From positions 544,001 through 608,000 of the forward strand of contig CAXXKA010000001.1 of the NCBI GenBank assembly GCA_963668625.2: a stretch of DNA of 64,000 bases. The letters are read 5' to 3'. The position numbers were made by a program, and so were the translations under genes. Positions 1-64,000 of this stretch are shown in pieces. A model generated the notes under the pieces. It searched no databases and was not told where the DNA came from. It saw nothing but the letters and a program-made list of their open reading frames with translations. The stretch's first letter is position 1; each line of letters opens with the position of its first letter. The DNA comes from an uncultured candidate division Zixibacteria bacterium (GTDB taxonomy: Bacteria; Zixibacteria; MSB-5A5; UBA10806; 4484-95).

Positions 1-39
1 TGAATATTTTGTATTAATGACTTATTTTCGGGAGGAATA

Positions 40-2142
40 ATGAATAAGTATCTAATTATATTGGTCGTCTTATTAATGGCGTGTTGTTTATCTACCCTGG
101 CTGATGAGGCTAATATCGAATATGTAAATTCATTCGGCTGGACTCATGTTCATGATATCAAAATAGAAAGCAGTACGGCATACTGTTTGTTTTTAAACGG
201 GCTCATAATATTCGATATCTCCGATAGCTCGAGTCCGGAGGAGTTAAGTCGTTTATATCTTCCGGGAAACTACACCTCTACGGCAGAGTACAGTTTGATT
301 ATAGAAAATAATTATGCTTATATCACCAGGGGAAAAGCCGGCCTGTGCATTGTCGATATCAACGATCCGGCGCAACCTGAGCTTGTAACGAGTTTTATGA
401 CGCCGACTATTGCCTACGGCATAGATTTAATGGATGATTACGCCGTTGTCTGCGGTAGCGGTGGCTTATACTTAATAGATATAAGCGATCCCGAGAATCC
501 AATGCTGGAATCGAGACTGGAACCTCGCGGCGGTAACGAGCTACGGGTGTCGGGTCATTATGCTTTCGTCGCTTCTCGCTCCGAGGGAATGCTGGTTTTT
601 AACCTGAATAATCCTCAGACTATCGAGCTGATAAACGGCTTTCCCGATAATGGCGGATTTCATCAAATAGAGATCGCAGGGGACTATGCTTTCCTGGACA
701 ATTATTATATGATAGTGCTCGATATATCCGACCCATACGAGATTTCACTCGTAGGCGAAATCGAAACGACCGGTTGTACCAGTGATATAGCGATAGTCGA
801 TAATCTCGCGTTTGTGGCTCGCAGCCATTATGGCATGACGATTCTCGATATAACCGATCCGGCAAATCCGGCGTTTGTCGGTGGCAGCGATCAGCAGGTA
901 ACTGCCGATCAAATCGAGGCAGACGGTAATATCGTGATAACTGCTGCGGAGGGAATTAATCTATTTGACGTATCGACGCCATCGAGCCCTGAGTTGATGT
1001 ACTCGTATTCGGAGAACCAAAATGACTTTTATTCGGTTATAGCTGAACAAAACATCCTTTACGCCGGCGGATTTCATATTTATGATATTTCCGATATCCA
1101 AGCTCCGATTGATTTGAACCGTGCTGATTTTAGTGTACAGGATATGGCTCTCGCGGATGATTACACATTTTTTGCCTGTGGTTCGGATGGTTTAAAAGTA
1201 TTCGATACAAGCGATCCTGAAAACTTCAGTCTCGTTTATAGTGATGATAGATTTCTTTCATTATCCGATATTTCGATCGTCGATGATCAGATGTATCTGG
1301 CGGATAATACCGAGGGGTTGAAAGTATACGACATTTCTGATCGTGAGGATCCACAGTTTCTCTGGGATTATGTCATCCCCCACCGTGCTATAAATAATAT
1401 TGTTGTTGATGATACGATAGCTTTCATTTCGGTACATGAGCATGGCCTGCAGATAGTGAATTTCAGTAATCCCGATCAACCTGCAATTATTTACGAAATC
1501 ACTGAGCATTTATTCGATACACCCTATGAGGTGGTTTTGGGCGATGGTTTCGCTTATTTAACTCTGGGATGGAATTTGATAGTATTCGATATTGCCGATC
1601 TTTCGAATCCAATCCTGGCTGATTCGGTCCATATGAGGGGGGATGTCAGGAAGATGGATTTAGTTGATAATTACCTGTTTCTGGCTAATGAGGATTTATC
1701 CGTTTTCGATGTTTCCGATCCGTACAACATTATTGAACTGGGATATTGTATGACGCCGGGACGTTCCCGTGATGTTATTTATCATAATGAGCATATATTT
1801 TTAGCCGATGGCGCATCCGTAACGGTGTTCAGGCTGAATATCACATCCATAACCGATGATCCTGATCCCCACCTCCCATCATCTTTCGTGTTATCGCAGA
1901 ATTACCCTAATCCGTTTAATGCCTCAACCACGATCAGGTATGAATTACCGATTACCTCGAGGGTAAAGGTCGATATATATGATATTCTCGGGAGAAACGT
2001 AGAATCGCTGGTTGACCGGATAAAGCCTGCGGGATATCATCAAGTAACATGGCATGCTGATGATTTGCCATCCGGTGTATATTTTTACAAAATACAGGCC
2101 GGAGAATTATCCGAAACCAACAAGATGTTATTGGTTAAATAG
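40..2142 (+). CDS. Secreted LVIVD-repeat beta-propeller protein with C-terminal sorting (T9SS-CTD/FlgD-Ig-like) domain
   Basis: Signal peptide; many GL.IvDISDP.NP repeats; C-terminal LSQNYPNPFNAST...SGVYFYKI...KMLLVK; SD GGAGG. Confidence 0.85.
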   Translation: MNKYLIILVVLLMACCLSTLADEANIEYVNSFGWTHVHDIKIESSTAYCLFLNGLIIFDISDSSSPEELSRLYLPGNYTSTAEYSLIIENNYAYITRGKAGLCIVDINDPAQPELVTSFMTPTIAYGIDLMDDYAVVCGSGGLYLIDISDPENPMLESRLEPRGGNELRVSGHYAFVASRSEGMLVFNLNNPQTIELINGFPDNGGFHQIEIAGDYAFLDNYYMIVLDISDPYEISLVGEIETTGCTSDIAIVDNLAFVARSHYGMTILDITDPANPAFVGGSDQQVTADQIEADGNIVITAAEGINLFDVSTPSSPELMYSYSENQNDFYSVIAEQNILYAGGFHIYDISDIQAPIDLNRADFSVQDMALADDYTFFACGSDGLKVFDTSDPENFSLVYSDDRFLSLSDISIVDDQMYLADNTEGLKVYDISDREDPQFLWDYVIPHRAINNIVVDDTIAFISVHEHGLQIVNFSNPDQPAIIYEITEHLFDTPYEVVLGDGFAYLTLGWNLIVFDIADLSNPILADSVHMRGDVRKMDLVDNYLFLANEDLSVFDVSDPYNIIELGYCMTPGRSRDVIYHNEHIFLADGASVTVFRLNITSITDDPDPHLPSSFVLSQNYPNPFNASTTIRYELPITSRVKVDIYDILGRNVESLVDRIKPAGYHQVTWHADDLPSGVYFYKIQAGELSETNKMLLVK

Positions 2143-2231
2143 ATTTATATTGATGCGGCGGTTTTCAATTCCGCCAAATGGATTATTTTTAAGCATGATT
2201 CTTTTAAATAATCATTATATATCGTAGTTCC

Positions 2232-2329
2232 CTGTTTTCCAGGCGGCTCTTGGGAACCTTCTTGAGTAATGCAGCATGCGCATTTTATCGGCAGGCAAGC
2301 CTCGTCACAAAACAGCATTTCGCAACGAG
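2232..2329. repeat. REPIN-like ~98-bp element, copy A (degenerate)
   Basis: Two inverted imperfect palindromes; internal sequence aligns by eye with 43939-44036 (aaccttcttga.t.atg.ag.atgcgcatt...caagcctcg). Confidence 0.75.
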
Positions 2330-2454
2330 GGGGTAGCAGTGATAGCAAGCATAAAATACTATCATAGGTTTTAAAACATCCCTGAATACCCGATTATCAA
2401 TATATACTAAAAATCCCTTGCCTCGAACCGCTAAATCCCTTATCAATCATCACT

Positions 2455-3087
2455 ATGAAAAGAACTCTGCTTTGTGTAATGGTATTGCTTACATTTTTAA
2501 GTTGTGGACGGCGGGCGTATATCAGCCCGGAGCCCCATTTTGATTGGCCGGAGATGCATTCAAGCTTGATTAGCGGAAAGCTCGGAATACACATACCGGA
2601 GGATATTTTAAGCAAAGCGTATAAGCCATCCGAGACTACCGATTGTTGTAAACATAAAGCTATTGATTTAGGTAAAGGCCTGCTAAGATTTTCCGAGCAA
2701 TCGGCCAATTCGGTTTTCAGCGAGGTCAGGATTTTAGAGGCTAAGCCTAACGATACATATATCAAATCGTTAGAACTTCGCGGCCTGCTGAATTTCAAGG
2801 ATGCAGGCATGGTTGTCGAGTTTATGCCTTATGTCGAACCGGAGTACGGGGCTGATAATATCTACCAGTACAATATCAGGCTCAGCCTGAATATCGAGCT
2901 AACCTCGATTGACTTCATGCTCAATGATATTCGGGGTTTCAGTATAAATATTGAAAACGAAAGCACCCAGCCGATACCTCGTCACAGGATAAACGCCGCA
3001 TTGCAAAATCTCGTCGATGAGCTTTTCGAGTTAGCCGCTGATCACCTCGCCAAACAGATTATAAATATGTACGGCGCCAGAACTTAA
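2455..3087 (+). CDS. Hypothetical lipoprotein
   Basis: MKR + hydrophobic stretch + lipobox FLSC. Confidence 0.7.
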   Translation: MKRTLLCVMVLLTFLSCGRRAYISPEPHFDWPEMHSSLISGKLGIHIPEDILSKAYKPSETTDCCKHKAIDLGKGLLRFSEQSANSVFSEVRILEAKPNDTYIKSLELRGLLNFKDAGMVVEFMPYVEPEYGADNIYQYNIRLSLNIELTSIDFMLNDIRGFSINIENESTQPIPRHRINAALQNLVDELFELAADHLAKQIINMYGART

Positions 3088-3096
3088 GGACTTCTT

Positions 3097-5901
3097 TTGA
3101 ATATTCAGCTTGATACTTTCTATAGTATAGATTTAGAGACCACCGGAATCGACGCCAGCGCTGACCGTATCACCGAAATAGGCGTGGTAAAATACGTGCG
3201 AGGGGAGAGGATAGAGACATTCTCCCAACTTGTTAACCCCGGTGTATCGATAACGCCGGAAATAGTCGGGCTGACCGGTATCGATAATTCGATGGTTGCC
3301 GAGGCACCCCCGATCGGCGAAGTGATGCCGGAGCTGGAAGCGTTTTTGGGCGAATCACCTTTGCTCTTGGGCCAGAACGTCAGGTTCGATATCGCGTTTT
3401 TGAAACATCATTTGTCGCTTCAATATCTGGCTATAGTCGATGAGTTCTTTCTCGATTCGGCTGCGCTTGCCCGTCTATGCTGGCCTGGACTCAGTCATTA
3501 CGCCCTGGCCGGATTGACCGATTTCCTGAATATCAAGCAGGAATCAGCCCATCGAGCATTACCGGATGCCGAGGTTACGGCAAAAGTATATCTTTATCAA
3601 CTGGCGGCAATCAGCAAGCTAGAACCTAAACTGAAAAACGTAGTCGCCGGAGTGCTCTTTGGACTGCCATATAAGGGGCAGGTATTAGAGTCGCTTGAAA
3701 ACCTGCCGGACAATCTTCCCGAACCGATTGTTTACAGTTACGATTACGGCGACAACATCCTGGGAGAAAAACAACTCGAGCCGAAAGATGATTTTATCGA
3801 TATAGATAATGATGAGGTAAATGAGATTTTCGACAGCGGTCTTCGTGAACTGATAGATGGTTACGAGGAGCGCCCCCAGCAAATCGAGATGGCCTCGAAG
3901 GTTGCGACCGCTTTCAACAATGCCGAGATACTTCTGGCCGAGGCGCCGACCGGTGTTGGCAAGTCGCTATCTTACCTGGTACCCTCAGTGCTATGGGCAA
4001 AGCAGAACGGCGAAAGCGTGCTGATTTCGACCCAGACAAAGAACCTCCAGGACCAACTTTTCAACAAAGATATACCTCTTCTAAAACAAGCTATGGATTT
4101 CGATTTCAAAGCCGTATTATTAAAAGGCCGGGGAAACTATCTCTGTTTGTTCAAATATTATGAGCTAATTAACGAGGCGATCAGCCACTACGGTATGGAT
4201 GAGCGTATTGCCTTGATGTCTGTCGTGCTCTGGGCCGAAACCACCAAAACCGGCGATTTCGCCGAGTGCACCGGTTTTTTTCCGGGGCGGTATCGCTATT
4301 TGTGGTCGCGCATGTCCTGCGAGGGTAATTTCTGTTTGGGACGGGTTTGCCGTTACTATAAGCAATGCTACCTGTACAGGGTGAGAAACGCCGCCGCCAC
4401 GGCGCATCTGAGAGTAATTAATCATTACCTGATGTTTGCCGATTTCGGTTCGGGGGGCGATTTGATTCAATCCTCCGGGCAGGCGATAATGGATGAAGCG
4501 CATAACCTGGAGAAAGTAGCCGCCGGCTATCTCGGGCCGGAATTGAATCAGAACCTGTTCATTACCGCATTTAACCAGGTTTATACTATAAAACCGATAG
4601 AGACCGGTTTCCTGACACTGGTGAAATCCAGAATGTTCGATCTGGATGAGGAATTGCAGGATACGTTCGAGAAAATAGTCGGCAAAATACAGAGCAAGCT
4701 GTTAAGAGCGAGAGGGAAGATCGGCGAGTTTTTCGATAAGCTCTCGCGCGCGGTGGTTAAAACTCCGGCGGGATACAGAGATAACCGCGAGATCAGCTAT
4801 ACCTCGCTAACCGGATATATTGCTCCGGAGCTGATCGATGATTCGATTATCGCCGTGAAGACGATCGAATCGATGATACTCGATCTCGCCGATGAGATAG
4901 AGACCGCTGATGATTTCAAAGATAAAGCCGAACTGACAATACGCGCCCGGGCAATTGCCCAGGATATATTGGAACTGCGGAGATCGCTGGAATTCCTGAC
5001 TTATCCCGATGAGAAAGACTATGTCTACTGGATGGAACTGGGGCCTAAAAGGGATGTCCGCCTTCAGTGCGCGCCTTTAAATGTCGGAAATATCCTTGAT
5101 GATAAACTGTACGGCCAGTTGAAAACCATCGTTATGTGTTCGGCTACCCTGTCGGTTGCAGGTAATTTCGAATTCTACAAGAATCGTCTGGGATTTAATC
5201 TTTCCTCCAAAGAGAGAGTTACCGAGATTGCTCTGGATAGCCCGTTTAATTTAAAACAACATGTGGGATTTTTCGAGGCGGGATTCATGCCGATTCCGAA
5301 TTCCAAGAATTTCGATAGCGAAGCGGCTAAAACCATCTATCAGTTGTTCAGCTCGACGAAAGTGCGAGGTATGGTGTTGTTTACCTCCTATAGATCGATC
5401 GAATCGGTTATAAACTCGATAGGCGAGAAACTGATTAAAAATGGTTTCGAGTTATTCGTGCAGGGTAACAATATAAGCCCGTTTCAATTGCTTTCACGAT
5501 ACCGGCAATCCTCACAGGGGATAATATTCGGTACCGATAGTTTCTGGGAGGGAGTCGATCTGCCCGGTAACGAATTGGAACTTCTGGTGATAGCCAAGCT
5601 GCCGTTTGCCGTACCCGATCGGCCCTGGACAAAAGCCAATCTCGATAAGATAGAGCGCGAGGGCGGCAACCCGTTCATGGATTTCTCATTGCCCGAGGCC
5701 GTTATCAAGTTCAGACAGGGATTTGGCCGCCTGATCAGGAAGAAAACCGATAAGGGCTGTGTGGTATCTCTCGATTCGCGTTTGAGCGGCAAGCAATACG
5801 GACGGTTATTCCAGATGTCGGTAAAACCGAATATGAAAGTTTGTCCGAACCTCGAATCGTTGATACATTCGATTGGCAAATATTACGAAATTAATAGATA
5901 A
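3097..5901 (+). CDS. dinG: DinG-family helicase with N-terminal DEDDh (DnaQ-like) 3'-5' exonuclease
   Basis: DLETTG...HRALPDA exonuclease motifs; Walker A EAPTGVGKS; DEAH; FWEGVD; QGFGRLIR; Cys cluster consistent with Fe-S. Confidence 0.92.
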   Translation: MNIQLDTFYSIDLETTGIDASADRITEIGVVKYVRGERIETFSQLVNPGVSITPEIVGLTGIDNSMVAEAPPIGEVMPELEAFLGESPLLLGQNVRFDIAFLKHHLSLQYLAIVDEFFLDSAALARLCWPGLSHYALAGLTDFLNIKQESAHRALPDAEVTAKVYLYQLAAISKLEPKLKNVVAGVLFGLPYKGQVLESLENLPDNLPEPIVYSYDYGDNILGEKQLEPKDDFIDIDNDEVNEIFDSGLRELIDGYEERPQQIEMASKVATAFNNAEILLAEAPTGVGKSLSYLVPSVLWAKQNGESVLISTQTKNLQDQLFNKDIPLLKQAMDFDFKAVLLKGRGNYLCLFKYYELINEAISHYGMDERIALMSVVLWAETTKTGDFAECTGFFPGRYRYLWSRMSCEGNFCLGRVCRYYKQCYLYRVRNAAATAHLRVINHYLMFADFGSGGDLIQSSGQAIMDEAHNLEKVAAGYLGPELNQNLFITAFNQVYTIKPIETGFLTLVKSRMFDLDEELQDTFEKIVGKIQSKLLRARGKIGEFFDKLSRAVVKTPAGYRDNREISYTSLTGYIAPELIDDSIIAVKTIESMILDLADEIETADDFKDKAELTIRARAIAQDILELRRSLEFLTYPDEKDYVYWMELGPKRDVRLQCAPLNVGNILDDKLYGQLKTIVMCSATLSVAGNFEFYKNRLGFNLSSKERVTEIALDSPFNLKQHVGFFEAGFMPIPNSKNFDSEAAKTIYQLFSSTKVRGMVLFTSYRSIESVINSIGEKLIKNGFELFVQGNNISPFQLLSRYRQSSQGIIFGTDSFWEGVDLPGNELELLVIAKLPFAVPDRPWTKANLDKIEREGGNPFMDFSLPEAVIKFRQGFGRLIRKKTDKGCVVSLDSRLSGKQYGRLFQMSVKPNMKVCPNLESLIHSIGKYYEINR

Positions 5902-6103
5902 AACTTGCCAATTTGACCCCGATGACAATTTCATTTACTCCGTTTGAAGCCTCATTATGAAAATCTTGTTATAATCGTATATTTTACTTTTTATATCCAA
6001 TATCCTGCCGATAGAATAAATAAAGAAAATGCGCATAAAGCGCGGGTTTTAAGGGTGATTAATTGCCTTGAACGGAAAAATAATTACGGGATAGAGATAA
6101 TTG

Positions 6104-7549
6104 ATGGCTGTTGATACGCTTACCGCGAAAGCTCGTTTATTAATCGTCGATGATGACGCTAACCTGGTAGATACTTTCAGCGAATATCTGGAGAATTTTG
6201 ATTTCGCTCTGGATGTCGCCAAGACCGGGCAAGAGGCGTTGGAGATGGTTAAAACAGGTAAATACGACCTCATGCTTCTGGATATAAAGCTGCCGGATTT
6301 TTCGGGCATGGAGGTTTTAAAACAGGTCAAGCAGATTAAAAACGAACTGCCGGTGATGATTATGACCGGCTATATATCTACCGATTCGGCTATCGAGGCT
6401 ATGAAACACGGCGCTCATGAATTTATCACCAAGCCTTTCGATCTCGATAGCGTGATGGGAATTATCAACCGTCTGGTAAAACAGGCGCCTCCGATGCGCG
6501 GCCTGGCTACTTTCAGCGTTGCTCCGAAAATTGTCGAGGACGCGATCATCGGCCAGACACCGGAGATGGTCGAGATCGCCAAGATAATCGGCCAGGTGGC
6601 CGCCACTGATGCCTCTGTGCTGATTTTAGGCGAGTCGGGTACCGGTAAGGAACTGGTAGCCCGGTCTATCTATGCTAATTCGCTTCGTTGCGATAAGCCG
6701 TTTCTCTCGGTAAACTGCGCCGCCTTGCCTGATACGCTGTTGGAATCGGAGTTGTTCGGCCATGAAAAGGGCTCGTTCACCGGAGCGTATACCCGCAAGC
6801 TGGGTAAGTTCGAACAGTGTAACGCCGGCACGATCTTCTTGGATGAGGTCGCTGATATGAGCCTTGTTACTCAGAGCAAAGTCCTGCGCGTTCTTCAGCA
6901 GCAGGAGTTCGAACGTGTCGGTGGTAACCAGACTATCAAAGTCGATGTTCGAGTGATTGCCGCGACTAATAAGTCGTTGGTAAATATGATAAAAGATAGT
7001 TCATTTAGAGTAGACCTTTACTATCGTTTGAAAGTAGTTTCGGTATTTTTACCGCCTCTTCGCGAACGCCGCGCCGATATACCGCTTCTGGCAAATCATT
7101 TTATCCGCTTGTATGCTCAGCAAACCAATCGCGAGGAATTAAGCATATCCAAAGATGCCTTAAGCGGTCTTATGAGATACCCATGGCCGGGCAATGTCAG
7201 GGAACTCGAAAACAACGTACATTCGGCGGTGGTGATGTCAAAAGGTGATGTTCTCCAGCCGGATCATTTCCCGGTGCTCTCTGGCGAGGTAGAGAAAGTC
7301 GAGCTCGATTTATCGCAAATAGATGATGATTATTGCAGGATGTTCACCGAGATCATCGATAATAATTTCGACAAAATCGTTGGTATATCCGGTAATCATG
7401 TTTATTCGCATCTAAACTCGGCTTTGGAGAAAGCTGTTATATCAGCAGCGCTTAAATTCACCGGCTCCAACCAGGTGAAAGCCGCCGAGCTGTTGGGGGT
7501 GTCACGAAATACGCTTCGTGACAGGATAGCCAAATATGGGCTGTATTGA
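6104..7549 (+). CDS. Sigma-54-dependent response regulator (NtrC family: REC-AAA+-Fis HTH)
   Basis: IVDDD receiver; GESGTGKE; ELFGHEKGSFTGA; WPGNVREL; C-terminal NQVKAAELLGVSRNTL. Confidence 0.93.
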   Translation: MAVDTLTAKARLLIVDDDANLVDTFSEYLENFDFALDVAKTGQEALEMVKTGKYDLMLLDIKLPDFSGMEVLKQVKQIKNELPVMIMTGYISTDSAIEAMKHGAHEFITKPFDLDSVMGIINRLVKQAPPMRGLATFSVAPKIVEDAIIGQTPEMVEIAKIIGQVAATDASVLILGESGTGKELVARSIYANSLRCDKPFLSVNCAALPDTLLESELFGHEKGSFTGAYTRKLGKFEQCNAGTIFLDEVADMSLVTQSKVLRVLQQQEFERVGGNQTIKVDVRVIAATNKSLVNMIKDSSFRVDLYYRLKVVSVFLPPLRERRADIPLLANHFIRLYAQQTNREELSISKDALSGLMRYPWPGNVRELENNVHSAVVMSKGDVLQPDHFPVLSGEVEKVELDLSQIDDDYCRMFTEIIDNNFDKIVGISGNHVYSHLNSALEKAVISAALKFTGSNQVKAAELLGVSRNTLRDRIAKYGLY

Positions 7550-7556
7550 TATCTGC

Positions 7557-7585
7557 GTAGGTTGAAACCCCTGCGGTTTCGACTA
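7557..7585 (+). repeat. GTAG-headed REP-like palindrome between convergent genes
   Basis: GTAG followed by gttgaaacc-cctgc-ggtttcgac stem. Confidence 0.5.
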
Positions 7586-7595
7586 GTTTCCCAAC

Positions 7596-8102
7596 TCAAT
7601 ACAACCAACTCCGATACTCATCAATAAATTCTTTCATATCCTCAAACAACCACACCATACGATCGGCAAACCATACCTTGCTGATAAATATCAACATTCC
7701 ACCGAAAGCCGTCATCCATATATCGAGAACGACCAGTCCCCAGACAAATGGGATAATGCCAATCGAACTACCTGCGGAAAGGATATTAGGCATGACTTTA
7801 TGATGCGCCGGTACCGGTATCGTTTTACGATTTAGCCAGACTCTTTCGCCAAGCACTACTTTCGAGGCCCAGTTGTTAGTGCTTTTCGGCTCAGGGAAAA
7901 CGCGCGGATTTAGCCACATCCATATAAATACGATAGCTATTGGCAGAGCCGACCACCAGCCCAGCCATATCCTGCTCCAAAAAGCCGGGATAAGAAGCGG
8001 TATCAAGGAAAAGCGCGAGTAAACGCTCCGGGGGTTCGTGTGCCGCCGCCACGTTCTATCATCCATTTTAAACAGTGATGCTATTACTTTTTCAACGGAC
8101 AT
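7596..8102 (-). CDS. Membrane protein, probably DUF6653 family
   Basis: W.RH.NP.SV..R, NPR.F..P....NWAS..VLGER.WL and K.WF.DRMV motifs; family name from memory. Confidence 0.7.
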   Translation of the reverse strand: MSVEKVIASLFKMDDRTWRRHTNPRSVYSRFSLIPLLIPAFWSRIWLGWWSALPIAIVFIWMWLNPRVFPEPKSTNNWASKVVLGERVWLNRKTIPVPAHHKVMPNILSAGSSIGIIPFVWGLVVLDIWMTAFGGMLIFISKVWFADRMVWLFEDMKEFIDEYRSWLY

Positions 8103-8111
8103 ATTGAGGTC

Positions 8112-8140
8112 ACTTTATCAGATAGGCCGGGGGATGTCAA
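8112..8140 (-). promoter_or_regulatory. Sigma-70-type promoter, near-leaderless
   Basis: Minus strand TTGACA-N17-TAAAGT with TG extension, 9 nt before the ATG at 8102. Confidence 0.6.
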
Positions 8141-8253
8141 GCTCATAAAGAAATGCGAGTTTTTCTCACAGTACTCATTATGGCTATAGCCGGAATGGAT
8201 TATATTTTAGAGTCATGCAAGCGCCGTTTACTGCACAAATATGCATTATTCGG

Positions 8254-8282
8254 TTGACAGCTATATCCATACATACTAATTT
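8254..8282 (+). promoter_or_regulatory. Sigma-70-type promoter, leaderless candidate
   Basis: TTGACA-N17-TAATTT, 6 nt before the ATG at 8289; no SD. Confidence 0.55.
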
Positions 8283-8288
8283 AAACGC

Positions 8289-10106
8289 ATGAAAAATTTA
8301 TACGCATTATTAATAGTACTGCTGCTGGCCCCAATCGTTCTACCGCAGGATTCGACATTCAATCATAGAGAGGTGTTCGAAACTATGCTTAACGAGGCTT
8401 TAATAGCCATAAAGCTTACTCCGGAGGACCTGGCCCAGCGGGATGATTACCTCGAAAAGGACGAGTACCGTCTGCAGCTTATAGACAGCGTGATGCACGC
8501 GCCGCTAACCATGCTCGATATCTCCGAGGAGCTTCTGGAGGGTAAGCTGCCGCAGTATTCGGATTATATCGGTTACAAGCTGAAAGATTTTTTCTTAACC
8601 GGCAATCCCCGCGATGTCGTTCGGAAATACACTCGTAAAAGCGGTATTGATGGTATTACCATGTACCGCCTGGCTTATTTCATGGCCGGCACTGAGCATA
8701 TGACTACACATCAATTATACGGTAACATTCACTCATCGCTGTTGGATTCGCTGATTTACGGGTTCACCCTGCTTTTAGAGGAGGATACGCTGGATGAGTT
8801 TCGAACGGTGGAGCAGCTTGACTCGATAGGCGCTTACGAGGAGGAGTGGACCAAGCAACTGACAAAAATCACCTATGGCGTATCGGCCGAGGTATTCGGC
8901 ATGATGGGACAATCGCTTCTGGATATTTTCAATGATGCAATCATAAATGATGAAAAGGCGCAGGAGTTCAAACGGGGTTACCTCGAGTTCAACACTAAAT
9001 ACGGCAAGGTGTGTATCGGGGATGATACGAAACAAAACTACTCTGGCGATATATTTATCGTGATAGATTACGGCGGGGATGACACCTACGATATCCGGAA
9101 ATCCGGTACCGGCAATTTCACGTACATATTAGATTACGGCGGTAACGATATATACCATCTACCTAAAAACCGCATTGCTCCATACGCCACCGGCGCGAAT
9201 CTCATAATCGATTTTAATGGTGATGACTATTACGATGCCGGTTCCTGGGCTTTAGGATCGGGATTCTTCGGAAGCGGTGTGCTCTGGGATAAAAGCGGCA
9301 ACGACCATTATTACGGCGATACTCACACCATGGGCGCGGGCTGTTTCGGCTACGGGCTTCTGCGTGATGACGCCGGTGATGATACCTATAACGCCGCCCT
9401 GTTCTCGCAGGGATTCGCGTTCGTGCGCGGAGTCGGTATTCTTCACGATATTGAGGGTAACGATCATTATTTCGCCGGAGGTAAATACAAGGATGTCCTT
9501 CGTTACGAGGATCATTTCCTGTCGCTGTCGCAGGGATTTGCTTACGGGCTGCGGCCGTATATGTCGGGAGGTGTGGGATACCTGATCGATAACGAAGGAA
9601 ATGACACATACGAGTCGGATATTTTCGGACAGGGCTGCTCCTACTGGTGGAGTCTGGGTATCCTTGCCGATGGTTCGGGCAACGATAAATACCTGTCGTT
9701 CCAATATGCGCAGGGAGCGGCGACTCACATGGCGCTGGGTACTCTTTATGACGCCTCAGGTGATGATTTCTATTTCTCCAAAGGCGTATCTCAGGGCTGC
9801 GGCCATGATCGTTCGGTTGGTTTGCTTTATGATATCTCCGGCAGCGATAACTATATGGCTTACGATCTCTCGCAAGGCGCGGGTTCGGCCAACGGTATAG
9901 GCTTGATAGCCGACCTTCGTGGTTTGGATGCCTACCTGGTGAAAAAAGACCACAATACGCAGGGTTACGGCAATCCCAGGCGGGATTACGGCTCTATCGG
10001 TGTATTAATCGATGCCGGCGGGGAGAAAGACACTTACGCCGGTGGTACGGCCGCCGATTCGACCTGGCATACCGGCTCTAGATGGGGAGTAAGTATCGAT
10101 GAGTAA
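8289..10106 (+). CDS. Secreted protein with Gly/Asp-rich D..G.D.Y / SQG.G repeats (beta-solenoid, possibly Ca-binding)
   Basis: Signal peptide; about a dozen D.xG.D.Y repeats in the C-terminal half. Confidence 0.75.
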   Translation: MKNLYALLIVLLLAPIVLPQDSTFNHREVFETMLNEALIAIKLTPEDLAQRDDYLEKDEYRLQLIDSVMHAPLTMLDISEELLEGKLPQYSDYIGYKLKDFFLTGNPRDVVRKYTRKSGIDGITMYRLAYFMAGTEHMTTHQLYGNIHSSLLDSLIYGFTLLLEEDTLDEFRTVEQLDSIGAYEEEWTKQLTKITYGVSAEVFGMMGQSLLDIFNDAIINDEKAQEFKRGYLEFNTKYGKVCIGDDTKQNYSGDIFIVIDYGGDDTYDIRKSGTGNFTYILDYGGNDIYHLPKNRIAPYATGANLIIDFNGDDYYDAGSWALGSGFFGSGVLWDKSGNDHYYGDTHTMGAGCFGYGLLRDDAGDDTYNAALFSQGFAFVRGVGILHDIEGNDHYFAGGKYKDVLRYEDHFLSLSQGFAYGLRPYMSGGVGYLIDNEGNDTYESDIFGQGCSYWWSLGILADGSGNDKYLSFQYAQGAATHMALGTLYDASGDDFYFSKGVSQGCGHDRSVGLLYDISGSDNYMAYDLSQGAGSANGIGLIADLRGLDAYLVKKDHNTQGYGNPRRDYGSIGVLIDAGGEKDTYAGGTAADSTWHTGSRWGVSIDE

Positions 10107-11022
10107 ATTTATATACGCGGCTGTTCTGGTGTTGATAATATCAAGCTCGCCTTTTGCCCAGGATAAAGCTACCGATGCCGAGATCGTCGATTCGCTATTC
10201 ATGCGTGTTACCTCCGGTATGGTTATGTTCAAAGACCAGGTAGAGCCATCCCGGCTGGCGATAATAGGATTGGGTGAGCGAGCGATACCCCGGATGCTGA
10301 CCAAGCTAGATACCCGGAGCGCGAGGGAAACTCACGCGGTGGTTGATATTTTTAAAGGTATCGGTGAGACAGCCGTGCCCGCTCTCGTTAAAAAGTTAAG
10401 GTCTCGGGATGATTATGTGCGACGGTTAACGATCAGATGTCTGGGGGATATTAAAAGCCCTCTGGCAATTGATAGCTTGATGAGTTACGCCAAGCATGAG
10501 GACTACAGGACACGTTCCGGTGTGATGGACGCGCTTGGGCGTATCGGTGAAACTCGTGGCGCCAATACCGTAATGGCCGGCCTGCACGATCTCGATGAAC
10601 TGGTTGCTACCTCGGCGGCGGTTGCCTGCGGGCGAATAGTCGAGGGCATCGATCCGATGGCTCTTATAGAATCTCTGGGACATCCATACTACGGGGTGAG
10701 ATATAGCTCCATGAATTCGCTGGTGAAACTGGGGGAGACGGCGGTCGAGCCTCTCATATTTCATGTGGAAAACCATGAGCGTGATATCAGTATCGGTTAT
10801 GCTATCGAGGCGCTCGGCAAAATCAGCTCTAAGAAGGCTGTCAAGGTATTAAAGCAAACGATGAAATCGAACAGGTGGAACATTCGTGCGTATACGGCTC
10901 AGGCGCTGGGGGAGATTAATCAGGGCAAAGCGAAAAAGATACTCAAAAACGCGCTAAAAGAGGAAAACCATCCTCTCGTGATAAGTAAAATCAATGAATC
11001 ATTAGCCATGAATGATGATTAG
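10099..11022 (+). CDS. Exported HEAT/PBS-lyase-like repeat protein
   Basis: Signal peptide; repeated VR...A..ALG.IG...A...L units; overlaps the upstream stop. Confidence 0.8.
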   Translation: MSKFIYAAVLVLIISSSPFAQDKATDAEIVDSLFMRVTSGMVMFKDQVEPSRLAIIGLGERAIPRMLTKLDTRSARETHAVVDIFKGIGETAVPALVKKLRSRDDYVRRLTIRCLGDIKSPLAIDSLMSYAKHEDYRTRSGVMDALGRIGETRGANTVMAGLHDLDELVATSAAVACGRIVEGIDPMALIESLGHPYYGVRYSSMNSLVKLGETAVEPLIFHVENHERDISIGYAIEALGKISSKKAVKVLKQTMKSNRWNIRAYTAQALGEINQGKAKKILKNALKEENHPLVISKINESLAMNDD

Positions 11023-11024
11023 TC

Positions 11025-12227
11025 ATGAGTCTCGATTCTAAGCTAAATATATATCTCAATCGTTCATCCACTAAAAAGAGCAAATCCAATGCGGTTAAAC
11101 TCCAACCGCCGCGCATGGGCTATATCAGGAGTACGAGCCTGGGCGATATCTGGGTGGTCGATTGGGAGTACGAACGAGGATATCTTCACGGAAAAACCGA
11201 ACTCGAATATGTCGAAAATATCCATGAGTTCATAGATCCCAAACTCACCCGATTCAATCCGGCTATGGCTACGGTTTTAGACACCGAAACCACCGGGCTT
11301 GCGGGGGGAACGGGTACCTATGCTTTTATCATGGGCGCGGGATTCTGGCGGGATGATAAGTTCATCGTTCGCCAGTATATGATGCGTGATTTCAACGAGG
11401 AACCTGCCCAGCTAACGGCCCTTACCGAGGATTTCACCGGCAGCGTTATCACCTATAACGGCAAATGTTTCGATATACCCCTTCTCACGAACCGTTTCCG
11501 TTTGCACCGTTTCGATTCGCCTTTCGAAAAGGCCGACCATCTCGATATGCTTTTCCCCTCGAGGAGAATCTGGAAACATCGTTTGCCGGGTTTCAAACTT
11601 ACGGCAATGGAGTGTAACGTTCTGGGGTATGCCCGGGATGGCGATATTCCCTCGCATCTGATACCCTCGATATTTTTCGACTACCTTCAATCACATAATG
11701 AGGAATTGCTCTACCCGATACTTCACCATAATCGGGATGATATCTTAAGCCTGTATATGCTTGCCTGTATCGCCTCGAAAACTGTCAGCGACTGTTTCGA
11801 GATCGGTTCAAATGATGATGCGGTATTATTATCCCTGGCCGAGGCTTACTTCAATCAGGGTAACTACGAGTCGGCTATTGGCCTGATAGATAAAATTAAA
11901 TTCGAATTTGCCTCCAAAGATATCGCTAAACAGGCCTCGAGAATAAAAGCGTTATCGTATAAAAAAACAGGCGACTGGGAACGCGCTGCGCAGGCTTTTT
12001 CCGGGATGAACGATATAGAGCCGGAGATTTTCTCGGCCATAGAGTTAGCCAAATTGTACGAACACAAAATGAAAGATCCCGTGCGGGCGCTGGAGATCGT
12101 GAAACAGGCTGAATCGCTGTTGGAATTACTCGATTACATGGGGATTGACACCGCGAAAACGCGGCAAGAATTAGATCATAGAAAAAACAGACTACGTAGT
12201 AAAGTAAGCCGCCTGTTACATATTTAA
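11025..12227 (+). CDS. YprB/MrfB-like RNase H-fold exonuclease with C-terminal TPRs
   Basis: LDTETTGLAGGTGT, TYNGKCFD, HNRDD motifs; C-terminal IELAKLYEH TPR segment. Confidence 0.85.
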   Translation: MSLDSKLNIYLNRSSTKKSKSNAVKLQPPRMGYIRSTSLGDIWVVDWEYERGYLHGKTELEYVENIHEFIDPKLTRFNPAMATVLDTETTGLAGGTGTYAFIMGAGFWRDDKFIVRQYMMRDFNEEPAQLTALTEDFTGSVITYNGKCFDIPLLTNRFRLHRFDSPFEKADHLDMLFPSRRIWKHRLPGFKLTAMECNVLGYARDGDIPSHLIPSIFFDYLQSHNEELLYPILHHNRDDILSLYMLACIASKTVSDCFEIGSNDDAVLLSLAEAYFNQGNYESAIGLIDKIKFEFASKDIAKQASRIKALSYKKTGDWERAAQAFSGMNDIEPEIFSAIELAKLYEHKMKDPVRALEIVKQAESLLELLDYMGIDTAKTRQELDHRKNRLRSKVSRLLHI

Positions 12228-12312
12228 CCGATATAATATTTTTTTTTGTTAATCATATAATTCATATATTGAATGAATCTCTGAAGCCGATAAAACTAGT
12301 GGGTATCAAATT

Positions 12313-13596
12313 ATGGTTAAACTACAGACTAAGATAAGTAAATTTGTCCAAATTCATACGATTCCTAATGTAATCGTTGCGTTACTGGAAGAGCTGGAAA
12401 GTGAAAATTCCAATTCAGCCTCAATCGCCAGGATAATCAAAAACGATATCTCCTTAACGGCTAAGCTGTTAAGGGTGGCCAATTCACCTTTCTATCGCCG
12501 CCAGTCTGATATTTCTTCAATCGACCAGGCGGTTACTAATCTGGGTTTGAAAGCAGTCAAGGCTCTTGCGCTTTCAGTATCTATGTTTGAAATAACGCAG
12601 GGACAGGAGTCGGATATAATCAATCTGGCCGATTTTTGGCATCATAATCTTGAGGTCTCGGTAATCGCCCGCGGTTTTGCCGAAAAAATCGGCGGTATTC
12701 AGCCTGAGGAGGCATTTATCTGTGGGATGCTTCATGACCTTGGTATTCTGTTTTTTGTCCAGGAATTCCAGGAGGAATACTCACAGGTTTTAAGATTGTA
12801 CAAATCGGGACGGACTTACGAGGAGGCTGAGATCGAGGTAATCGGTATGAGCCATTCCGAGGCTGGCGCCCGAATCGCTGCCGCCTGGAGATTACCGCAG
12901 TTAATTCAGGAAAGCATAGCAAACCATCATAGAAAAGATAATCCGATTAATCCCGATGAAAAGACAGAGATATGGCAGATTATCAATCTGGCTCATCGCT
13001 ATTGCCGCACCGGTCTGGATATCGAACCGAAAGTCTCAGCCGAGGCAATCGAAAACCGTCATGATTGTGCCACGGCAGCAGGACTTAACACGGAGACCAC
13101 CTGCCAGGTACTGGCCATGGTGCCGGAGATGATAATCGAGTCGGCGTCATTCCTCGATGTTGATATTGGCGATCCGATCGAGATTTTAAAGAAAGCCAAC
13201 GAGCAACTCGGCAGGGTTTACGAGGAATACGAGGAAGCCATTGTCGAGAACGAGTATTTGCAAGCGAAAATTTTAGAGCAGGAAAGACATCGTGTAGCCC
13301 TGGAATCTCTGCGCACGACTCTGGCTACGTTCTCTCATTATGTCAACAACGCCACCGCCGCGATTATCGGCAGGGCGCAAATACTGGATCTGTACCTCGG
13401 GCAGGGTAAGCTGGAGGATCCAGACGGAAAGATCAGTCACTCGATAAAGATAATCTCCGAATCGGTAGATACCATATGCGCGGTACTGGATGAGTTGAAA
13501 GAGTTCCCCGAGTTCAAGACCGTTGCTTATCACGGTTCCTCTCGTATTCTCGATATTGACAAAAATATAAAAGCCAGACTTGGTCGCCTGGCTTAG
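12313..13596 (+). CDS. HDOD-domain protein with C-terminal HisKA-like (DHp) segment and no HATPase domain
   Basis: LLRVANSPFY, GMLHDLG, H.E.G....W.LP; then SHYVNNA H-box and a short tail. Confidence 0.8.
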   Translation: MVKLQTKISKFVQIHTIPNVIVALLEELESENSNSASIARIIKNDISLTAKLLRVANSPFYRRQSDISSIDQAVTNLGLKAVKALALSVSMFEITQGQESDIINLADFWHHNLEVSVIARGFAEKIGGIQPEEAFICGMLHDLGILFFVQEFQEEYSQVLRLYKSGRTYEEAEIEVIGMSHSEAGARIAAAWRLPQLIQESIANHHRKDNPINPDEKTEIWQIINLAHRYCRTGLDIEPKVSAEAIENRHDCATAAGLNTETTCQVLAMVPEMIIESASFLDVDIGDPIEILKKANEQLGRVYEEYEEAIVENEYLQAKILEQERHRVALESLRTTLATFSHYVNNATAAIIGRAQILDLYLGQGKLEDPDGKISHSIKIISESVDTICAVLDELKEFPEFKTVAYHGSSRILDIDKNIKARLGRLA

Positions 13597-13641
13597 AATT
13601 TCCTGGGGATTCACTCCCACATTTTAATCAGCTTAAGTTTT

Positions 13642-14910
13642 CTAGAAAACCACTACTCCCAAATTCTCATTTTCATCGTCATCGTAGATATACTGTGTAT
13701 CTATAGTAGTGGAATCCGATGAGGGCCAGGTGTTACCCTGCGCGCTGATCGTGTTTGGGGATAAATTGTAAAAACACCATGTTGTCAGAGCGGAGAAGTC
13801 GTTGTCACCGCCGCTAACTCCCTCTAAATCAGCGTTGCCGCTATTTAATACGCCTATGGAATCGATATTCGCGAAAGTTGTACCGAGTAAAAATCCGAAA
13901 CTACCCTCACTAATAAAAACGCCGATATTCGCACCATCGATGGATACCGAGTTGAGATCAAGTGTGCTGGTAATAGGATCGATCAGGTTTATGGCGATCG
14001 AATCTATATCGGTAAACCTCGTGCCGGTCAGTATCGCTTTATCACCGGGTTCATCCACAACGAATCCGTAAACACAGTTCCGGACATTGACACCCGTGAA
14101 TTTAATGTTAGTAGATTGGCCGGATTTGATTGCCGCCGTATGAACGTTTTCGATTACGATATTCTGGGTTTTCAGAGTATCGATACCGTCCGTATAATCG
14201 GGATTCTCCGGGTCACCGAATTGTACTCCGATTCCCTGCTTGTTCAATCCTCTAATGGTGAGATTCTCGATATATGAATTTTCATACCTGAACCTGAAAG
14301 CAGCTTGATTGGATGGGGGTTGAACGATTGTCTGGCTGGTATCCGCACCCTTAACTCCGACCTCATCCCTGGGAATCAGCGGGAATGTTTCGCCATCGTT
14401 ATAAGTACCGGCGGCAACCCTGACAATTTGTCCCTGAATCGCTTTTGCCAGACCTTGTGTGATGGTTCTGTAAGGATGAGCTATCGTGCCTTTTCCGGTG
14501 GCGTCATCACTGGCCGAATCGACATACACTAAATACCGATCGCGGATAGTCAAGTTGATCGAATCGCTTTTAGTAGTGTCAACCTGGCTTACGGCCTTGA
14601 GCCAAATATCATCTATGGTAACCGAATTTTGCTCGTTCAGATAAACCGAGTTCGAATCTATAGTGCCGAGAGTATCGTTGCCGTTTTCAATACCATTTAT
14701 ATACCATTTCACGGTCGTGTCGGTAGTAACATACACATGGAACGTTAATTGATAGGGTTCATTGTAAAATACCGTAGCAGTATCATTAACAATAAATACG
14801 AACAATTCTTCTTCGACTTGTACGATGTCATCATCGCCACAACCCATGATAACGAATATACTTAGAAGAATAGCTAAGAAAACTGCCTTTTTCATTTTAT
14901 TTCCTTTCAT
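13642..14910 (-). CDS. Lipoprotein with DUF1565-like / right-handed beta-helix domain
   Basis: Lipobox IMGC; YVD...G.GT...PYRTITQGL...VRVAAGTY; true start may be the ATG at 14895. Confidence 0.75.
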   Translation of the reverse strand: MKGNKMKKAVFLAILLSIFVIMGCGDDDIVQVEEELFVFIVNDTATVFYNEPYQLTFHVYVTTDTTVKWYINGIENGNDTLGTIDSNSVYLNEQNSVTIDDIWLKAVSQVDTTKSDSINLTIRDRYLVYVDSASDDATGKGTIAHPYRTITQGLAKAIQGQIVRVAAGTYNDGETFPLIPRDEVGVKGADTSQTIVQPPSNQAAFRFRYENSYIENLTIRGLNKQGIGVQFGDPENPDYTDGIDTLKTQNIVIENVHTAAIKSGQSTNIKFTGVNVRNCVYGFVVDEPGDKAILTGTRFTDIDSIAINLIDPITSTLDLNSVSIDGANIGVFISEGSFGFLLGTTFANIDSIGVLNSGNADLEGVSGGDNDFSALTTWCFYNLSPNTISAQGNTWPSSDSTTIDTQYIYDDDENENLGVVVF

Positions 14911-14991
14911 TCTCTAAATTCTATATTAAACTCTCGGCCAATATAGTATTTAGTTTATACAAAATCAAAGTAAAAAGGTTTCTTAAGATTA

Positions 14992-15561
14992 TCAGTTGTT
15001 CTCGTTTGCCTCTATCGCCTCGATCTGACTTTTAATGAATTTCGCCTGCTTCGATTCGGGCTCGATCTCGATAAATTTCCTCCAGGCCGCGATAGCCTCC
15101 ACCGGTTCATTCATACCGGCCATCAGGATGAAACCTTTATTGAACCAGGCCTGGCCCAAATTGGGTTCGAGGTTTATTGCCTTTTCCAAATACTCCAGCG
15201 CTTTCTCACTGTTTCCCTCACGAAAATGCATAACCGCACAATCGGTTAATATATCGGCCTGATCCGGTTCGATTTCCAGCGCTTTCTCATAATAAACTAT
15301 CGCCGAATCGGATTGGTTCAAATCGTAATTCAAATTTGCTATCTTGATGATTGTCTGAAGATTTTCGGGATCTTCGTCAAGCGCCGCTTTAAACGAGGCT
15401 AACTCCTCCTGCATCTTGTCCGATCCATCATCCTCCATAGCCATATTAGAGCCATGCGGCATCACCGTATTATCTTTTCCATTCATATAGAAGAATACGG
15501 CAATGGCGGCTATAAGAAAAAAAATAGAAAACTGTATCAACTTACGGTACGATTCACTCAT
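14992..15561 (-). CDS. Membrane-anchored TPR protein
   Basis: N-terminal TM; three YYEKAL.IEP / YLEKAI.LEP-like TPR units. Confidence 0.8.
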   Translation of the reverse strand: MSESYRKLIQFSIFFLIAAIAVFFYMNGKDNTVMPHGSNMAMEDDGSDKMQEELASFKAALDEDPENLQTIIKIANLNYDLNQSDSAIVYYEKALEIEPDQADILTDCAVMHFREGNSEKALEYLEKAINLEPNLGQAWFNKGFILMAGMNEPVEAIAAWRKFIEIEPESKQAKFIKSQIEAIEANENN

Positions 15562-15811
15562 TAGCTAATTCCTTCAGTTTATGACCTTTAAACAAGAATA
15601 AACCCCTTACTATCCTTAAAATGTTTCAATAAAATATCAATCTTAGTAATCATAATTATCCGCTGTTTGTCAAACTCTATTTATCATGGGGCTTGCTTTA
15701 TGTCCTCTACGAGGTTATTTTCAAAATGCTATAGCCAATAATTATAGTTCGGATTGTTATTAATAAAACCGGGCAAACCACGATGACGGTGATAACGGAT
15801 AGGGGAGATAG

Positions 15812-16714
15812 CTGGTTAAAACTGGAAAAGTAATCGCTGCTTTTGGCAAGCATATAAAGATATTTCATGAGGGCCGGGAGTATGACGGCCTCCTCAGAGG
15901 GAAACTTCTTAAAGAGAAACTCGATAGCTCCCCGGTGGCAGTCGGCGATAATGTCGAGATATCCATAGACAGCGATGGACAAGCGATAATCGAAACCGTT
16001 CTCCCGCGCAAACAATATCTATCACGCCCCGATAAAATAACACCCGAAAGGCGTCAGGTAATAGCAACCAACCTCGATCAACTGGTGGTGGTGACCTCGG
16101 CCAGCCAACCGCAATTCAAATCGGGCCTCATCGACCGTTTCCTGGTCAGCGCCGAGCGCGAGAATTTGCCGGCGGCAGTGGTCATAAATAAAATAGATTT
16201 GAAAGAGCCGATATATTTCACAGACTACGTCGAATCGTGGCGCAAGGCAGGCTATACCGTACTGTTTACCTCCGCCAAAAAACGTTTGGGTTTGGATGAG
16301 TTCAAAAAGCTTCTCGAAAAGAAATCCTCGGTATTAACCGGCCATTCTGGAGTAGGTAAATCCACGTTGATCAATTCGATTCAACCTCAACTTGATCTGA
16401 AAACCAAAGATGTTTCACGATTCACGGGCAAGGGAGTACATACCACCACCGCGGTGATTATGTATCCCCTGGATGTCGAAGGCTGGATCGTCGATACCCC
16501 GGGATTGAAAATTTTCAGTTTAACCGATATAGAAAAAAACGAAATGGCCGATTACTTCCCCGAAATAAGGGAACTCGCGCCGGGCTGTCGTTTTGATGAT
16601 TGCAATCATATCAGCGAACCCAATTGCGCGGTTAAACAAGCAGTCGGCGAGGGCAGGCTGTTCGAGGGGCGTTATGCAAGTTATAAAAAACTTTGGGAAC
16701 AGTTAGCTAAGTGA
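15812..16714 (+). CDS. rsgA: Ribosome small subunit-dependent GTPase A; probable CTG start
   Basis: NKID, GHSGVGKS, HTTT, DTPG, CRFDDCNH..EPNC; frame stays open upstream of the GTG at 15935 to CTG at 15812, behind SD AGGGGAG. Confidence 0.92.
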   Translation: MVKTGKVIAAFGKHIKIFHEGREYDGLLRGKLLKEKLDSSPVAVGDNVEISIDSDGQAIIETVLPRKQYLSRPDKITPERRQVIATNLDQLVVVTSASQPQFKSGLIDRFLVSAERENLPAAVVINKIDLKEPIYFTDYVESWRKAGYTVLFTSAKKRLGLDEFKKLLEKKSSVLTGHSGVGKSTLINSIQPQLDLKTKDVSRFTGKGVHTTTAVIMYPLDVEGWIVDTPGLKIFSLTDIEKNEMADYFPEIRELAPGCRFDDCNHISEPNCAVKQAVGEGRLFEGRYASYKKLWEQLAK

Positions 16715-16913
16715 TAAAAAAGCAATACAATAAAGTAAAAATACAATTAAATAAAAACCGTACTTTTGGTTGCGAAAAACATGCATTTTCTAATAGGTTT
16801 TGTATCAAGGGGTTATATTTATTGCTGTTGAAAATCAAATGATGTGATGTAACTATAAGTATATCAATATGTTAAGTGATATGAAAAAATAGAGACGCAG
16901 TGTCAGAAAAGAC

Positions 16914-16942
16914 TTGACGGCCTATGCGCAAATTATTATCTT
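16914..16942 (+). promoter_or_regulatory. Sigma-70-type promoter of the rpsU operon
   Basis: TTGACG-N17-TATCTT downstream of an AT-rich tract. Confidence 0.6.
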
Positions 16943-17023
16943 GCCAAAGGTTAAGAGAATTTACATGATAATTTTTGAGGTTTTAATTTGATAAATTTGT
17001 CTGCGGAAAGGGGGGTTGAATGA

Positions 17024-17206
17024 ATGACAGGCGTCCAGGTACGTGAAACCGAGGCTTTTGAGAAAGCGTTAAGACGGTTTACGAAAACCTGCGAGAAGGC
17101 CGGAATCTTATCTGATATTAAAAAACATCAGCACTTTGAGAAACCGTCCGACCGCAGAAAACGTAAGCTAAACGCTTCTCGTCGTAAGCAAAGGAAAAGA
17201 AACTAA
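17024..17206 (+). CDS. rpsU: 30S ribosomal protein S21
   Basis: FEKALRRF...AGIL....HFEKPS..RKRK. Confidence 0.95.
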   Translation: MTGVQVRETEAFEKALRRFTKTCEKAGILSDIKKHQHFEKPSDRRKRKLNASRRKQRKRN

Positions 17207-17227
17207 TTAGAGATTGGCGATTTGTTT

Positions 17228-17674
17228 ATGGGACTAGCCGAAACTATTACCAACGATATAAAGACCGCCATGAAAAGTGGTGATAAGGTTACCCTTAATG
17301 TCTTAAGGATGCTCAAGTCCGATTTCAAATACAAGGAGATCGAATTGGGCAGGGAGATGACAGAGGATGATTTTATGGCTGTCGTGAATAGTTCCGCTAA
17401 GAAGCGCCGTGACGCTATGGTCGAATACGAACGTGGTGGTCGGGCTGATTTGGTCGCCAAGGAAAAAGCCGAGCTGGATGTTCTGGTCAAGTACCTTCCG
17501 CAGCAGCTTTCCGAGAAGGAATTAGAGCAGATTATTGAAGAGGCAATCGCCGAGTGCGGTGCCTCTACGCCGGCAGAAATCGGTAAGGTTATGAAAACCG
17601 TAATGCCCAGAGTTAAAGGGCGCGCCGATGGCCGTGTGATAAACGAGCTTGTCTCGAGTAAACTGAATAAATAA
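17228..17674 (+). CDS. yqeY: GatB/YqeY domain protein
   Basis: AMKSGDK..L..LR, YLPQQLS, GKVM..VM...KGRADG; canonical position after rpsU. Confidence 0.9.
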   Translation: MGLAETITNDIKTAMKSGDKVTLNVLRMLKSDFKYKEIELGREMTEDDFMAVVNSSAKKRRDAMVEYERGGRADLVAKEKAELDVLVKYLPQQLSEKELEQIIEEAIAECGASTPAEIGKVMKTVMPRVKGRADGRVINELVSSKLNK

Positions 17675-17693
17675 TATACCAGTTGGAGGGGGT

Positions 17694-18377
17694 ATGAATT
17701 GGGTCGATTTCTTTATTGGCGTTGTACTAGTTCTCACTGTATTTGTCGGCTATAAGAGAGGTTTATTCCGGGAGCTAACCACGTTCGCGGGTTTGGTAAT
17801 CGCCGTTATAGTCTCGATAAATTACGCCGACTGGCTTGCTTTTCAGATGGAAAGCGCTATCAAGATCGCGCCGACTTTGCGTTACGTGTTGGCCGTGGTA
17901 GTGTGTTTCATCGGATGCATGCTTATTTTCAAACTAATCGGTTACTATTTCTACAAGATGGTGAAATTAAGCCCGCTGAAATTTCCCGACAAAATAGGCG
18001 GAGCTGTATTTGGCGCGTTCAAGGGAAGCGTTATTCTTTCGCTGGTCTTTCTGATGTTCATTTTCTTTCCGGTATTTCAATCGTTTAACCAGCTTATAGA
18101 TGAGTCGATTTTAGCGCCGTACGTTCGCCAGGTGGTGCCGATGACATTCGATTACACCGATTATTTCCATCCGGAAAGCGGTGAATTCATGGACAAGGTC
18201 ATGTCGGGGGTGCTGGGTTCGCAGATTACCGAGTATTCGAAAAAACCCGAGTCTCTTCTGGACGAGGAAAAAGCGCTCGGCTTTACACTGGAAGACCTTC
18301 GTGTTTTAAACAACATCGATAAATACTTTGGCGAGGAAGTCGAAGTCGCCACCAACGGGGCAAAAGATCTTAAATAA
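17694..18377 (+). CDS. cvpA: CvpA-family membrane protein
   Basis: MNWVD...GYKRGLFRE; DKIGGAVFG..KG; adjacent to mutS2. Confidence 0.85.
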   Translation: MNWVDFFIGVVLVLTVFVGYKRGLFRELTTFAGLVIAVIVSINYADWLAFQMESAIKIAPTLRYVLAVVVCFIGCMLIFKLIGYYFYKMVKLSPLKFPDKIGGAVFGAFKGSVILSLVFLMFIFFPVFQSFNQLIDESILAPYVRQVVPMTFDYTDYFHPESGEFMDKVMSGVLGSQITEYSKKPESLLDEEKALGFTLEDLRVLNNIDKYFGEEVEVATNGAKDLK

Positions 18378-18416
18378 TTTTCGTAAGGAGGGAAAGCTTT
18401 ACAGCCCGCTTGATGT

Positions 18417-20768
18417 ATGAATCCTCATACTATTAATGTACTGGAGTTCAACCGAATAGTTGAAATACTTCACGACCTCTGTTGGAGTATACCGGCCAAA
18501 CGAACAACAATTCTACCCTCGACTGATCCGGCACGAATCGATAACTCGCTAGAGTGCCTGGCTGAGCTGGTAGAGATATATCAAGCAGAAGGCGGATTAC
18601 CGAGCTTGCAGTTCGGCGATATCGATATGATGCTCGAAAAAAGCGCCGCCGAGGGCAGCGTGCTCGAACCATCCGAGCTGGCTGAAATAGCTGATCTTTA
18701 TATCATAATAAAAAGCTTCGTAGAACTTGATAAGCGATACGAAAACTTAAAAAAATTAATTACACGGCTTGATTACGATGAGGAATTAACCAGGGAAATC
18801 GAAAAAACCGTGCAGAAACCTAATGAAATAAAGGATAGCGCCTCGCCCGAGCTGCGGGATATACGCCGCCGTTTACGTAAAACGCGAGACTCGCTGGAGG
18901 CGAAATATAATTCATATCTGGATTCCGATTATTCGAAATACCTTTCCGATAAAGTCGTGACCATGCGCGAGGGACGGTTCGTTCTGCCCGTAAGGGAGGG
19001 CGATAAAGGTAAGATCAAAGGTGTAGTACATGATCGCTCGTCCAGCGGTGTTACCTTCTTCGTCGAGCCGTTCGAAACAGTCGAATTGAATAACTCCTAT
19101 CGCGAGCTTCTGTCCGCCGAGAAACAGGAGATATTCAGGATACTTCGACATTTGACCGACAGAATACTGGCTAAAATAAATGATATCAAACAAAGTATTC
19201 AGGTTCTCGTGCAACTCGATATACTCTCTGCTAAAGCTCGTTTCGCTATAAAGCTGAAATGCCACCGGCCGGAATTCGGAAAAGATGGCGTTATTGATAT
19301 TAGAAACGGCTATCATCCGTTGTTGCGTTGGCGTGATAAAGAAAATGGAACCAACGCCACCGTACCGCTCACTATCGAACTGGCAAAAGACTTCAGCACG
19401 TTAATAATCACGGGCCCCAACACCGGCGGCAAAACCGTTACCCTGAAAACGGTCGGCTTGCTTTGTATGATGGCGCAAACGGGGATGTTCGTGCCGGTTG
19501 ACGAGGGGACATCGCTAAAAATATTCAGTGATATCTACGCCGATATCGGTGATGAGCAATCGCTGGAGGCCTCGCTTTCGACATTTTCCGCGCATCTTGC
19601 TAATATCAAGCGCGCGCTGGAAAACGCCACCGATGATTGCCTGGTACTTCTGGATGAAATAGGCGCCGGCACCGATCCCGACGAGGGCTCGGCGCTTGGA
19701 CAGGCGATTATCGAGAGTCTCGCCAACCGCAAAGTGCCGTCTATTATAACGACACATCACGGCAAGCTGAAAACGCTGGCAGTCAACAATGAAAATATAG
19801 AAAACGGTTCGCTCGATTTCGATACGCTGAAAATGCAGCCAACCTATAAATTCAGGATGGGCATACCGGGGTTGTCTTATGCTATCGAAACAGCACGCAA
19901 GCTGGGCATAAGCGATACGATAACCGACAGGGCCGAATCGTTGATCGACCGCTCCGAACGTAAGCTGGCGGCTATTATAAGCGAGCTGACAGAGAAACTT
20001 CAGCAGGCCGAGGAAAAACTCAATAAAGCCGAAAGCAGCCGGTTATCTTACGATTCGCTCGTGCAAATTTACACCGGCAAGCTCGAGGAGTTCGAAAAAG
20101 AGAAGAAAAAATTAAAGAAAGAATCTCTCGAGGAAAGCCGGAGAATGATCCGCGAGGCTAAAAAAGAGATCGACAGCCTGATCGATCAGGCCAAGCATTC
20201 GGATAAAAAAATCGAAGCTCTACGAGATGTGAGACATAAATCGGATGAAAGATTGCATGAGATAAACCAGCAGGTTAAAAGTATCGAGCCGCCGATTAGC
20301 GAGCCCCGGGCGAACGGTGTCGTTGGCGAGCAAGTTTACCTGCCGGAGATGCAAGCTCGGGGAGAAATAGTATCGAAACCGGATTCGAGCGGTCGGGTAA
20401 AAGTTAAAGTCGGTAATGTCATGCTGGTGACCGATCTCGATAAGCTCTATAAAACCGAGCAAACATCAAAAACGAGGGAACCAAGACCGGTGCCCGGTGC
20501 GTATATCGATAACACGCCCAATCTCGAGGTGGATTTGCGCGGGATGACTTTCGATGAAGCTCAGCCGGTGCTCGACAAGTACCTCGATGATGTTTACCTG
20601 GTTGGGATGAGCCAGGTCAGGGTAATACACGGCAAAGGTACCGGGGCTTTAAAAGCCAAAGTACACGATCATCTGAAAAAACATAAGAGAGTCAAATCGT
20701 ACCGCCTTGGATACTGGAACGAAGGTTCATACGGCGTGACTGTTGTCGAGATAAAGAGGGATAAGTGA
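18417..20768 (+). CDS. mutS2: MutS2 (ribosome collision factor / endonuclease) with Smr domain
   Basis: ITGPNTGGKT, DIGDEQS...SLSTFS, LLDEIGAGTDP, C-terminal IHGKGTG. Confidence 0.95.
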   Translation: MNPHTINVLEFNRIVEILHDLCWSIPAKRTTILPSTDPARIDNSLECLAELVEIYQAEGGLPSLQFGDIDMMLEKSAAEGSVLEPSELAEIADLYIIIKSFVELDKRYENLKKLITRLDYDEELTREIEKTVQKPNEIKDSASPELRDIRRRLRKTRDSLEAKYNSYLDSDYSKYLSDKVVTMREGRFVLPVREGDKGKIKGVVHDRSSSGVTFFVEPFETVELNNSYRELLSAEKQEIFRILRHLTDRILAKINDIKQSIQVLVQLDILSAKARFAIKLKCHRPEFGKDGVIDIRNGYHPLLRWRDKENGTNATVPLTIELAKDFSTLIITGPNTGGKTVTLKTVGLLCMMAQTGMFVPVDEGTSLKIFSDIYADIGDEQSLEASLSTFSAHLANIKRALENATDDCLVLLDEIGAGTDPDEGSALGQAIIESLANRKVPSIITTHHGKLKTLAVNNENIENGSLDFDTLKMQPTYKFRMGIPGLSYAIETARKLGISDTITDRAESLIDRSERKLAAIISELTEKLQQAEEKLNKAESSRLSYDSLVQIYTGKLEEFEKEKKKLKKESLEESRRMIREAKKEIDSLIDQAKHSDKKIEALRDVRHKSDERLHEINQQVKSIEPPISEPRANGVVGEQVYLPEMQARGEIVSKPDSSGRVKVKVGNVMLVTDLDKLYKTEQTSKTREPRPVPGAYIDNTPNLEVDLRGMTFDEAQPVLDKYLDDVYLVGMSQVRVIHGKGTGALKAKVHDHLKKHKRVKSYRLGYWNEGSYGVTVVEIKRDK

Positions 20769-22495
20769 TGGGTTACATACCCGAGGACATAGTCGAGAAA
20801 ATCAAAGATGATACGGATATTCTCGATTTGATCGGTGAGTATGTCACATTAAAACGAGCCGGTAAAGATTATATGGGTTTATGCCCGTTCCACAGGGAGA
20901 AAACTCCCTCGTTTACGGTCGTGCCCTCCAAGGGATTTTACTACTGTTTCGGTTGCGGCGCCTCGGGTAACGCTATCGGTTTCATCATGCGCCACGAAAA
21001 TCTCGACTACCCCGATGCGATAAAACATCTAGCCAAACGTTCCGGGATAACTATCCCCGAAACCGGCACATCAGATTCCCTCTCTGGCAGGATTTATCAA
21101 GCTACCGAGTATGCGCATGCTTTCTTCAGACGTAACCTGAAAAACTCAACTGCTTACGAGTATCTCAGGGGGCGGGGGCTCAATGATGATACCATTGCCG
21201 AGATGGAGATCGGTTATGCGCCACCGGGGTGGGAAAACCTGTACCGCGAGGTGGTTGCCGATAAGCTGGCTCCGTCGGATTTCGAGAAAGCCGGCCTTTT
21301 CGTTAACAGCGAGAAAAAGCAGGGTCATTATGATAAATTCCGTAATCGCCTTATGTTCCCGATCAAGAATATCTCCGGCAGAGTGATAGCTTTCGGTGGC
21401 AGGGCGCTGGGCGAGGATGAGGGACCGAAGTATCTCAACTCCCCGGAGACGATGATTTATCATAAAGGTTCTGTTCTTTACGGCTTAAACTGGTCGAAAA
21501 ACGATATCCGCAGCGCCGGCAAAGCGATCATCACCGAGGGCTATTTCGATTTCATCTCGGTGTACCAGGCCGGAATCAAAAACGCGGTAGCCGTTTCGGG
21601 CACAGGTTTCACGCCCAACCAGGCCTCGATACTCGGACGGTTTTGTAAAGAGGTAGTTCTTCTTTATGACGCCGACTCCGCCGGAATGAAAGCCACGTTC
21701 AGGGCTGTCGAGGTGTTGTTCAATGCCGGGCTGGAACCGTATATAGTGAGGCTGCCTAAAGGCGCCGATCCAGATAGCTTCATTAAGGAGAACGGTGTCG
21801 AGCCGCTGCAGGTGCTTTTGGATTCGGCCGTGGACTATATCGGTTTCGTAAAAGAATCGTTGCCTGATGATTACGCCAACCTGCCGATTTCCCGACAGGA
21901 ACGTATCATCAAATCGATGGTTGAAACCGCTACGGGCATAGAGGATGAGCTTCGATACGATTTGTTCGTTCGCAAAGCGATTGAAACTCTCGGTTTGCCT
22001 CAATCGGCGGCGGCGAAGTTCCACAAGCGAAATCAGAAAAGTAAAAAAAGAAGCATCCCGGAGATTTTAGGAAGAGTAAAACTCGAGCGAAACTATTTGG
22101 GGTTTTTATTCGGCAACGCCGAATTCATAAAGGAAAGCTCGCAGTTGCTGAAACCTGAGGTTTTTACGGATGTCGAAAGTAAAGAAATTTATTCGAATTT
22201 GATATCAGTTAACAGTAACAGTTTTTCTATCGGAGATTTTCTCGAGCAGTTTTCCGATGACGGTATCCGTCGCAAGATTACCGAAATCATAGTAAGTGAA
22301 ACCGCCGGGGCTCCGCCTGATTTAAGGTTCAATGAGTACTTGGAGAAATTTAAGAATCTGCAGGTATCGGACAGGCTCAATATCTTACAGTCCGAGATAG
22401 CCCGAGCAGAGAGGGAGGGGGACATTGAAAATGCTGACAAACTTACCCGAGAATATCAAGACCTTCGAAACGTCGCTAGAAAAAAGGTGGTATAA
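20768..22495 (+). CDS. dnaG: DNA primase
   Basis: CPFH.EKTPSF...CFGC zinc finger; KYLNSPET; EGYFD; YDADSAG; DPD. Confidence 0.97.
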   Translation: MGYIPEDIVEKIKDDTDILDLIGEYVTLKRAGKDYMGLCPFHREKTPSFTVVPSKGFYYCFGCGASGNAIGFIMRHENLDYPDAIKHLAKRSGITIPETGTSDSLSGRIYQATEYAHAFFRRNLKNSTAYEYLRGRGLNDDTIAEMEIGYAPPGWENLYREVVADKLAPSDFEKAGLFVNSEKKQGHYDKFRNRLMFPIKNISGRVIAFGGRALGEDEGPKYLNSPETMIYHKGSVLYGLNWSKNDIRSAGKAIITEGYFDFISVYQAGIKNAVAVSGTGFTPNQASILGRFCKEVVLLYDADSAGMKATFRAVEVLFNAGLEPYIVRLPKGADPDSFIKENGVEPLQVLLDSAVDYIGFVKESLPDDYANLPISRQERIIKSMVETATGIEDELRYDLFVRKAIETLGLPQSAAAKFHKRNQKSKKRSIPEILGRVKLERNYLGFLFGNAEFIKESSQLLKPEVFTDVESKEIYSNLISVNSNSFSIGDFLEQFSDDGIRRKITEIIVSETAGAPPDLRFNEYLEKFKNLQVSDRLNILQSEIARAEREGDIENADKLTREYQDLRNVARKKVV

Positions 22496-23959
22496 ATGAC
22501 CGAAGAATATAACGAAACCATAGAAGAAAGCGCCGACGAAATAGAAGGCAATTCCGAGGGAAGCGAGACCGAGGAACATGTCGATGAAGTTCAGATCAGA
22601 AAAGACCTGATCGATTCCGATGCCGGTAGCGATACGGCCTGGGCTTATTTCAAAGACCTGGGACGTTTTAATATTCTGACCCGCCAGCAGGAAATAACTG
22701 TCGCCAGGCGGATAGAGATGCATAAAATCAGTATCAAAGAGATAATCTTTTCCTCGCTGACGGTACTCGAGAAGATGCTCGAATGCCAGGACAGGCTTAT
22801 AAATAAAGAGATACGTCTTGAGGATATAGTCTCACCCGAGACCTGCCGGTGGTTCGCGCCGGAAAATATCAAACGCGAGAAATCCAATGTTTTGAGCCGG
22901 TTCAAAAGAATCAGCAAAATCATGGATGATGCCGAGAACCAGGTTAGCGAGAAAGAGAAAATCAAAAAGGGTAAACTTCAATTAAGATATAATCTCAGGC
23001 GTAAGTTGATGGCCGAGATCGAGAAGTTTAATTTCAACCTGGAGTTTCTCGAAAGCCTGACAAAGGTTTTCAAACTGCAGGCCAAGGATGGCAGGAAACA
23101 TCGGCGACCACACAGCAGCTTGCCCGAACTTCAGGATAAATCACCGATCGATTACCTCTTCGCCGAGGAGTTGCCGGTCGATGAGCTGGAGAAAGTCAAA
23201 AGACGTCTACGGTTTTTGGAACGCGAATTGGAGAAAGCCAAGCGTATCATGGTCGAGGCCAATATGCGTCTGGTAATCTCGATTGCCCGCAAGTATATCG
23301 GGCGGGGTATGGAATTCATGGACCTGGTGCAGGAGGGCAATTCCGGGCTGGTTAAGGCAGTCGATAAATTCGACTACACCAAAGGATTTAAATTCGGTAC
23401 CTACGCCTCCTGGTGGATTCGTCAGGCGATAACGCGGGCGCTGGCCGAGCAGGCTAAAACGATTCGCACCCCGATGTATCTCAACAGCCAGTATGGCCGG
23501 GTGGCGAAAGTATCGCAGAATTTATTCCAAAAACTGGGACGCAAACCCGATATCAAAGAGATCTCCGAACAATCGGGATTCCCCGAGGATAAGGTCGAGG
23601 ATATCATGCAGATGATACCTCAAACAGTGTCGCTTTCCAAGCCGTTGGGGGATGACGAGGAGAACCAGGTGTTCAACCTGATCGCCGATCCTCAATTTTC
23701 AACGACCTCGGGTAAAGCCTCATTCGTATATCTTCAAGATCAACTGGAGAAGGTGCTTCACACGCTCTCTCGTCGTGAGGAGGAAGTAATTCGTCTGAGA
23801 TTTGGAATGAAAGATGGTATGCCCAGAACACTTGAGGAAGTAGGATTGATTTTCAATCTCACGCGCGAGAGGATTCGTCAAATAGAGGCTAAAGCATTAA
23901 AGAAATTAAGGCATCGCACACGTTCCGAAAAATTGAAAGAATGTATCGATCTGTTGTAA
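22496..23959 (+). CDS. rpoD: RpoD/SigA-like sigma-70 factor with divergent regions 1.2 and 3.0
   Basis: [41 protein letters not shown]...TRERIRQIE; directly follows dnaG. Confidence 0.8.
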
Positions 23960-23965
23960 GTAGAC

Positions 23966-24044
23966 GGCGTTAGATGCTGGATCGTATCAGTTTTTTTTCG
24001 AGGTCAGGAAAGATAGTATGATTACTAATCAGCATCTAATAGCC
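23966..24044 (+). other. Long imperfect hairpin immediately 3' of rpoD
   Basis: gttagatgctg (23969-79) pairs with cagcatctaat (24030-40); inner gatcgtat/gtatgatt. Confidence 0.5.
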
Positions 24045-24119
24045 GGATTATTACAGGGGCAAAATGCTACTTATTCCGGGTTAGAGATTTTATTATTGGC
24101 TTATGTCAAATATTCATTA

Positions 24120-24148
24120 TTGACAGATACTTACATTAATGCTATTTT
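24120..24148 (+). promoter_or_regulatory. Sigma-70-type promoter for the CPPYC-protein cassette
   Basis: TTGACA-N17-TATTTT with TG extension. Confidence 0.5.
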
Positions 24149-24293
24149 ATTCATGTGAATGGAATCGATTTATCAATAATAAGTGTGCTCGGTTAAAATT
24201 ATTGCAACAAAGGTTAAGTATTTCAGTATATTGAGCTAGTCTCTCGTACAGCTCTTAAGCAAATGGTCTAACTTTAAAACGAATGGGGGAATT

Positions 24294-24614
24294 ATGAACC
24301 TCGATCCGAAAAAAGATCACTCAATTGACTTGGACACTGCCGCAAAATTAACCAAACGATTTCGAGCTAAAACTAAACCAGGAGACTCGATTTCAGTAGC
24401 TTTCAACAAGGCAGCAATTGCGGGGATCATGGATCAATCTGGATGTGTGGGGCTTAGGATGTATTTTGCCTTGACCGATGAAGGCAAGGAAACAGTCGTT
24501 TTAGTTGGTGTTGATGAAAAGGGAAATGATTTATTCAAAGGCCAACTTATGGAATGGGGAGGAGACTGTCCCCCGTATTGCTCGGGAGCGAATCCGCTCA
24601 ATGGCGAAAGTTAG
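24294..24614 (+). CDS. Small hypothetical protein with C-terminal CPPYC motif (candidate signal precursor)
   Basis: SD GGGGG; GLRMYFA...TVVLVGVD..GND...CPPYC; no signal peptide. Confidence 0.85.
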   Translation: MNLDPKKDHSIDLDTAAKLTKRFRAKTKPGDSISVAFNKAAIAGIMDQSGCVGLRMYFALTDEGKETVVLVGVDEKGNDLFKGQLMEWGGDCPPYCSGANPLNGES

Positions 24615-24617
24615 TAC

Positions 24618-25343
24618 TTGTTCTACTTGTTCTTAATACAGAATAGTTTTACGATAATCGCTTTGATAACTGGCATTATTTGTTACCGGCGGTTATCGAA
24701 ACCATTGAAATTACTATTCTATCTCATTATGGTTATGGTAGCGGTAGAAAGTTATTCTTTCTACCGCTTTCTTGATGCAAAACCAAATCACTGGCCGTCA
24801 CATATATATATGGTTATAGAGTTCGTGTTGTTTTTCCTCATATTCAAGCAGTGGCAATCGAGCAAAATTATAATTAAAGCAATCAATTATGTCGTACCTA
24901 CATTCTTACTGTTTTGTATTATAAATTACATCTTTTTCAGCCAGCCGATATTTCTGCTCGTGGATGGTCTGATTGTTTTCAACTCCTGGGCTCTATATAA
25001 TTTTATACCGATAAAAATCGCAGTCGTATTTTTCACTGCCATTTCCGCTTTTACTATACTTCAATTGTTTGAAAACGACCGGGGAGATATCTTGGAGATC
25101 CCAGCTTTCTGGGTAAGCTCGGGCTTATTGTTCTTCTCGTCGGTATCGATTGTTTATTTTATACTGGTTACTTTTGTCGTAGTAAGTGATAAATACGCTA
25201 TTTATCCAGCTATCACAATGACAGCTACTAATGTGATGGCCAATTCTTTTTATGCAATGAGTTTCATTGTTCAATGGAAGCACTCCAGGGATTGTTCGCC
25301 GGAAAATATAAAAGATATAAGTAGCCAAGATTTTATGTTATAG
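24618..25343 (+). CDS. Multi-pass (~7 TM) membrane protein, candidate receptor or processing subunit
   Basis: Starts 3 nt after the previous stop; about seven hydrophobic segments; P.FW...GLL.F motif. Confidence 0.8.
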   Translation: MFYLFLIQNSFTIIALITGIICYRRLSKPLKLLFYLIMVMVAVESYSFYRFLDAKPNHWPSHIYMVIEFVLFFLIFKQWQSSKIIIKAINYVVPTFLLFCIINYIFFSQPIFLLVDGLIVFNSWALYNFIPIKIAVVFFTAISAFTILQLFENDRGDILEIPAFWVSSGLLFFSSVSIVYFILVTFVVVSDKYAIYPAITMTATNVMANSFYAMSFIVQWKHSRDCSPENIKDISSQDFML

Positions 25344-25458
25344 CATGAGGTTGTTTGCTTTTAATCGCTAATGCAATCCAGGATTAAGAAATTTATTTAT
25401 TGCATATTTACAGATTTGTGTTATTATTGCGTATATATGTACGGAATCAGGAGTTTCT

Positions 25459-26337
25459 ATGACTAGTTCATTATTCGGAAGTATGCTAATTATAATAGCA
25501 ATACTCACAATACTGTCAATTAGTATTGTCAGTGGTGTTATAACCCACAGCCGAAAAATCCGTGAACAGGAAGCTAAATTCAGATTGTTGTTTAATAAAG
25601 TAAGCGATGCTTTAATAGTGTTCGATATAGATGAGAAAATCCATAGTGTAAACGAATCAGCCGGTAGTTTACTAAAATATCAAGATAAAGAGATAGTAAA
25701 ATCAAATTTAAAGGATATAATAGTAAAAGATAAGTGGCTGGAATTATCCGAGAATTTAAAAAAAGTCTTTACTACCGGTAAATCCTTTAACTCCGAATCG
25801 AGCCTTCTGGATGCCAAAGGCAATACTATCGAGGTGGAGGTTATCGGGGTAAAAATAAAACTGAAAAACAAGCAATACATTCTTACCAGTTTCAGGGATA
25901 TCACTCGCCGTAAACATGATGAAATGCAACTCAGGAAGAAACATATTGCGCTTCAGGAGGTACTGGCGCACCTGGAGGATGAGAAACTGAAGATCAAGCA
26001 GCAGGTTGCTAAGACAGTAGATCAGGTCTTGATGCCGACGTTGAACAGAATAAACAGCAGCCAGACTAGTTCAAATCAGGGCTATTTTGATGTGTTAAAG
26101 AATGGTCTTGAGGAACTATCAAGCACCTCGAGTACGATCGTGCAAATTTACTCGAAACTGACACCGAGAGAGATCGAAATCTGCAATTTAATCAAAAACG
26201 GCTCGACCTCCAAAGAGATCGCTCAGACTTTAAACATCTCAATGTTAACTGTAAATAAACATCGAGAAAGAATAAGAAAAAAACTGGTAATCTCCAATAA
26301 AAGCATAAACCTAACCTCTTATTTGAAAAGGTTATAG
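25459..26337 (+). CDS. Membrane-anchored PAS + LuxR-type HTH regulator
   Basis: N-terminal TM; PAS (VN.SA..LL.Y...E ... RDITRRK); coiled coil; LTPREIEIC.LIKNG.TSKEIA..L.IS..TV..HR..IRKKL. Confidence 0.9.
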   Translation: MTSSLFGSMLIIIAILTILSISIVSGVITHSRKIREQEAKFRLLFNKVSDALIVFDIDEKIHSVNESAGSLLKYQDKEIVKSNLKDIIVKDKWLELSENLKKVFTTGKSFNSESSLLDAKGNTIEVEVIGVKIKLKNKQYILTSFRDITRRKHDEMQLRKKHIALQEVLAHLEDEKLKIKQQVAKTVDQVLMPTLNRINSSQTSSNQGYFDVLKNGLEELSSTSSTIVQIYSKLTPREIEICNLIKNGSTSKEIAQTLNISMLTVNKHRERIRKKLVISNKSINLTSYLKRL

Positions 26338-26341
26338 CATA

Positions 26342-26370
26342 AGTATCTCGTACGTATATGTACGTAATAC
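26342..26370. promoter_or_regulatory. Putative operator: clustered GTA-N-TAC near-palindromes
   Basis: agtatctcgtacgtatatgtacgtaatac; related boxes at 25430-25443 and 24238-24249. Confidence 0.4.
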
Positions 26371-26427
26371 GAACCTTATCTTTGCCGCATTGACTATCTC
26401 GAAATAAGTCCTATATATATTATAAAT

Positions 26428-26604
26428 GCAAAATAAAACTGTTTTGCGAATAGCTGAGAAAGTTTAGAACTCTAATTTCTGATTAGAGTGAAAGTCCCAT
26501 CTCTTTTTGGTGATAGGGGGGCTTATTTCATCCTCTTCGTGGACTAGTTGTTCGTTAATTACGTAACAATAGCCGCGATAAAATAAGCCTCTCTATTCTT
26601 TTTT
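26428..26604 (+). ncRNA. Candidate structured small RNA or attenuator leader
   Basis: Hairpins at 26428-47 and 26469-89; 17-bp stem 26512-28/26581-97 enclosing a second ~17-bp stem; U-tract 26599-604; TTGACT at 26390. Confidence 0.5.
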
Positions 26605-26851
26605 AATACCTGCATACGTTATAAGTACTCTATATACTACCATTGACAATAAAATGAATACACGATGTTAGTAGAACTGTTAATCCCCGATATCATTTAA
26701 GTCTTGAAATAATATAGATATAATAATAAAATCAGCTCTGGCTATTTTATGTATGTCGTTGGCCTGTAAAACAAAAACGAAACTAAAAACTAAATATTTC
26801 GTAAAAGGGGAAAGAAACAAGCGATAAATCCGCCTCAAAGGAGGTAAACTT

Positions 26852-28594
26852 ATGAACAAGCTCATGATCAAGACGGCAATAGTAATTGCAGCGTTCGTGT
26901 TAGGCACAGTTTCCTCATGGGCAGAGGTTTTGATAAAACTTGATAACCCGGAGTATGATAATATTAAGGTAACGGGTTTTGAGTTAGAAAAGCCAGGCAA
27001 CATTGAAATAGAGGCGGTTGGATTAAGCCTGAGATATCAGGATGATCTTAATGTGTATGCCTGGATTATCGATCATGATACACGAGAATTAGTTTGGACG
27101 ATGAAAGAACGTCGAGCAGACAGGATTCGCGGAAGTAAAGTGCTTTACGAAGAGAAACTGGATCAATATTTCGATAAAGGTAAATATGAAATTTACCTTT
27201 TTACCAGTGATTTTTCCTTTTCTAATATCTCTATTCATGGTACGGGTGATTTTTTCGAGTTTTTGGGGGATATTTTTAGCGATGATTATGACAGGGAATG
27301 GGATAAATATATCGAGGATTGCCATGTCCAGTTATCATCGAATGATATCTCTAAAAGTGATTTCAAGGAGTTTGATGCCAACGGCGATCTGCCCGGCGCT
27401 CTTATTAAATACAATCGAGTAGGTGATTCCGAATATATCTCGACTGGAATTAGACTTGAAAAGCCGATGTCATTAAAAATCTACTCATTGTTCGAATTTC
27501 CCAAAGATTATAGGGATCCGGTCGATTATGGCTGGTTGGTGAATGCTAAAACTCTTGAGAAAGTATGGGAAATAGACAGATGGAACACTGATTGGGCCGG
27601 CGGTAGTAGAAAAAACAGAATGTTCAATGATGAGATCAAGCTGGACAAAGGCGATTATATACTTTATTTCGTTACCGATGATTCTCATTCATATGAACGA
27701 TTTAATGCTAATCCCCCTTACGATCCTATTAATTGGGGTATCACTATTTTGCCCGGAAAAGATTTCGATAAAGGCGCTTTCAAAACTTATGAGCCGGCGG
27801 GCAGGGGAGATCCACTGCTTGAATTAACCCGAGCTCGGGATCGTGATTTCCTCGAGCAGCCTTTCAAGATGAAAAAAGACGGTGTTATTCATATCTATGC
27901 CGTTGGCGAATATTCATATAGTTCGCGTGAGTTTGCCGATTTCGGCTGGATACAAGATGCCGCCAGTGGTAAAATAGTCTGGGAAATGAGCTACCGTAAT
28001 ACCGACCATGCCGGTGGAGCTAAGAAAAACCGCAAATTCGACGGCCAGGTCGAGCTGAAAAAAGGCCAGTATATAGCTTATTATTCCACTGATGATTCGC
28101 ATTCGTACCGTGACTGGAACGATTCACCGCCGTTCGATCCTAAAGCCTGGGGGCTTGCCATTTACGCGGGACCTGATTTTGATAAGAAAAATTTTGAAAA
28201 GATATCCCAAAAGGATCTAACCTCGAATTCCAATATCCTGGTTAAAATGGTGATGGTTCGGGATGGCGAACGCCGGCGCGAGAAATTCACGCTGGATAAG
28301 CAGTCGCGTATTCATATTTATGCCATAGGCGAGGCCGATCGCGATGAGATGTATGATTACGGCTGGATCGTCGATGATCGCACCAATCGCTCGGTTTGGG
28401 AAATGACCTGGAGAAATACCGAACCTGCCGGCGGAGCTCGAAAAAACCGTCTATTCGATGACGATATACTGCTTGATCCAGGTACCTACGAGGTATATTT
28501 CGTCTCCGATGGCTCGCACTCGTTCAACGATTGGAATGCCTCTAAACCTCGCGATCCGATTAATTGGGGTATTACGGTCAGTAAATCAGAATAA
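26852..28594 (+). CDS. Secreted protein of four tandem ~130-aa domains, unknown function
   Basis: Signal peptide; repeated YGWI.D..T...VWEM..RNT..AGGA.KNR.F...L..G.Y..Y...DDSHSY...N..PP.DP..WG. Confidence 0.85.
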   Translation: MNKLMIKTAIVIAAFVLGTVSSWAEVLIKLDNPEYDNIKVTGFELEKPGNIEIEAVGLSLRYQDDLNVYAWIIDHDTRELVWTMKERRADRIRGSKVLYEEKLDQYFDKGKYEIYLFTSDFSFSNISIHGTGDFFEFLGDIFSDDYDREWDKYIEDCHVQLSSNDISKSDFKEFDANGDLPGALIKYNRVGDSEYISTGIRLEKPMSLKIYSLFEFPKDYRDPVDYGWLVNAKTLEKVWEIDRWNTDWAGGSRKNRMFNDEIKLDKGDYILYFVTDDSHSYERFNANPPYDPINWGITILPGKDFDKGAFKTYEPAGRGDPLLELTRARDRDFLEQPFKMKKDGVIHIYAVGEYSYSSREFADFGWIQDAASGKIVWEMSYRNTDHAGGAKKNRKFDGQVELKKGQYIAYYSTDDSHSYRDWNDSPPFDPKAWGLAIYAGPDFDKKNFEKISQKDLTSNSNILVKMVMVRDGERRREKFTLDKQSRIHIYAIGEADRDEMYDYGWIVDDRTNRSVWEMTWRNTEPAGGARKNRLFDDDILLDPGTYEVYFVSDGSHSFNDWNASKPRDPINWGITVSKSE

Positions 28595-28632
28595 ACAATC
28601 TCTCACCCTCCTTGTGGCTTTGCCATAGACCT

Positions 28633-28661
28633 AGCCCGGTACGCGCCGGGCTTTGTTATTT
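28633..28661 (+). terminator. Probable intrinsic terminator
   Basis: agcccgg-tacgcg-ccgggct followed by a T-rich tail. Confidence 0.6.
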
Positions 28662-28790
28662 ATATTAAAAGCCACCGGTTCTGTGACCGGTAGCAGTTTA
28701 ATGATATGTCTTGACGAAATCCTCCCATCAGTTATATTCGAATAGAGCAGGATGGTGTGATTTGAATCTTATCCGAGGAATTTGTTAACT

Positions 28791-30419
28791 ATGATTAAAA
28801 AAATATTCGTAATTGCTCTCATATTGGCATGCGTTGGCGCCGCCGGAGCTACAATAATTAATGTGCCCGATGATTACCCTACTATCCAGAGTGGTATTAA
28901 CGCCTCGGTTGACGGCGATACGGTATTATTGGGTATAGGAAGTTATGCCGAACATATAAATTTCAATGGCAAAGAAATATTACTTACCTCGGGATACCTG
29001 TTTAGCGGGGAGGATGACGACCGGATTCTGACCGCTCTCTGTGATAGTACGATAGAAGAATCACTGGTAAAATTTGATTCGGGGGAAAGCAGCAACTCCA
29101 TAATATACGGGCTCACACTCGCCCACGGGCGCGCGATGTACGGCGGCGCTATCTGTTGCCGTAACTCCAGCCCAACGATAGCAGAATGCGATATAGCATT
29201 CAATGAATCCATGGGATTCGGCGGAGCTATTTTCATCGAAAACGGTTCCCCCGTGATAAGAAATAATTACATTCTCTATAATCATGCGATAGATTGCGGC
29301 GGCGCCATGTACCTCTTAAACAGCGATGCCGAGATTAGAGATAATAAAATCAGCCTGAATACAGCCGATGAAAACGGCGGGGCTTTGTATCTCTGGTATT
29401 CCAATCCGGCTGTCGAAAACAATTTATTTCCCGCCAATGAAGCAGGCGACAGGGGAGGTATGGCTTATCTCTGGTTCTCCGATCCGCTTATCATGAATAA
29501 TACCGTACAATATAACCTGGCCCAAAGATACGGCGGCGCCATGTATATTTACGCCTCTGCTCCGCTAATTTATCGAAATAATTTCGAGGAGAACAGCTCA
29601 ATCGAAAGAGGCGGCGCGATATTCGCCTGGTACTCCGATCCCATCATTAAAAATAACGTGATTGCCGGGAACAGCTCGGCTCTTTGCGGCGGAGTATATA
29701 TTGGAAATAACTCCAATGCCGAGGTGATCAACAATACCATAGTATTGAATACCGCCGAAAGAGGCGGCGGTTTCTATAGCTGGGGATGCGATCCTGTTCT
29801 GGAAAATAATATTTTCTGGTATAACCGGGCCGAGATCGGTGCGCAGATTGAGCAGGGCACCGATACCAACCCGATAGTACGTTTTTGCAATGTCGAGGGC
29901 GGCTATGAGGGAGAGGGTAATATCGATTCCGAACCGTTGTTTCGGGATACCCTTTCATACGATTTTCATCTGATGGATACTTACTGCGATGATCCTTACG
30001 ATTCGCCCTGTATTGATGCAGGCAATCCTGATATTGCCGATGACACGCTTGATTGTAACTGGGGATTGGGAACGATCGCTAGTGATATTGGAGCTTTTGG
30101 CGGTGGTAATATCAATGTCGGAATAGAAGATAATGATCCTCAAACGATTCTCCCTGCCCGGATGGATATCATCTGTAATTACCCCAACCCGTTTAACGGT
30201 TCGACCGTTATATGCTTTCAGCTATCGCAACCGGGTGATATCGAATTGTCGATTTATGATATTCTTGGGCGCAAGGTGGAGTGTGTTCGTGAAGAACATG
30301 AGGCAGCCGGAACGTATACGATTACCTGGCTGGCTGACGGCAAGCCATCCGGGATATACTACGCACGACTGAAAACCTCGAAGAGCATGTTCTCGACATC
30401 AATGATTTTACTGAAGTAG
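28791..30419 (+). CDS. Secreted right-handed beta-helix (GGAI-repeat) protein with C-terminal sorting domain
   Basis: INVPDDYPTIQ.GIN; repeated N.A...GGA.Y; SPCIDAG; NYPNPFN tail. Confidence 0.85.
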   Translation: MIKKIFVIALILACVGAAGATIINVPDDYPTIQSGINASVDGDTVLLGIGSYAEHINFNGKEILLTSGYLFSGEDDDRILTALCDSTIEESLVKFDSGESSNSIIYGLTLAHGRAMYGGAICCRNSSPTIAECDIAFNESMGFGGAIFIENGSPVIRNNYILYNHAIDCGGAMYLLNSDAEIRDNKISLNTADENGGALYLWYSNPAVENNLFPANEAGDRGGMAYLWFSDPLIMNNTVQYNLAQRYGGAMYIYASAPLIYRNNFEENSSIERGGAIFAWYSDPIIKNNVIAGNSSALCGGVYIGNNSNAEVINNTIVLNTAERGGGFYSWGCDPVLENNIFWYNRAEIGAQIEQGTDTNPIVRFCNVEGGYEGEGNIDSEPLFRDTLSYDFHLMDTYCDDPYDSPCIDAGNPDIADDTLDCNWGLGTIASDIGAFGGGNINVGIEDNDPQTILPARMDIICNYPNPFNGSTVICFQLSQPGDIELSIYDILGRKVECVREEHEAAGTYTITWLADGKPSGIYYARLKTSKSMFSTSMILLK

Positions 30420-30501
30420 CGTTAACCATAAGGCTATTGGCTTATCGTATAGTTACCACTATTCTTATTATATATGTAGTAAACAATATACGAAAAAAAA
30501 C

Positions 30502-30530
30502 TTGACATGATATGTCGCTTGTTCTAATAT
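30502..30530 (+). promoter_or_regulatory. Sigma-70-type promoter implying a ~320-nt leader
   Basis: TTGACA-N17-TAATAT after an A-tract; next CDS starts at 30860. Confidence 0.5.
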
Positions 30531-30859
30531 TGACGATATAAATAGCAGCAGTAGAATTATCATCCATGTTGTAGTTGATGTATTCCGGTAATTGTTTGCA
30601 TCACGGGATTAGATGGGGGAACAATATTGATCTGGAACACTTATTAGCTTAAAAGAATATAATTAAAATGTTAAGGTATTTCTAGGAACATTATCACAAC
30701 CGTTAGTATTAATAATGAAAAAGAGCTTAATCGGAATTTCCAGTTTCCATGAAAGGAGGGTATCACCCCGAGTGTTGTACGAAACGCCGATCGGTGTTTT
30801 AAATTTGATGTAATTTCTTTAAAATTAAAAGCACGAACCCAAATTTGTAAGGAGGGGTT

Positions 30860-31735
30860 ATGCACAAGAAAATTTTAGCTCTACTTATTTTAATTCCATT
30901 TAGTTTATCCTTTGCTAATTCAGTTGATATTTGGTTCGGCGGCCAATTTGATGGTTTTGCCTGGAATGATGTGATGGAGGTTACTCCCGGCCAGTGGATT
31001 GATATCCCGGTGTACGCCATGGGTAACAGCGATGATATATACCTTGCAGATATGACGCTTCCGTTGGGAATCAATAAACAGTACATCGATAAATTCAGCA
31101 TAGAGGACAGTCGAGCGCTGGAGCCGCTCTCAGAATGGGATGTTGCGGTATTTGCCAATGAAAATGATGAGTTCGAGGAGGGTTGGTCGAGTCTTTCGTT
31201 CTTAGGATTCAGCCAGATTTACTCCAAGGATTCTCCTTATGCCCATTTCGAGACTCCGACTAAGATAATGACATTCAGGGTTCATATCATCGATGATGAG
31301 AACCTGATGAACGAGATGGCCCCCAACGCTATTTCCCAGGGTATGGATATCCGTCAAAGTACCGCCAACATGGGCAATCCAACCGGCGATATAAGTTTCG
31401 AGGTCAATCAGCATTTCGCCAGTTTCCTGTTCAGCCCGGCCACCGCTATCGATGACCTGGTGGAGATACCCGATATGTATTTCCTTTCGGAAAACTACCC
31501 GAATCCTTTCAATCCGACGACGTTGTTCAAGTATGGTATACCCGAGGCGGCGCATGTAAATATAGAAATTTACGATGTGCTGGGACGCAGGGTCGAGACG
31601 CTGGTCGATGAGGATCAAGAAGCCGGTTACCATCAGGTTACATTCGATGGCGACGGTTATTCCTCCGGCATGTACTTTTTCAAAATGGCGGCCGGTGATT
31701 ATAACGAAACCAAGAAGATGACTCTAATCAAGTAG
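30860..31735 (+). CDS. Secreted protein with C-terminal sorting domain
   Basis: Signal peptide; LSENYPNPFNP...SGMYFFKM...KMTLIK; strong SD. Confidence 0.85.
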   Translation: MHKKILALLILIPFSLSFANSVDIWFGGQFDGFAWNDVMEVTPGQWIDIPVYAMGNSDDIYLADMTLPLGINKQYIDKFSIEDSRALEPLSEWDVAVFANENDEFEEGWSSLSFLGFSQIYSKDSPYAHFETPTKIMTFRVHIIDDENLMNEMAPNAISQGMDIRQSTANMGNPTGDISFEVNQHFASFLFSPATAIDDLVEIPDMYFLSENYPNPFNPTTLFKYGIPEAAHVNIEIYDVLGRRVETLVDEDQEAGYHQVTFDGDGYSSGMYFFKMAAGDYNETKKMTLIK

Positions 31736-31761
31736 AGATGGGATTTCTTACCATTCGCTTT

Positions 31762-31790
31762 AAGGCGGTGCATATGTACCGCCTTTTTTT
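31762..31790 (+). terminator. Intrinsic terminator
   Basis: aaggcggtgc-atat-gtaccgcc followed by T7. Confidence 0.8.
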
Positions 31791-32015
31791 ATGCTAGAAA
31801 CCACCGATTCGCCCGGTGTGTAGGTTTTAAGCAAAGCATAGTATAGTATAGTGGCCCCCAGACGATTTCGTCTGCTGCTTATGGGTAGCATGTTGGCAAA
31901 TGGGGTAGATGGGGAGAGGCTGTCCCAGGATATTTCAGATAAAACGTAACTGCTATGACCAGCCTCAGCTATACGGTTTATTGGTAGATCACGTTTGGAA
32001 TACTGTTTGATCCAT

Positions 32016-32044
32016 AAAAAAAGGCGCTCAACGAACGCCTTTTT
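32016..32044 (-). terminator. Intrinsic (possibly bidirectional) terminator after the GH57 gene
   Basis: A7-ggcgctc...gaacgcc-T5. Confidence 0.65.
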
Positions 32045-32069
32045 GATCATATTCTATTTATCATTCCAA

Positions 32070-33782
32070 TTACGGAAATTCGACCCTCTCGAACCATTTC
32101 AGATCGATATCCGGGAACAGGTCATCCTGTTTTTTCAGCTCATTGACGAATTCCAGTTCGCCCTCGGATAAGCCGCCGTTATATTTTTCCACCATCTCGT
32201 TCAGACGCTCGAAATAGTCGAAGTGACGATGCAGGCGAAGTTCGGCGTAATCACGAGCCGCCCAGGTGGAGATCAAGAATTGCCAGTCGGAGGCCGCCAG
32301 GAGCATGAACTCGCGCGCCGCCTGCTTGCCGATTTCGGTAAGCTGGTCATCATTGCGCTCGAGGCATTTTTTCGCGATATTCTGAATCTGGATTTCATAC
32401 TTGTAAATATGTTTCCAGGTCCATTCGGTGTTTTTATTCAGCCATATATAATGATAGCCGCCCTCACCCCATGAACCCTCGGGCAAACTGACTACCTTGG
32501 TAGGTCTGACCATATCTTTGTAGTTCGAGCAGGTAATCGCATCGAACTCCGGTTCCTTGCTGAGATTGCTGATAACCTCTTTAATGAATCTGACACCCTC
32601 GAACCACCAGTGACCGAACAGCTCGGCATCGAAAGGAGCGCAGACTAAACCGGGTTGCTTTTTATCCTTATAATATGAGTTGAGCGTGGTCTTGACCAAC
32701 TCGACGAAATGTGCGGCGTTTTCGGGTACGCGACTTTTCGCCAGCTCGGGATTGTACATCTCTTTATCAGCCAGGTCGGCTTTAGCCGAGGTTACGCGCC
32801 AATAGCGATGGCCTCCGGGGAAACGTTTCTTGTGGAAATCGAGATATTGGCCATCCCCGGGGTAACCCCATTCGCCAGACCATACCTGCAAACCCGTATC
32901 GGGGTCGCGGGTGAACACCGATACCGGCGCGCGGTCGGGACGAGAACCTACCAGGTAAACTTCTTGCGGAGTTTTCTCGGGTTCCTCATCACGAGGATGG
33001 AACTGTTTCTCGAACTGTCCCCATAATGTTTTTAAGGCGTCGAACCTGTCGATATAAACGCCTATTGCCTTGCCGCCTTTTAGTGTGGCCGAATCGACCA
33101 CGAAATACTCGATGCCGTTTTCGGATAGAAACTCTTCGACACCTTTGCGATCGTAAGGACCGGTGAGGCCCTCGACCTCTACCGGCGGAGTCCAGGGGTA
33201 GGCCGGACGGTAGGCGCATTCGGGCAGCCATATACCGCGCGGTTTGCGTCCGAAATGATTCTCGTACGATTGAACCGCCTGTTTGACCATCACCTGGCAC
33301 GAGGTATCCTGCGATAGCAGCGGCATGTAACCATGTGTTGCCCCACAGGTCATGATCTCGAGATGCCCCATGTCCTGAAGACGCTTGAATTCCGCTATCA
33401 GGTTGTGATTGTAATGCTCGTAGGAATCGCGAATCATCTTGAAATGGTCACGCCACATCTCGGCGATAGGGATATACTCTTTCTGGTCGAATTTATAAAA
33501 CTCCTCGATATCGTTTTCGGCGGCCTCGATTTTCTGCTTGAGGTAGCCGGTAAACTCATCAACCAGGGTGGGATGAGCCAATTGCTCGCACAGAACGGGG
33601 GAGATACCAATAGTAATACTCATCGGGATGCCCTCGGCGGCCAGTTCGTTGGCGGCGTTGAGAATCGGGATATACGTCTCGGCCGCGGCCTCATTGAGCC
33701 AATCCGTACCGTGAGGCCATCTACCATGCCCCAGCACGTAAGGTAGATGAGAATGTAAAACTAAGCTAAAATAACCTTTCAT
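32070..33782 (-). CDS. GH57 1,4-alpha-glucan branching enzyme (DUF1957)
   Basis: LHSHLPYV, ETYIP, GIWLPECAY, PFDAELFGHWWFEG, ASDWQF. Confidence 0.92.
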   Translation of the reverse strand: MKGYFSLVLHSHLPYVLGHGRWPHGTDWLNEAAAETYIPILNAANELAAEGIPMSITIGISPVLCEQLAHPTLVDEFTGYLKQKIEAAENDIEEFYKFDQKEYIPIAEMWRDHFKMIRDSYEHYNHNLIAEFKRLQDMGHLEIMTCGATHGYMPLLSQDTSCQVMVKQAVQSYENHFGRKPRGIWLPECAYRPAYPWTPPVEVEGLTGPYDRKGVEEFLSENGIEYFVVDSATLKGGKAIGVYIDRFDALKTLWGQFEKQFHPRDEEPEKTPQEVYLVGSRPDRAPVSVFTRDPDTGLQVWSGEWGYPGDGQYLDFHKKRFPGGHRYWRVTSAKADLADKEMYNPELAKSRVPENAAHFVELVKTTLNSYYKDKKQPGLVCAPFDAELFGHWWFEGVRFIKEVISNLSKEPEFDAITCSNYKDMVRPTKVVSLPEGSWGEGGYHYIWLNKNTEWTWKHIYKYEIQIQNIAKKCLERNDDQLTEIGKQAAREFMLLAASDWQFLISTWAARDYAELRLHRHFDYFERLNEMVEKYNGGLSEGELEFVNELKKQDDLFPDIDLKWFERVEFP

Positions 33783-34081
33783 TGGTCCTGCCTAAATCCG
33801 ATGTTTTTGTTTTCCTGACCCATAACTTTAATCTCGCCCCATTGGTTCTCGTATTTCTTGATATTTTCCTCTAATGTTTTCAAGAGGATTTTTGCATGAC
33901 CGGGAGTCATGATAATCCGGCTGTATATCTTGGCTTTCTCCCGTCCCGGCATAATCCTGGCGAAATCAACAACGAACTCCTGAGGCGAGTTAGCGATCAG
34001 AGCGAGGTTGGAATATACCCCTTCCGATTCTTCCGGCCCGAGTTCGACATTGAGTTTGCGGGGTTGAGGTTTCTGTTCCAT
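33779..34081 (-). CDS. DUF3467-family protein
   Basis: GVYSNLA...S..EF..DF...P.....SRII.TP.HAK.L...L..N...YE...G.I. Confidence 0.85.
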   Translation of the reverse strand: MEQKPQPRKLNVELGPEESEGVYSNLALIANSPQEFVVDFARIMPGREKAKIYSRIIMTPGHAKILLKTLEENIKKYENQWGEIKVMGQENKNIGFRQDQ

Positions 34082-34130
34082 CTATATTCTCCTATTGATA
34101 CAAATCGACTTGTATGTTATCGAAATTATC

Positions 34131-34160
34131 TTGCTAATAGTTGTGTCATTGTAATATAAT
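34131..34160 (+). promoter_or_regulatory. Sigma-70-type promoter, leaderless candidate
   Basis: TTGCTA-N18-TATAAT, 8 nt before the ATG at 34169; no SD. Confidence 0.55.
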
Positions 34161-34168
34161 GTACGCCT

Positions 34169-35245
34169 ATGTCAAGGAAAAAGGGTAAAAATAGCCGTAA
34201 TGTGCAGGCTGAAAATGGTTATCACTCCATAATCCAAGGGTTGTCATCAAACAAAATAGGCAAGTTATTTGCTAATTTTGATAAATGTCGTATCGCCATT
34301 GTTGGCGATATTATGCTCGATCGGTACCTCTGGGGTGATTGCTCTCGAATTTCTCCGGAGGCGCCCGTTCCGGTAGTTGAGATCGAGAAAGAGGAACATC
34401 TTCTGGGCGGCGCAGCTAATGTTGCCAATAATATATCCATGCTTGGCGGACAGGCCGAGCTTATCGGCGTGGTTGGCAAGGATATATTCGCCCGCGATTT
34501 GAAAGCTCAGCTCAAATCGAGATCGTTCAGCTATGAGGGCGTGTTTACCGACAGCAGCCGTCCCACCTCGGTGAAAACTAGAATCATCGCCCAGAACCAA
34601 CAGGTAGTCCGGGCCGATAGGGAGAAAACCCACGAGGTCTCGACTCGTCTGAATAACAAGATACTAGAATATCTCGACAGTATTCTCGATCGTACCTCGG
34701 CGGTGATTATCTCCGACTACGGCAAAGGCGTGATAAACCGCAGGTTACTGGATAAGCTTATTTCATATTGCGTAGAGCGGGATGTATTCGTATCGGTCGA
34801 TCCCAAGCTGACTCATTTTTTCGATTACAAACAGGTCTCGACTATAACGCCCAACCATTACGAGGCAGGCTCGGCGGTCGGGCGCAAAATTACTGATGAT
34901 GAGAGCCTGGAGGAGGTTGGCTGGGAGATACTCGAGCGGCTGCATTCGAGATCGCTTCTGATCACGTTGGGCGCAAAAGGCATGGCGCTTTTCGAAAATG
35001 GTCAGGCCGATAAAGACAAACGTTCGCTAACCAAGATACCGACACTGGCGCGCAGAGTCTACGATGTCACCGGCGCAGGAGATACCGTCATCTCCGTGAT
35101 GACAATGGCTGTTGCCGCCGGGGCCTCGCTGAAAGAAGCGGCATTCATCGCTAACGTAGCGGCTGGCGAGGTAGTAGCGCAGATAGGCACGGCACAGGTC
35201 GAGAAAGACCGGTTGAAAGAGTTGGTATCGGGTTATTTAGAGTAA
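34169..35245 (+). CDS. rfaE1: D-glycero-beta-D-manno-heptose-7-phosphate kinase (HldE kinase half)
   Basis: GDIMLDRY..G...RISPEAPVP, SDYGKG, DVTGAGDT. Confidence 0.93.
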   Translation: MSRKKGKNSRNVQAENGYHSIIQGLSSNKIGKLFANFDKCRIAIVGDIMLDRYLWGDCSRISPEAPVPVVEIEKEEHLLGGAANVANNISMLGGQAELIGVVGKDIFARDLKAQLKSRSFSYEGVFTDSSRPTSVKTRIIAQNQQVVRADREKTHEVSTRLNNKILEYLDSILDRTSAVIISDYGKGVINRRLLDKLISYCVERDVFVSVDPKLTHFFDYKQVSTITPNHYEAGSAVGRKITDDESLEEVGWEILERLHSRSLLITLGAKGMALFENGQADKDKRSLTKIPTLARRVYDVTGAGDTVISVMTMAVAAGASLKEAAFIANVAAGEVVAQIGTAQVEKDRLKELVSGYLE

Positions 35246-35262
35246 TACTATAACCTATCAAA

Positions 35263-35287
35263 GTCATTCCCGTGAAAACGGGAATCT
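35263..35287. repeat. GTCATTCCCG-N-CGGGAATC palindromic repeat unit
   Basis: gtcattcccgtgaaaacgggaatct; resembles the dRS3/RPE-like class. Confidence 0.6.
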
Positions 35288-35300
35288 GTCAATATGAGTC

Positions 35301-35771
35301 ATGGGCAAAATAGTCTCACAATCACAACTTCTTAAAATACGCAAAGCCTGCAAACGCAAGGGACAGGTAGTGGTATTCACTAATGGATGTTTTGACCTGA
35401 TCCATCGCGGGCATGTGGAATACCTGAGCGAGGCGAAAAAGCTGGGTGATATCCTGGTTGTTGCCCTGAATACCGATTCCTCAGTCCAACGGCTCAAAGG
35501 GCCAAGCCGTCCCCTGACCAAGTTGGCCGACCGGGCGTATATCATGTCACATCTCGATATGGTAGACTATGTCACCTTCTTCGGCGCGGATACTCCCAAA
35601 TCAATCATCTCGAAACTGTTGCCTGATATACTGGTCAAAGGCGGCGACTATGTCGAGGCCACGATAGTAGGCGCTGAGGAAGTGCGAGCTGCCGGTGGAA
35701 CGGTGGAGGTGATACCGTTCGTAAAAGGGCGGTCGAGTTCGGGGATTATCAGGAGGATGAAGAAGGGGTAG
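35301..35771 (+). CDS. rfaE2: D-glycero-beta-D-manno-heptose-1-phosphate adenylyltransferase
   Basis: FTNGCFDLIHRGH, LNTDSSV..LKG..RP, LVKGGDY. Confidence 0.93.
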   Translation: MGKIVSQSQLLKIRKACKRKGQVVVFTNGCFDLIHRGHVEYLSEAKKLGDILVVALNTDSSVQRLKGPSRPLTKLADRAYIMSHLDMVDYVTFFGADTPKSIISKLLPDILVKGGDYVEATIVGAEEVRAAGGTVEVIPFVKGRSSSGIIRRMKKG

Positions 35772-35775
35772 AAAT

Positions 35776-36474
35776 ATGGAAGATCAAACTTTATTACCTA
35801 GCCGAAAGAACCAATTATTTAAATCGATTCAAGAGAATGGATTGAATCCTGCAGACTTCAAATGGGGGGATAAGGATTTTTCTATATATTCGGTTACTGG
35901 GCGGCAAATAGGTAATTATAAATGTTCTGTATTAAAGTTCAAAGATTTAGGATTTTTTGAATTCAATAATAATGGAACTCATTTTAAGCCTAAATTCTCC
36001 CCAGGTGCTTATCAAAGAACAACTTATATTATTGATGATTATAAAGATTGGGATTTCGCTTATAATGTTTTTAAGAAATGGCTTAAAATAATTCAAATAG
36101 AATATGGTCAACCTGATTTATGGGCCGAGTTCGAAAAATATAAATCGACTATAGGTAAGGTTGTAGTTGAAGAAATAAATAATAATTTTTCTGATGACGA
36201 TGTAGAGTTAATTAAGGTTCAATTGAGTAGTATTAGTGAAAGTATCAAAGCAAATTTTGATTTATCTTCTGATAAGATTGGTTTTATAGATAATCAAATT
36301 CAGTACCTTGTTGATTCTTCCAGAAAGCAAAATATTAGAAATTGGCGGAATTTAGCTATTGGTACATTCATGGGAATTGCTGCAAATCTAGCAATAACTT
36401 CGGATAAAATACCTTTATACTGGCAAATAATTAGAGATGGATTTAATTCAGTGAGACATTTATTGGGAATTTAA
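35776..36474 (+). CDS. AT-rich hypothetical protein
   Basis: 232-codon ORF 4 nt after rfaE2; visibly lower GC than the upstream genes. Confidence 0.7.
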   Translation: MEDQTLLPSRKNQLFKSIQENGLNPADFKWGDKDFSIYSVTGRQIGNYKCSVLKFKDLGFFEFNNNGTHFKPKFSPGAYQRTTYIIDDYKDWDFAYNVFKKWLKIIQIEYGQPDLWAEFEKYKSTIGKVVVEEINNNFSDDDVELIKVQLSSISESIKANFDLSSDKIGFIDNQIQYLVDSSRKQNIRNWRNLAIGTFMGIAANLAITSDKIPLYWQIIRDGFNSVRHLLGI

Positions 36475-36525
36475 TATTTAAGTCAATATTTAACAATGCA
36501 AGCGACCGAAGGGAGCGCAGCAACC

Positions 36526-36578
36526 CTTGTTCCCAAACTCCAGTTTGGGAACACAATTGCCCGAGAAACTCTGTTTCG
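36526..36578 (+). repeat. Left REP arm of the RAYT element
   Basis: Perfect 12-bp stem tgttcccaaact-cc-agtttgggaaca plus gaaactctgtttc; inverted match to 37142-37194. Confidence 0.85.
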
Positions 36579-36601
36579 ACTAAAAAAGAAAAAGCAGAAT
36601 C

Positions 36602-37138
36602 ATGCGTGACCGCTATAAAATATCTGATCAAAACTCAGTCTATTTTATTACCTCAACGATTATTGAATGGCTGCCGGTTTTCACGAATAATAAGTATTGT
36701 GATATCTTAATCGATTCGCTGAAACATTGCATCGAGAACAAATCGTTAAATCTGTATGCTTATGTAATACTCGATAATCACTTTCATCTAATCGGCTCGG
36801 CGCCCGAGCTTTCAAAAACAATATCATCAGTGAAAAAATACAGCGCCAGGATGATATTAAAGCAGTTAGAGGATGATAACAGAAACTGGCTTATTAACCA
36901 GATGGAGTTCTTCAAGAAAAAATTCAAAAAAGAAAGCGACCATCAAGTTTGGCAGGAGGGTTATCATCCTGTATTGATATCCGATCAGGATGTATTTGTT
37001 CAGAAAGTAGAATATATCCATAATAATCCTGTTAAACGCGGGCTGGTTGATTTGCCTGAATGCTGGCGTTATAGTTCGGCTCGGAATTATCTGATGGATG
37101 ACCATTCTATTATTTCAGTTAATTGTGAAATGAGCTAA
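36602..37138 (+). CDS. REP-associated tyrosine transposase (RAYT, HUH/Y1)
   Basis: YFIT, YVILDNHFHL (HUH), WQEGYH, YIHNNPV..GL....WRYSS. Confidence 0.92.
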   Translation: MRDRYKISDQNSVYFITSTIIEWLPVFTNNKYCDILIDSLKHCIENKSLNLYAYVILDNHFHLIGSAPELSKTISSVKKYSARMILKQLEDDNRNWLINQMEFFKKKFKKESDHQVWQEGYHPVLISDQDVFVQKVEYIHNNPVKRGLVDLPECWRYSSARNYLMDDHSIISVNCEMS

Positions 37139-37373
37139 AGACGAAACAGAGTTTCTTGAACAAGCGTGTTCCCAAACTGGAGTTTAGGAACAAGAGGGGT
37201 TACATCGCTTCGCTCGTAATAATTACTTTCGGCGTTTCCAATAACTTTGGAGCTTTAAAACATGAGAACAGGTAGTTTGCACGTTATACTAAAGACGAAA
37301 CAGAGTTTCTTGAACAAGTGTGTTCCCAAACTGGAGTTTAGGAACAAGAGGGATTACATCGCTTCGCTCGTAA
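37135..37373 (+). repeat. Right REP arm, present twice as an 85-bp direct repeat (37135-37219, 37289-37373)
   Basis: Two copies with 2 mismatches, separated by 69 bp. Confidence 0.9.
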
Positions 37374-37438
37374 CAAGAATTTTATAACAAGAGGTAAAAC
37401 GCGGTTACCGTGTCTCAAATATAGAAAGGAAAACATCC

Positions 37439-38509
37439 ATGCGTACCTTACTAACAATACTGGTAATCTTATCAATATCAATCGCCGCCTACGCAGGCGG
37501 CTCTTTCGATACTATGGTATTCCATCGAATAGCCGAGCCGAAAGAGAACGCCTTTACCATGCTGATACCGCAGGGCTGGCTGGTAGAGGGCGGTATCATG
37601 CGTGTCGATCCGATCTCGGGAGGCGGCGCGGGTAATGCCATTGCAGCCAAGCTCGATTTCGCGGTCAAAAGCGATAGCAAAGGTACGGTTATGGCTCACT
37701 GGATGCCGGATATGATCTATTTCGATATGACCTACTCGCCAGCAGGGCAGATGGGATTGTACCCGCCCGGCTCTAACTACAACGGCATGACAGTCTGGCC
37801 GCTCATGGCCGCCACCGATTTCCTGTCGCAGGTCGGATTCCCAAACCTTCACCCGCAGGCCACCAATGTTACCGTAGTCGAAAATAAACGTCTCGATGAT
37901 GTCGCCACGAACTATCAGCAGCGAGTGCACGCCTATGTGCCACAGATGACGTTTAGCTATGATGCCGCTTTGTTGACTGTCACCTATACCGAGAACGGTG
38001 TTAATTATAAAGAGATTCTGTTCACGGTAATCGAGAACTGGGGCCAGATGGGAGCCGGTATGTGGGGCAATAAAGAAAGCTTCTACCTTCGCACGCCCGT
38101 TGATGAGTTCGACAAATGGCAGCCGGTTTTTAGCTTGATGCAGGAATCGGTGCAGTTGAATGTTCAGTGGGTAGCAGGCGAGGTGCAGGGACAGATTAAG
38201 CGGGGAGAGATAGCCGCCAAAACGCAGGCCGAGATCAACCGTATTGCTAAGGAGATATCCGACCACAGAACGCAGACTAATGCCGAGATTCACAACGATA
38301 TGTATTTGAACCTGACAGATCAGGAGGATTATGTCAATCCCTACACTAACGAGATCGAGACCGGTTCGAATCAATGGGCACACAGATGGCAGAACGAAAG
38401 CGGCGATATTATCTATACCAATAGCGAGGATTACGATCCCAACACTGATATCAACCTCAATCACTCAGATTTCAAGCGCAGCCAAATCCGTGAGCGGAGA
38501 CCGAAATAA
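37439..38509 (+). CDS. Secreted hypothetical protein, paralog 1
   Basis: Signal peptide; EP.ENAFT.L.P.GW; C-terminal YVNPYTNEIE...YDPNTD. Confidence 0.85.
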   Translation: MRTLLTILVILSISIAAYAGGSFDTMVFHRIAEPKENAFTMLIPQGWLVEGGIMRVDPISGGGAGNAIAAKLDFAVKSDSKGTVMAHWMPDMIYFDMTYSPAGQMGLYPPGSNYNGMTVWPLMAATDFLSQVGFPNLHPQATNVTVVENKRLDDVATNYQQRVHAYVPQMTFSYDAALLTVTYTENGVNYKEILFTVIENWGQMGAGMWGNKESFYLRTPVDEFDKWQPVFSLMQESVQLNVQWVAGEVQGQIKRGEIAAKTQAEINRIAKEISDHRTQTNAEIHNDMYLNLTDQEDYVNPYTNEIETGSNQWAHRWQNESGDIIYTNSEDYDPNTDINLNHSDFKRSQIRERRPK

Positions 38510-38620
38510 GGCCTGAAAAAAGCTTCCCGGTTCGGTAGGAAATTCAACACCTCATAGGGTTTAGGTATAAAATGGGGAGATACTGATTTTCTGGTCTCTA
38601 TTATTGAAAGGAAAGATACC

Positions 38621-39685
38621 ATGCAGAAAACAATAGCAGTACTGATTATCCTATCAATAACAGTCCCTATCTATGCCGGAGGTTCTTTCGATACCATTGT
38701 ATTCAATCGAATAGCCGAGCCTGAGGAAAACGCTTTCACGATACTCGTACCGATGGGCTGGGTTATCGAAAGCGATATTATAAGGGGCGATTCGATACCT
38801 GGCGATAATGCTATCGAGGGCAAGTTCGATTTCGCTGTTAAAAGCGATAGCAACGGTACGGTAATGATTCGTTGGCTGCCGGATATGATCAATTACACTA
38901 TAGCTCATCCGGTGCTTGATACTCTTATGGGCTTGTATCCATCCCCGGAACACAATAATAAAATAATCGACCGGCCGTATATGGCTGCTGTGGATTTTCT
39001 GGGATTAGATTTACTGCTATACCTTCATGAACAGAGTACCAATTTGAGCGCTGACTATATGAAACGCCTCGAGAATGTGGCTGATAACTACCAAAAAAGA
39101 GTAAATACGTATCTGCCCGGGATGAGATATTCCTATGATGCCGGGTATGTTTTAGCCTCATACAATGAAGAAGGCGTAAAATACAAAGAGGCTCTTTTTA
39201 CGGTAGTCGAAAATCATCAGCAGAAAGGAAACGGTATATGGGGCAACAGGGAGTGCTTTTTTTTCCGAGCGCCTTTTAATGAATTCGAGAGATGGAAACT
39301 GGTTTTCAGCGTTATACAAAATTCGATGCAGATAAATATTCAATGGCTTGCGGATGAAATCCAGGGACAGATCAAGCGGGGAGAGATAGCTGCTAAAACG
39401 CAGGTGGAAATTGACACTATCGCATGCGGTATCACATCCAACACAAACCAGACCATGGCCGAGATCCAACATGAAATATATCTTAACATCATCGATCAGG
39501 AGGAGTATGTCAACCCCTACACTAACGAGATCGAGACCGGTTCGAATCACTGGGCACACAGATGGCAGAACGAAAGCGGCGATATAATTTATACTAACCA
39601 GGAGGGTTACGATCCCAACACGGATATCAAGATCAACCGCTCCGATTTCAAGCGTAGCTGGATTCGCGAGAGAGGCCCCAAATAA
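38621..39685 (+). CDS. Secreted hypothetical protein, paralog 2
   Basis: Colinear with 37439-38509; same gaaaggaaa SD context. Confidence 0.85.
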   Translation: MQKTIAVLIILSITVPIYAGGSFDTIVFNRIAEPEENAFTILVPMGWVIESDIIRGDSIPGDNAIEGKFDFAVKSDSNGTVMIRWLPDMINYTIAHPVLDTLMGLYPSPEHNNKIIDRPYMAAVDFLGLDLLLYLHEQSTNLSADYMKRLENVADNYQKRVNTYLPGMRYSYDAGYVLASYNEEGVKYKEALFTVVENHQQKGNGIWGNRECFFFRAPFNEFERWKLVFSVIQNSMQINIQWLADEIQGQIKRGEIAAKTQVEIDTIACGITSNTNQTMAEIQHEIYLNIIDQEEYVNPYTNEIETGSNHWAHRWQNESGDIIYTNQEGYDPNTDIKINRSDFKRSWIRERGPK

Positions 39686-39899
39686 AAGTGATCGGTGGTT
39701 TTTCTTGAAGGTAGCGGATGAAATTCTTTGCTCAGAATTTTTTATCCTCATGAATACCTGCAAAATTTAGATAGAAAAGGATTCGTGGCGACACCCATAA
39801 AAGACTTTTCAACCAGCCCAATTACTTGCTTTCAGTGATTAATCGGGCATTTTAACTATATGTATCGTTATGTATGACTGTAGGTTACGCCATTATACC

Positions 39900-39928
39900 T
39901 TGACATGATTATAACTTCATGTTATAAT
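39900..39928 (+). promoter_or_regulatory. Consensus sigma-70 promoter
   Basis: TTGACA-N17-TATAAT with TGn extension. Confidence 0.8.
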
Positions 39929-39951
39929 TCTGCCTTAGCTTTGGAGAGCGT

Positions 39952-40692
39952 ATGAATGTTACCGATAAGACGGAATTAAATTCACCTGATATCGAAGCAT
40001 ATCAGGCTATGAAACTACTCGAGACCGGCGATAGAACCTCGGCTATTCGGAGATGTATCGAGGCGATTGAACGTTTCGGCGACAATCGCAATTGTTATCT
40101 CGTGAAAGCCCGGGCGCATATCGAACAGGAGGAATATGGTTTCGCCGAGGACTCTCTCCAAAACGTACTGAGGCTCGACCCGGAGCATCCGGCAGCCTGG
40201 GCAATGATGGGCGAGGTGTATTACCGTCTGGGAAAAGAAACCAAGGTGGAATACTGCCGCAGCCGTCTGGAAAGTATTTTCCCGACTCTGGCCGAAACTT
40301 TCGTTGCCGAGGATAACGATCTGGAAGAGGACGAGGTTTATGGTGATGAATTCGATGAAGGAATTGATTCATCTGATGCTGAATCCGAGGTTGAAGCCGG
40401 AGGCAAAAATCCCGAATCCGAGGATACAACGGAACCGGAATTGCCTGAGGAATCTATTGTCCCATTGGAAAATCTGGAACAAACGGAGGAGAAACAAAAC
40501 ACGGCCGGGGATGGTTTAAAGTCCGAACTCTTCGAGACGGCGACGTTTGCGGATATATGTATAAGTCAGGGTAAATTCGAAAAAGCGTTAAAAATATATG
40601 AGGCGCTTTTGCAAAACGAACCTGACAATAAAACGTATAACGATAAGGTGAAATTTATTAAACAGAAGTGGGAAAACGATGACTCAAAATAG
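39952..40692 (+). CDS. TPR protein with acidic linker
   Basis: N-terminal TPRs; Glu/Asp-rich middle; C-terminal T.TFADI...QG..EKAL.IYE.L. Confidence 0.8.
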   Translation: MNVTDKTELNSPDIEAYQAMKLLETGDRTSAIRRCIEAIERFGDNRNCYLVKARAHIEQEEYGFAEDSLQNVLRLDPEHPAAWAMMGEVYYRLGKETKVEYCRSRLESIFPTLAETFVAEDNDLEEDEVYGDEFDEGIDSSDAESEVEAGGKNPESEDTTEPELPEESIVPLENLEQTEEKQNTAGDGLKSELFETATFADICISQGKFEKALKIYEALLQNEPDNKTYNDKVKFIKQKWENDDSK

Positions 40693-41752
40693 ACTGAAAA
40701 AGGCGTTTGATCTGTTGAAGAAGCAGAAAATCGGGGCGATGCTTATTAGCAAACTTTCTAATGTACATTATCTGAGTGGTTATTCGGGATCTAATGGGCT
40801 GTTGATTTTAGCTCCGCCCAAGGCTTATTTCTTAACGGATTTTCGTTATGCGGTACAGTCGCGCAAAGAGGTTAAGCATTGTCAGGTGATGATTGCCGAG
40901 CGCGATTTACTGGGCGAGCTGATCAAAATCGATCCACTCAAAAAGAAGATCAAGCTGGGATTCGAGTCTACCCACTTAACTTATAAACTTCATGAGAAAA
41001 TTAAAGAGATACTTCCGAAAGCGAATCTCGTGCCGATCGATAATGTTGTCGAGACGATAGCGATGGTGAAGGAAACCAGTGAGATAAACAAGCTGAAGAA
41101 AGCCGCTAAAATCGCTGATACCGCTTTCGATGAAGTCATAAAACTAATCAAGCCGGGAGTCAAAGAGCGCGATATCGCTCTGGAGCTTCAATATAGCATG
41201 ATAAAGCAAGGCGCTGAGGGGCCGTCATTCGACTTCATAGTCGCCTCGGGCCAGCGCTCTAGTATGCCACATGGCATAGCCTCGGATAGAAAATTTAAAA
41301 AAGGTGATTATATAACAATAGATTTCGGTTGTTTTTACCAGGGATATCCCTCGGATATTACCCGCACCGTCGTGTTGGGTAAGGCCTCAGCCAAGCAGAA
41401 AAAAATCTACGATATCGTGTATCGTGCCCAGACTGCCGCTGTTGATGCCGCCGGGCCGGGTATGCCTGCCCGCGAGTTGGACAAGGTCGCTCGCGATATC
41501 ATCATGAGAGAAGGATATGGCGATAATTTCGGCCACGGACTGGGTCACGGATTGGGTTTGGATGAAATACACTCCAACCCGGTGGCCAGCCCTCGTAGCC
41601 AGGATGTTTTACAGGTTGGTCATGCTCTGACTGTAGAGCCGGGGATATATATCCCGAATTGGGGCGGTGTACGCATAGAGGATGATATAGTTATTACTGC
41701 CAACGGGTGCAAGGTACTGACCAAATCGCCAAAAGAGTTAATCGAGCTTTAG
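40679..41752 (+). CDS. Xaa-Pro aminopeptidase (M24 family)
   Basis: DFG....Y.SDITRT, HGLGHGLG, TVEPGIY....GGVRIED. Confidence 0.92.
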   Translation: MTQNRLKKAFDLLKKQKIGAMLISKLSNVHYLSGYSGSNGLLILAPPKAYFLTDFRYAVQSRKEVKHCQVMIAERDLLGELIKIDPLKKKIKLGFESTHLTYKLHEKIKEILPKANLVPIDNVVETIAMVKETSEINKLKKAAKIADTAFDEVIKLIKPGVKERDIALELQYSMIKQGAEGPSFDFIVASGQRSSMPHGIASDRKFKKGDYITIDFGCFYQGYPSDITRTVVLGKASAKQKKIYDIVYRAQTAAVDAAGPGMPARELDKVARDIIMREGYGDNFGHGLGHGLGLDEIHSNPVASPRSQDVLQVGHALTVEPGIYIPNWGGVRIEDDIVITANGCKVLTKSPKELIEL

Positions 41753-41766
41753 TTTCGGAGAGAATT

Positions 41767-42243
41767 ATGAGGACTTCTAAAATACAAGATCTAATCCGTT
41801 TAGTCGAGAGATCGGATATCGATGAACTCGAGGTTTCCTCCTGGGGAAAGAAAGTCAGGATACGGAAAAAGATCTCCAGCAACGGCAATAGTAACGGCAA
41901 CAGGCCTCAAGTTGCCCGATCTGTACCCGATAATGTAATTGAGGTCGCGCCTGAACGCAGAAACATACAAAATGTTGAGGCTGCGCCCGAGGTAAAAGAA
42001 GAATACCTCGAAATTAAATCGCCCATGGTTGGCACGTTTTACGGGGCGCCGGCTCCTGATGCCAAACCGTATGTCGAAGTGGGTCAGAAAGTGTCCAGGG
42101 GACAGGTCGTATGTATCATCGAGGCTATGAAAATTATGAACGAAATCGAGTCCGAGTACGATGGGGTGATCGTGGAGATTCCCGCGCAAAATGCTCAACC
42201 GGTTCAGTTTGGACAGCCTCTGATATTGATCAAGCCTGCCTGA
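41767..42243 (+). CDS. accB: Biotin carboxyl carrier protein
   Basis: SPMVGTFY..P.P, IIEAMKIMNEI; start moved to the ATG at 41767 (SD GGAG). Confidence 0.95.
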   Translation: MRTSKIQDLIRLVERSDIDELEVSSWGKKVRIRKKISSNGNSNGNRPQVARSVPDNVIEVAPERRNIQNVEAAPEVKEEYLEIKSPMVGTFYGAPAPDAKPYVEVGQKVSRGQVVCIIEAMKIMNEIESEYDGVIVEIPAQNAQPVQFGQPLILIKPA

Positions 42244-42297
42244 TATCGCAGCCACTGAAAAAAACATATATACATAGAATCATTGAAGGAGGGGTCT

Positions 42298-43428
42298 ATG
42301 ACTTTTAAGGAGATGATTCAGCAGATGTTAACGCGTAACGCGTCGGATTTGCATCTCCGTGTAGGCCTGCGGCCAACTATGAGAGTTGACGGCAAATTGT
42401 ATTCGGCCGATGATCAGGTTTTAATGCCTGCTGATATAGAGAAAATACTCTCTCAAACACTCACCGAGACTCAGTTGCAGCGTTTTCATCAGAGGCGCGA
42501 AATGGATCTTGCATTATCTATCTCCAAAATGGGACGTTTCCGTATTAACCTGTATAAACAACGTGGTACGATTGGTATCGCCTTGAGGCATGTTAATACC
42601 ACGATCCCCTCTTTCCAGGAGTTGAATCTGCCCGAGGCTATTAAGGATATAGCCGAGTCGCGCAAGGGGCTTATCATCGTGACTGGCACGACCGGTTCAG
42701 GCAAGTCAACCACTTTGGCCTCGATGATCGAGCACATCAATTCGAGCCGGGGCGAGAATATCCTGACTATCGAGGACCCGATAGAGTATATATATCGCGA
42801 TAAGAAATCGATTATCTCTCAGCGAGAGGTTGGCGGTGATACCGAAAGTTTCGCTTCCGCGCTACGACATGCCTTTCGTCAGGATCCTGATATCATCTTA
42901 ATCGGTGAGATTCGTGATGCTGATACGATGGGCATCGCGTTAACCGCCGCCGATACCGGCCACCTGGTGCTGACAACGCTTCACACCATGAACGCGATCG
43001 AGACAGTCTCGCGTATCATCTCGTTTTTCCCGCCGCATCAACATCAGCAGATAAGATTGCTTTTAGCGGGCACACTTAAATCGATCATCTGCCAGAGGCT
43101 GCTGCCGCGCACCGATGGCCCCGGGCGTGTGCCCGCGGTTGAGGTTCTCATCAACACCGCCTCGGTGCGTGAGTCGATTACCGACCAGATGAAGACCGCT
43201 AATATTCTCGAGCTGATAGAGCAGGGCACGGTTCAATACGGTATGCAGAGTTTCGATCAGGCGATAATGAAATTGTTCCGCTCGGGTTTGATCAGTTACG
43301 AGGAGGCTCTGGCTCAGTCAACCAACCCGGATGATTTCGATCTCAGGTGCAAGGGAATTACCTCGGCCTCCGACAGGGGCTGGAACGATCTCTCCGAGGA
43401 AAAAGAGGACAGCGATTTTAGTTTTTAG
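42298..43428 (+). CDS. pilT: PilT/PilU-family type IV pilus ATPase
   Basis: ASDLHL, GTTGSGKSTT, TIEDPIE, RQDPDIILIGEIRD, TGHLV.TTLHT; PilT vs PilU not resolved. Confidence 0.85.
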   Translation: MTFKEMIQQMLTRNASDLHLRVGLRPTMRVDGKLYSADDQVLMPADIEKILSQTLTETQLQRFHQRREMDLALSISKMGRFRINLYKQRGTIGIALRHVNTTIPSFQELNLPEAIKDIAESRKGLIIVTGTTGSGKSTTLASMIEHINSSRGENILTIEDPIEYIYRDKKSIISQREVGGDTESFASALRHAFRQDPDIILIGEIRDADTMGIALTAADTGHLVLTTLHTMNAIETVSRIISFFPPHQHQQIRLLLAGTLKSIICQRLLPRTDGPGRVPAVEVLINTASVRESITDQMKTANILELIEQGTVQYGMQSFDQAIMKLFRSGLISYEEALAQSTNPDDFDLRCKGITSASDRGWNDLSEEKEDSDFSF

Positions 43429-43485
43429 ATAAGATTAATACCACAACACGATTGACCATACTAATAAGGTATGGGGGAATATTCT

Positions 43486-43515
43486 AAAAACCGGCTTAAA
43501 GGGGGCCGGTTTTTT
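43486..43515 (+). terminator. Intrinsic terminator
   Basis: aaaaaccggct...ggccgg-T6. Confidence 0.75.
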
Positions 43516-43645
43516 GTTGGGGGAAGGGTATAGACGGCGCACGTTTTCGCTTGCCCCCTAATAATAAATGCATTAAGAGGTTGGGCATTCCTGTCCAACC
43601 TCTTAAGTCCTCGTGCCGCAACTGATATGACTGTCAGCAACACCC

Positions 43646-43742
43646 CTCGTTACGAGCGCTGCTTCGTAACGCCGCTTGATTTAAGCAGTATGGATTATAT
43701 TGCCAACTCAAACCTGGTACCGAAGCGGCGCTTAGGTACCAG
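43646..43742. repeat. REPIN-like element, copy B
   Basis: ctcgttacgagcgctgcttcgtaacg ... ggtaccgaagcggcgcttaggtaccag (inverted pair). Confidence 0.75.
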
Positions 43743-43803
43743 GGTATAAATATTATAAACTCCTTGTAAGATTTTGATAATATAGTAAATTATAATAATG
43801 AGT

Positions 43804-44058
43804 CACTAGTGTCCGGTGTTTTTCGTTAAATTTTAAATTTCTCCTTGGAATTGTTAATGAAAAATATTTTCAGATATAATTATTTTATTCAGCGTATCAT
43901 TCATCCTGACATATCCTGCCGATGTTAGGCTTGGTTTTCTGGTTTCCAAGCGCTGCTTGGAAACCTTCTTGAATCATGTAGAATGCGCATTCTGCCGGCA
44001 AACAAGCCTCGTTGCGAAGCAGCGCTTCGCAACGAGATGAAAAGACCGGACACTAGTG
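43804..44058. mobile_element. 255-bp MITE with 14-bp perfect TIRs and 9-bp target-site duplication
   Basis: TIR CACTAGTGTCCGGT (43804-17) / ACCGGACACTAGTG (44045-58); DR ATAATGAGT at 43795-803 and 44059-67. Confidence 0.88.
43939..44036. repeat. REPIN-like element, copy C (inside the MITE)
   Basis: ctggtttccaagcgctgcttggaaacc ... cgttgcgaagcagcgcttcgcaacgag. Confidence 0.8.
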
Positions 44059-44582
44059 ATAATGAGTCTGTGTTAATTTTAAGGCTATATTGAAAACATT
44101 AATAATCTAAAACTCCGGAGGAGTTATGTCTTATCTTAGATCAGTTTTATCGTTAGCATTAGTTATAATGGTTACATCTTTTGTGTCCGCTACAATTATC
44201 AATATCCCTGATGATTATACTAGTATCCAGGCGGGTATTAACAGCAGCTCTGATGGCGATACTGTACTGGTACAGCCAGGTACTTATGTTGAAAATATTA
44301 ATTTCAACGGGCATAATATTGTGCTGAGCTCGTTGTTTTTGACCACCGGAGATACGAGCTATATTGAGCAGACTGTTATTGATGGAGATTCGGCAGGTTC
44401 GGTGGTCACGATTGAGAGTGGGGAGGATAGTACTACAGTTATCAATGGTTTTACCATAACTAAAGGAAAAGCTCAACTTGGAGGCGGGATATATTGTAAT
44501 AATTCTAGCGCTATTATAACTAATAATTATATCAAATTTAACATTGTCTTAGCTTCCCCCCATTGTTTGGACAGTAATTTAG

Positions 44583-45461
44583 CTAAAATAAGGTGGAATT
44601 TCTAAGTATTAGTCCATTATTTTTCTGTTTAATCGATTCCTTTTTTGAATTTAAATTATAAACCTCATAAGGCGTCTTGCCGTTTAAGGCCTGATGGAAA
44701 CGTTCGGTGTTGTAGAATTCGAAATACCTCTTCAAACCGAGGTAAGCCTCCGCCGGCGTCTGGTAATCGTGAAGATAAACCTCCTCGTACTTGACCGATC
44801 TCCACAGACGCTCGACAAAAATATTGTCAAGATACCGACCGCGACCGTCCATGCTGATAGCGATCCGCTTGTCTTGCAGTACACCGGTGAAATCCTTGTC
44901 GGTAAACTGTGTTCCCTGATCGCTGTTGAATATCTCCGGCTGTTTGCCATCCAACGATTCCTCCAATGCCTCCACGCAGAAAGAGCTCTCAAGAGTATTG
45001 GACAAACGCCAGGCAAGAACGTAACGCGAGAACCAATCAATCACTGCCGCCAGATAGAGAAAGCCCCGGCTAAGACGAATATACGTGATATCGGCGCTCC
45101 AGACCTGGTCAACATGATCAATCAGGACATCGCGTAAAAGATACGGATATATCTTGTTAGACGGACAAGGCTTGCTCGTATTTGGTTTAGGGTAAACAGC
45201 TTGAAGACCCATAATCCTCATCAGACGTTCAACCCGCTTGTGATTTATATCATATCCCTGAGACTTTAGACAGAGTGTCATCTTAGGACTGCCGTAAAAC
45301 GGGGTCCTGGTATATTGATCGTCAAGCAGACGCATAAGTGTCAGGTTCAAATCGCTTTCCCCAGTAGGCCGGTAGTAGTAGCTTGAACGGGGAAGCCCCA
45401 AAAGCTGGCACTGACGGCTAATTGAAATGTCCGGGTTTGATCGTTCCACCAGATTCCTCAA
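44583..45461 (-). CDS. IS3 transposase OrfB (DDE integrase core)
   Basis: WSADITYI, NSDQGTQF, DNIFVERLWRSVKYE. Confidence 0.95.
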   Translation of the reverse strand: MRNLVERSNPDISISRQCQLLGLPRSSYYYRPTGESDLNLTLMRLLDDQYTRTPFYGSPKMTLCLKSQGYDINHKRVERLMRIMGLQAVYPKPNTSKPCPSNKIYPYLLRDVLIDHVDQVWSADITYIRLSRGFLYLAAVIDWFSRYVLAWRLSNTLESSFCVEALEESLDGKQPEIFNSDQGTQFTDKDFTGVLQDKRIAISMDGRGRYLDNIFVERLWRSVKYEEVYLHDYQTPAEAYLGLKRYFEFYNTERFHQALNGKTPYEVYNLNSKKESIKQKNNGLILRNSTLF

Positions 45462-45465
45462 ATCC

Positions 45466-45753
45466 TCAGGCGAGACGCCCGCTCCTTTTTTTTAGAAATG
45501 CCAACTCCACCTGAAGCTTACCAATCTCCTGATAGAGAGCATCCATCCTGGCTTGCTCATCCTCCCGCAACTTGGCCTTGCCGTTAGAAAAGGCTTCCGG
45601 GAGAGACTGTAAAGCCTGCTTCTTCCACATACCAACCTGATTAGGGTGTACTTCGTATTCCGAGGCTATCTGATTAACGGTCTTCTGACCGCGAATGGCC
45701 TCTATGGCTACTTTTGCTTTAAGCTCCCCGCTGTATCGACTTCGCTTCATCAA
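45466..45753 (-). CDS. IS3 transposase OrfA (HTH); A8 run suggests -1 frameshift fusion with OrfB
   Basis: KAKVAIEA...QIA..YEVHP.Q...WK; slippery A-run at 45486-45493. Confidence 0.92.
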   Translation of the reverse strand: MMKRSRYSGELKAKVAIEAIRGQKTVNQIASEYEVHPNQVGMWKKQALQSLPEAFSNGKAKLREDEQARMDALYQEIGKLQVELAFLKKRSGRLA

Positions 45754-47878
45754 TTACCCTTTCTGGACATTTCTACTAATTTAATACCACCTTAAACAAT
45801 TGTCCAGTTTTTGGGGGAAACCTCAGTCAATGGACGATGGCAAGGCGAGTTTTATTTTTTTGGTAAAGGGGGAGGTATTTATAGTTTAAATTCAAATACA
45901 AAAATAAGAAGTAATATTATTGCAGAAAACTATATTCCAGGATATCCAAATAATGATCCTGAATCGGGGATTGGAATTTATTTGAGAGAATCCAATTCAG
46001 AGATTACAAATAATCTTATTGCAGACAATAAAGCATATAGCTTTGGAGCATTATTTATAGATAATTCAAATGTAAATATGCGTAACTGTACTATAGTTAA
46101 CCATAAATCTTGCGAGGGGATTTATATATGTCGCAGTTCAAGTGCTTACATAAATAACTCAATTATTTTTAATAATAATAGCAGTATATATTTAGAAAAT
46201 AATAGCTCAATTGAAATTACATTTTCCGATATCCAGGGAGGTTGGGAAGGCTTAGGAAATATTGATTTAGATCCAATGATATTGAATCCAGATAATGCTT
46301 CTTACAACTTATGCTTACTTTCACCTTGTATTGATACAGGAGACCCTCAACTAATCGATCCAGATGTGAGTAGATCCGATATAGGGTACTTTTCTTATGA
46401 GCATACTGATTGTAATCTCGTAAATAATTGGTATGTATCTGTAGATGGTATTGATTCTCCTGGAAATGGAACTGAACAAAATCCTTTCAGATCAATTCAA
46501 TATGCCATTAACAAATCAGCATATTATGATACTATAATTGTTGACAATGGAACATATATAGAAAACTTAAGTGTGAATTCTAAGAATGTGTTTATAGCAT
46601 CAAGATACCGCGAATCAGGAGACGAGTTAGATATATTAAATACAATTATCGATGGCGATTCATCTGAATCAGTTGTCACATTCAAATATTGCAATAATGG
46701 CGCTAGTTTGAATGGATTTACAATTACAAATGGTGTTTCTTGTTATGGTGGTGGTATCGAATGTTATGAATCAAGTCCAACAATCGAGCACAATATTGTT
46801 TTTGGAAACTATGCACGGGAAGGAGGCGGAATAAAAGCACTTAGAAATGCAATATTAGAAGACAATATAATTAGAAATAATACTGCAAGTTATCGCGGGG
46901 GGGGCATATTTAGTCTAGGGACAATTTCTATTACTGGTAATTATATAAGTTCTAATGTATCCTTGACCTACAAGGGAGGGGGAATTTACGCAGAAGGACT
47001 AACGGATATTTCATTTAATATTGTGGAAGGAAATGAGGCCGATCAGGGGGGAGGGATCTTCTATTGCAGTTCAAATTCATCCATTAATAACAATCTTATT
47101 AATAATAATATAGCGAATAGTGGCGGAGGAGTATATATTCGATCGGGCAGGCCTCTCCTTACTAATAATACAGTAGTAAATAACTTAAGTAACGGCGGCA
47201 GCGGTATATACTTGGACAATACTAACCCAACGATTATTAATACAATAATCTATTATAATTCCCTATACGTTTATTACTCAGATCCAAACTGCAATTATTG
47301 CGCTATTCAGGGGGGCTGGACCGGCGAGGGCAACATTGATGATGATCCCCTCTTCTGCGATCCAGAAAACGGCGATTTCCACCTCATGGCAACTTACTGC
47401 GGTGATCCTTACGACTCACCCTGTATCGATATGGGTAAGCCATCAATCTTGGATTCATTGTTAGATTGTAGCTGGGGGTTAGGAGGAGAACGCTCTGATA
47501 TGGGGGCTTATAGCGGCGAAGGTGGAACGGTTGATATCGATGATGATACTGGTTTACCACTCCCGCAGCAAACATCCCTCTCCCAGAACTACCCCAACCC
47601 ATTCAACGCTTCAACTATCATCAAATACGAGTTGCCGAAGCAATCACAGGTGACGGTCGATGTTTACGATATTCTCGGCAGGCGGGTGGCCTCGCTTGTT
47701 GATGATGACCAGGTAGCGGGATATCATCAGGTGATATGGAGTGCTGAGGATGTCGCCTCGGGCGTGTATTTCTACAAGATACAGGCCGGGGAGTATATCG
47801 AGACTAAGAAGATGATGCTGGTGAAATAGGTGGTGTTTGGCAGCAGACAAGGGGAGCTGTTCAAAAAGTAAGGTTCAT

Positions 47879-47957
47879 GTGGCTGGCGGATGTCCTCGTC
47901 CGCCAGCTTTCTTTTGCAGGCATACCAAGTTGGGGCACGAGGACGTACCCCAACCAC
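47879..47957. repeat. Inverted pair of GTGG-headed REP palindromes
   Basis: gtggctggcggatgtcctcgtccgccagc and inverted gttggggcacgaggacgtaccccaaccac. Confidence 0.75.
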
Positions 47958-48088
47958 AGGGCTTTTAGGACATCTTCGGGTCTCCGCCGCCACCAAAATT
48001 AAGCATGGGATGAGCTTACAAAGAACATGCTAATTACCTGCAATATCCAAAAAGATCATGATATCTATTATCGCTTAAATACTATTCA

Positions 48089-48118
48089 TTGACATAGCTG
48101 CATCTAATCACTTATTAT
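48089..48118 (+). promoter_or_regulatory. Sigma-70-type promoter for the accC-gcv operon
   Basis: TTGACA-N18-TATTAT. Confidence 0.5.
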
Positions 48119-48179
48119 TGATTGTTGTGATCGCGGGAACCTGTAGTTCCCGTATTAATTTAAACACTTGGAGATGTCC

Positions 48180-49562
48180 GTGTTTAAGAAGATTCTAATA
48201 GCAAACAGGGGCGAGATCGCTTTGCGAATCATTCGCGCCTGCAAGGAACTGGGTATAACCAGTGTAGCGGTTTATAGCGAGGCCGATGCCAACTCGCTGC
48301 ACGTGCGTTTTGCCGATGAGGATGTCTGTATCGGGCCGCCCCCGCCGGGGGAAAGCTATCTCGATGCCAAGCGGGTAATTGCCGCGGCCGAGGTTACCAA
48401 CGCCGATGCCATCCATCCGGGGTATGGCTTTCTAGCCGAAAACGCCGATTTCGCCGAGGTAGTACAATCTTGCGATATGACCTTCATCGGGCCATCCCCG
48501 AAAGTGATACATTCGCTGGGAGATAAATCATTTGCCAAACAAACTATGCGTAATGCCGATGTACCGGTAATTCCCGGTTCGGATGGCATCGTATCCTCCT
48601 ACGAGGAAGCGATCGAGGTCGCTAAAACGATCGGCTACCCGCTGATAATTAAAGCGGCTGCCGGTGGAGGCGGGCGAGGCATGCGTGAGGTTAATGATCC
48701 GGTGAACCTGAAAAAGGCTTTCGATGCCGCCCGCACGGAGGCCAGTGTAGCTTTCGGCAATCCCGATGTTTATATCGAAAAATTCATCGTTAACCCCCGT
48801 CATGTCGAGGTGCAACTGGTTGCCGATAACTTTGGCAACGTAGTCCATCTGGGCGAACGTGATTGTACCATCCAGAGAAGACATCAAAAATTGATAGAGG
48901 AAACCCCCTCGAGCGTAGTGGATGGTGATCTTCGCAAGAGAATGGGCGAAGCGGCCGTACGAGGGGCGAAAGCCGCCGGTTATACCAGCGCCGGGACGGT
49001 GGAATTTTTAGTCGATGTCGACAGAAATTTCTATTTCATGGAGGTTAATACTCGTATACAGGTCGAGCATACGGTGACCGAGGAGGTCACTAATATCGAC
49101 CTGATAAAAGAACAAATCATGGTCGCGGCCGGTGAACCCCTCTCGTTCAAACAAGAGGATGTCAGGTTTTTCGGACATGCCATCGAATGCCGTATCAATT
49201 CTGAAAACACGGCCAAGAATTTCATGCCGACCGCCGGCAAGATAACTACGTTCCACACGCCGGGAGGGCTTGGTGTGCGAGTGGACACCCACGCATACGC
49301 GGGTTACGACATGCCTCCCAATTACGATTCACTGATAGCAAAACTGATTGTCTGGGGCAAGGATCGTTCCGAGGCGCTTCTAAGGATGAGGCGCGCTCTG
49401 GATGAATTTATCGTGGAGGGCGTACCTACTCCGATCGAATTCTATAAGAGCATATTCGAGGATCCACTATTTATTTTCGGCAATTATGACACGTCTTATA
49501 TTGATAGATTCATGGATGGGCTGCTCGCAGAAAGAGCGCCCAAACACGAGGAGGTAAAGTGA
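48180..49562 (+). CDS. accC: Biotin carboxylase
   Basis: [40 protein letters not shown]; GTG start after GGAG. Confidence 0.96.
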
Positions 49563-49939
49563 TTCCCGACGATTTAAAATATTCGAAAGAGCATGAATGG
49601 GTAAAACTGGATGGTGATATTGTCACGATCGGAATTACCGACTACGCGCAGGGTGAGTTAGGTGATATCGTATTCATCGAGATGCCGGGTGCGGGAGATA
49701 AAATAGAATTCATGCAGCCGTTCGGAACTATCGAGGCGGTAAAAGCCGTATCCGATATGTTCGCTCCGGTTAGCGGCGAGGTTACCGAGATAAACTCGGC
49801 GCTCGAGGCGGATGCCGGTATCGTTAACTCCGATCCTTACGGCGATGGCTGGATTATCAAAGCTAAAATAGATGATAAATCACAGCTTGACCAGCTTCTT
49901 GATGCGAATGCGTATAAGGAGTTGACCGGGCAAAACTGA
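49559..49939 (+). CDS. gcvH: Glycine cleavage system H protein
   Basis: YSKEHEW, GITDYAQ..LGD, EAVKA lipoyl-Lys, DPYGDGW. Confidence 0.96.
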
Positions 49940-51273
49940 TGAGTTACATACCAAATACTGAAGCTGATCTTCAGCAGATGCTGGAAAGTATTGGCGTTGG
50001 CGATTTCGAGGATTTACTTAAAGATATACCAGCATCATTAAGATATCGCCACGACCTGAATATCCCGAAGGCGCTTCCTGAATTCGAGTTGATAAAAACT
50101 ATCACCGCTTTATCCGAGCGGAACGCGAAGTTCGAGGCCTGTTTCGCGGGCGCTGGAGCTTACGACCACTATATACCAATGGTGATAGGCAACATTATCT
50201 CGCGTTCGGAGTTCTTAACCGCTTACACTCCTTACCAGGCCGAGGTGTCCCAGGGCACTCTTCAGGCTATATACGAATTCCAATCGATGATAAGCAGCCT
50301 CACGGGACTTCCGGTTACCAACGCCTCTATGTATGATGGCGCCAGTGCGCTGGCGGAAGCGGCTCTCCTGGCCGTTCGCCATACCCGCAGAAACGAAGTC
50401 CTGGTTGCAGGGACGGTTAATCAGAACTATATCGATACGATCAAAACATATCTCTCGGGTATGGATGTCGTCATTAATATCGTGCCGTTTGTAGATGGCC
50501 TGGTTGATTACAACCATTTACGCGAGAAACTAAACGATAACACTGCCTGCTTTATTATCCAGAGTCCGAATTTTCTGGGTTCGATAGAGAAGGTGGAGGA
50601 TGTCGTTGTCGAGGTGAAAAACAACGGCTCTTTAATGATAATGTCTTACGACCCTATCTCACTGGGCATATTGAAAACACCTGCCGAATACGGCGTTGAT
50701 ATCGCCTGTAGCGACGGCCAGCCGCTTGGTTTGCCATTGGCTTATGGCGGTCCTTATGTCGGGATGTTTTCTGCAACCCAGGAACTTATCCGTAAGATGC
50801 CGGGACGAATCGTGGCTAAAACCACCGATGCGAAAGGCGATACGGGTTATACTTTAACCCTGCAGACTCGCGAGCAGCATATTCGCCGCGAGAAAGCCAC
50901 CTCGAATATCTGTACCAATCAGCAATTGTGCGCGTTGGTGGTATCGATATATCTTTCGGTGATGGGAAAAGCCGGAATAAAACGCGCCGCCGAGCTTTGC
51001 CTCGCTAAAGCGCATTATGCTGCCAGGAAGATTTGCAATCTCCCCGGTTACAAGCTGAGATTCAATACGCCGTTTTTTAAGGAGTTCGTGATTCAAGCGC
51101 CGGTTACTCCGAAAAAAATCATTACCGCGCTGGCTCGTCATGATATATTAGCGGGTGTTGATTTAAGTGAATTCAAGATCGGCCTTAAAGGTTGTTTGAT
51201 GGTTGCCGTAACCGAGAAAATCAGTTACGAGCAAATTGATGAACTGACATTTAGATTATCAAAGGTGAAATAA
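49939..51273 (+). CDS. gcvPA: Glycine dehydrogenase subunit 1
   Basis: YTPYQAEVSQG, NASMYDG, LQTREQHIRREKATSNICT. Confidence 0.96.
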   Translation: MSYIPNTEADLQQMLESIGVGDFEDLLKDIPASLRYRHDLNIPKALPEFELIKTITALSERNAKFEACFAGAGAYDHYIPMVIGNIISRSEFLTAYTPYQAEVSQGTLQAIYEFQSMISSLTGLPVTNASMYDGASALAEAALLAVRHTRRNEVLVAGTVNQNYIDTIKTYLSGMDVVINIVPFVDGLVDYNHLREKLNDNTACFIIQSPNFLGSIEKVEDVVVEVKNNGSLMIMSYDPISLGILKTPAEYGVDIACSDGQPLGLPLAYGGPYVGMFSATQELIRKMPGRIVAKTTDAKGDTGYTLTLQTREQHIRREKATSNICTNQQLCALVVSIYLSVMGKAGIKRAAELCLAKAHYAARKICNLPGYKLRFNTPFFKEFVIQAPVTPKKIITALARHDILAGVDLSEFKIGLKGCLMVAVTEKISYEQIDELTFRLSKVK

Positions 51274-51651
51274 ATGCCATATTGTCCTGAGTGTAAGGGG
51301 GAATACGAGGTTGGTCTGGCAAGCTGCCCTGTTTGTGGATGTGAGCTGGAGGACGATGACGAGAACGAAGAAACCGAAATGTTAAAAGATGAAGTAGAGT
51401 TCCAGGAGGGCGGGAAGCCCGTGTTAATTTACCAGACAAATGAGCCGATGAATATCGAGCTGCTGGAGGAGGCCCTGAAAGACCAGGGTATACCCTGTCT
51501 GGTCAAACAGAACACCGGATCGTTTTCCGGACTCAGTTCGCTGAATGCCGTCTATAAGGACGCTAAAATATTCGTGCCCGAATGGGCTCTGGATAACGCC
51601 CTCGAGGTGGCAGAAACAGTAATCGCAGATTATGAGAGGCCTGATGATTAA
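51274..51651 (+). CDS. Zinc-ribbon + DUF2007-like protein
   Basis: CPEC.....CPVC; L...L...GIP...FVP. Confidence 0.75.
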   Translation: MPYCPECKGEYEVGLASCPVCGCELEDDDENEETEMLKDEVEFQEGGKPVLIYQTNEPMNIELLEEALKDQGIPCLVKQNTGSFSGLSSLNAVYKDAKIFVPEWALDNALEVAETVIADYERPDD

Positions 51652-52516
51652 ACACGGATTAATTTTAACCCTGGTTATCGCTGTCTCTTTAAGCGCTCTT
51701 TTTTATGCCTGTGATAAAGAGGAGCCGCCTCCGCAAGAAATATCGTTCGTATACGATATCCACGAGGCGTTAAAGCTGGCGGTTGAAAAAGAGCAGCCGG
51801 TCGTGGTGGAATTTTTCAAACCGGATTGCCCTTACAGTCGAATGATGGATGATTCGACTTTCAGCAGCAGTATCGTCATTTCGATGTCGTCCACGATGAT
51901 ATTCGCTAAAATTAACGCCCTGGTCGATACTATCGCGGCTGAGAATTATGGTGTTTCGTTCTACCCGACATTCATCGTATTCAAATCAAGCGGCGAGGAG
52001 ATCGACAGGCTGGTTGGCTACTACGGTCCCGGCGAGTTTTTCAACGAGGTTCAGCTTTTCATTCAGGGTAACGAAACTCTGAATGATTATCATATTCGCC
52101 TGGAGGATGAACCTGAACGCGCCGATTACAGTTTGATTATCGCCGAGAAATATAAGCATCGCTCCAACTGGGATAAAGCGCTGGAATATTACAACAATGT
52201 TCTGACTCTGGCTAACGAGGATAATACTTACGAAGTCGAAAGAGCTTTGCACGGTATCGCCGATGTTTATTGCGAGCAGGGTTTGTTCAAGCAGGCGGCA
52301 ATCAAGTATGAGGAGTTTTTACTTCAATATCCGCAATCGGAGTTAGCCGAGGATGCCGCTCGTAAACTGCCGTTCTGTCTGGCTCAGGATGGCCAGTTGG
52401 ATAGAGCAGCGGAGTTTTTCAAAAGTTATTTGGATAGCTACCCTAACGGTATTTATGCCGGCTGGGTGAAAGATAGAATCGATGAAATGGATAATTTCAT
52501 GAAAGCAGGTAAATAA
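51632..52516 (+). CDS. Lipoprotein with thioredoxin-like (CxxS) domain and TPRs
   Basis: Lipobox FYAC; DCPYS; YPT cis-Pro; BamD/YbgF-like TPRs (QYPQS, SYPNG); start may be 51644. Confidence 0.75.
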   Translation: MRGLMIKHGLILTLVIAVSLSALFYACDKEEPPPQEISFVYDIHEALKLAVEKEQPVVVEFFKPDCPYSRMMDDSTFSSSIVISMSSTMIFAKINALVDTIAAENYGVSFYPTFIVFKSSGEEIDRLVGYYGPGEFFNEVQLFIQGNETLNDYHIRLEDEPERADYSLIIAEKYKHRSNWDKALEYYNNVLTLANEDNTYEVERALHGIADVYCEQGLFKQAAIKYEEFLLQYPQSELAEDAARKLPFCLAQDGQLDRAAEFFKSYLDSYPNGIYAGWVKDRIDEMDNFMKAGK

Positions 52517-52518
52517 AG

Positions 52519-53973
52519 TTGTACGATAAATCGTTAATCGAACTTTCCAGTCCCGGGCATATCGGATTTTCGTTGCCGGAACTGCCCGAGGATTATACCG
52601 GACCGGAGGATTATATTCCTCTTTCGATGCTTCGCAAGGAGGAGCCGAAACTCCCCGAGTTGGCGGAGCCGGAGGCGGTTCGGCATTTTATCGCCTTATC
52701 GGTGAAAAACCATCACATAGATAAAGGTTTTTACCCGCTCGGCTCTTGTACGATGAAATACAATCCCAAGCTAAACGAGTATACCGCCAATCTTCCCGGT
52801 TTTAACGCCGCTCATCCGCACGCGCCCGCCGATTCCGTGCAGGGGACTCTTCAGCTTTTATACGAGCTACAAGATATTCTGGCGGCTGTTTCAGGCATGG
52901 ATAATATTACGCTTCAACCGGCGGCCGGTGCTCATGGAGAATTTACCGCGCTTCTGTTGATGCGGGCATATCATCAAAGCAAAGGTGAAAACAGGAAGAA
53001 CATAATCATACCGGATTCCGCTCACGGCACTAATCCCGCCTCGGTGGCGCAGGCCGGTTTCAACACGATAAAGATCCCTTCCAATGATAAAGGTCTGGTT
53101 GATATCGAAAAGCTGGCGGAGCTGTGCGATTCCGATACCGCCGGATTTATGCTTACCAATCCCAATACCCTGGGGCTGTTCGAGCAGGATATCGAGAAAA
53201 TCGCGGCGGTGGTTCACGACTGCGGCGGCCTTCTGTACATGGATGGCGCAAACTTGAACGCGCTATTGGGCCTGGTTCGTCCCGGCGATATGGGATTCGA
53301 TATCGTACATTTCAATTTCCATAAGACTTTTTCAACACCTCATGGCGGTGGTGGTCCCGGCGGCGGAGCATTGGGTATCAAGGCGATTCTCGAGCCGTTT
53401 TTGCCGGCTCCGGTGATCACTCGGAAAACCTCTAAAGCCAGCAAGGTGTCGTACTTCCTGGAGTATAATCGCCCCGATTCAATCGGCAGGATTCATGGTT
53501 TCAACGGCAATATCGCCGTGGCAATCAGGGCATACACATATATCAGGAAACACGGCCCGGAGGGCTTGAAACAGATATCCAAAACCGCCATCGTGAACGC
53601 TAATTATCTTAAAGAGAATCTGCGGAAATACTACGATCTGCCGCATGAACGGGCCTGCATGCATGAGTTCGTCCTATCCGGCGACCGTCAGGCTAAAAAA
53701 GGCGTGAAGGTGCTGAATATAGCCAAGCGTATTCTGGACTTCGGAGTTCATGCACCGACCGTTTATTTCCCGCTTATCGTGCACGAGGCATTGATGATCG
53801 AGCCGACCGAGTCGGAAAGCAGGCAATCACTCGATTACTTTATCGAGGTGATGAAGCAAATCGCCGATGAGGTCGATAACGATCCGGATAAAGTGTTGAA
53901 TGCGCCGCACACCACCGTGGTTGGTCGTCTGGATGAGGCCAAAGCGGCTAAGGATATGAATGTTTGCTGGTAA
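52519..53973 (+). CDS. gcvPB: Glycine dehydrogenase subunit 2
   Basis: YPLGSCTMKYNP, SAHGTNPAS, HKTFSTPHGGGGPG, IEPTESES. Confidence 0.96.
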   Translation: MYDKSLIELSSPGHIGFSLPELPEDYTGPEDYIPLSMLRKEEPKLPELAEPEAVRHFIALSVKNHHIDKGFYPLGSCTMKYNPKLNEYTANLPGFNAAHPHAPADSVQGTLQLLYELQDILAAVSGMDNITLQPAAGAHGEFTALLLMRAYHQSKGENRKNIIIPDSAHGTNPASVAQAGFNTIKIPSNDKGLVDIEKLAELCDSDTAGFMLTNPNTLGLFEQDIEKIAAVVHDCGGLLYMDGANLNALLGLVRPGDMGFDIVHFNFHKTFSTPHGGGGPGGGALGIKAILEPFLPAPVITRKTSKASKVSYFLEYNRPDSIGRIHGFNGNIAVAIRAYTYIRKHGPEGLKQISKTAIVNANYLKENLRKYYDLPHERACMHEFVLSGDRQAKKGVKVLNIAKRILDFGVHAPTVYFPLIVHEALMIEPTESESRQSLDYFIEVMKQIADEVDNDPDKVLNAPHTTVVGRLDEAKAAKDMNVCW

Positions 53974-53994
53974 GGATTACCGATAGAATTATTC

Positions 53995-54024
53995 AAACCG
54001 CGATGTTTTATTCGCGGTTTTTTT
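53995..54024 (+). terminator. Intrinsic terminator
   Basis: aaaccgcga...tcgcgg-T7. Confidence 0.8.
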
Positions 54025-54092
54025 ATTATATTAAAGTTGTTGGGAGAAAGCGCAACCTTGAGCCGTATTACCGGAATAGTCTGAGTTAGATA

Positions 54093-55517
54093 ATGAACAA
54101 ACTTTACTGTCTAAAACATATCAGCCTGAGCTATTCGATTTTCGATAGCGAAACCACCGAGAATATATCGATTAAGGCTCTGGATGATATTTCTCTGGAT
54201 ATCTATGAGAATGAGTTCATCGCGATCGCGGGCAGGAACGGCTCGGGAAAAACCTCCCTGGGGAAGCTGATGGCAGGTCTCGCGGGTTCGTTTGAAGGGG
54301 AGCTTCACTACAGAGGCAAGCCGGTAAAGGAATATAACCGTGAAATATTCCGGGATGTCGGTATGGTGATTCAGGAACCTCAAAACCAGTTGTTGATGCC
54401 GACAGTGGCAAAGGAGCTGGCGTATCCTCTGGAAAATCGCGGAGTGGGTAAAAACGATATTACTACGAAAGTATTTAAGCAGTCGGAGACATTCGGATTG
54501 AGCGCCTATCTCGAACGAAGTCCCGATCAACTCTCCGGCGGGCAAACTACCGCGCTGGCTCTGGCCTCGATATTGATAACCGAACCCGAGACTGTTATTC
54601 TCGATGAACCGGACTCGCATTTCGATGATTCATCCAAAACAGTGCTCAGGGATTTCATTGCAAGATACCGGGGTAAAAAAACGATTATCCTGATCACGCA
54701 ATATCCGGAGGCGGCACAGAGCGCCGATAGAGTTATCAATATTTCTGATGGTAAATCCAATCAAACCGGGATGCTAAAACGCGAATCAATTCGGAATCGT
54801 AAAGTATACGATTATGGCAACGCGGTTGAATCTACACCTTGTCTTGAATTCCAGAATGTAAGTTACGAATATGAAAAGAACAGTGTGGCTCTCGGAAATA
54901 TCAACTTGATTATCAATCGCACCGAGAGAGTGGGTATAGTCGGAGGCATGGGCGCAGGGAAGACTACGCTGGGATTGATCGCCTCAGGCTTGCTCGAGCC
55001 TACCCAGGGGCAAGTGATGGTCGCGGGGATGGCTCTCGACAAGTATGATGAGATCGATTTGCGCCGAAAGGTATCGTATTCGATGCAGTTTCCTGAAAGG
55101 GCGTTATTCGGTGAAACTGTCAGGAAGGATATTGCGATCGGACCCGAGAATCTTACAATCGAGAATATCGATGATTCGGTTGATAAATACATTAATACTT
55201 TCAATATAGATAAACTTTCCAACCGTCACCCATTCGCACTTTCTGGAGGGGAGAAACGACGTGCGGCTCTAGCCGGGATTTTGGCTATGAATACGGAGAT
55301 AGTCATACTGGATGAGCCAACAGCCGCGCTGGATATCGAGACAGTGAATCGGCTAACCGAAATTCTATATTCACTGGAGGATAAAACTATTATAATAATC
55401 AGTCACGATATCGATTTCATCACAGCTAATTGCAATAGAGTTATTGAATTAAAACAGGGAAGAGTTGAAGCTGACATGCCTGTTGCCGACTTTTTATCCA
55501 CCAAGAAAAAAACCTGA
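54093..55517 (+). CDS. Fused tandem ECF-transporter ATPase (two NBDs)
   Basis: GRNGSGKT / LSGGQ / LDEP and GGMGAGKT / QFPE / HPFALSGGEKRR / LDEPT. Confidence 0.88.
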   Translation: MNKLYCLKHISLSYSIFDSETTENISIKALDDISLDIYENEFIAIAGRNGSGKTSLGKLMAGLAGSFEGELHYRGKPVKEYNREIFRDVGMVIQEPQNQLLMPTVAKELAYPLENRGVGKNDITTKVFKQSETFGLSAYLERSPDQLSGGQTTALALASILITEPETVILDEPDSHFDDSSKTVLRDFIARYRGKKTIILITQYPEAAQSADRVINISDGKSNQTGMLKRESIRNRKVYDYGNAVESTPCLEFQNVSYEYEKNSVALGNINLIINRTERVGIVGGMGAGKTTLGLIASGLLEPTQGQVMVAGMALDKYDEIDLRRKVSYSMQFPERALFGETVRKDIAIGPENLTIENIDDSVDKYINTFNIDKLSNRHPFALSGGEKRRAALAGILAMNTEIVILDEPTAALDIETVNRLTEILYSLEDKTIIIISHDIDFITANCNRVIELKQGRVEADMPVADFLSTKKKT

Positions 55518-55609
55518 TTTGTCTTTATTAAACCTCCCATAATACTATCAAATCCGATGGGAACATTCGGCTGTCCAGGTATTGTTTATAATGAAAATGA
55601 GGATCATTT

Positions 55610-56017
55610 ATGATTAAAATACTATCAAAAATCCTGGTGGCGGCGTTTGGCGTATTTATTTTCGCTGGATGCTCCGGCAGCAACCCCGCTGGTAATGATA
55701 TCCCCGATGCCCCGACCAATCTCTCAGGCGAGGCAACCGGGGCTTACTCGATTCAACTATACTGGGCGGATAACTCGGAAAACGAGGATGTTTTCCTGCT
55801 TTACAGATCGGTTGGCGGCCCATACGAATTGACGGCCGAGTTGGATGCCAATACTGATGCTTATAACGATCAAATCAATTTCAGTTGTGTCGAGGTGGGG
55901 TATTACATTGTTGCCAGTAATGGGGCAGGAAACTCATCCAACTCCAATTTCATAAATGTGCCGTTACTCTGCGGCCCGGAAAACAGTGATACCTTGAGCT
56001 TGCCATTCGCCAGATAG
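55610..56017 (+). CDS. Lipoprotein with fibronectin type III domain
   Basis: Lipobox FAGC; PDAPTNL....I.L.W.DNS.NE..F...RS; Y.I.A.N..G.S. Confidence 0.8.
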   Translation: MIKILSKILVAAFGVFIFAGCSGSNPAGNDIPDAPTNLSGEATGAYSIQLYWADNSENEDVFLLYRSVGGPYELTAELDANTDAYNDQINFSCVEVGYYIVASNGAGNSSNSNFINVPLLCGPENSDTLSLPFAR

Positions 56018-56259
56018 CGAGATTATCCGAAACCAGCGGATGTGGTTGAGCAACTAGGCAAGCTGTAGCTTCTCACAACCTGAGATCGACCAGGCTGAAT
56101 CTATCGATACTTTCGGCTTTTTAGATCATATCTGTTATCATCTTTGCTTGACTTAGCTCCTAAAAATTAGCATTATACCTATCGAAATGAGCTGTCACGC
56201 TCATACCTCTAATTGAAAACGTAACCTGATTTATAAATGAAAATTAGTAGGAGGAATAG

Positions 56260-57444
56260 ATGTCTGAACAGGCTGTAATCGTATCCGCGTGCAGAACAGC
56301 TATAGGTACATTTTTAGGTGGGCTAGCTCCTGTGACCGCCCCGAAACTTGGCGCTATTGCCATAAAAGAGGCTGTCAAACGCTCCGGTGTAGATCCCGAG
56401 AAAATCGATGAGGTGATAATGGGGCAGGTGGTTCAAGGTGGTTCCGGCCAGGCTCCAGCCCGTCAGGCCTCCGTGCATTCCGGTTTGCCTACGAAAATTC
56501 CGGCCATGACAATCAATAAAGTATGCGGCTCCGGTTTGAAAGCCGTGATGATTGCCGCCTCCGAGATAAAAGCCGGGGATGGCCACTGCTTCGTTGCCGG
56601 TGGACAGGAGTCGATGTCCAACTGTCCGTTCATTCTTCAGGGCGCGAGGCAAGGATTGAAATTCGGCGATCAAAAGCTGAAAGACCTGATGATTCTTGAT
56701 GGCCTGTGGGATAGTTTCAACAATTTCCACATGGGGCTGGCGGCAGAATATACCGCCGAGAAAGCCGGCTTGACCAGAAAAGACCTGGATGAATACGCTG
56801 CTAATTCGCAGAATAAAGCCGCTAAAGCCAGTGAGGATGGTAAATTCAAAGCCGAAATTACCCCGGTGGAGATTCCCCAGCGTAAAGGTGATCCGATTAT
56901 TTTCGATACCGACCAGGGCCCTCGTCCCGGTACGACTGTCGAGAAGCTGGGCAAGCTTCGACCGGCGTTTACCAAAGATGGTATAGTCACCGCCGGTAAT
57001 TCTCCCGGTTTGAATGATGGCGCCTCGGCTCTGGTGGTGACCTCCGAATCGTTCGCCAAAGAGAATAATCTCAAACCGCTGGCCCGGGTTATCGATTACA
57101 CCTCGGCTCATAAAGACCCCAAAGAGCTGTTTTTCGCTCCTATCGATGCCGTGAATATGCTGACCAAAAAGATGGGAGTCGATATTAATCACTGGGACCT
57201 GATCGAGGCCAACGAGGCTTTCGCCGCGCAGTGTTTAGCTGATGGCAACGCGCTCGGTTGGGACTACGATAAGGTTAATGTCAACGGCGGCGCAATAGCG
57301 TTGGGTCATCCGATAGGCGCCTCAGGCGCGCGCGTGCTTACCACTTTGATTTATGCTCTGAAAGATCGCGGCCTTAAAAAAGGTATGGCAACGTTATGTC
57401 TCGGCGGCGGCGGAGCGGTAGCAATGGCTATTGAGTTGATGTAG
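56260..57444 (+). CDS. Acetyl-CoA C-acetyltransferase (thiolase)
   Basis: NKVCGSG, EANEAFAA, GHPIGASG, CLGGG. Confidence 0.96.
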   Translation: MSEQAVIVSACRTAIGTFLGGLAPVTAPKLGAIAIKEAVKRSGVDPEKIDEVIMGQVVQGGSGQAPARQASVHSGLPTKIPAMTINKVCGSGLKAVMIAASEIKAGDGHCFVAGGQESMSNCPFILQGARQGLKFGDQKLKDLMILDGLWDSFNNFHMGLAAEYTAEKAGLTRKDLDEYAANSQNKAAKASEDGKFKAEITPVEIPQRKGDPIIFDTDQGPRPGTTVEKLGKLRPAFTKDGIVTAGNSPGLNDGASALVVTSESFAKENNLKPLARVIDYTSAHKDPKELFFAPIDAVNMLTKKMGVDINHWDLIEANEAFAAQCLADGNALGWDYDKVNVNGGAIALGHPIGASGARVLTTLIYALKDRGLKKGMATLCLGGGGAVAMAIELM

Positions 57445-57471
57445 TCAGCAGTTTTATAACAACGATTATTG

Positions 57472-57640
57472 TAAGGGCGTTCGACTGGACGCCCTTTACT
57501 TTTGCCCACTCATTACGAAGCGCTGCTTCGTAATGTTGCTGGAGATGGCAGAATAATACACTTTTGCTGGTGATGACAAGGCTTTAAAGCAGCGCCTGGG
57601 AATCAAGAGATAAGGGCATTCGATTGGACGCCCTTTTACT
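57472..57640 (+). terminator. Duplicated terminator hairpin (57472-57500, 57611-57640) flanking REPIN copy D
   Basis: taagggcgttcgactggacgccctttact vs taagggcattcgattggacgcccttttact. Confidence 0.75.
57509..57607. repeat. REPIN-like element, copy D
   Basis: ctcattacgaagcgctgcttcgtaatg ... aagcagcgcctgggaatcaag. Confidence 0.7.
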
Positions 57641-57744
57641 ATATATCAGCTTAAAATACCTTTTGACCGGCCATCATAATCATCCTATTATAGGAAACTA
57701 TAGGATAGCTAATTGGAGTATTAATTTCAAAAGGAGATATTGTA

Positions 57745-58149
57745 ATGAGCATGCCAAGGATAACCTTAGCCTACGCGGTGATATTAATAATAATCGGATT
57801 GATCGGATACATGGCCTCGGGGATGGCCAGTATAACGGCCTTGATACCGTCCTTTTTCGGCGTGGTATTTGTCGTATTGGGCATAATGGCGATGTTCGAG
57901 AATATGCGCAAGAACGCCATGCACGTGGCCGCGGTGATATCTTTTATCGCGCTCCTGTTCACGATCGGTGGTATTTTTGATGTCTTTTCCATGCTTTCGG
58001 GAACTGAGCTCGAGCGACCCGGCGCGGCCGTGGCCAAAGCGTTTATGGCGATTTTCTCACTGGTATATTTTGCCATATGTCTATGGTCATTCGTCTCTGC
58101 CCGTTTACTGAAGAAAAACGATAAACCGGAAAAGCCGATTGAGGTTTGA
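57745..58149 (+). CDS. Small 4-TM membrane protein (TMEM14-like)
   Basis: G..GY...G..S.TALIP..FG; AMH.A; SF..AR. Confidence 0.75.
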   Translation: MSMPRITLAYAVILIIIGLIGYMASGMASITALIPSFFGVVFVVLGIMAMFENMRKNAMHVAAVISFIALLFTIGGIFDVFSMLSGTELERPGAAVAKAFMAIFSLVYFAICLWSFVSARLLKKNDKPEKPIEV

Positions 58150-58177
58150 TATCAGGAGAAGATTTCCATTAAAATAA

Positions 58178-58207
58178 AGGTTGGAGCACGAGAACGTACT
58201 CCAACCT
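58178..58207. repeat. REP-like palindrome related to 47929-47957
   Basis: aggttggagcacgagaacgtactccaacct. Confidence 0.65.
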
Positions 58208-58309
58208 GGAATGATTTTCACGAAAAGCAGATTGAGATTCAGCCGCCTCTATCAATAAACTGCAGGACATAGTTGAGGCATGGAATCTTGACCCAATCTC
58301 CTGCCATGT

Positions 58310-59984
58310 TTACCAGATATAATATCCTAGCCGTGCGCTGATACCGTAGTTACTTCCATCGATATCATTATAAAGACTTCCAGGCCTCGATGGCATACTG
58401 GCGCCGTTGTTGTAGCTAACGGAGGTCGTCAATGTCAATGGTATGGATATCCTATATGTGAGACTTCCGCTGATTCCGAATCCGAATTCGTTCAATGTCT
58501 CCGTACTGTGGTTCGTAATATCAGTCGATCCATTGTTTTCATCCGTAATTTTAGTATCCTGATCGAGGCTGAAATACCAGCTTTGGAAATTAACCCTGGC
58601 AGTTGTTCTCGAGCTGAAAATATATCTTACTTCGGAATTCAAAACGCATTCGTAAGCGTCATTATAATCATAGCGAGTTACGTATTTGCTATAGATATTT
58701 TCGCGAGTCAAATCCGCGTCATAGTTATTTATCTCTCTATAGTAATCAAGAAAATAAGTGCCGGTAGCGGATATATTTAATTGCCATTTGTGATTGAATG
58801 GTTTGTAATAATATCCTCCCAGTGTCAAATACGTAGAGGAACTGGTGTGTTTATTGTTTTCCTCCGAGGACGAGAATAAATTGGTTTCGCTTAAGGTATC
58901 GATCTCTTCGGGAGCGCCATCCGGATATTTAGTCTCCAGTTCATAAATATGGCTATCTGTTCGCGTAACTTCTTTTATCTTTTCGTAGTCAATACCTATA
59001 CCTGCCTTGAACTGCCAACCGAATTTCCTGTTGTCAGTAGGGAAGTATCGCCAGATATCATCAACAAGCAGGGTCGCGGTCGTGTGGTTGCCATCAAGGA
59101 TACCTTCTCTATCCAAGGTAGTCGATCAAGCCATCCAGTGCCTCTATATAGTGAAGCCGAGAGTCAATAGCGTACTCCAGCCTGTATTGATAAACCAGCG
59201 AAGAAAGCTCTATCATTTGTGATTTGGTCGGTTGGATTGCGATTAAGCCGGCTTTATCCAGCTCATCAATGATATACATTGCCGTTGATCCGAACTTGCC
59301 CTCGTATACATGTCCCCATCCCGGTAATAGCGCCGCTCTCATTCTATACGTATGCTGATCGCCATCTCTGTAAGTCCAGGTTTTATCTATTTCATTCTCG
59401 ATCGTATCCGGAAAAACCGGGTTGGTGTCAGACGTGTAGATGTATGAATCATCCTTTGGGGCTTCAGATAGACTTACAGCAGCAGCCAGGTTTGCCGAGA
59501 TAAAAAAGTCGTTTATGAGATAGTGTCCGGTTTCAATATATGGCTCGATTTGAAAATCATATCCTGTTCTCAATGAGGTTGAATTTCTCTGGTAATAATC
59601 ATTCGTGCCATACCAGTTGTTGCTGGAAAGTTCGGATCTCCTGTTTTGAATAGAGCCTTCGGTATCTAATTCGAATAGTAAAAAAGATGGTACTGTTTGG
59701 TATTCATATTTGTACCGAGCTGATGCTGATCCATTCTGATTATCCGTGTTAGTATCGTCTACTGTCCTGATATCCGGCATTGATATTGATGCACGATCAT
59801 ATTTGGTCTCCTGTCCGTTTATGCCAATATTACCATCAACTCTAAGCTGGCTGTCTGTAAATTTCTCCGGGATGAAATCCTCGATCATGAAATTATTTGT
59901 CTGGGATATTGCCATCCCCGGAATAAATAACAACATGAAATAGATGGTGATGATCATGCGTTTAAATCGATAGCTGTCTTTCAT
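58310..59984 (-). pseudogene. Outer-membrane beta-barrel-like protein split by a +1 frameshift near 59117 (~557 aa when joined)
   Basis: The 5' ORF has a signal peptide; the 3' ORF ends ARLGYYIW; deleting one base gives a continuous ...DYLDREGI... Confidence 0.7.
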
Positions 59985-60151
59985 ACATCCTCCTACTAAT
60001 TATTGTAATAAAAATCCTCTCAACTAATGTGTACTGGTACAAAGACAATAAGTTCCAGTATGAAGTTCGACATACGGCAAGCATTATCATCCGGTATAAT
60101 GAGTGATATAAAGGCGTGGTAGCGAAATCCCGATGATGTTATGTTATATCA

Positions 60152-61432
60152 TCAATTAATCAGGGAAATATTCGGGATTATTCCAGTTAAAGTAATCCCG
60201 ACATTAATGAAGTCTTCTTTTCGAGTATAACGCTCATATGTTGAGCCGTTATAAAAAGTTTCGGTTGTCTCCCAAAACGAATATTCGGCGTAGATATCGG
60301 CAATTATTTTTTTGAAGCTTACTGCGGTGCCGGCCGTAAATCCAATAAGATATGCCGGGGAGTTATCCGTTAATTCATCACTAATTATTGGAATGGCCTC
60401 GCTGAAAAATCCCATGCGGATAGGGTATTTACTTTTGTACTCCAGTCCCATCCTGATGGAGTGACCATTTTCGGTATCATCGAAAAGATTAGCGCGATTC
60501 AAATAAGTATCCAATTTGCAATCGTGAAACGGTCTATTGTCGTACTCGAAAGCCAGAATCGCTTGATCCGTCTCATATGACAGGCCCGCTCCGTATGTTG
60601 TAGGAATGTTGGCTTTTATGGTACGATAGTCATGGTATATGTATTCCATTCCGTAATAAAATTCGTGTTTATAATAGTAATGATTGGATTTATAGCAATA
60701 CTCGGGTTTTATCATAAAGGCGAACATGACAGTTTCGGTAAGTTGAATCGAGGTACTTATAGTCGAAAAAAAGGTATCGAAATAATAACCAAACTCTCTA
60801 TCTGATGAAGACTGCTGTCCTCTTATGTCAAGATTGTGGTTATCATCCTTGGAATTATATCTGCTTTTTAATGATTTATGCAAACCTGCGCCTATAGCTA
60901 TTCTATCGTTCAGTTTAGCCGCCAGAGCTATCGAAAGAGTTCTGATGCCTCCGTTGTTAGTAGTTTTTGAATCAGAGGTGTAATCATCATCCCGGTAATA
61001 CCGTTCGGATTTGGATTTCATAGCCCAATCCAAGTAAGTACTGACACCCAAGCCCAGTGAGATATTTCTGCCGGAGTCGGAATTATGATGAGTTAAAACG
61101 CAAGCGAATTGAGAGGCTTTGAAATATATCGGATATGATTCTGATAATTCATAGTTATGATTGCTTAAATTATTACTATCATCATTTATCCAACCACCGA
61201 TCAAGCGTCCCCCTATCTGTACCGAGTTGTCATCCCTTAAACAAAGGTTCGCCGGATTGGTAAATATCGCGTTTGCGCCAAAAGTCGTTACAAGCTCTGT
61301 CCGTCCCAGAGATCGGGCGCGGGCGTCATTGACAGAAGGGGTAAAGGCGACGATAGGGTTAATGCTATAATCAAATTGCGCGTATATAGTTGAGCAAAAT
61401 AACAGTATTATCAGTAATATTATTTTTCTCAT
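60152..61432 (-). CDS. Outer-membrane barrel of the FadL/PorV-like class
   Basis: Signal peptide; ARARSLG.......A.AIFTNPA.L N-terminal motif; amphipathic strands. Confidence 0.7.
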   Translation of the reverse strand: MRKIILLIILLFCSTIYAQFDYSINPIVAFTPSVNDARARSLGRTELVTTFGANAIFTNPANLCLRDDNSVQIGGRLIGGWINDDSNNLSNHNYELSESYPIYFKASQFACVLTHHNSDSGRNISLGLGVSTYLDWAMKSKSERYYRDDDYTSDSKTTNNGGIRTLSIALAAKLNDRIAIGAGLHKSLKSRYNSKDDNHNLDIRGQQSSSDREFGYYFDTFFSTISTSIQLTETVMFAFMIKPEYCYKSNHYYYKHEFYYGMEYIYHDYRTIKANIPTTYGAGLSYETDQAILAFEYDNRPFHDCKLDTYLNRANLFDDTENGHSIRMGLEYKSKYPIRMGFFSEAIPIISDELTDNSPAYLIGFTAGTAVSFKKIIADIYAEYSFWETTETFYNGSTYERYTRKEDFINVGITLTGIIPNISLIN

Positions 61433-61539
61433 TGTTAGCTTCCTACAATAATACTTTCTTAACCATAATGTTACTTATATAAAGCACGATTAAAAAACTC
61501 GTGTATAGTAAAAGTTAATAAAAACCTAAATATTAATTC

Positions 61540-62730
61540 CTACTCAGCCTGCCAACCTACGGGAAAACCGAACATGGAATTGCTTTCTGTCGCTTCCTTC
61601 AAAATTAAACGAGAGATTACTATTCGCTGAACCTCCGAGGTGCCCTCGCCGATTTCATCGAGTTTGACATCACGCCACATGCGCTCAACCGGGAACTTAT
61701 CGGTCAGGCCGACCTCGCCTAAAATACCGATAGCAGTCCAGCAGACAAAGGTGCCGACCTCGGCTGCGTAAAGTTTCGCCATCGCCGACTCTTTGCTGAA
61801 CCGCTTGCCGGAGTCTTTGAGTACCGCCGAGTGATATACCAGGTGACGGGCTGCCTGTATCTGAGTGGCCATGTCTGCCAGCTTGAAAGCGATAGACTGC
61901 TGATTCGATAAATCCGGTTTCAGAGCGGCATATTTCACCGCCACATCAAAAGCGCCCTGGGCCAGCCCAAGCGCCATAGAGGCTATCGATACCCGGCCGC
62001 CGTCGAGGGTGATCATGAACTGCTTGAATCCGTGCCCTTCCTCGCCTAGCCTGTCGGATTCGGGAACGATCAAATCATCAAAGTGAAGAAACCGGGTGTC
62101 GGAGCCGCGAAGCCCCAGCTTGTTCTCTTTTTTGCCAGAGGAGAAACCCTCAGTACCGGCCTTTACGATAAACGAGGAGATACCCTTGGTGCCGCCCTCA
62201 CGAGAGGTGCGGGCGGTAAATATAGCGGTATCACATATCCCGGCGCAGGTGATCCAGCACTTGGTGCCGTTCACCTTGTAGCCGTTATCGATTTTCTCGG
62301 CGAATGTCTTGGTACCACCGGCATCGGAACCAGCGCCCGGCTCTGTCAGGCCGAATGCCGCCAGCTTGCCGCCGGTGGTTATCTCCGGCAGGTATTTCTT
62401 GCGTTGCTCCTCGGTACCGAACTTGTAAATCGGGAAATTACCCAGCGAGTTGTGCGCCGCCACCGTGATTCCGGTAGAACCGCAAACACGCGATAACTCC
62501 TCGACCGCGATAGCGTAAGTTAACGTATCGGTGTAGGTACCGCCGTACTTTTTATCCACCTGCATTCCCAGCAGGCCGAGTTCGTTCAAGCGGGGGACAA
62601 TCTGGTCGGGGAAGACCTGGTCGTGATCGATTCGAGTGGCGTACGGCTGAACCTCCGATTCGGCAAACTCCCGGATTTTCATCCGGAAGTTTTCATGCTC
62701 ATCTGATGTCCAGGTTAGATTTTCATGCAT
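61540..62730 (-). CDS. Acyl-CoA dehydrogenase
   Basis: FGLTEPGAGSD, NGTKCWIT, LDGGR, IGEGTSEVQR. Confidence 0.95.
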   Translation of the reverse strand: MHENLTWTSDEHENFRMKIREFAESEVQPYATRIDHDQVFPDQIVPRLNELGLLGMQVDKKYGGTYTDTLTYAIAVEELSRVCGSTGITVAAHNSLGNFPIYKFGTEEQRKKYLPEITTGGKLAAFGLTEPGAGSDAGGTKTFAEKIDNGYKVNGTKCWITCAGICDTAIFTARTSREGGTKGISSFIVKAGTEGFSSGKKENKLGLRGSDTRFLHFDDLIVPESDRLGEEGHGFKQFMITLDGGRVSIASMALGLAQGAFDVAVKYAALKPDLSNQQSIAFKLADMATQIQAARHLVYHSAVLKDSGKRFSKESAMAKLYAAEVGTFVCWTAIGILGEVGLTDKFPVERMWRDVKLDEIGEGTSEVQRIVISRLILKEATESNSMFGFPVGWQAE

Positions 62731-62738
62731 AATGATAA

Positions 62739-63884
62739 CTATACTTTCTTGCCAAGGTTTCTGTAAATTACCATTCGTTGTGCCTCGGATGTACCCTCGT
62801 AAATCTCGGTCACCCTGGCATCACGGAAATACCTCTCGACCGCGTATTCTTTCACATAGCCGTAACCGCCATGAATCTGCACCGCCTGGTTGGCTACGAA
62901 ATTAGCGGTCTCGGAGGCGCAAAGCTTGGCCATGCTACAATACTTGGATGCGCGCCGCTCCTGATCTTTTAATACCGCCGCTTTATGTGTCAGGAGTCGA
63001 GCAGCCTCGATTTTCAACGCCATATCCGAGAGCTTGAACTGTATCGCCTGGAAATTAGCGATTGGTTGCCCGAATTGCTCGCGCTCGTGAGCGTACTTGT
63101 AGGCTTCCTCGAACGCGGCCTGGGCGATTCCGACAGCCTGGGCGGCGATACCGATACGGCCGTTATCCAGAAGGCTCAAGGCTATTTTGAATCCCTGGTT
63201 TTTTTCACCCAACAAACTCTCTTTCGGGATTTTACAATCCATGAAAGATACCTCGCGGGTATCTGATGCTTTCAAGCCCATTTTCTTTTCTTTTTGACCG
63301 ATCTTCAAGCCCGGGGCATCCTTTTCGACTATGAAACAGGAGATACCTTTCGAGCCGAGTGATTTATCGGTCTGGGCAAATACGATGAAAATACCGGCGA
63401 ATCCGGCAGAGGTAATAAACGCCTTGGTGCCGTTTAACACGTAACCATCCGCTGTTTCCTCGGCGAATGTCTTGAGCGAACCGGCATCGGTACCCGAGCC
63501 TGGTTCTGTCAGGCAATAGGCGCCGATGATTTCACCGGAGGCGAGCTTCTCTAGATATTTGTCTTTCTGGGAATCATTGCCGTGGCTTAAAATAGCGCAG
63601 CAAACCAACGAGTTGTGAACCGAAAGCCCAACCTCTACAGCCGCCGAGCCACGGGAAAGTTCCTCCATCGCGCAGGCATATGAGAGAGTGTCCAATTCCA
63701 GGCCGCCATATTTTTCCGGCAGAAGCATACCGAAATAACCCAATTCGGCCAATTCCCGGTAAATCTCCTCGGGCACTTTTTCTTCCTCGTCCATCTTCTC
63801 GGCGATCGGCATCAGCTTCTTCTCGGCGAACTCTCGCGCCGCCTCAGCCATCAATTGTTGATCTTCACCAAGATTAAAATCCAT
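62739..63884 (-). CDS. Acyl-CoA dehydrogenase (short-chain type)
   Basis: CLTEPGSGTD, REQFG, QIHGGYGY, IYEGTSE. Confidence 0.95.
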   Translation of the reverse strand: MDFNLGEDQQLMAEAAREFAEKKLMPIAEKMDEEEKVPEEIYRELAELGYFGMLLPEKYGGLELDTLSYACAMEELSRGSAAVEVGLSVHNSLVCCAILSHGNDSQKDKYLEKLASGEIIGAYCLTEPGSGTDAGSLKTFAEETADGYVLNGTKAFITSAGFAGIFIVFAQTDKSLGSKGISCFIVEKDAPGLKIGQKEKKMGLKASDTREVSFMDCKIPKESLLGEKNQGFKIALSLLDNGRIGIAAQAVGIAQAAFEEAYKYAHEREQFGQPIANFQAIQFKLSDMALKIEAARLLTHKAAVLKDQERRASKYCSMAKLCASETANFVANQAVQIHGGYGYVKEYAVERYFRDARVTEIYEGTSEAQRMVIYRNLGKKV

Positions 63885-64000
63885 TTATTCCATCCTTCAT
63901 TAAAATTGCTATTATGTTGAAAATCTTACTTGAATCTATAGCCGGGTATTCACTCATCATAGTGAAACAGAAACCCGACTTGCACTATTAATATCTAATT

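What the first reader, a model, noticed from the sequence alone, without database searches (positions are those of the whole stretch)
24120..26604. Candidate undescribed peptide-signalling cassette: CPPYC precursor + 7-TM protein + membrane-anchored PAS-LuxR regulator
Seen: an AT-rich three-gene block after rpoD. Gene 1 is a 106-aa protein without signal peptide, with a compact core (GLRMYFA..TVVLVGVD) and a tail WGGDCPPYCSGANPLN in which two Cys could close a 5-residue ring. Gene 2, 3 nt downstream, is a ~7-TM protein with no soluble output domain. Gene 3 is one TM helix + PAS + coiled coil + LuxR HTH, with no kinase or receiver domain. From memory, unverified: similar CPPxC-tailed small genes sit next to a 7-TM gene and a single-TM histidine kinase / LuxR pair in Bacteroidota, with no function I know of. 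Inference: the small protein yields a cyclic peptide signal, the 7-TM protein processes or senses it, and it couples to the regulator's TM helix. That would be an Agr-like logic collapsed into a kinase-free one-component output.
Basis: partly seen in the sequence, partly recalled or inferred. Interest (0 to 1): 0.88.

Follow-up and report, generated by a model that had tools for sequence, protein, structure and literature searches.

The report
Kinase-free variant of unnamed sensor cassette
Three adjacent genes (a small folded cysteine-motif protein, a seven-helix membrane protein and a membrane-anchored DNA-binding regulator) form a conserved, still unnamed bacterial signalling module, but the small protein looks like a folded partner of the membrane protein and not like the precursor of a cyclic peptide signal.

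Summary
Three real genes lie at 24294-24614 (g1, 106 aa), 24618-25343 (g2, seven helices) and 25459-26337 (g3: one membrane helix, PAS, helical linker, LuxR HTH).

- **Conservation:** the order g1-g2-g3 is kept in 16 of 21 loci examined. g1 and g2 profiles hit exactly the same 21 of 285 genomes of the phylum.
- **Motif:** CPPxC is present in 20 of 21 local homologues and CPxxC in 144 of the 150 best library representatives.
- **g1 is a domain, not a leader plus core.** It is a confidently folded ~100-residue domain (pLDDT 91) with no Pfam, NCBIfam or PDB match. It also occurs as tandem two-domain proteins and with signal peptides. A cleaved cyclic peptide is therefore not supported.
- **g2 is a receptor-like bundle.** It has a rhodopsin/GPCR-like shape, no conserved catalytic His or Cys, and is fused to a LuxR HTH in one relative.
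- **Outputs vary.** Elsewhere the same g1+g2 pair feeds a HisKA_3 kinase plus a NarL-type regulator. Here g3 replaces both, and Ala stands at the aligned phospho-His position.
- **Cis-element:** a TACGTAA box and a promoter-like site follow g3.

The signal is unknown. Earlier notes of this scan describe the four-gene cassette on other DNA; this is its kinase-free variant.

The parts
24120..24148 (+). Promoter-like site upstream of g1 (TTGACA, 17 nt, TATTTT)
   Evidence: Consensus scan, 10 of 12 matches. The scan found 9 such sites in the region against 11.0 expected, so this is a position only, not evidence of function.
24242..24249 (+). TCTCGTAC box 45 nt upstream of the g1 start codon, repeated just after g3
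   Evidence: 3 matches in the 64-kb window, at 24242, 26346 and 33260. Chance expectation is 1.33, and 14 of 100 shuffles gave 3 or more. Suggestive by position only.
24294..24614 (+). g1: 106-aa CPPxC-domain protein, leaderless, of an unnamed family
   Evidence: ORF. No Pfam, NCBIfam or PHROG hit. 1166 library representatives at E<=1e-3. AlphaFold2 pLDDT 91.3 and pTM 0.77 for the whole chain. No PDB fold match: best E 0.19, TM<=0.28. Conserved R55, Y57, D79, C92, P93, C96, and C51 in 145 of 204 domain instances.
24618..25343 (+). g2: 241-aa seven-helix membrane protein, constant partner of g1
   Evidence: ORF. Seven helices, pLDDT 87.4, pTM 0.84. Invariant G19, E68, F164, W165 in 18 homologues. 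Best fold matches are microbial rhodopsins and GPCRs, E 8.9e-3 or worse, TM 0.41-0.62. In L024 it is fused to a LuxR-type HTH, but that GerE hit (E 0.0016, 18.4 bits) is below the 23.5-bit cut-off. Residues 109-122 are a window-specific low-confidence insertion.
25430..25443 (+). CGTATATATGTACG box 15 nt upstream of the g3 start codon
   Evidence: Read; pattern search (3 matches at up to 2 mismatches, 1.46 expected). It resembles the box after g3. Not conserved in other loci, where g2 and g3 mostly overlap.
25459..26337 (+). g3: 292-aa membrane-anchored regulator (TM helix 10-28, PAS 40-150, helical linker 152-232, LuxR HTH 233-281)
   Evidence: Pfam GerE 1.1e-12 and PAS_9 5.3e-9. TM helix. 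13-member family alignment. hhalign against the cassette kinases gives Prob 94.9, E 4.7e-8 over 225 columns, with A184 at the phospho-His column. The linker alone is not significant.
26346..26372 (+). Operator-like boxes directly after the g3 stop: TCTCGTAC, then GTACGTA twice 10 nt apart, including TACGTAA
   Evidence: The only two GTACGTA in the window are at 26350 and 26360. TACGTAA lies within 45 nt after the g3 stop in 10 of 16 triad loci (positions, gene ends).
26390..26419 (+). Conserved promoter-like site (TTGACT, 17-18 nt, ATATAT/TATATA)
   Evidence: A block TGTCGTATTG(A/C), with variants, is aligned in 13 loci, followed by an A/T-rich hexamer about 17 nt on. The consensus scan did not list this site.
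26469..26535 (+). Hairpins and a G6 run (26516-26521) downstream of that promoter-like site: terminator or short RNA, unresolved
   Evidence: MFE folds. A GGGGG run lies 46-126 nt after the -35-like box in 8 of 12 loci, against 77 of 1048 background 160-nt windows. No Rfam hit. My covariance model found only its own three training loci.
26559..26566 (.). Perfect palindrome TTACGTAA in the g3-to-next-gene spacer
   Evidence: 2 of the 4 TACGTAA sites in the 64-kb window lie in this 515-nt spacer, although the total count is at chance level (6 strand matches, 6.38 expected).
26852..28594 (+). Downstream 580-aa secreted repeat protein: possible regulated neighbour, membership unproven
   Evidence: ORF with an N-terminal hydrophobic leader and four internal repeats (read). 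No Pfam, NCBIfam or PHROG hit. The same gene follows the cassette in L017. In other loci groES-groEL-like or other genes follow.

Best explanation
This is a three-part membrane signalling module without phosphotransfer.

**Input pair.** The constant input is g1 plus g2. g2 is a seven-helix, receptor-shaped membrane protein with its N-terminus outside and its C-terminus inside. g1 is a folded ~100-residue domain whose most conserved features are a C-P-P-x-C turn, a third Cys, and R55, Y57 and D79. g1 acts as a protein partner (co-sensor or modulator) of g2. It is not cleaved into a diffusible peptide. The window's copy has no export signal, so it most likely acts at the cytoplasmic face. Its thiols suggest a redox or metal input.

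**Relay.** The state of the g1-g2 pair passes within the membrane to the single TM helix of g3. From there it runs through the PAS domain and a long helical linker to a LuxR-type HTH dimer.

**Output.** g3 binds TACGTA-type boxes directly after its own gene and in front of a conserved promoter-like site.

**Origin of g3.** In other lineages the same input pair feeds a TM(-PAS)-HisKA_3 kinase and a NarL-type regulator. g3 looks like that pair collapsed into one protein that has lost the phospho-His, the ATPase domain and the receiver.

**Shown:** the genes, their conservation and co-occurrence, the folds, the domain content, the alternative outputs, and the conserved cis-element.

**Inferred:** physical contacts, the compartment of g1, the nature of the signal, DNA binding at the boxes, and the evolutionary route.
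For: **Conservation and linkage**
- g1-g2-g3 in one orientation in 16 of 21 loci; g1+g2 adjacent in 19 of 21.
- Longest ORFs of g2 and g3 overlap in 13 of 16 triad loci.
- g1 profile and g2 profile hit the same 21 of 285 genomes, in 3 of 20 families.

**Variable outputs on a constant g1+g2 core**
- TM-PAS-LuxR of about 295 aa in 13 loci; longer multi-PAS-LuxR in 3.
- 7TM fused to a LuxR-like HTH in L024.
- HisKA_3/HATPase kinase plus REC-GerE regulator in L056, L068 and L070.
- The pair alone in L009.

**g1 is a domain**
- pLDDT 91.3, with the last 16 residues at 82-86.
- Conservation along the whole length.
- 53 of the 150 best representatives are tandem two-domain proteins. One tandem form sits in the same cassette.

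**g2 is receptor-like and not enzyme-like**.

**g1 and g2 diverge together and fast**
- At the syntenic locus of the same genus, rpoD is 83% identical, dnaG 64%, g1 46% and g2 28%.
- Pairwise identities correlate g1-g2 rho 0.59, g1-g3 0.12, g2-g3 0.39 over 12 loci.

**g3 versus the cassette kinases**
- hhalign E 4.7e-8 over 225 collinear columns. The His column holds Ala in 11, Val in 2 and His in 0 of 13.

**Cis-element**
- TACGTAA within 45 nt after the g3 stop in 10 of 16 triad loci, followed by a conserved -35-like block.
Against: - **No contact is shown.**
- **Compartment of g1 is unsettled.** 31 of the 150 best representatives carry an N-terminal hydrophobic segment, some with lipobox-like sequences. 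The domain therefore works outside the cytoplasm in at least part of the family, which sits badly with a cytoplasmic role here.
- **C51 is dispensable.** It is present in only 145 of 204 domain instances, so a three-Cys metal site cannot be general.
- **The kinase-relic reading is weak where it matters.** The linker alone aligns in the same register but without significance (Prob 0.19%, E 0.31). No HisKA_3 Pfam hit appears at E<=10 in the 4 linker segments scanned. The full-length hhalign score may rest on the TM helix and PAS, and no unrelated PAS kinase was run as a control.
- **The L024 HTH is sub-threshold.** GerE scores 18.4 bits against a 23.5-bit cut-off.
- **Box counts in the window are at chance level**. 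Only their positions and their recurrence in other loci speak for function. The loci are kin, so 10 of 16 overstates independence.
- **The promoter scan did not list the 26390 site.**
- **The identity correlation uses non-independent pairs,** and 4 of 16 loci were dropped (L018, L015, L025, L026).
Confidence: 0.55

Rival explanations
1. Protein-pheromone or self-recognition pair. g1 is released from the cell whole, through its signal peptide where it has one and by an unknown route where it has none. It is then read from outside by its cognate 7-TM receptor g2, which relays to g3. The fast, joint divergence of g1 and g2 would then reflect specificity groups, as in the agr or com pherotypes.
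For: - g1 is 46% and g2 28% identical within a genus where dnaG is 64% and rpoD 83% identical, at the same chromosomal position.
- The g1-g2 identity correlation is higher than g1-g3.
- 31 of 150 representatives have signal- or lipoprotein-like N-termini.
- A conserved Cys pair is typical of extracytoplasmic proteins.
- g2 has a receptor-like seven-helix fold, and a conserved N..W.HH motif lies at its predicted outer face.
- The block has low GC.
Against: - The window's g1 and 119 of the 150 best representatives have no export signal.
- No exporter is conserved beside the cassette.
- The outer loops of g2 are very short.
- Membrane proteins and small proteins often diverge fast without any diversifying selection. 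No dN/dS or allele survey was done.
Confidence: 0.2
2. g1 is a precursor whose C-terminal CPPYC tail is cut off and closed into a 5-residue ring. g2 processes or senses that peptide, in an Agr-like circuit with a one-component output.
For: - CPPxC is strongly conserved.
- The tail after it (N-x-L-N) is also conserved.
- RiPP precursors with long, protein-like leaders exist (NHLP and Nif11 types; recalled, not from a call).
- g1-g2 adjacency mimics agrD-agrB.
Against: - The tail is part of a confident fold.
- R55, Y57 and D79 in the 'leader' are as conserved as the Cys residues.
- Tandem forms keep an internal CPPxC.
- The GG before the motif in the window is not conserved.
- g2 has no conserved Cys, His or Ser-type catalytic set.
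- No NHLP or Nif11 model matched g1 at E<=1 in NCBIfam.
- No peptidase, cyclase or ABC exporter is kept nearby.
Confidence: 0.07
3. g1 is a negative regulator, in the manner of an anti-sigma or LiaF-like brake. It holds the g2-g3 complex off and is released or inactivated by envelope or oxidative stress. The system would then be a stress module with chaperone or envelope genes as targets.
For: - In 4 loci groES/groEL-like genes follow g3 directly on the same strand (L010, L013, L014, L023). In L020 they follow after a receiver gene (groES/EL named from the translated sequences, not from a family search).
- Thiol motifs often serve as oxidation switches (general knowledge).
- The sensor-less kinases of the sister cassettes (L056) resemble intramembrane-sensing kinases, which depend on accessory proteins (general knowledge of LiaFSR and BceRS).
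Against: - Downstream genes differ between loci, so no common target is evident.
- 3 of the groES loci (L013, L014, L023) lack the TACGTAA box and were left out of the promoter alignment.
- Nothing distinguishes a brake from a co-activator in sequence.
Confidence: 0.12
4. This is not a signalling input at all. g1 is a small secreted toxin or bacteriocin-like protein, g2 is its multi-pass immunity protein, and g3 merely regulates them.
For: - The small Cys-containing protein next to a polytopic membrane protein, the fast divergence and the low GC recall bacteriocin-immunity pairs.
Against: - g2 is fused to a DNA-binding HTH in L024 and overlaps the regulator or kinase gene in most loci. This fits signal relay, not immunity.
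- There is no leader, no GG-type processing site kept and no exporter.
Confidence: 0.04

Closest known systems
Unnamed four-gene cassette (CPxxC protein, 7-TM protein, HisKA_3 kinase, NarL/LuxR response regulator) seen in Bacteroidota and metagenomes
   Same: - g1 and g2 are homologous: the A1 and A2 profiles hit L056, L068 and L070 at E 1e-20 to 1e-42.
- Same gene order, and the same LuxR-type HTH at the end.
- The kinase begins with one TM helix, plus PAS in L068, like g3.
   Different: - Here the kinase and response regulator are replaced by one protein without His, ATPase or receiver.
- I found no paper on this cassette. It is known to me only from my own loci and from unchecked notes of this scan.
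LiaFSR / VraTSR, BceRS-AB and UhpABC: sensor kinases that depend on a separate membrane protein (recalled knowledge)
   Same: Works alike. A transducer with almost no sensing domain of its own takes its input from a separate polytopic membrane protein encoded beside it, and the output is a NarL/LuxR-type HTH.
   Different: - No homology of g1 or g2 to LiaF, VraT, BceAB or UhpC was found (no Pfam or NCBIfam hit).
- No phosphorelay in the window's version.
- There is an extra small soluble partner.
agr quorum sensing (AgrB-AgrD-AgrC-AgrA) of staphylococci (recalled knowledge)
   Same: - Small protein gene directly before a polytopic membrane protein gene, followed by the transducer.
- Fast joint divergence of the first two genes.
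   Different: - g1 is a folded domain, not a ~46-aa propeptide.
- g2 lacks the His/Cys pair of AgrB.
- There is no HPK10 kinase and no LytTR regulator.
ComQXPA of Bacillus (ComP is a HisKA_3-class kinase, ComA a NarL-type regulator; recalled knowledge)
   Same: - The sister cassettes share the HisKA_3 / NarL-type output class.
- The input genes are polymorphic.
   Different: - No ComQ-like prenyltransferase.
- The sensor helices are on a separate protein.
- No kinase in this window.
7TMR-DISM receptors (Pfam PF07695)
   Same: A seven-helix bacterial membrane module linked to varied intracellular signalling outputs.
   Different: - Only 1 of 18 g2 homologues gave a weak hit (E 0.026); the window's g2 gave none.
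- No extracellular DISMED domain.
- The output is on a separate polypeptide.
Membrane-bound one-component regulators such as ToxR and CadC (recalled; CadC seen only in the search listing)
   Same: A DNA-binding regulator tethered to the membrane that signals without phosphorylation.
   Different: - ToxR and CadC have an N-terminal winged HTH and a C-terminal periplasmic sensor.
- g3 has an N-terminal anchor with about 9 residues outside, and everything else, including a C-terminal LuxR HTH, inside.

Membership tests
LuxR/GerE-type HTH regulators (Pfam PF00196) | C-terminal GerE helix-turn-helix above the Pfam gathering score | tested here: met
   g3 residues 233-281, 47.9 bits against a 23.5-bit cut-off, E 1.1e-12.
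Acyl-homoserine-lactone LuxR receptors | N-terminal autoinducer-binding domain | tested here: not met
   No autoinducer-binding family among the 17 Pfam hits of g3 at E<=1; the N-terminal part is TM plus PAS. NCBIfam hits to SdiA and PA1136-type models cover only the HTH (residues 227-282), far below cut-off.
Two-component response regulators (NarL family) | Receiver domain with the phospho-Asp pocket | tested here: not met
   No Response_reg hit in g3. The regulators of L056, L068 and L070 do have one.
HisKA_3 histidine kinases | DHp helix with the phospho-acceptor His, plus a HATPase_c domain | tested here: not met
   No HisKA_3 or HATPase_c hit in g3 or in the 4 linker segments scanned at E<=10. 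The column aligned to the His holds Ala in 11, Val in 2 and His in 0 of 13. Collinearity with the cassette kinases (E 4.7e-8) suggests descent, not membership.
Unnamed CPxxC-protein / 7-TM cassette | g1-type domain gene directly upstream of a g2-type seven-helix gene, followed by a transducer ending in a LuxR-type HTH | tested here: met
   Window; 16 of 21 loci in the phylum; L056, L068 and L070. The family has no curated definition; these features are my own working definition.
agr system | AgrB-type membrane endopeptidase with conserved catalytic His and Cys | tested here: not met
   Invariant residues of 18 g2 homologues are G19, E68, F164 and W165; nearly invariant are W79, S92, F96 and L171. 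The His/Cys requirement of AgrB is recalled, not from a call.
agr system | Short propeptide (AgrD) whose core forms a thiolactone ring with the C-terminus after cleavage | tested here: not met
   g1 is a 106-aa domain folded with confidence, pLDDT 91.3. Tandem forms exist. Actual processing is not testable with these tools.
RiPP precursors with long leaders (NHLP / Nif11 type) | Match to the leader-family models and a neighbouring maturation enzyme or C39-peptidase exporter | tested here: not met
   No NCBIfam or Pfam hit for g1 at E<=1. No such neighbour recurs in 21 loci. That NCBIfam holds NHLP and Nif11 models is recalled.
7TMR-DISM_7TM (PF07695) | Match to the Pfam model above the gathering score | tested here: not met
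   Window g2: no hit at E<=1. 1 of 18 homologues at E 0.026.
Microbial rhodopsins | Retinal-binding Lys in helix 7 | tested here: not met
   The fold resembles rhodopsins only weakly (E 8.9e-3 at best, TM 0.41-0.62). No Lys is conserved in helix 7 of the 18-sequence alignment. The Lys requirement is recalled.

The most novel reading that the evidence does not exclude
g1 and g2 form a bacterial ligand-receptor pair of a new kind. A whole folded CPPxC protein, of a fold not seen in the PDB, is the cognate and rapidly co-diversifying partner of a GPCR-shaped seven-helix receptor. Strains would thereby fall into specificity groups. In this lineage the receptor signals with no kinase at all, through a pseudo-kinase fused to a LuxR HTH. 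Its direct target would be a short RNA transcribed from the conserved TACGTAA-box promoter that sits between the g3 stop codon and the operon terminator.
Probability: 0.15. Interest if true: 0.85.

Novelty: new variant of a known kind. Interest (0 to 1): 0.62.

Why it matters
- **Two unannotated families.** g1 has 1166 representative clusters at 50% identity. Neither g1 nor g2 has a Pfam, NCBIfam or PHROG model, and g1 has no PDB fold match. They always travel together in the phylum searched.
- **A modular sensor head.** The pair plugs into at least three different outputs: a kinase plus response regulator, a His-less kinase-like protein fused to the HTH, and a direct 7TM-HTH fusion. That is a natural series showing how a two-component pathway can collapse into a one-component one.
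- **A tractable route to the signal.** The kinase-free version has only three proteins and a candidate operator next to the genes. It is the simplest form in which to find out what the g1-g2 pair senses.
- **If the pair defines specificity groups,** it would be a new class of bacterial self/non-self or communication system outside the Firmicutes peptide paradigms.

Tried and rejected
- **Word-indexed homologue searches.** These found almost nothing: g1 gave 2 proteins and g2 only its own 212-aa gene call. The exhaustive search and genome searches were needed.
- **Protein atlas.** g1's nearest clusters are unnamed 'hypothetical protein' clusters, mostly Bacteroidota. g2 had no usable named hit.
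- **Complex prediction, g2 (A2) with g1 (A1).** No verdict, score 0.00 against a mark of 0.32. This is evidence neither for nor against binding.
- **g3 linker as a degenerate HisKA_3 DHp.** BLASTP to two cassette kinases put the H-box in the same register, but at E 0.19 and 0.55; L056 gave nothing useful. Full-length hhalign was significant. The linker alone was not. Pfam gave no HisKA_3 hit, and PDB sequence searches gave only chance-level hits. I keep it as a suggestion only.
- **Conserved structured RNA after g3.** RNAalifold on 7 loci gave no consistent structure (-2.92 kcal/mol). Covariance model R1, built from 3 loci, recovered only those 3 among 23 sources. No Rfam hit. The hairpins may simply be the operon terminators.
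- **Expression.** No RNA holder was listed among the 4 runs found.
- **Phage or plasmid copies.** No tblastn hit of g1 in the phage or plasmid collections. No PHROG hit. No IMG/VR locus with P0091 as query. I could therefore not confirm the phage-borne copies described in earlier notes. My queries reach close relatives only.
- **L058 (Saccharibacteria MAG).** 30% identity over 79 residues, with no A1 or A2 profile hit. Treated as a false lead.
- **L011.** I checked whether g2 continues into an HTH after a frameshift. It does not.
- **Literature.** Searches for 'CPPxC' (returned only polyphosphate-binding-domain papers), '7TMR-DISM'+'LuxR', 'HisKA_3'+'Bacteroidetes'+'seven transmembrane'+'LuxR', 'intramembrane-sensing histidine kinase'+'Bacteroidetes', and PAS/LuxR/one-component/membrane-anchored terms found no description of this cassette. 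Of PMC8895600 I read five passages, none relevant. All other papers were seen only as search listings. Supplementary files were not consulted.
- **Taxon.** I did not name the organism. The only clue is a type IX secretion sorting domain in a neighbouring gene.

Full report
**What is there**

The window holds, after dnaG (20765-22495) and rpoD (22496-23959), three same-strand ORFs:
- g1, 24294-24614, 106 aa
- g2, 24618-25343, 241 aa, TTG start, 3 nt after g1
- g3, 25459-26337, 292 aa, after a 115-nt gap

The block is AT-rich: GC is 0.31-0.43 against 0.45-0.53 upstream. g1 ends in WGGDCPPYCSGANPLNGES and has no hydrophobic segment.

g3 has one N-terminal hydrophobic helix at 10-28, a PAS domain at 40-150, and a GerE/LuxR HTH at 233-281 with E 1.1e-12. 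It shows no kinase or receiver domain. g1 and g2 match no Pfam, NCBIfam or PHROG family.

**The genes are real and linked**

A six-frame search of 61 related genomes with g1 gave strong hits mainly in two families of the same order. I fetched 20 such loci. Counting the window as the 21st locus:
- g1 and g2 are adjacent in 19 of 21.
- The full g1-g2-g3 order in one orientation occurs in 16 of 21.

The five exceptions are:
- L009: the pair is followed by convergent housekeeping genes.
- L011: the contig ends 233 nt after g2, and there is no hidden HTH.
- L024: see below.
- L027 and L028: two lone g1-like genes.

The longest ORFs of g2 and g3 overlap in 13 of the 16 triad loci.

Profiles of g1 (A1, 58 sequences) and g2 (A2, 18 sequences) each hit 21 of the 285 genomes held for the phylum, and they are the same 21 genomes, in 3 of 20 families. 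These genomes are kin, so this is not 21 independent events. The own genome has one copy of each.

**What g1 is**

The exhaustive library search found 1166 representative proteins at E<=1e-3 and 343 at E<=1e-10. Among the best 150:
- 53 are tandem proteins of 200 aa or more; one search reports two matched stretches for the ~210-290-aa hits.
- 31 carry an N-terminal hydrophobic segment, some with lipoprotein-like Cys.
- 119 are leaderless like the window's.
- A CPxxC motif occurs in 144 of the 150; of 167 motifs, 135 are CPPxC.

Over 204 domain instances, the conserved positions are:

| Position | Instances of 204 |
|---|---|
| R55 | 198 |
| Y57 | 189 |
| P93 | 186 |
| D79 | 181 |
| C92 | 173 |
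| C96 | 172 |
| C51 | 145 |

AlphaFold2 with the 58-sequence alignment folds the whole chain with mean pLDDT 91.3 and pTM 0.77. It gives two helices and a four-stranded sheet, and the tail blocks score 82-88. Foldseek finds nothing in the PDB: best E 0.19, TM 0.28 or lower.

So g1 is a compact domain of an undescribed family. CPPxC is a conserved structural or functional turn inside it, not a detachable core peptide. The GG that precedes the motif in the window is not conserved.

**What g2 is**

AlphaFold2 gives seven long helices with pLDDT 87.4 and pTM 0.84. The only disordered part is a window-specific insertion at 109-122. The positive charges in loop 1 (RRLSKP) and loop 3 place the N-terminus outside and the C-terminus inside. 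This is my reading, not a topology program.

Foldseek's best PDB matches are microbial rhodopsins and GPCRs, at E 8.9e-3 to 0.2 and TM 0.41-0.62. This indicates a generic seven-helix bundle, not homology. No Lys is conserved in helix 7.

Invariant residues are G19, E68 (mid helix 3), F164 and W165 (cytoplasmic start of helix 6). There is no conserved His, Cys or Ser set that would suggest a peptidase.

In L024, a second copy in a genome of the same genus, the seven-helix protein continues into a C-terminal LuxR-like HTH. The GerE hit has E 0.0016 and 18.4 bits, below the 23.5-bit cut-off. This fusion argues that g2 passes information to a DNA-binding output.

**Different outputs on the same input pair**

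- **One Bacteroidia MAG locus (L056):** g1-like gene, g2-like gene (A2 profile E 2.7e-20), a 253-aa single-TM HisKA_3/HATPase kinase, and a REC-GerE regulator.
- **Metagenome locus L068:** a tandem two-domain g1, g2, a TM-PAS-HisKA_3-HATPase kinase and a REC-GerE regulator.
- **Metagenome locus L070:** a single g1, g2, a TM-HisKA_3-HATPase kinase and a REC-GerE regulator.
- **An Ignavibacteriales MAG (L057):** a g2 relative right after a partial g1 match; the locus ends about 840 nt beyond g2.

It also shows that g1+g2 is the constant core, while the transducer varies. In the window's phylum none of the 21 loci shows a kinase next to the pair (not checked by Pfam in every ORF).

**What g3 is**

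Its family (13 sequences, A9) is well conserved. The own genome has three large paralogues that share the linker-plus-HTH half at 43-53% identity.

Against an alignment of the three cassette kinases, hhalign gives Prob 94.9 and E 4.7e-8 over 225 collinear columns. These run from the TM helix through PAS and the linker into the H-box region. The phospho-acceptor His of the kinases aligns with A184 of g3. That column holds Ala in 11, Val in 2 and His in 0 of 13.

Two pairwise BLASTP runs found the same register, but at E 0.19 and 0.55. The linker alone also found the same register, but at E 0.31. Pfam sees no HisKA_3.

I therefore take 'pseudo-kinase fused to the regulator's HTH' as a reasonable but unproven origin. 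The kinase-free state itself is shown.

**Cis-elements**

Nine nt after the g3 stop lies TCTCGTAC, followed by GTACGTA twice, 10 nt apart. These are the only two GTACGTA in the window. A related box, CGTATATATGTACG, lies 15 nt before the g3 start. TCTCGTAC recurs 45 nt before the g1 start. Counts in the window are at chance level.

The argument for function is comparative:
- TACGTAA lies within 45 nt after the g3 stop in 10 of 16 triad loci (with gene ends).
- It is followed about 20 nt later by a block TGTCGTATTG(A/C), which reads as a -35 box, with an A/T-rich hexamer about 17 nt further. This was aligned in 13 loci. L013, L014 and L023 looked different and were left out.

The proteins around this block are only 40-55% identical, so such non-coding conservation suggests a binding site and promoter. 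The box centre is about 26 nt upstream of the -35 element. The simple promoter scan did not list this site.

Downstream come GC-rich hairpins, often with a T run and a G-rich loop. These may be the operon terminator, or the end of a short transcript that starts at this promoter. My attempts to show a conserved RNA failed, and no RNA run was available. The protein genes that follow differ between loci.

**Fast joint divergence**

In a genome of the same genus the pair sits at the same place after dnaG-rpoD. Identities there are:

| Gene | Identity |
|---|---|
| rpoD | 83% |
| upstream 783-aa protein | 67.5% |
| dnaG | 64% |
| g1 | 46% |
| g2 | 28% |

Over 12 loci, pairwise identities of g1 and g2 correlate (rho 0.59) better than g1-g3 (0.12) or g2-g3 (0.39). 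Four loci were dropped for broken or longer genes, and the pairs are not independent. This fits a co-evolving pair. It keeps a ligand-receptor or specificity-group reading alive, but it does not prove selection.

**Verdict**

This is a real, conserved and, as far as my five literature searches show, undescribed signalling cassette. The window carries its kinase-free variant.

- the cassette
- the motif
- the Bacteroidota relatives
- the collapsed output

The scan has noted the four-gene form before on other DNA (unchecked notes). I verified that form independently in three loci. I could not confirm the phage-borne copies mentioned there.

The signal, the compartment in which g1 acts and all physical contacts remain open.

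Noticed in passing
window 26852-28594 (+): A 580-aa protein with an N-terminal leader and four internal repeats of about 130 aa (recurring ...GW..D.....VWEM..RNT..AGG.KNR.F...).L..G.Y..Y..(T/S)D(D/G)SHS...WN..P..DP..WG...). It has no Pfam, NCBIfam or PHROG hit. The same gene follows the cassette in L017.
   Followed up: partly
window 26390-26535 and the same position in L012, L015-L022, L025, L026: A conserved promoter-like block between the g3 stop and GC-rich hairpins whose loops often hold GGGGG(A). It could be a short RNA that shares the operon terminator. There is no Rfam hit, and my covariance model did not generalise.
   Followed up: partly
L024:4456-5283 (-), second cassette copy in a genome of the same genus: The seven-helix protein is fused to a C-terminal LuxR-like HTH, with a g1 gene directly upstream and a 165-aa PAS fragment on the other strand.
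   Followed up: partly
L010, L013, L014, L020, L023, downstream of g3: In family f2 the cassette lies directly upstream of genes that read as groES and groEL (about 95 aa and 545 aa). In L020 and L021 a stand-alone 122-aa receiver protein comes between or follows.
   Followed up: no
G000 contigs C8:85820-86233, C6:883757-884164, C4:161068-161508 (loci L061-L063): Three very long open frames (1147-1846 aa) share the helical-linker-plus-LuxR half of g3 at 43-53% identity. This points to a lineage-specific family of large PAS-LuxR one-component regulators.
   Followed up: no
window 24618-24704: A public gene call starts g2 29 codons later (212 aa). That would remove the first membrane helix, which is conserved in homologues.
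   Followed up: partly
window 28782-30419 (+): A 545-aa protein with Chlamydia-PMP-type repeats and a type IX secretion C-terminal sorting domain. This places the organism among bacteria that use that secretion system.
   Followed up: no
window 24740-24768 (+), inside g2: A 12-bp perfect-stem hairpin (AGCGGTAGAAAG...CTTTCTACCGCT) followed by T-rich sequence, listed as terminator-like, lies inside the g2 coding region.
   Followed up: no
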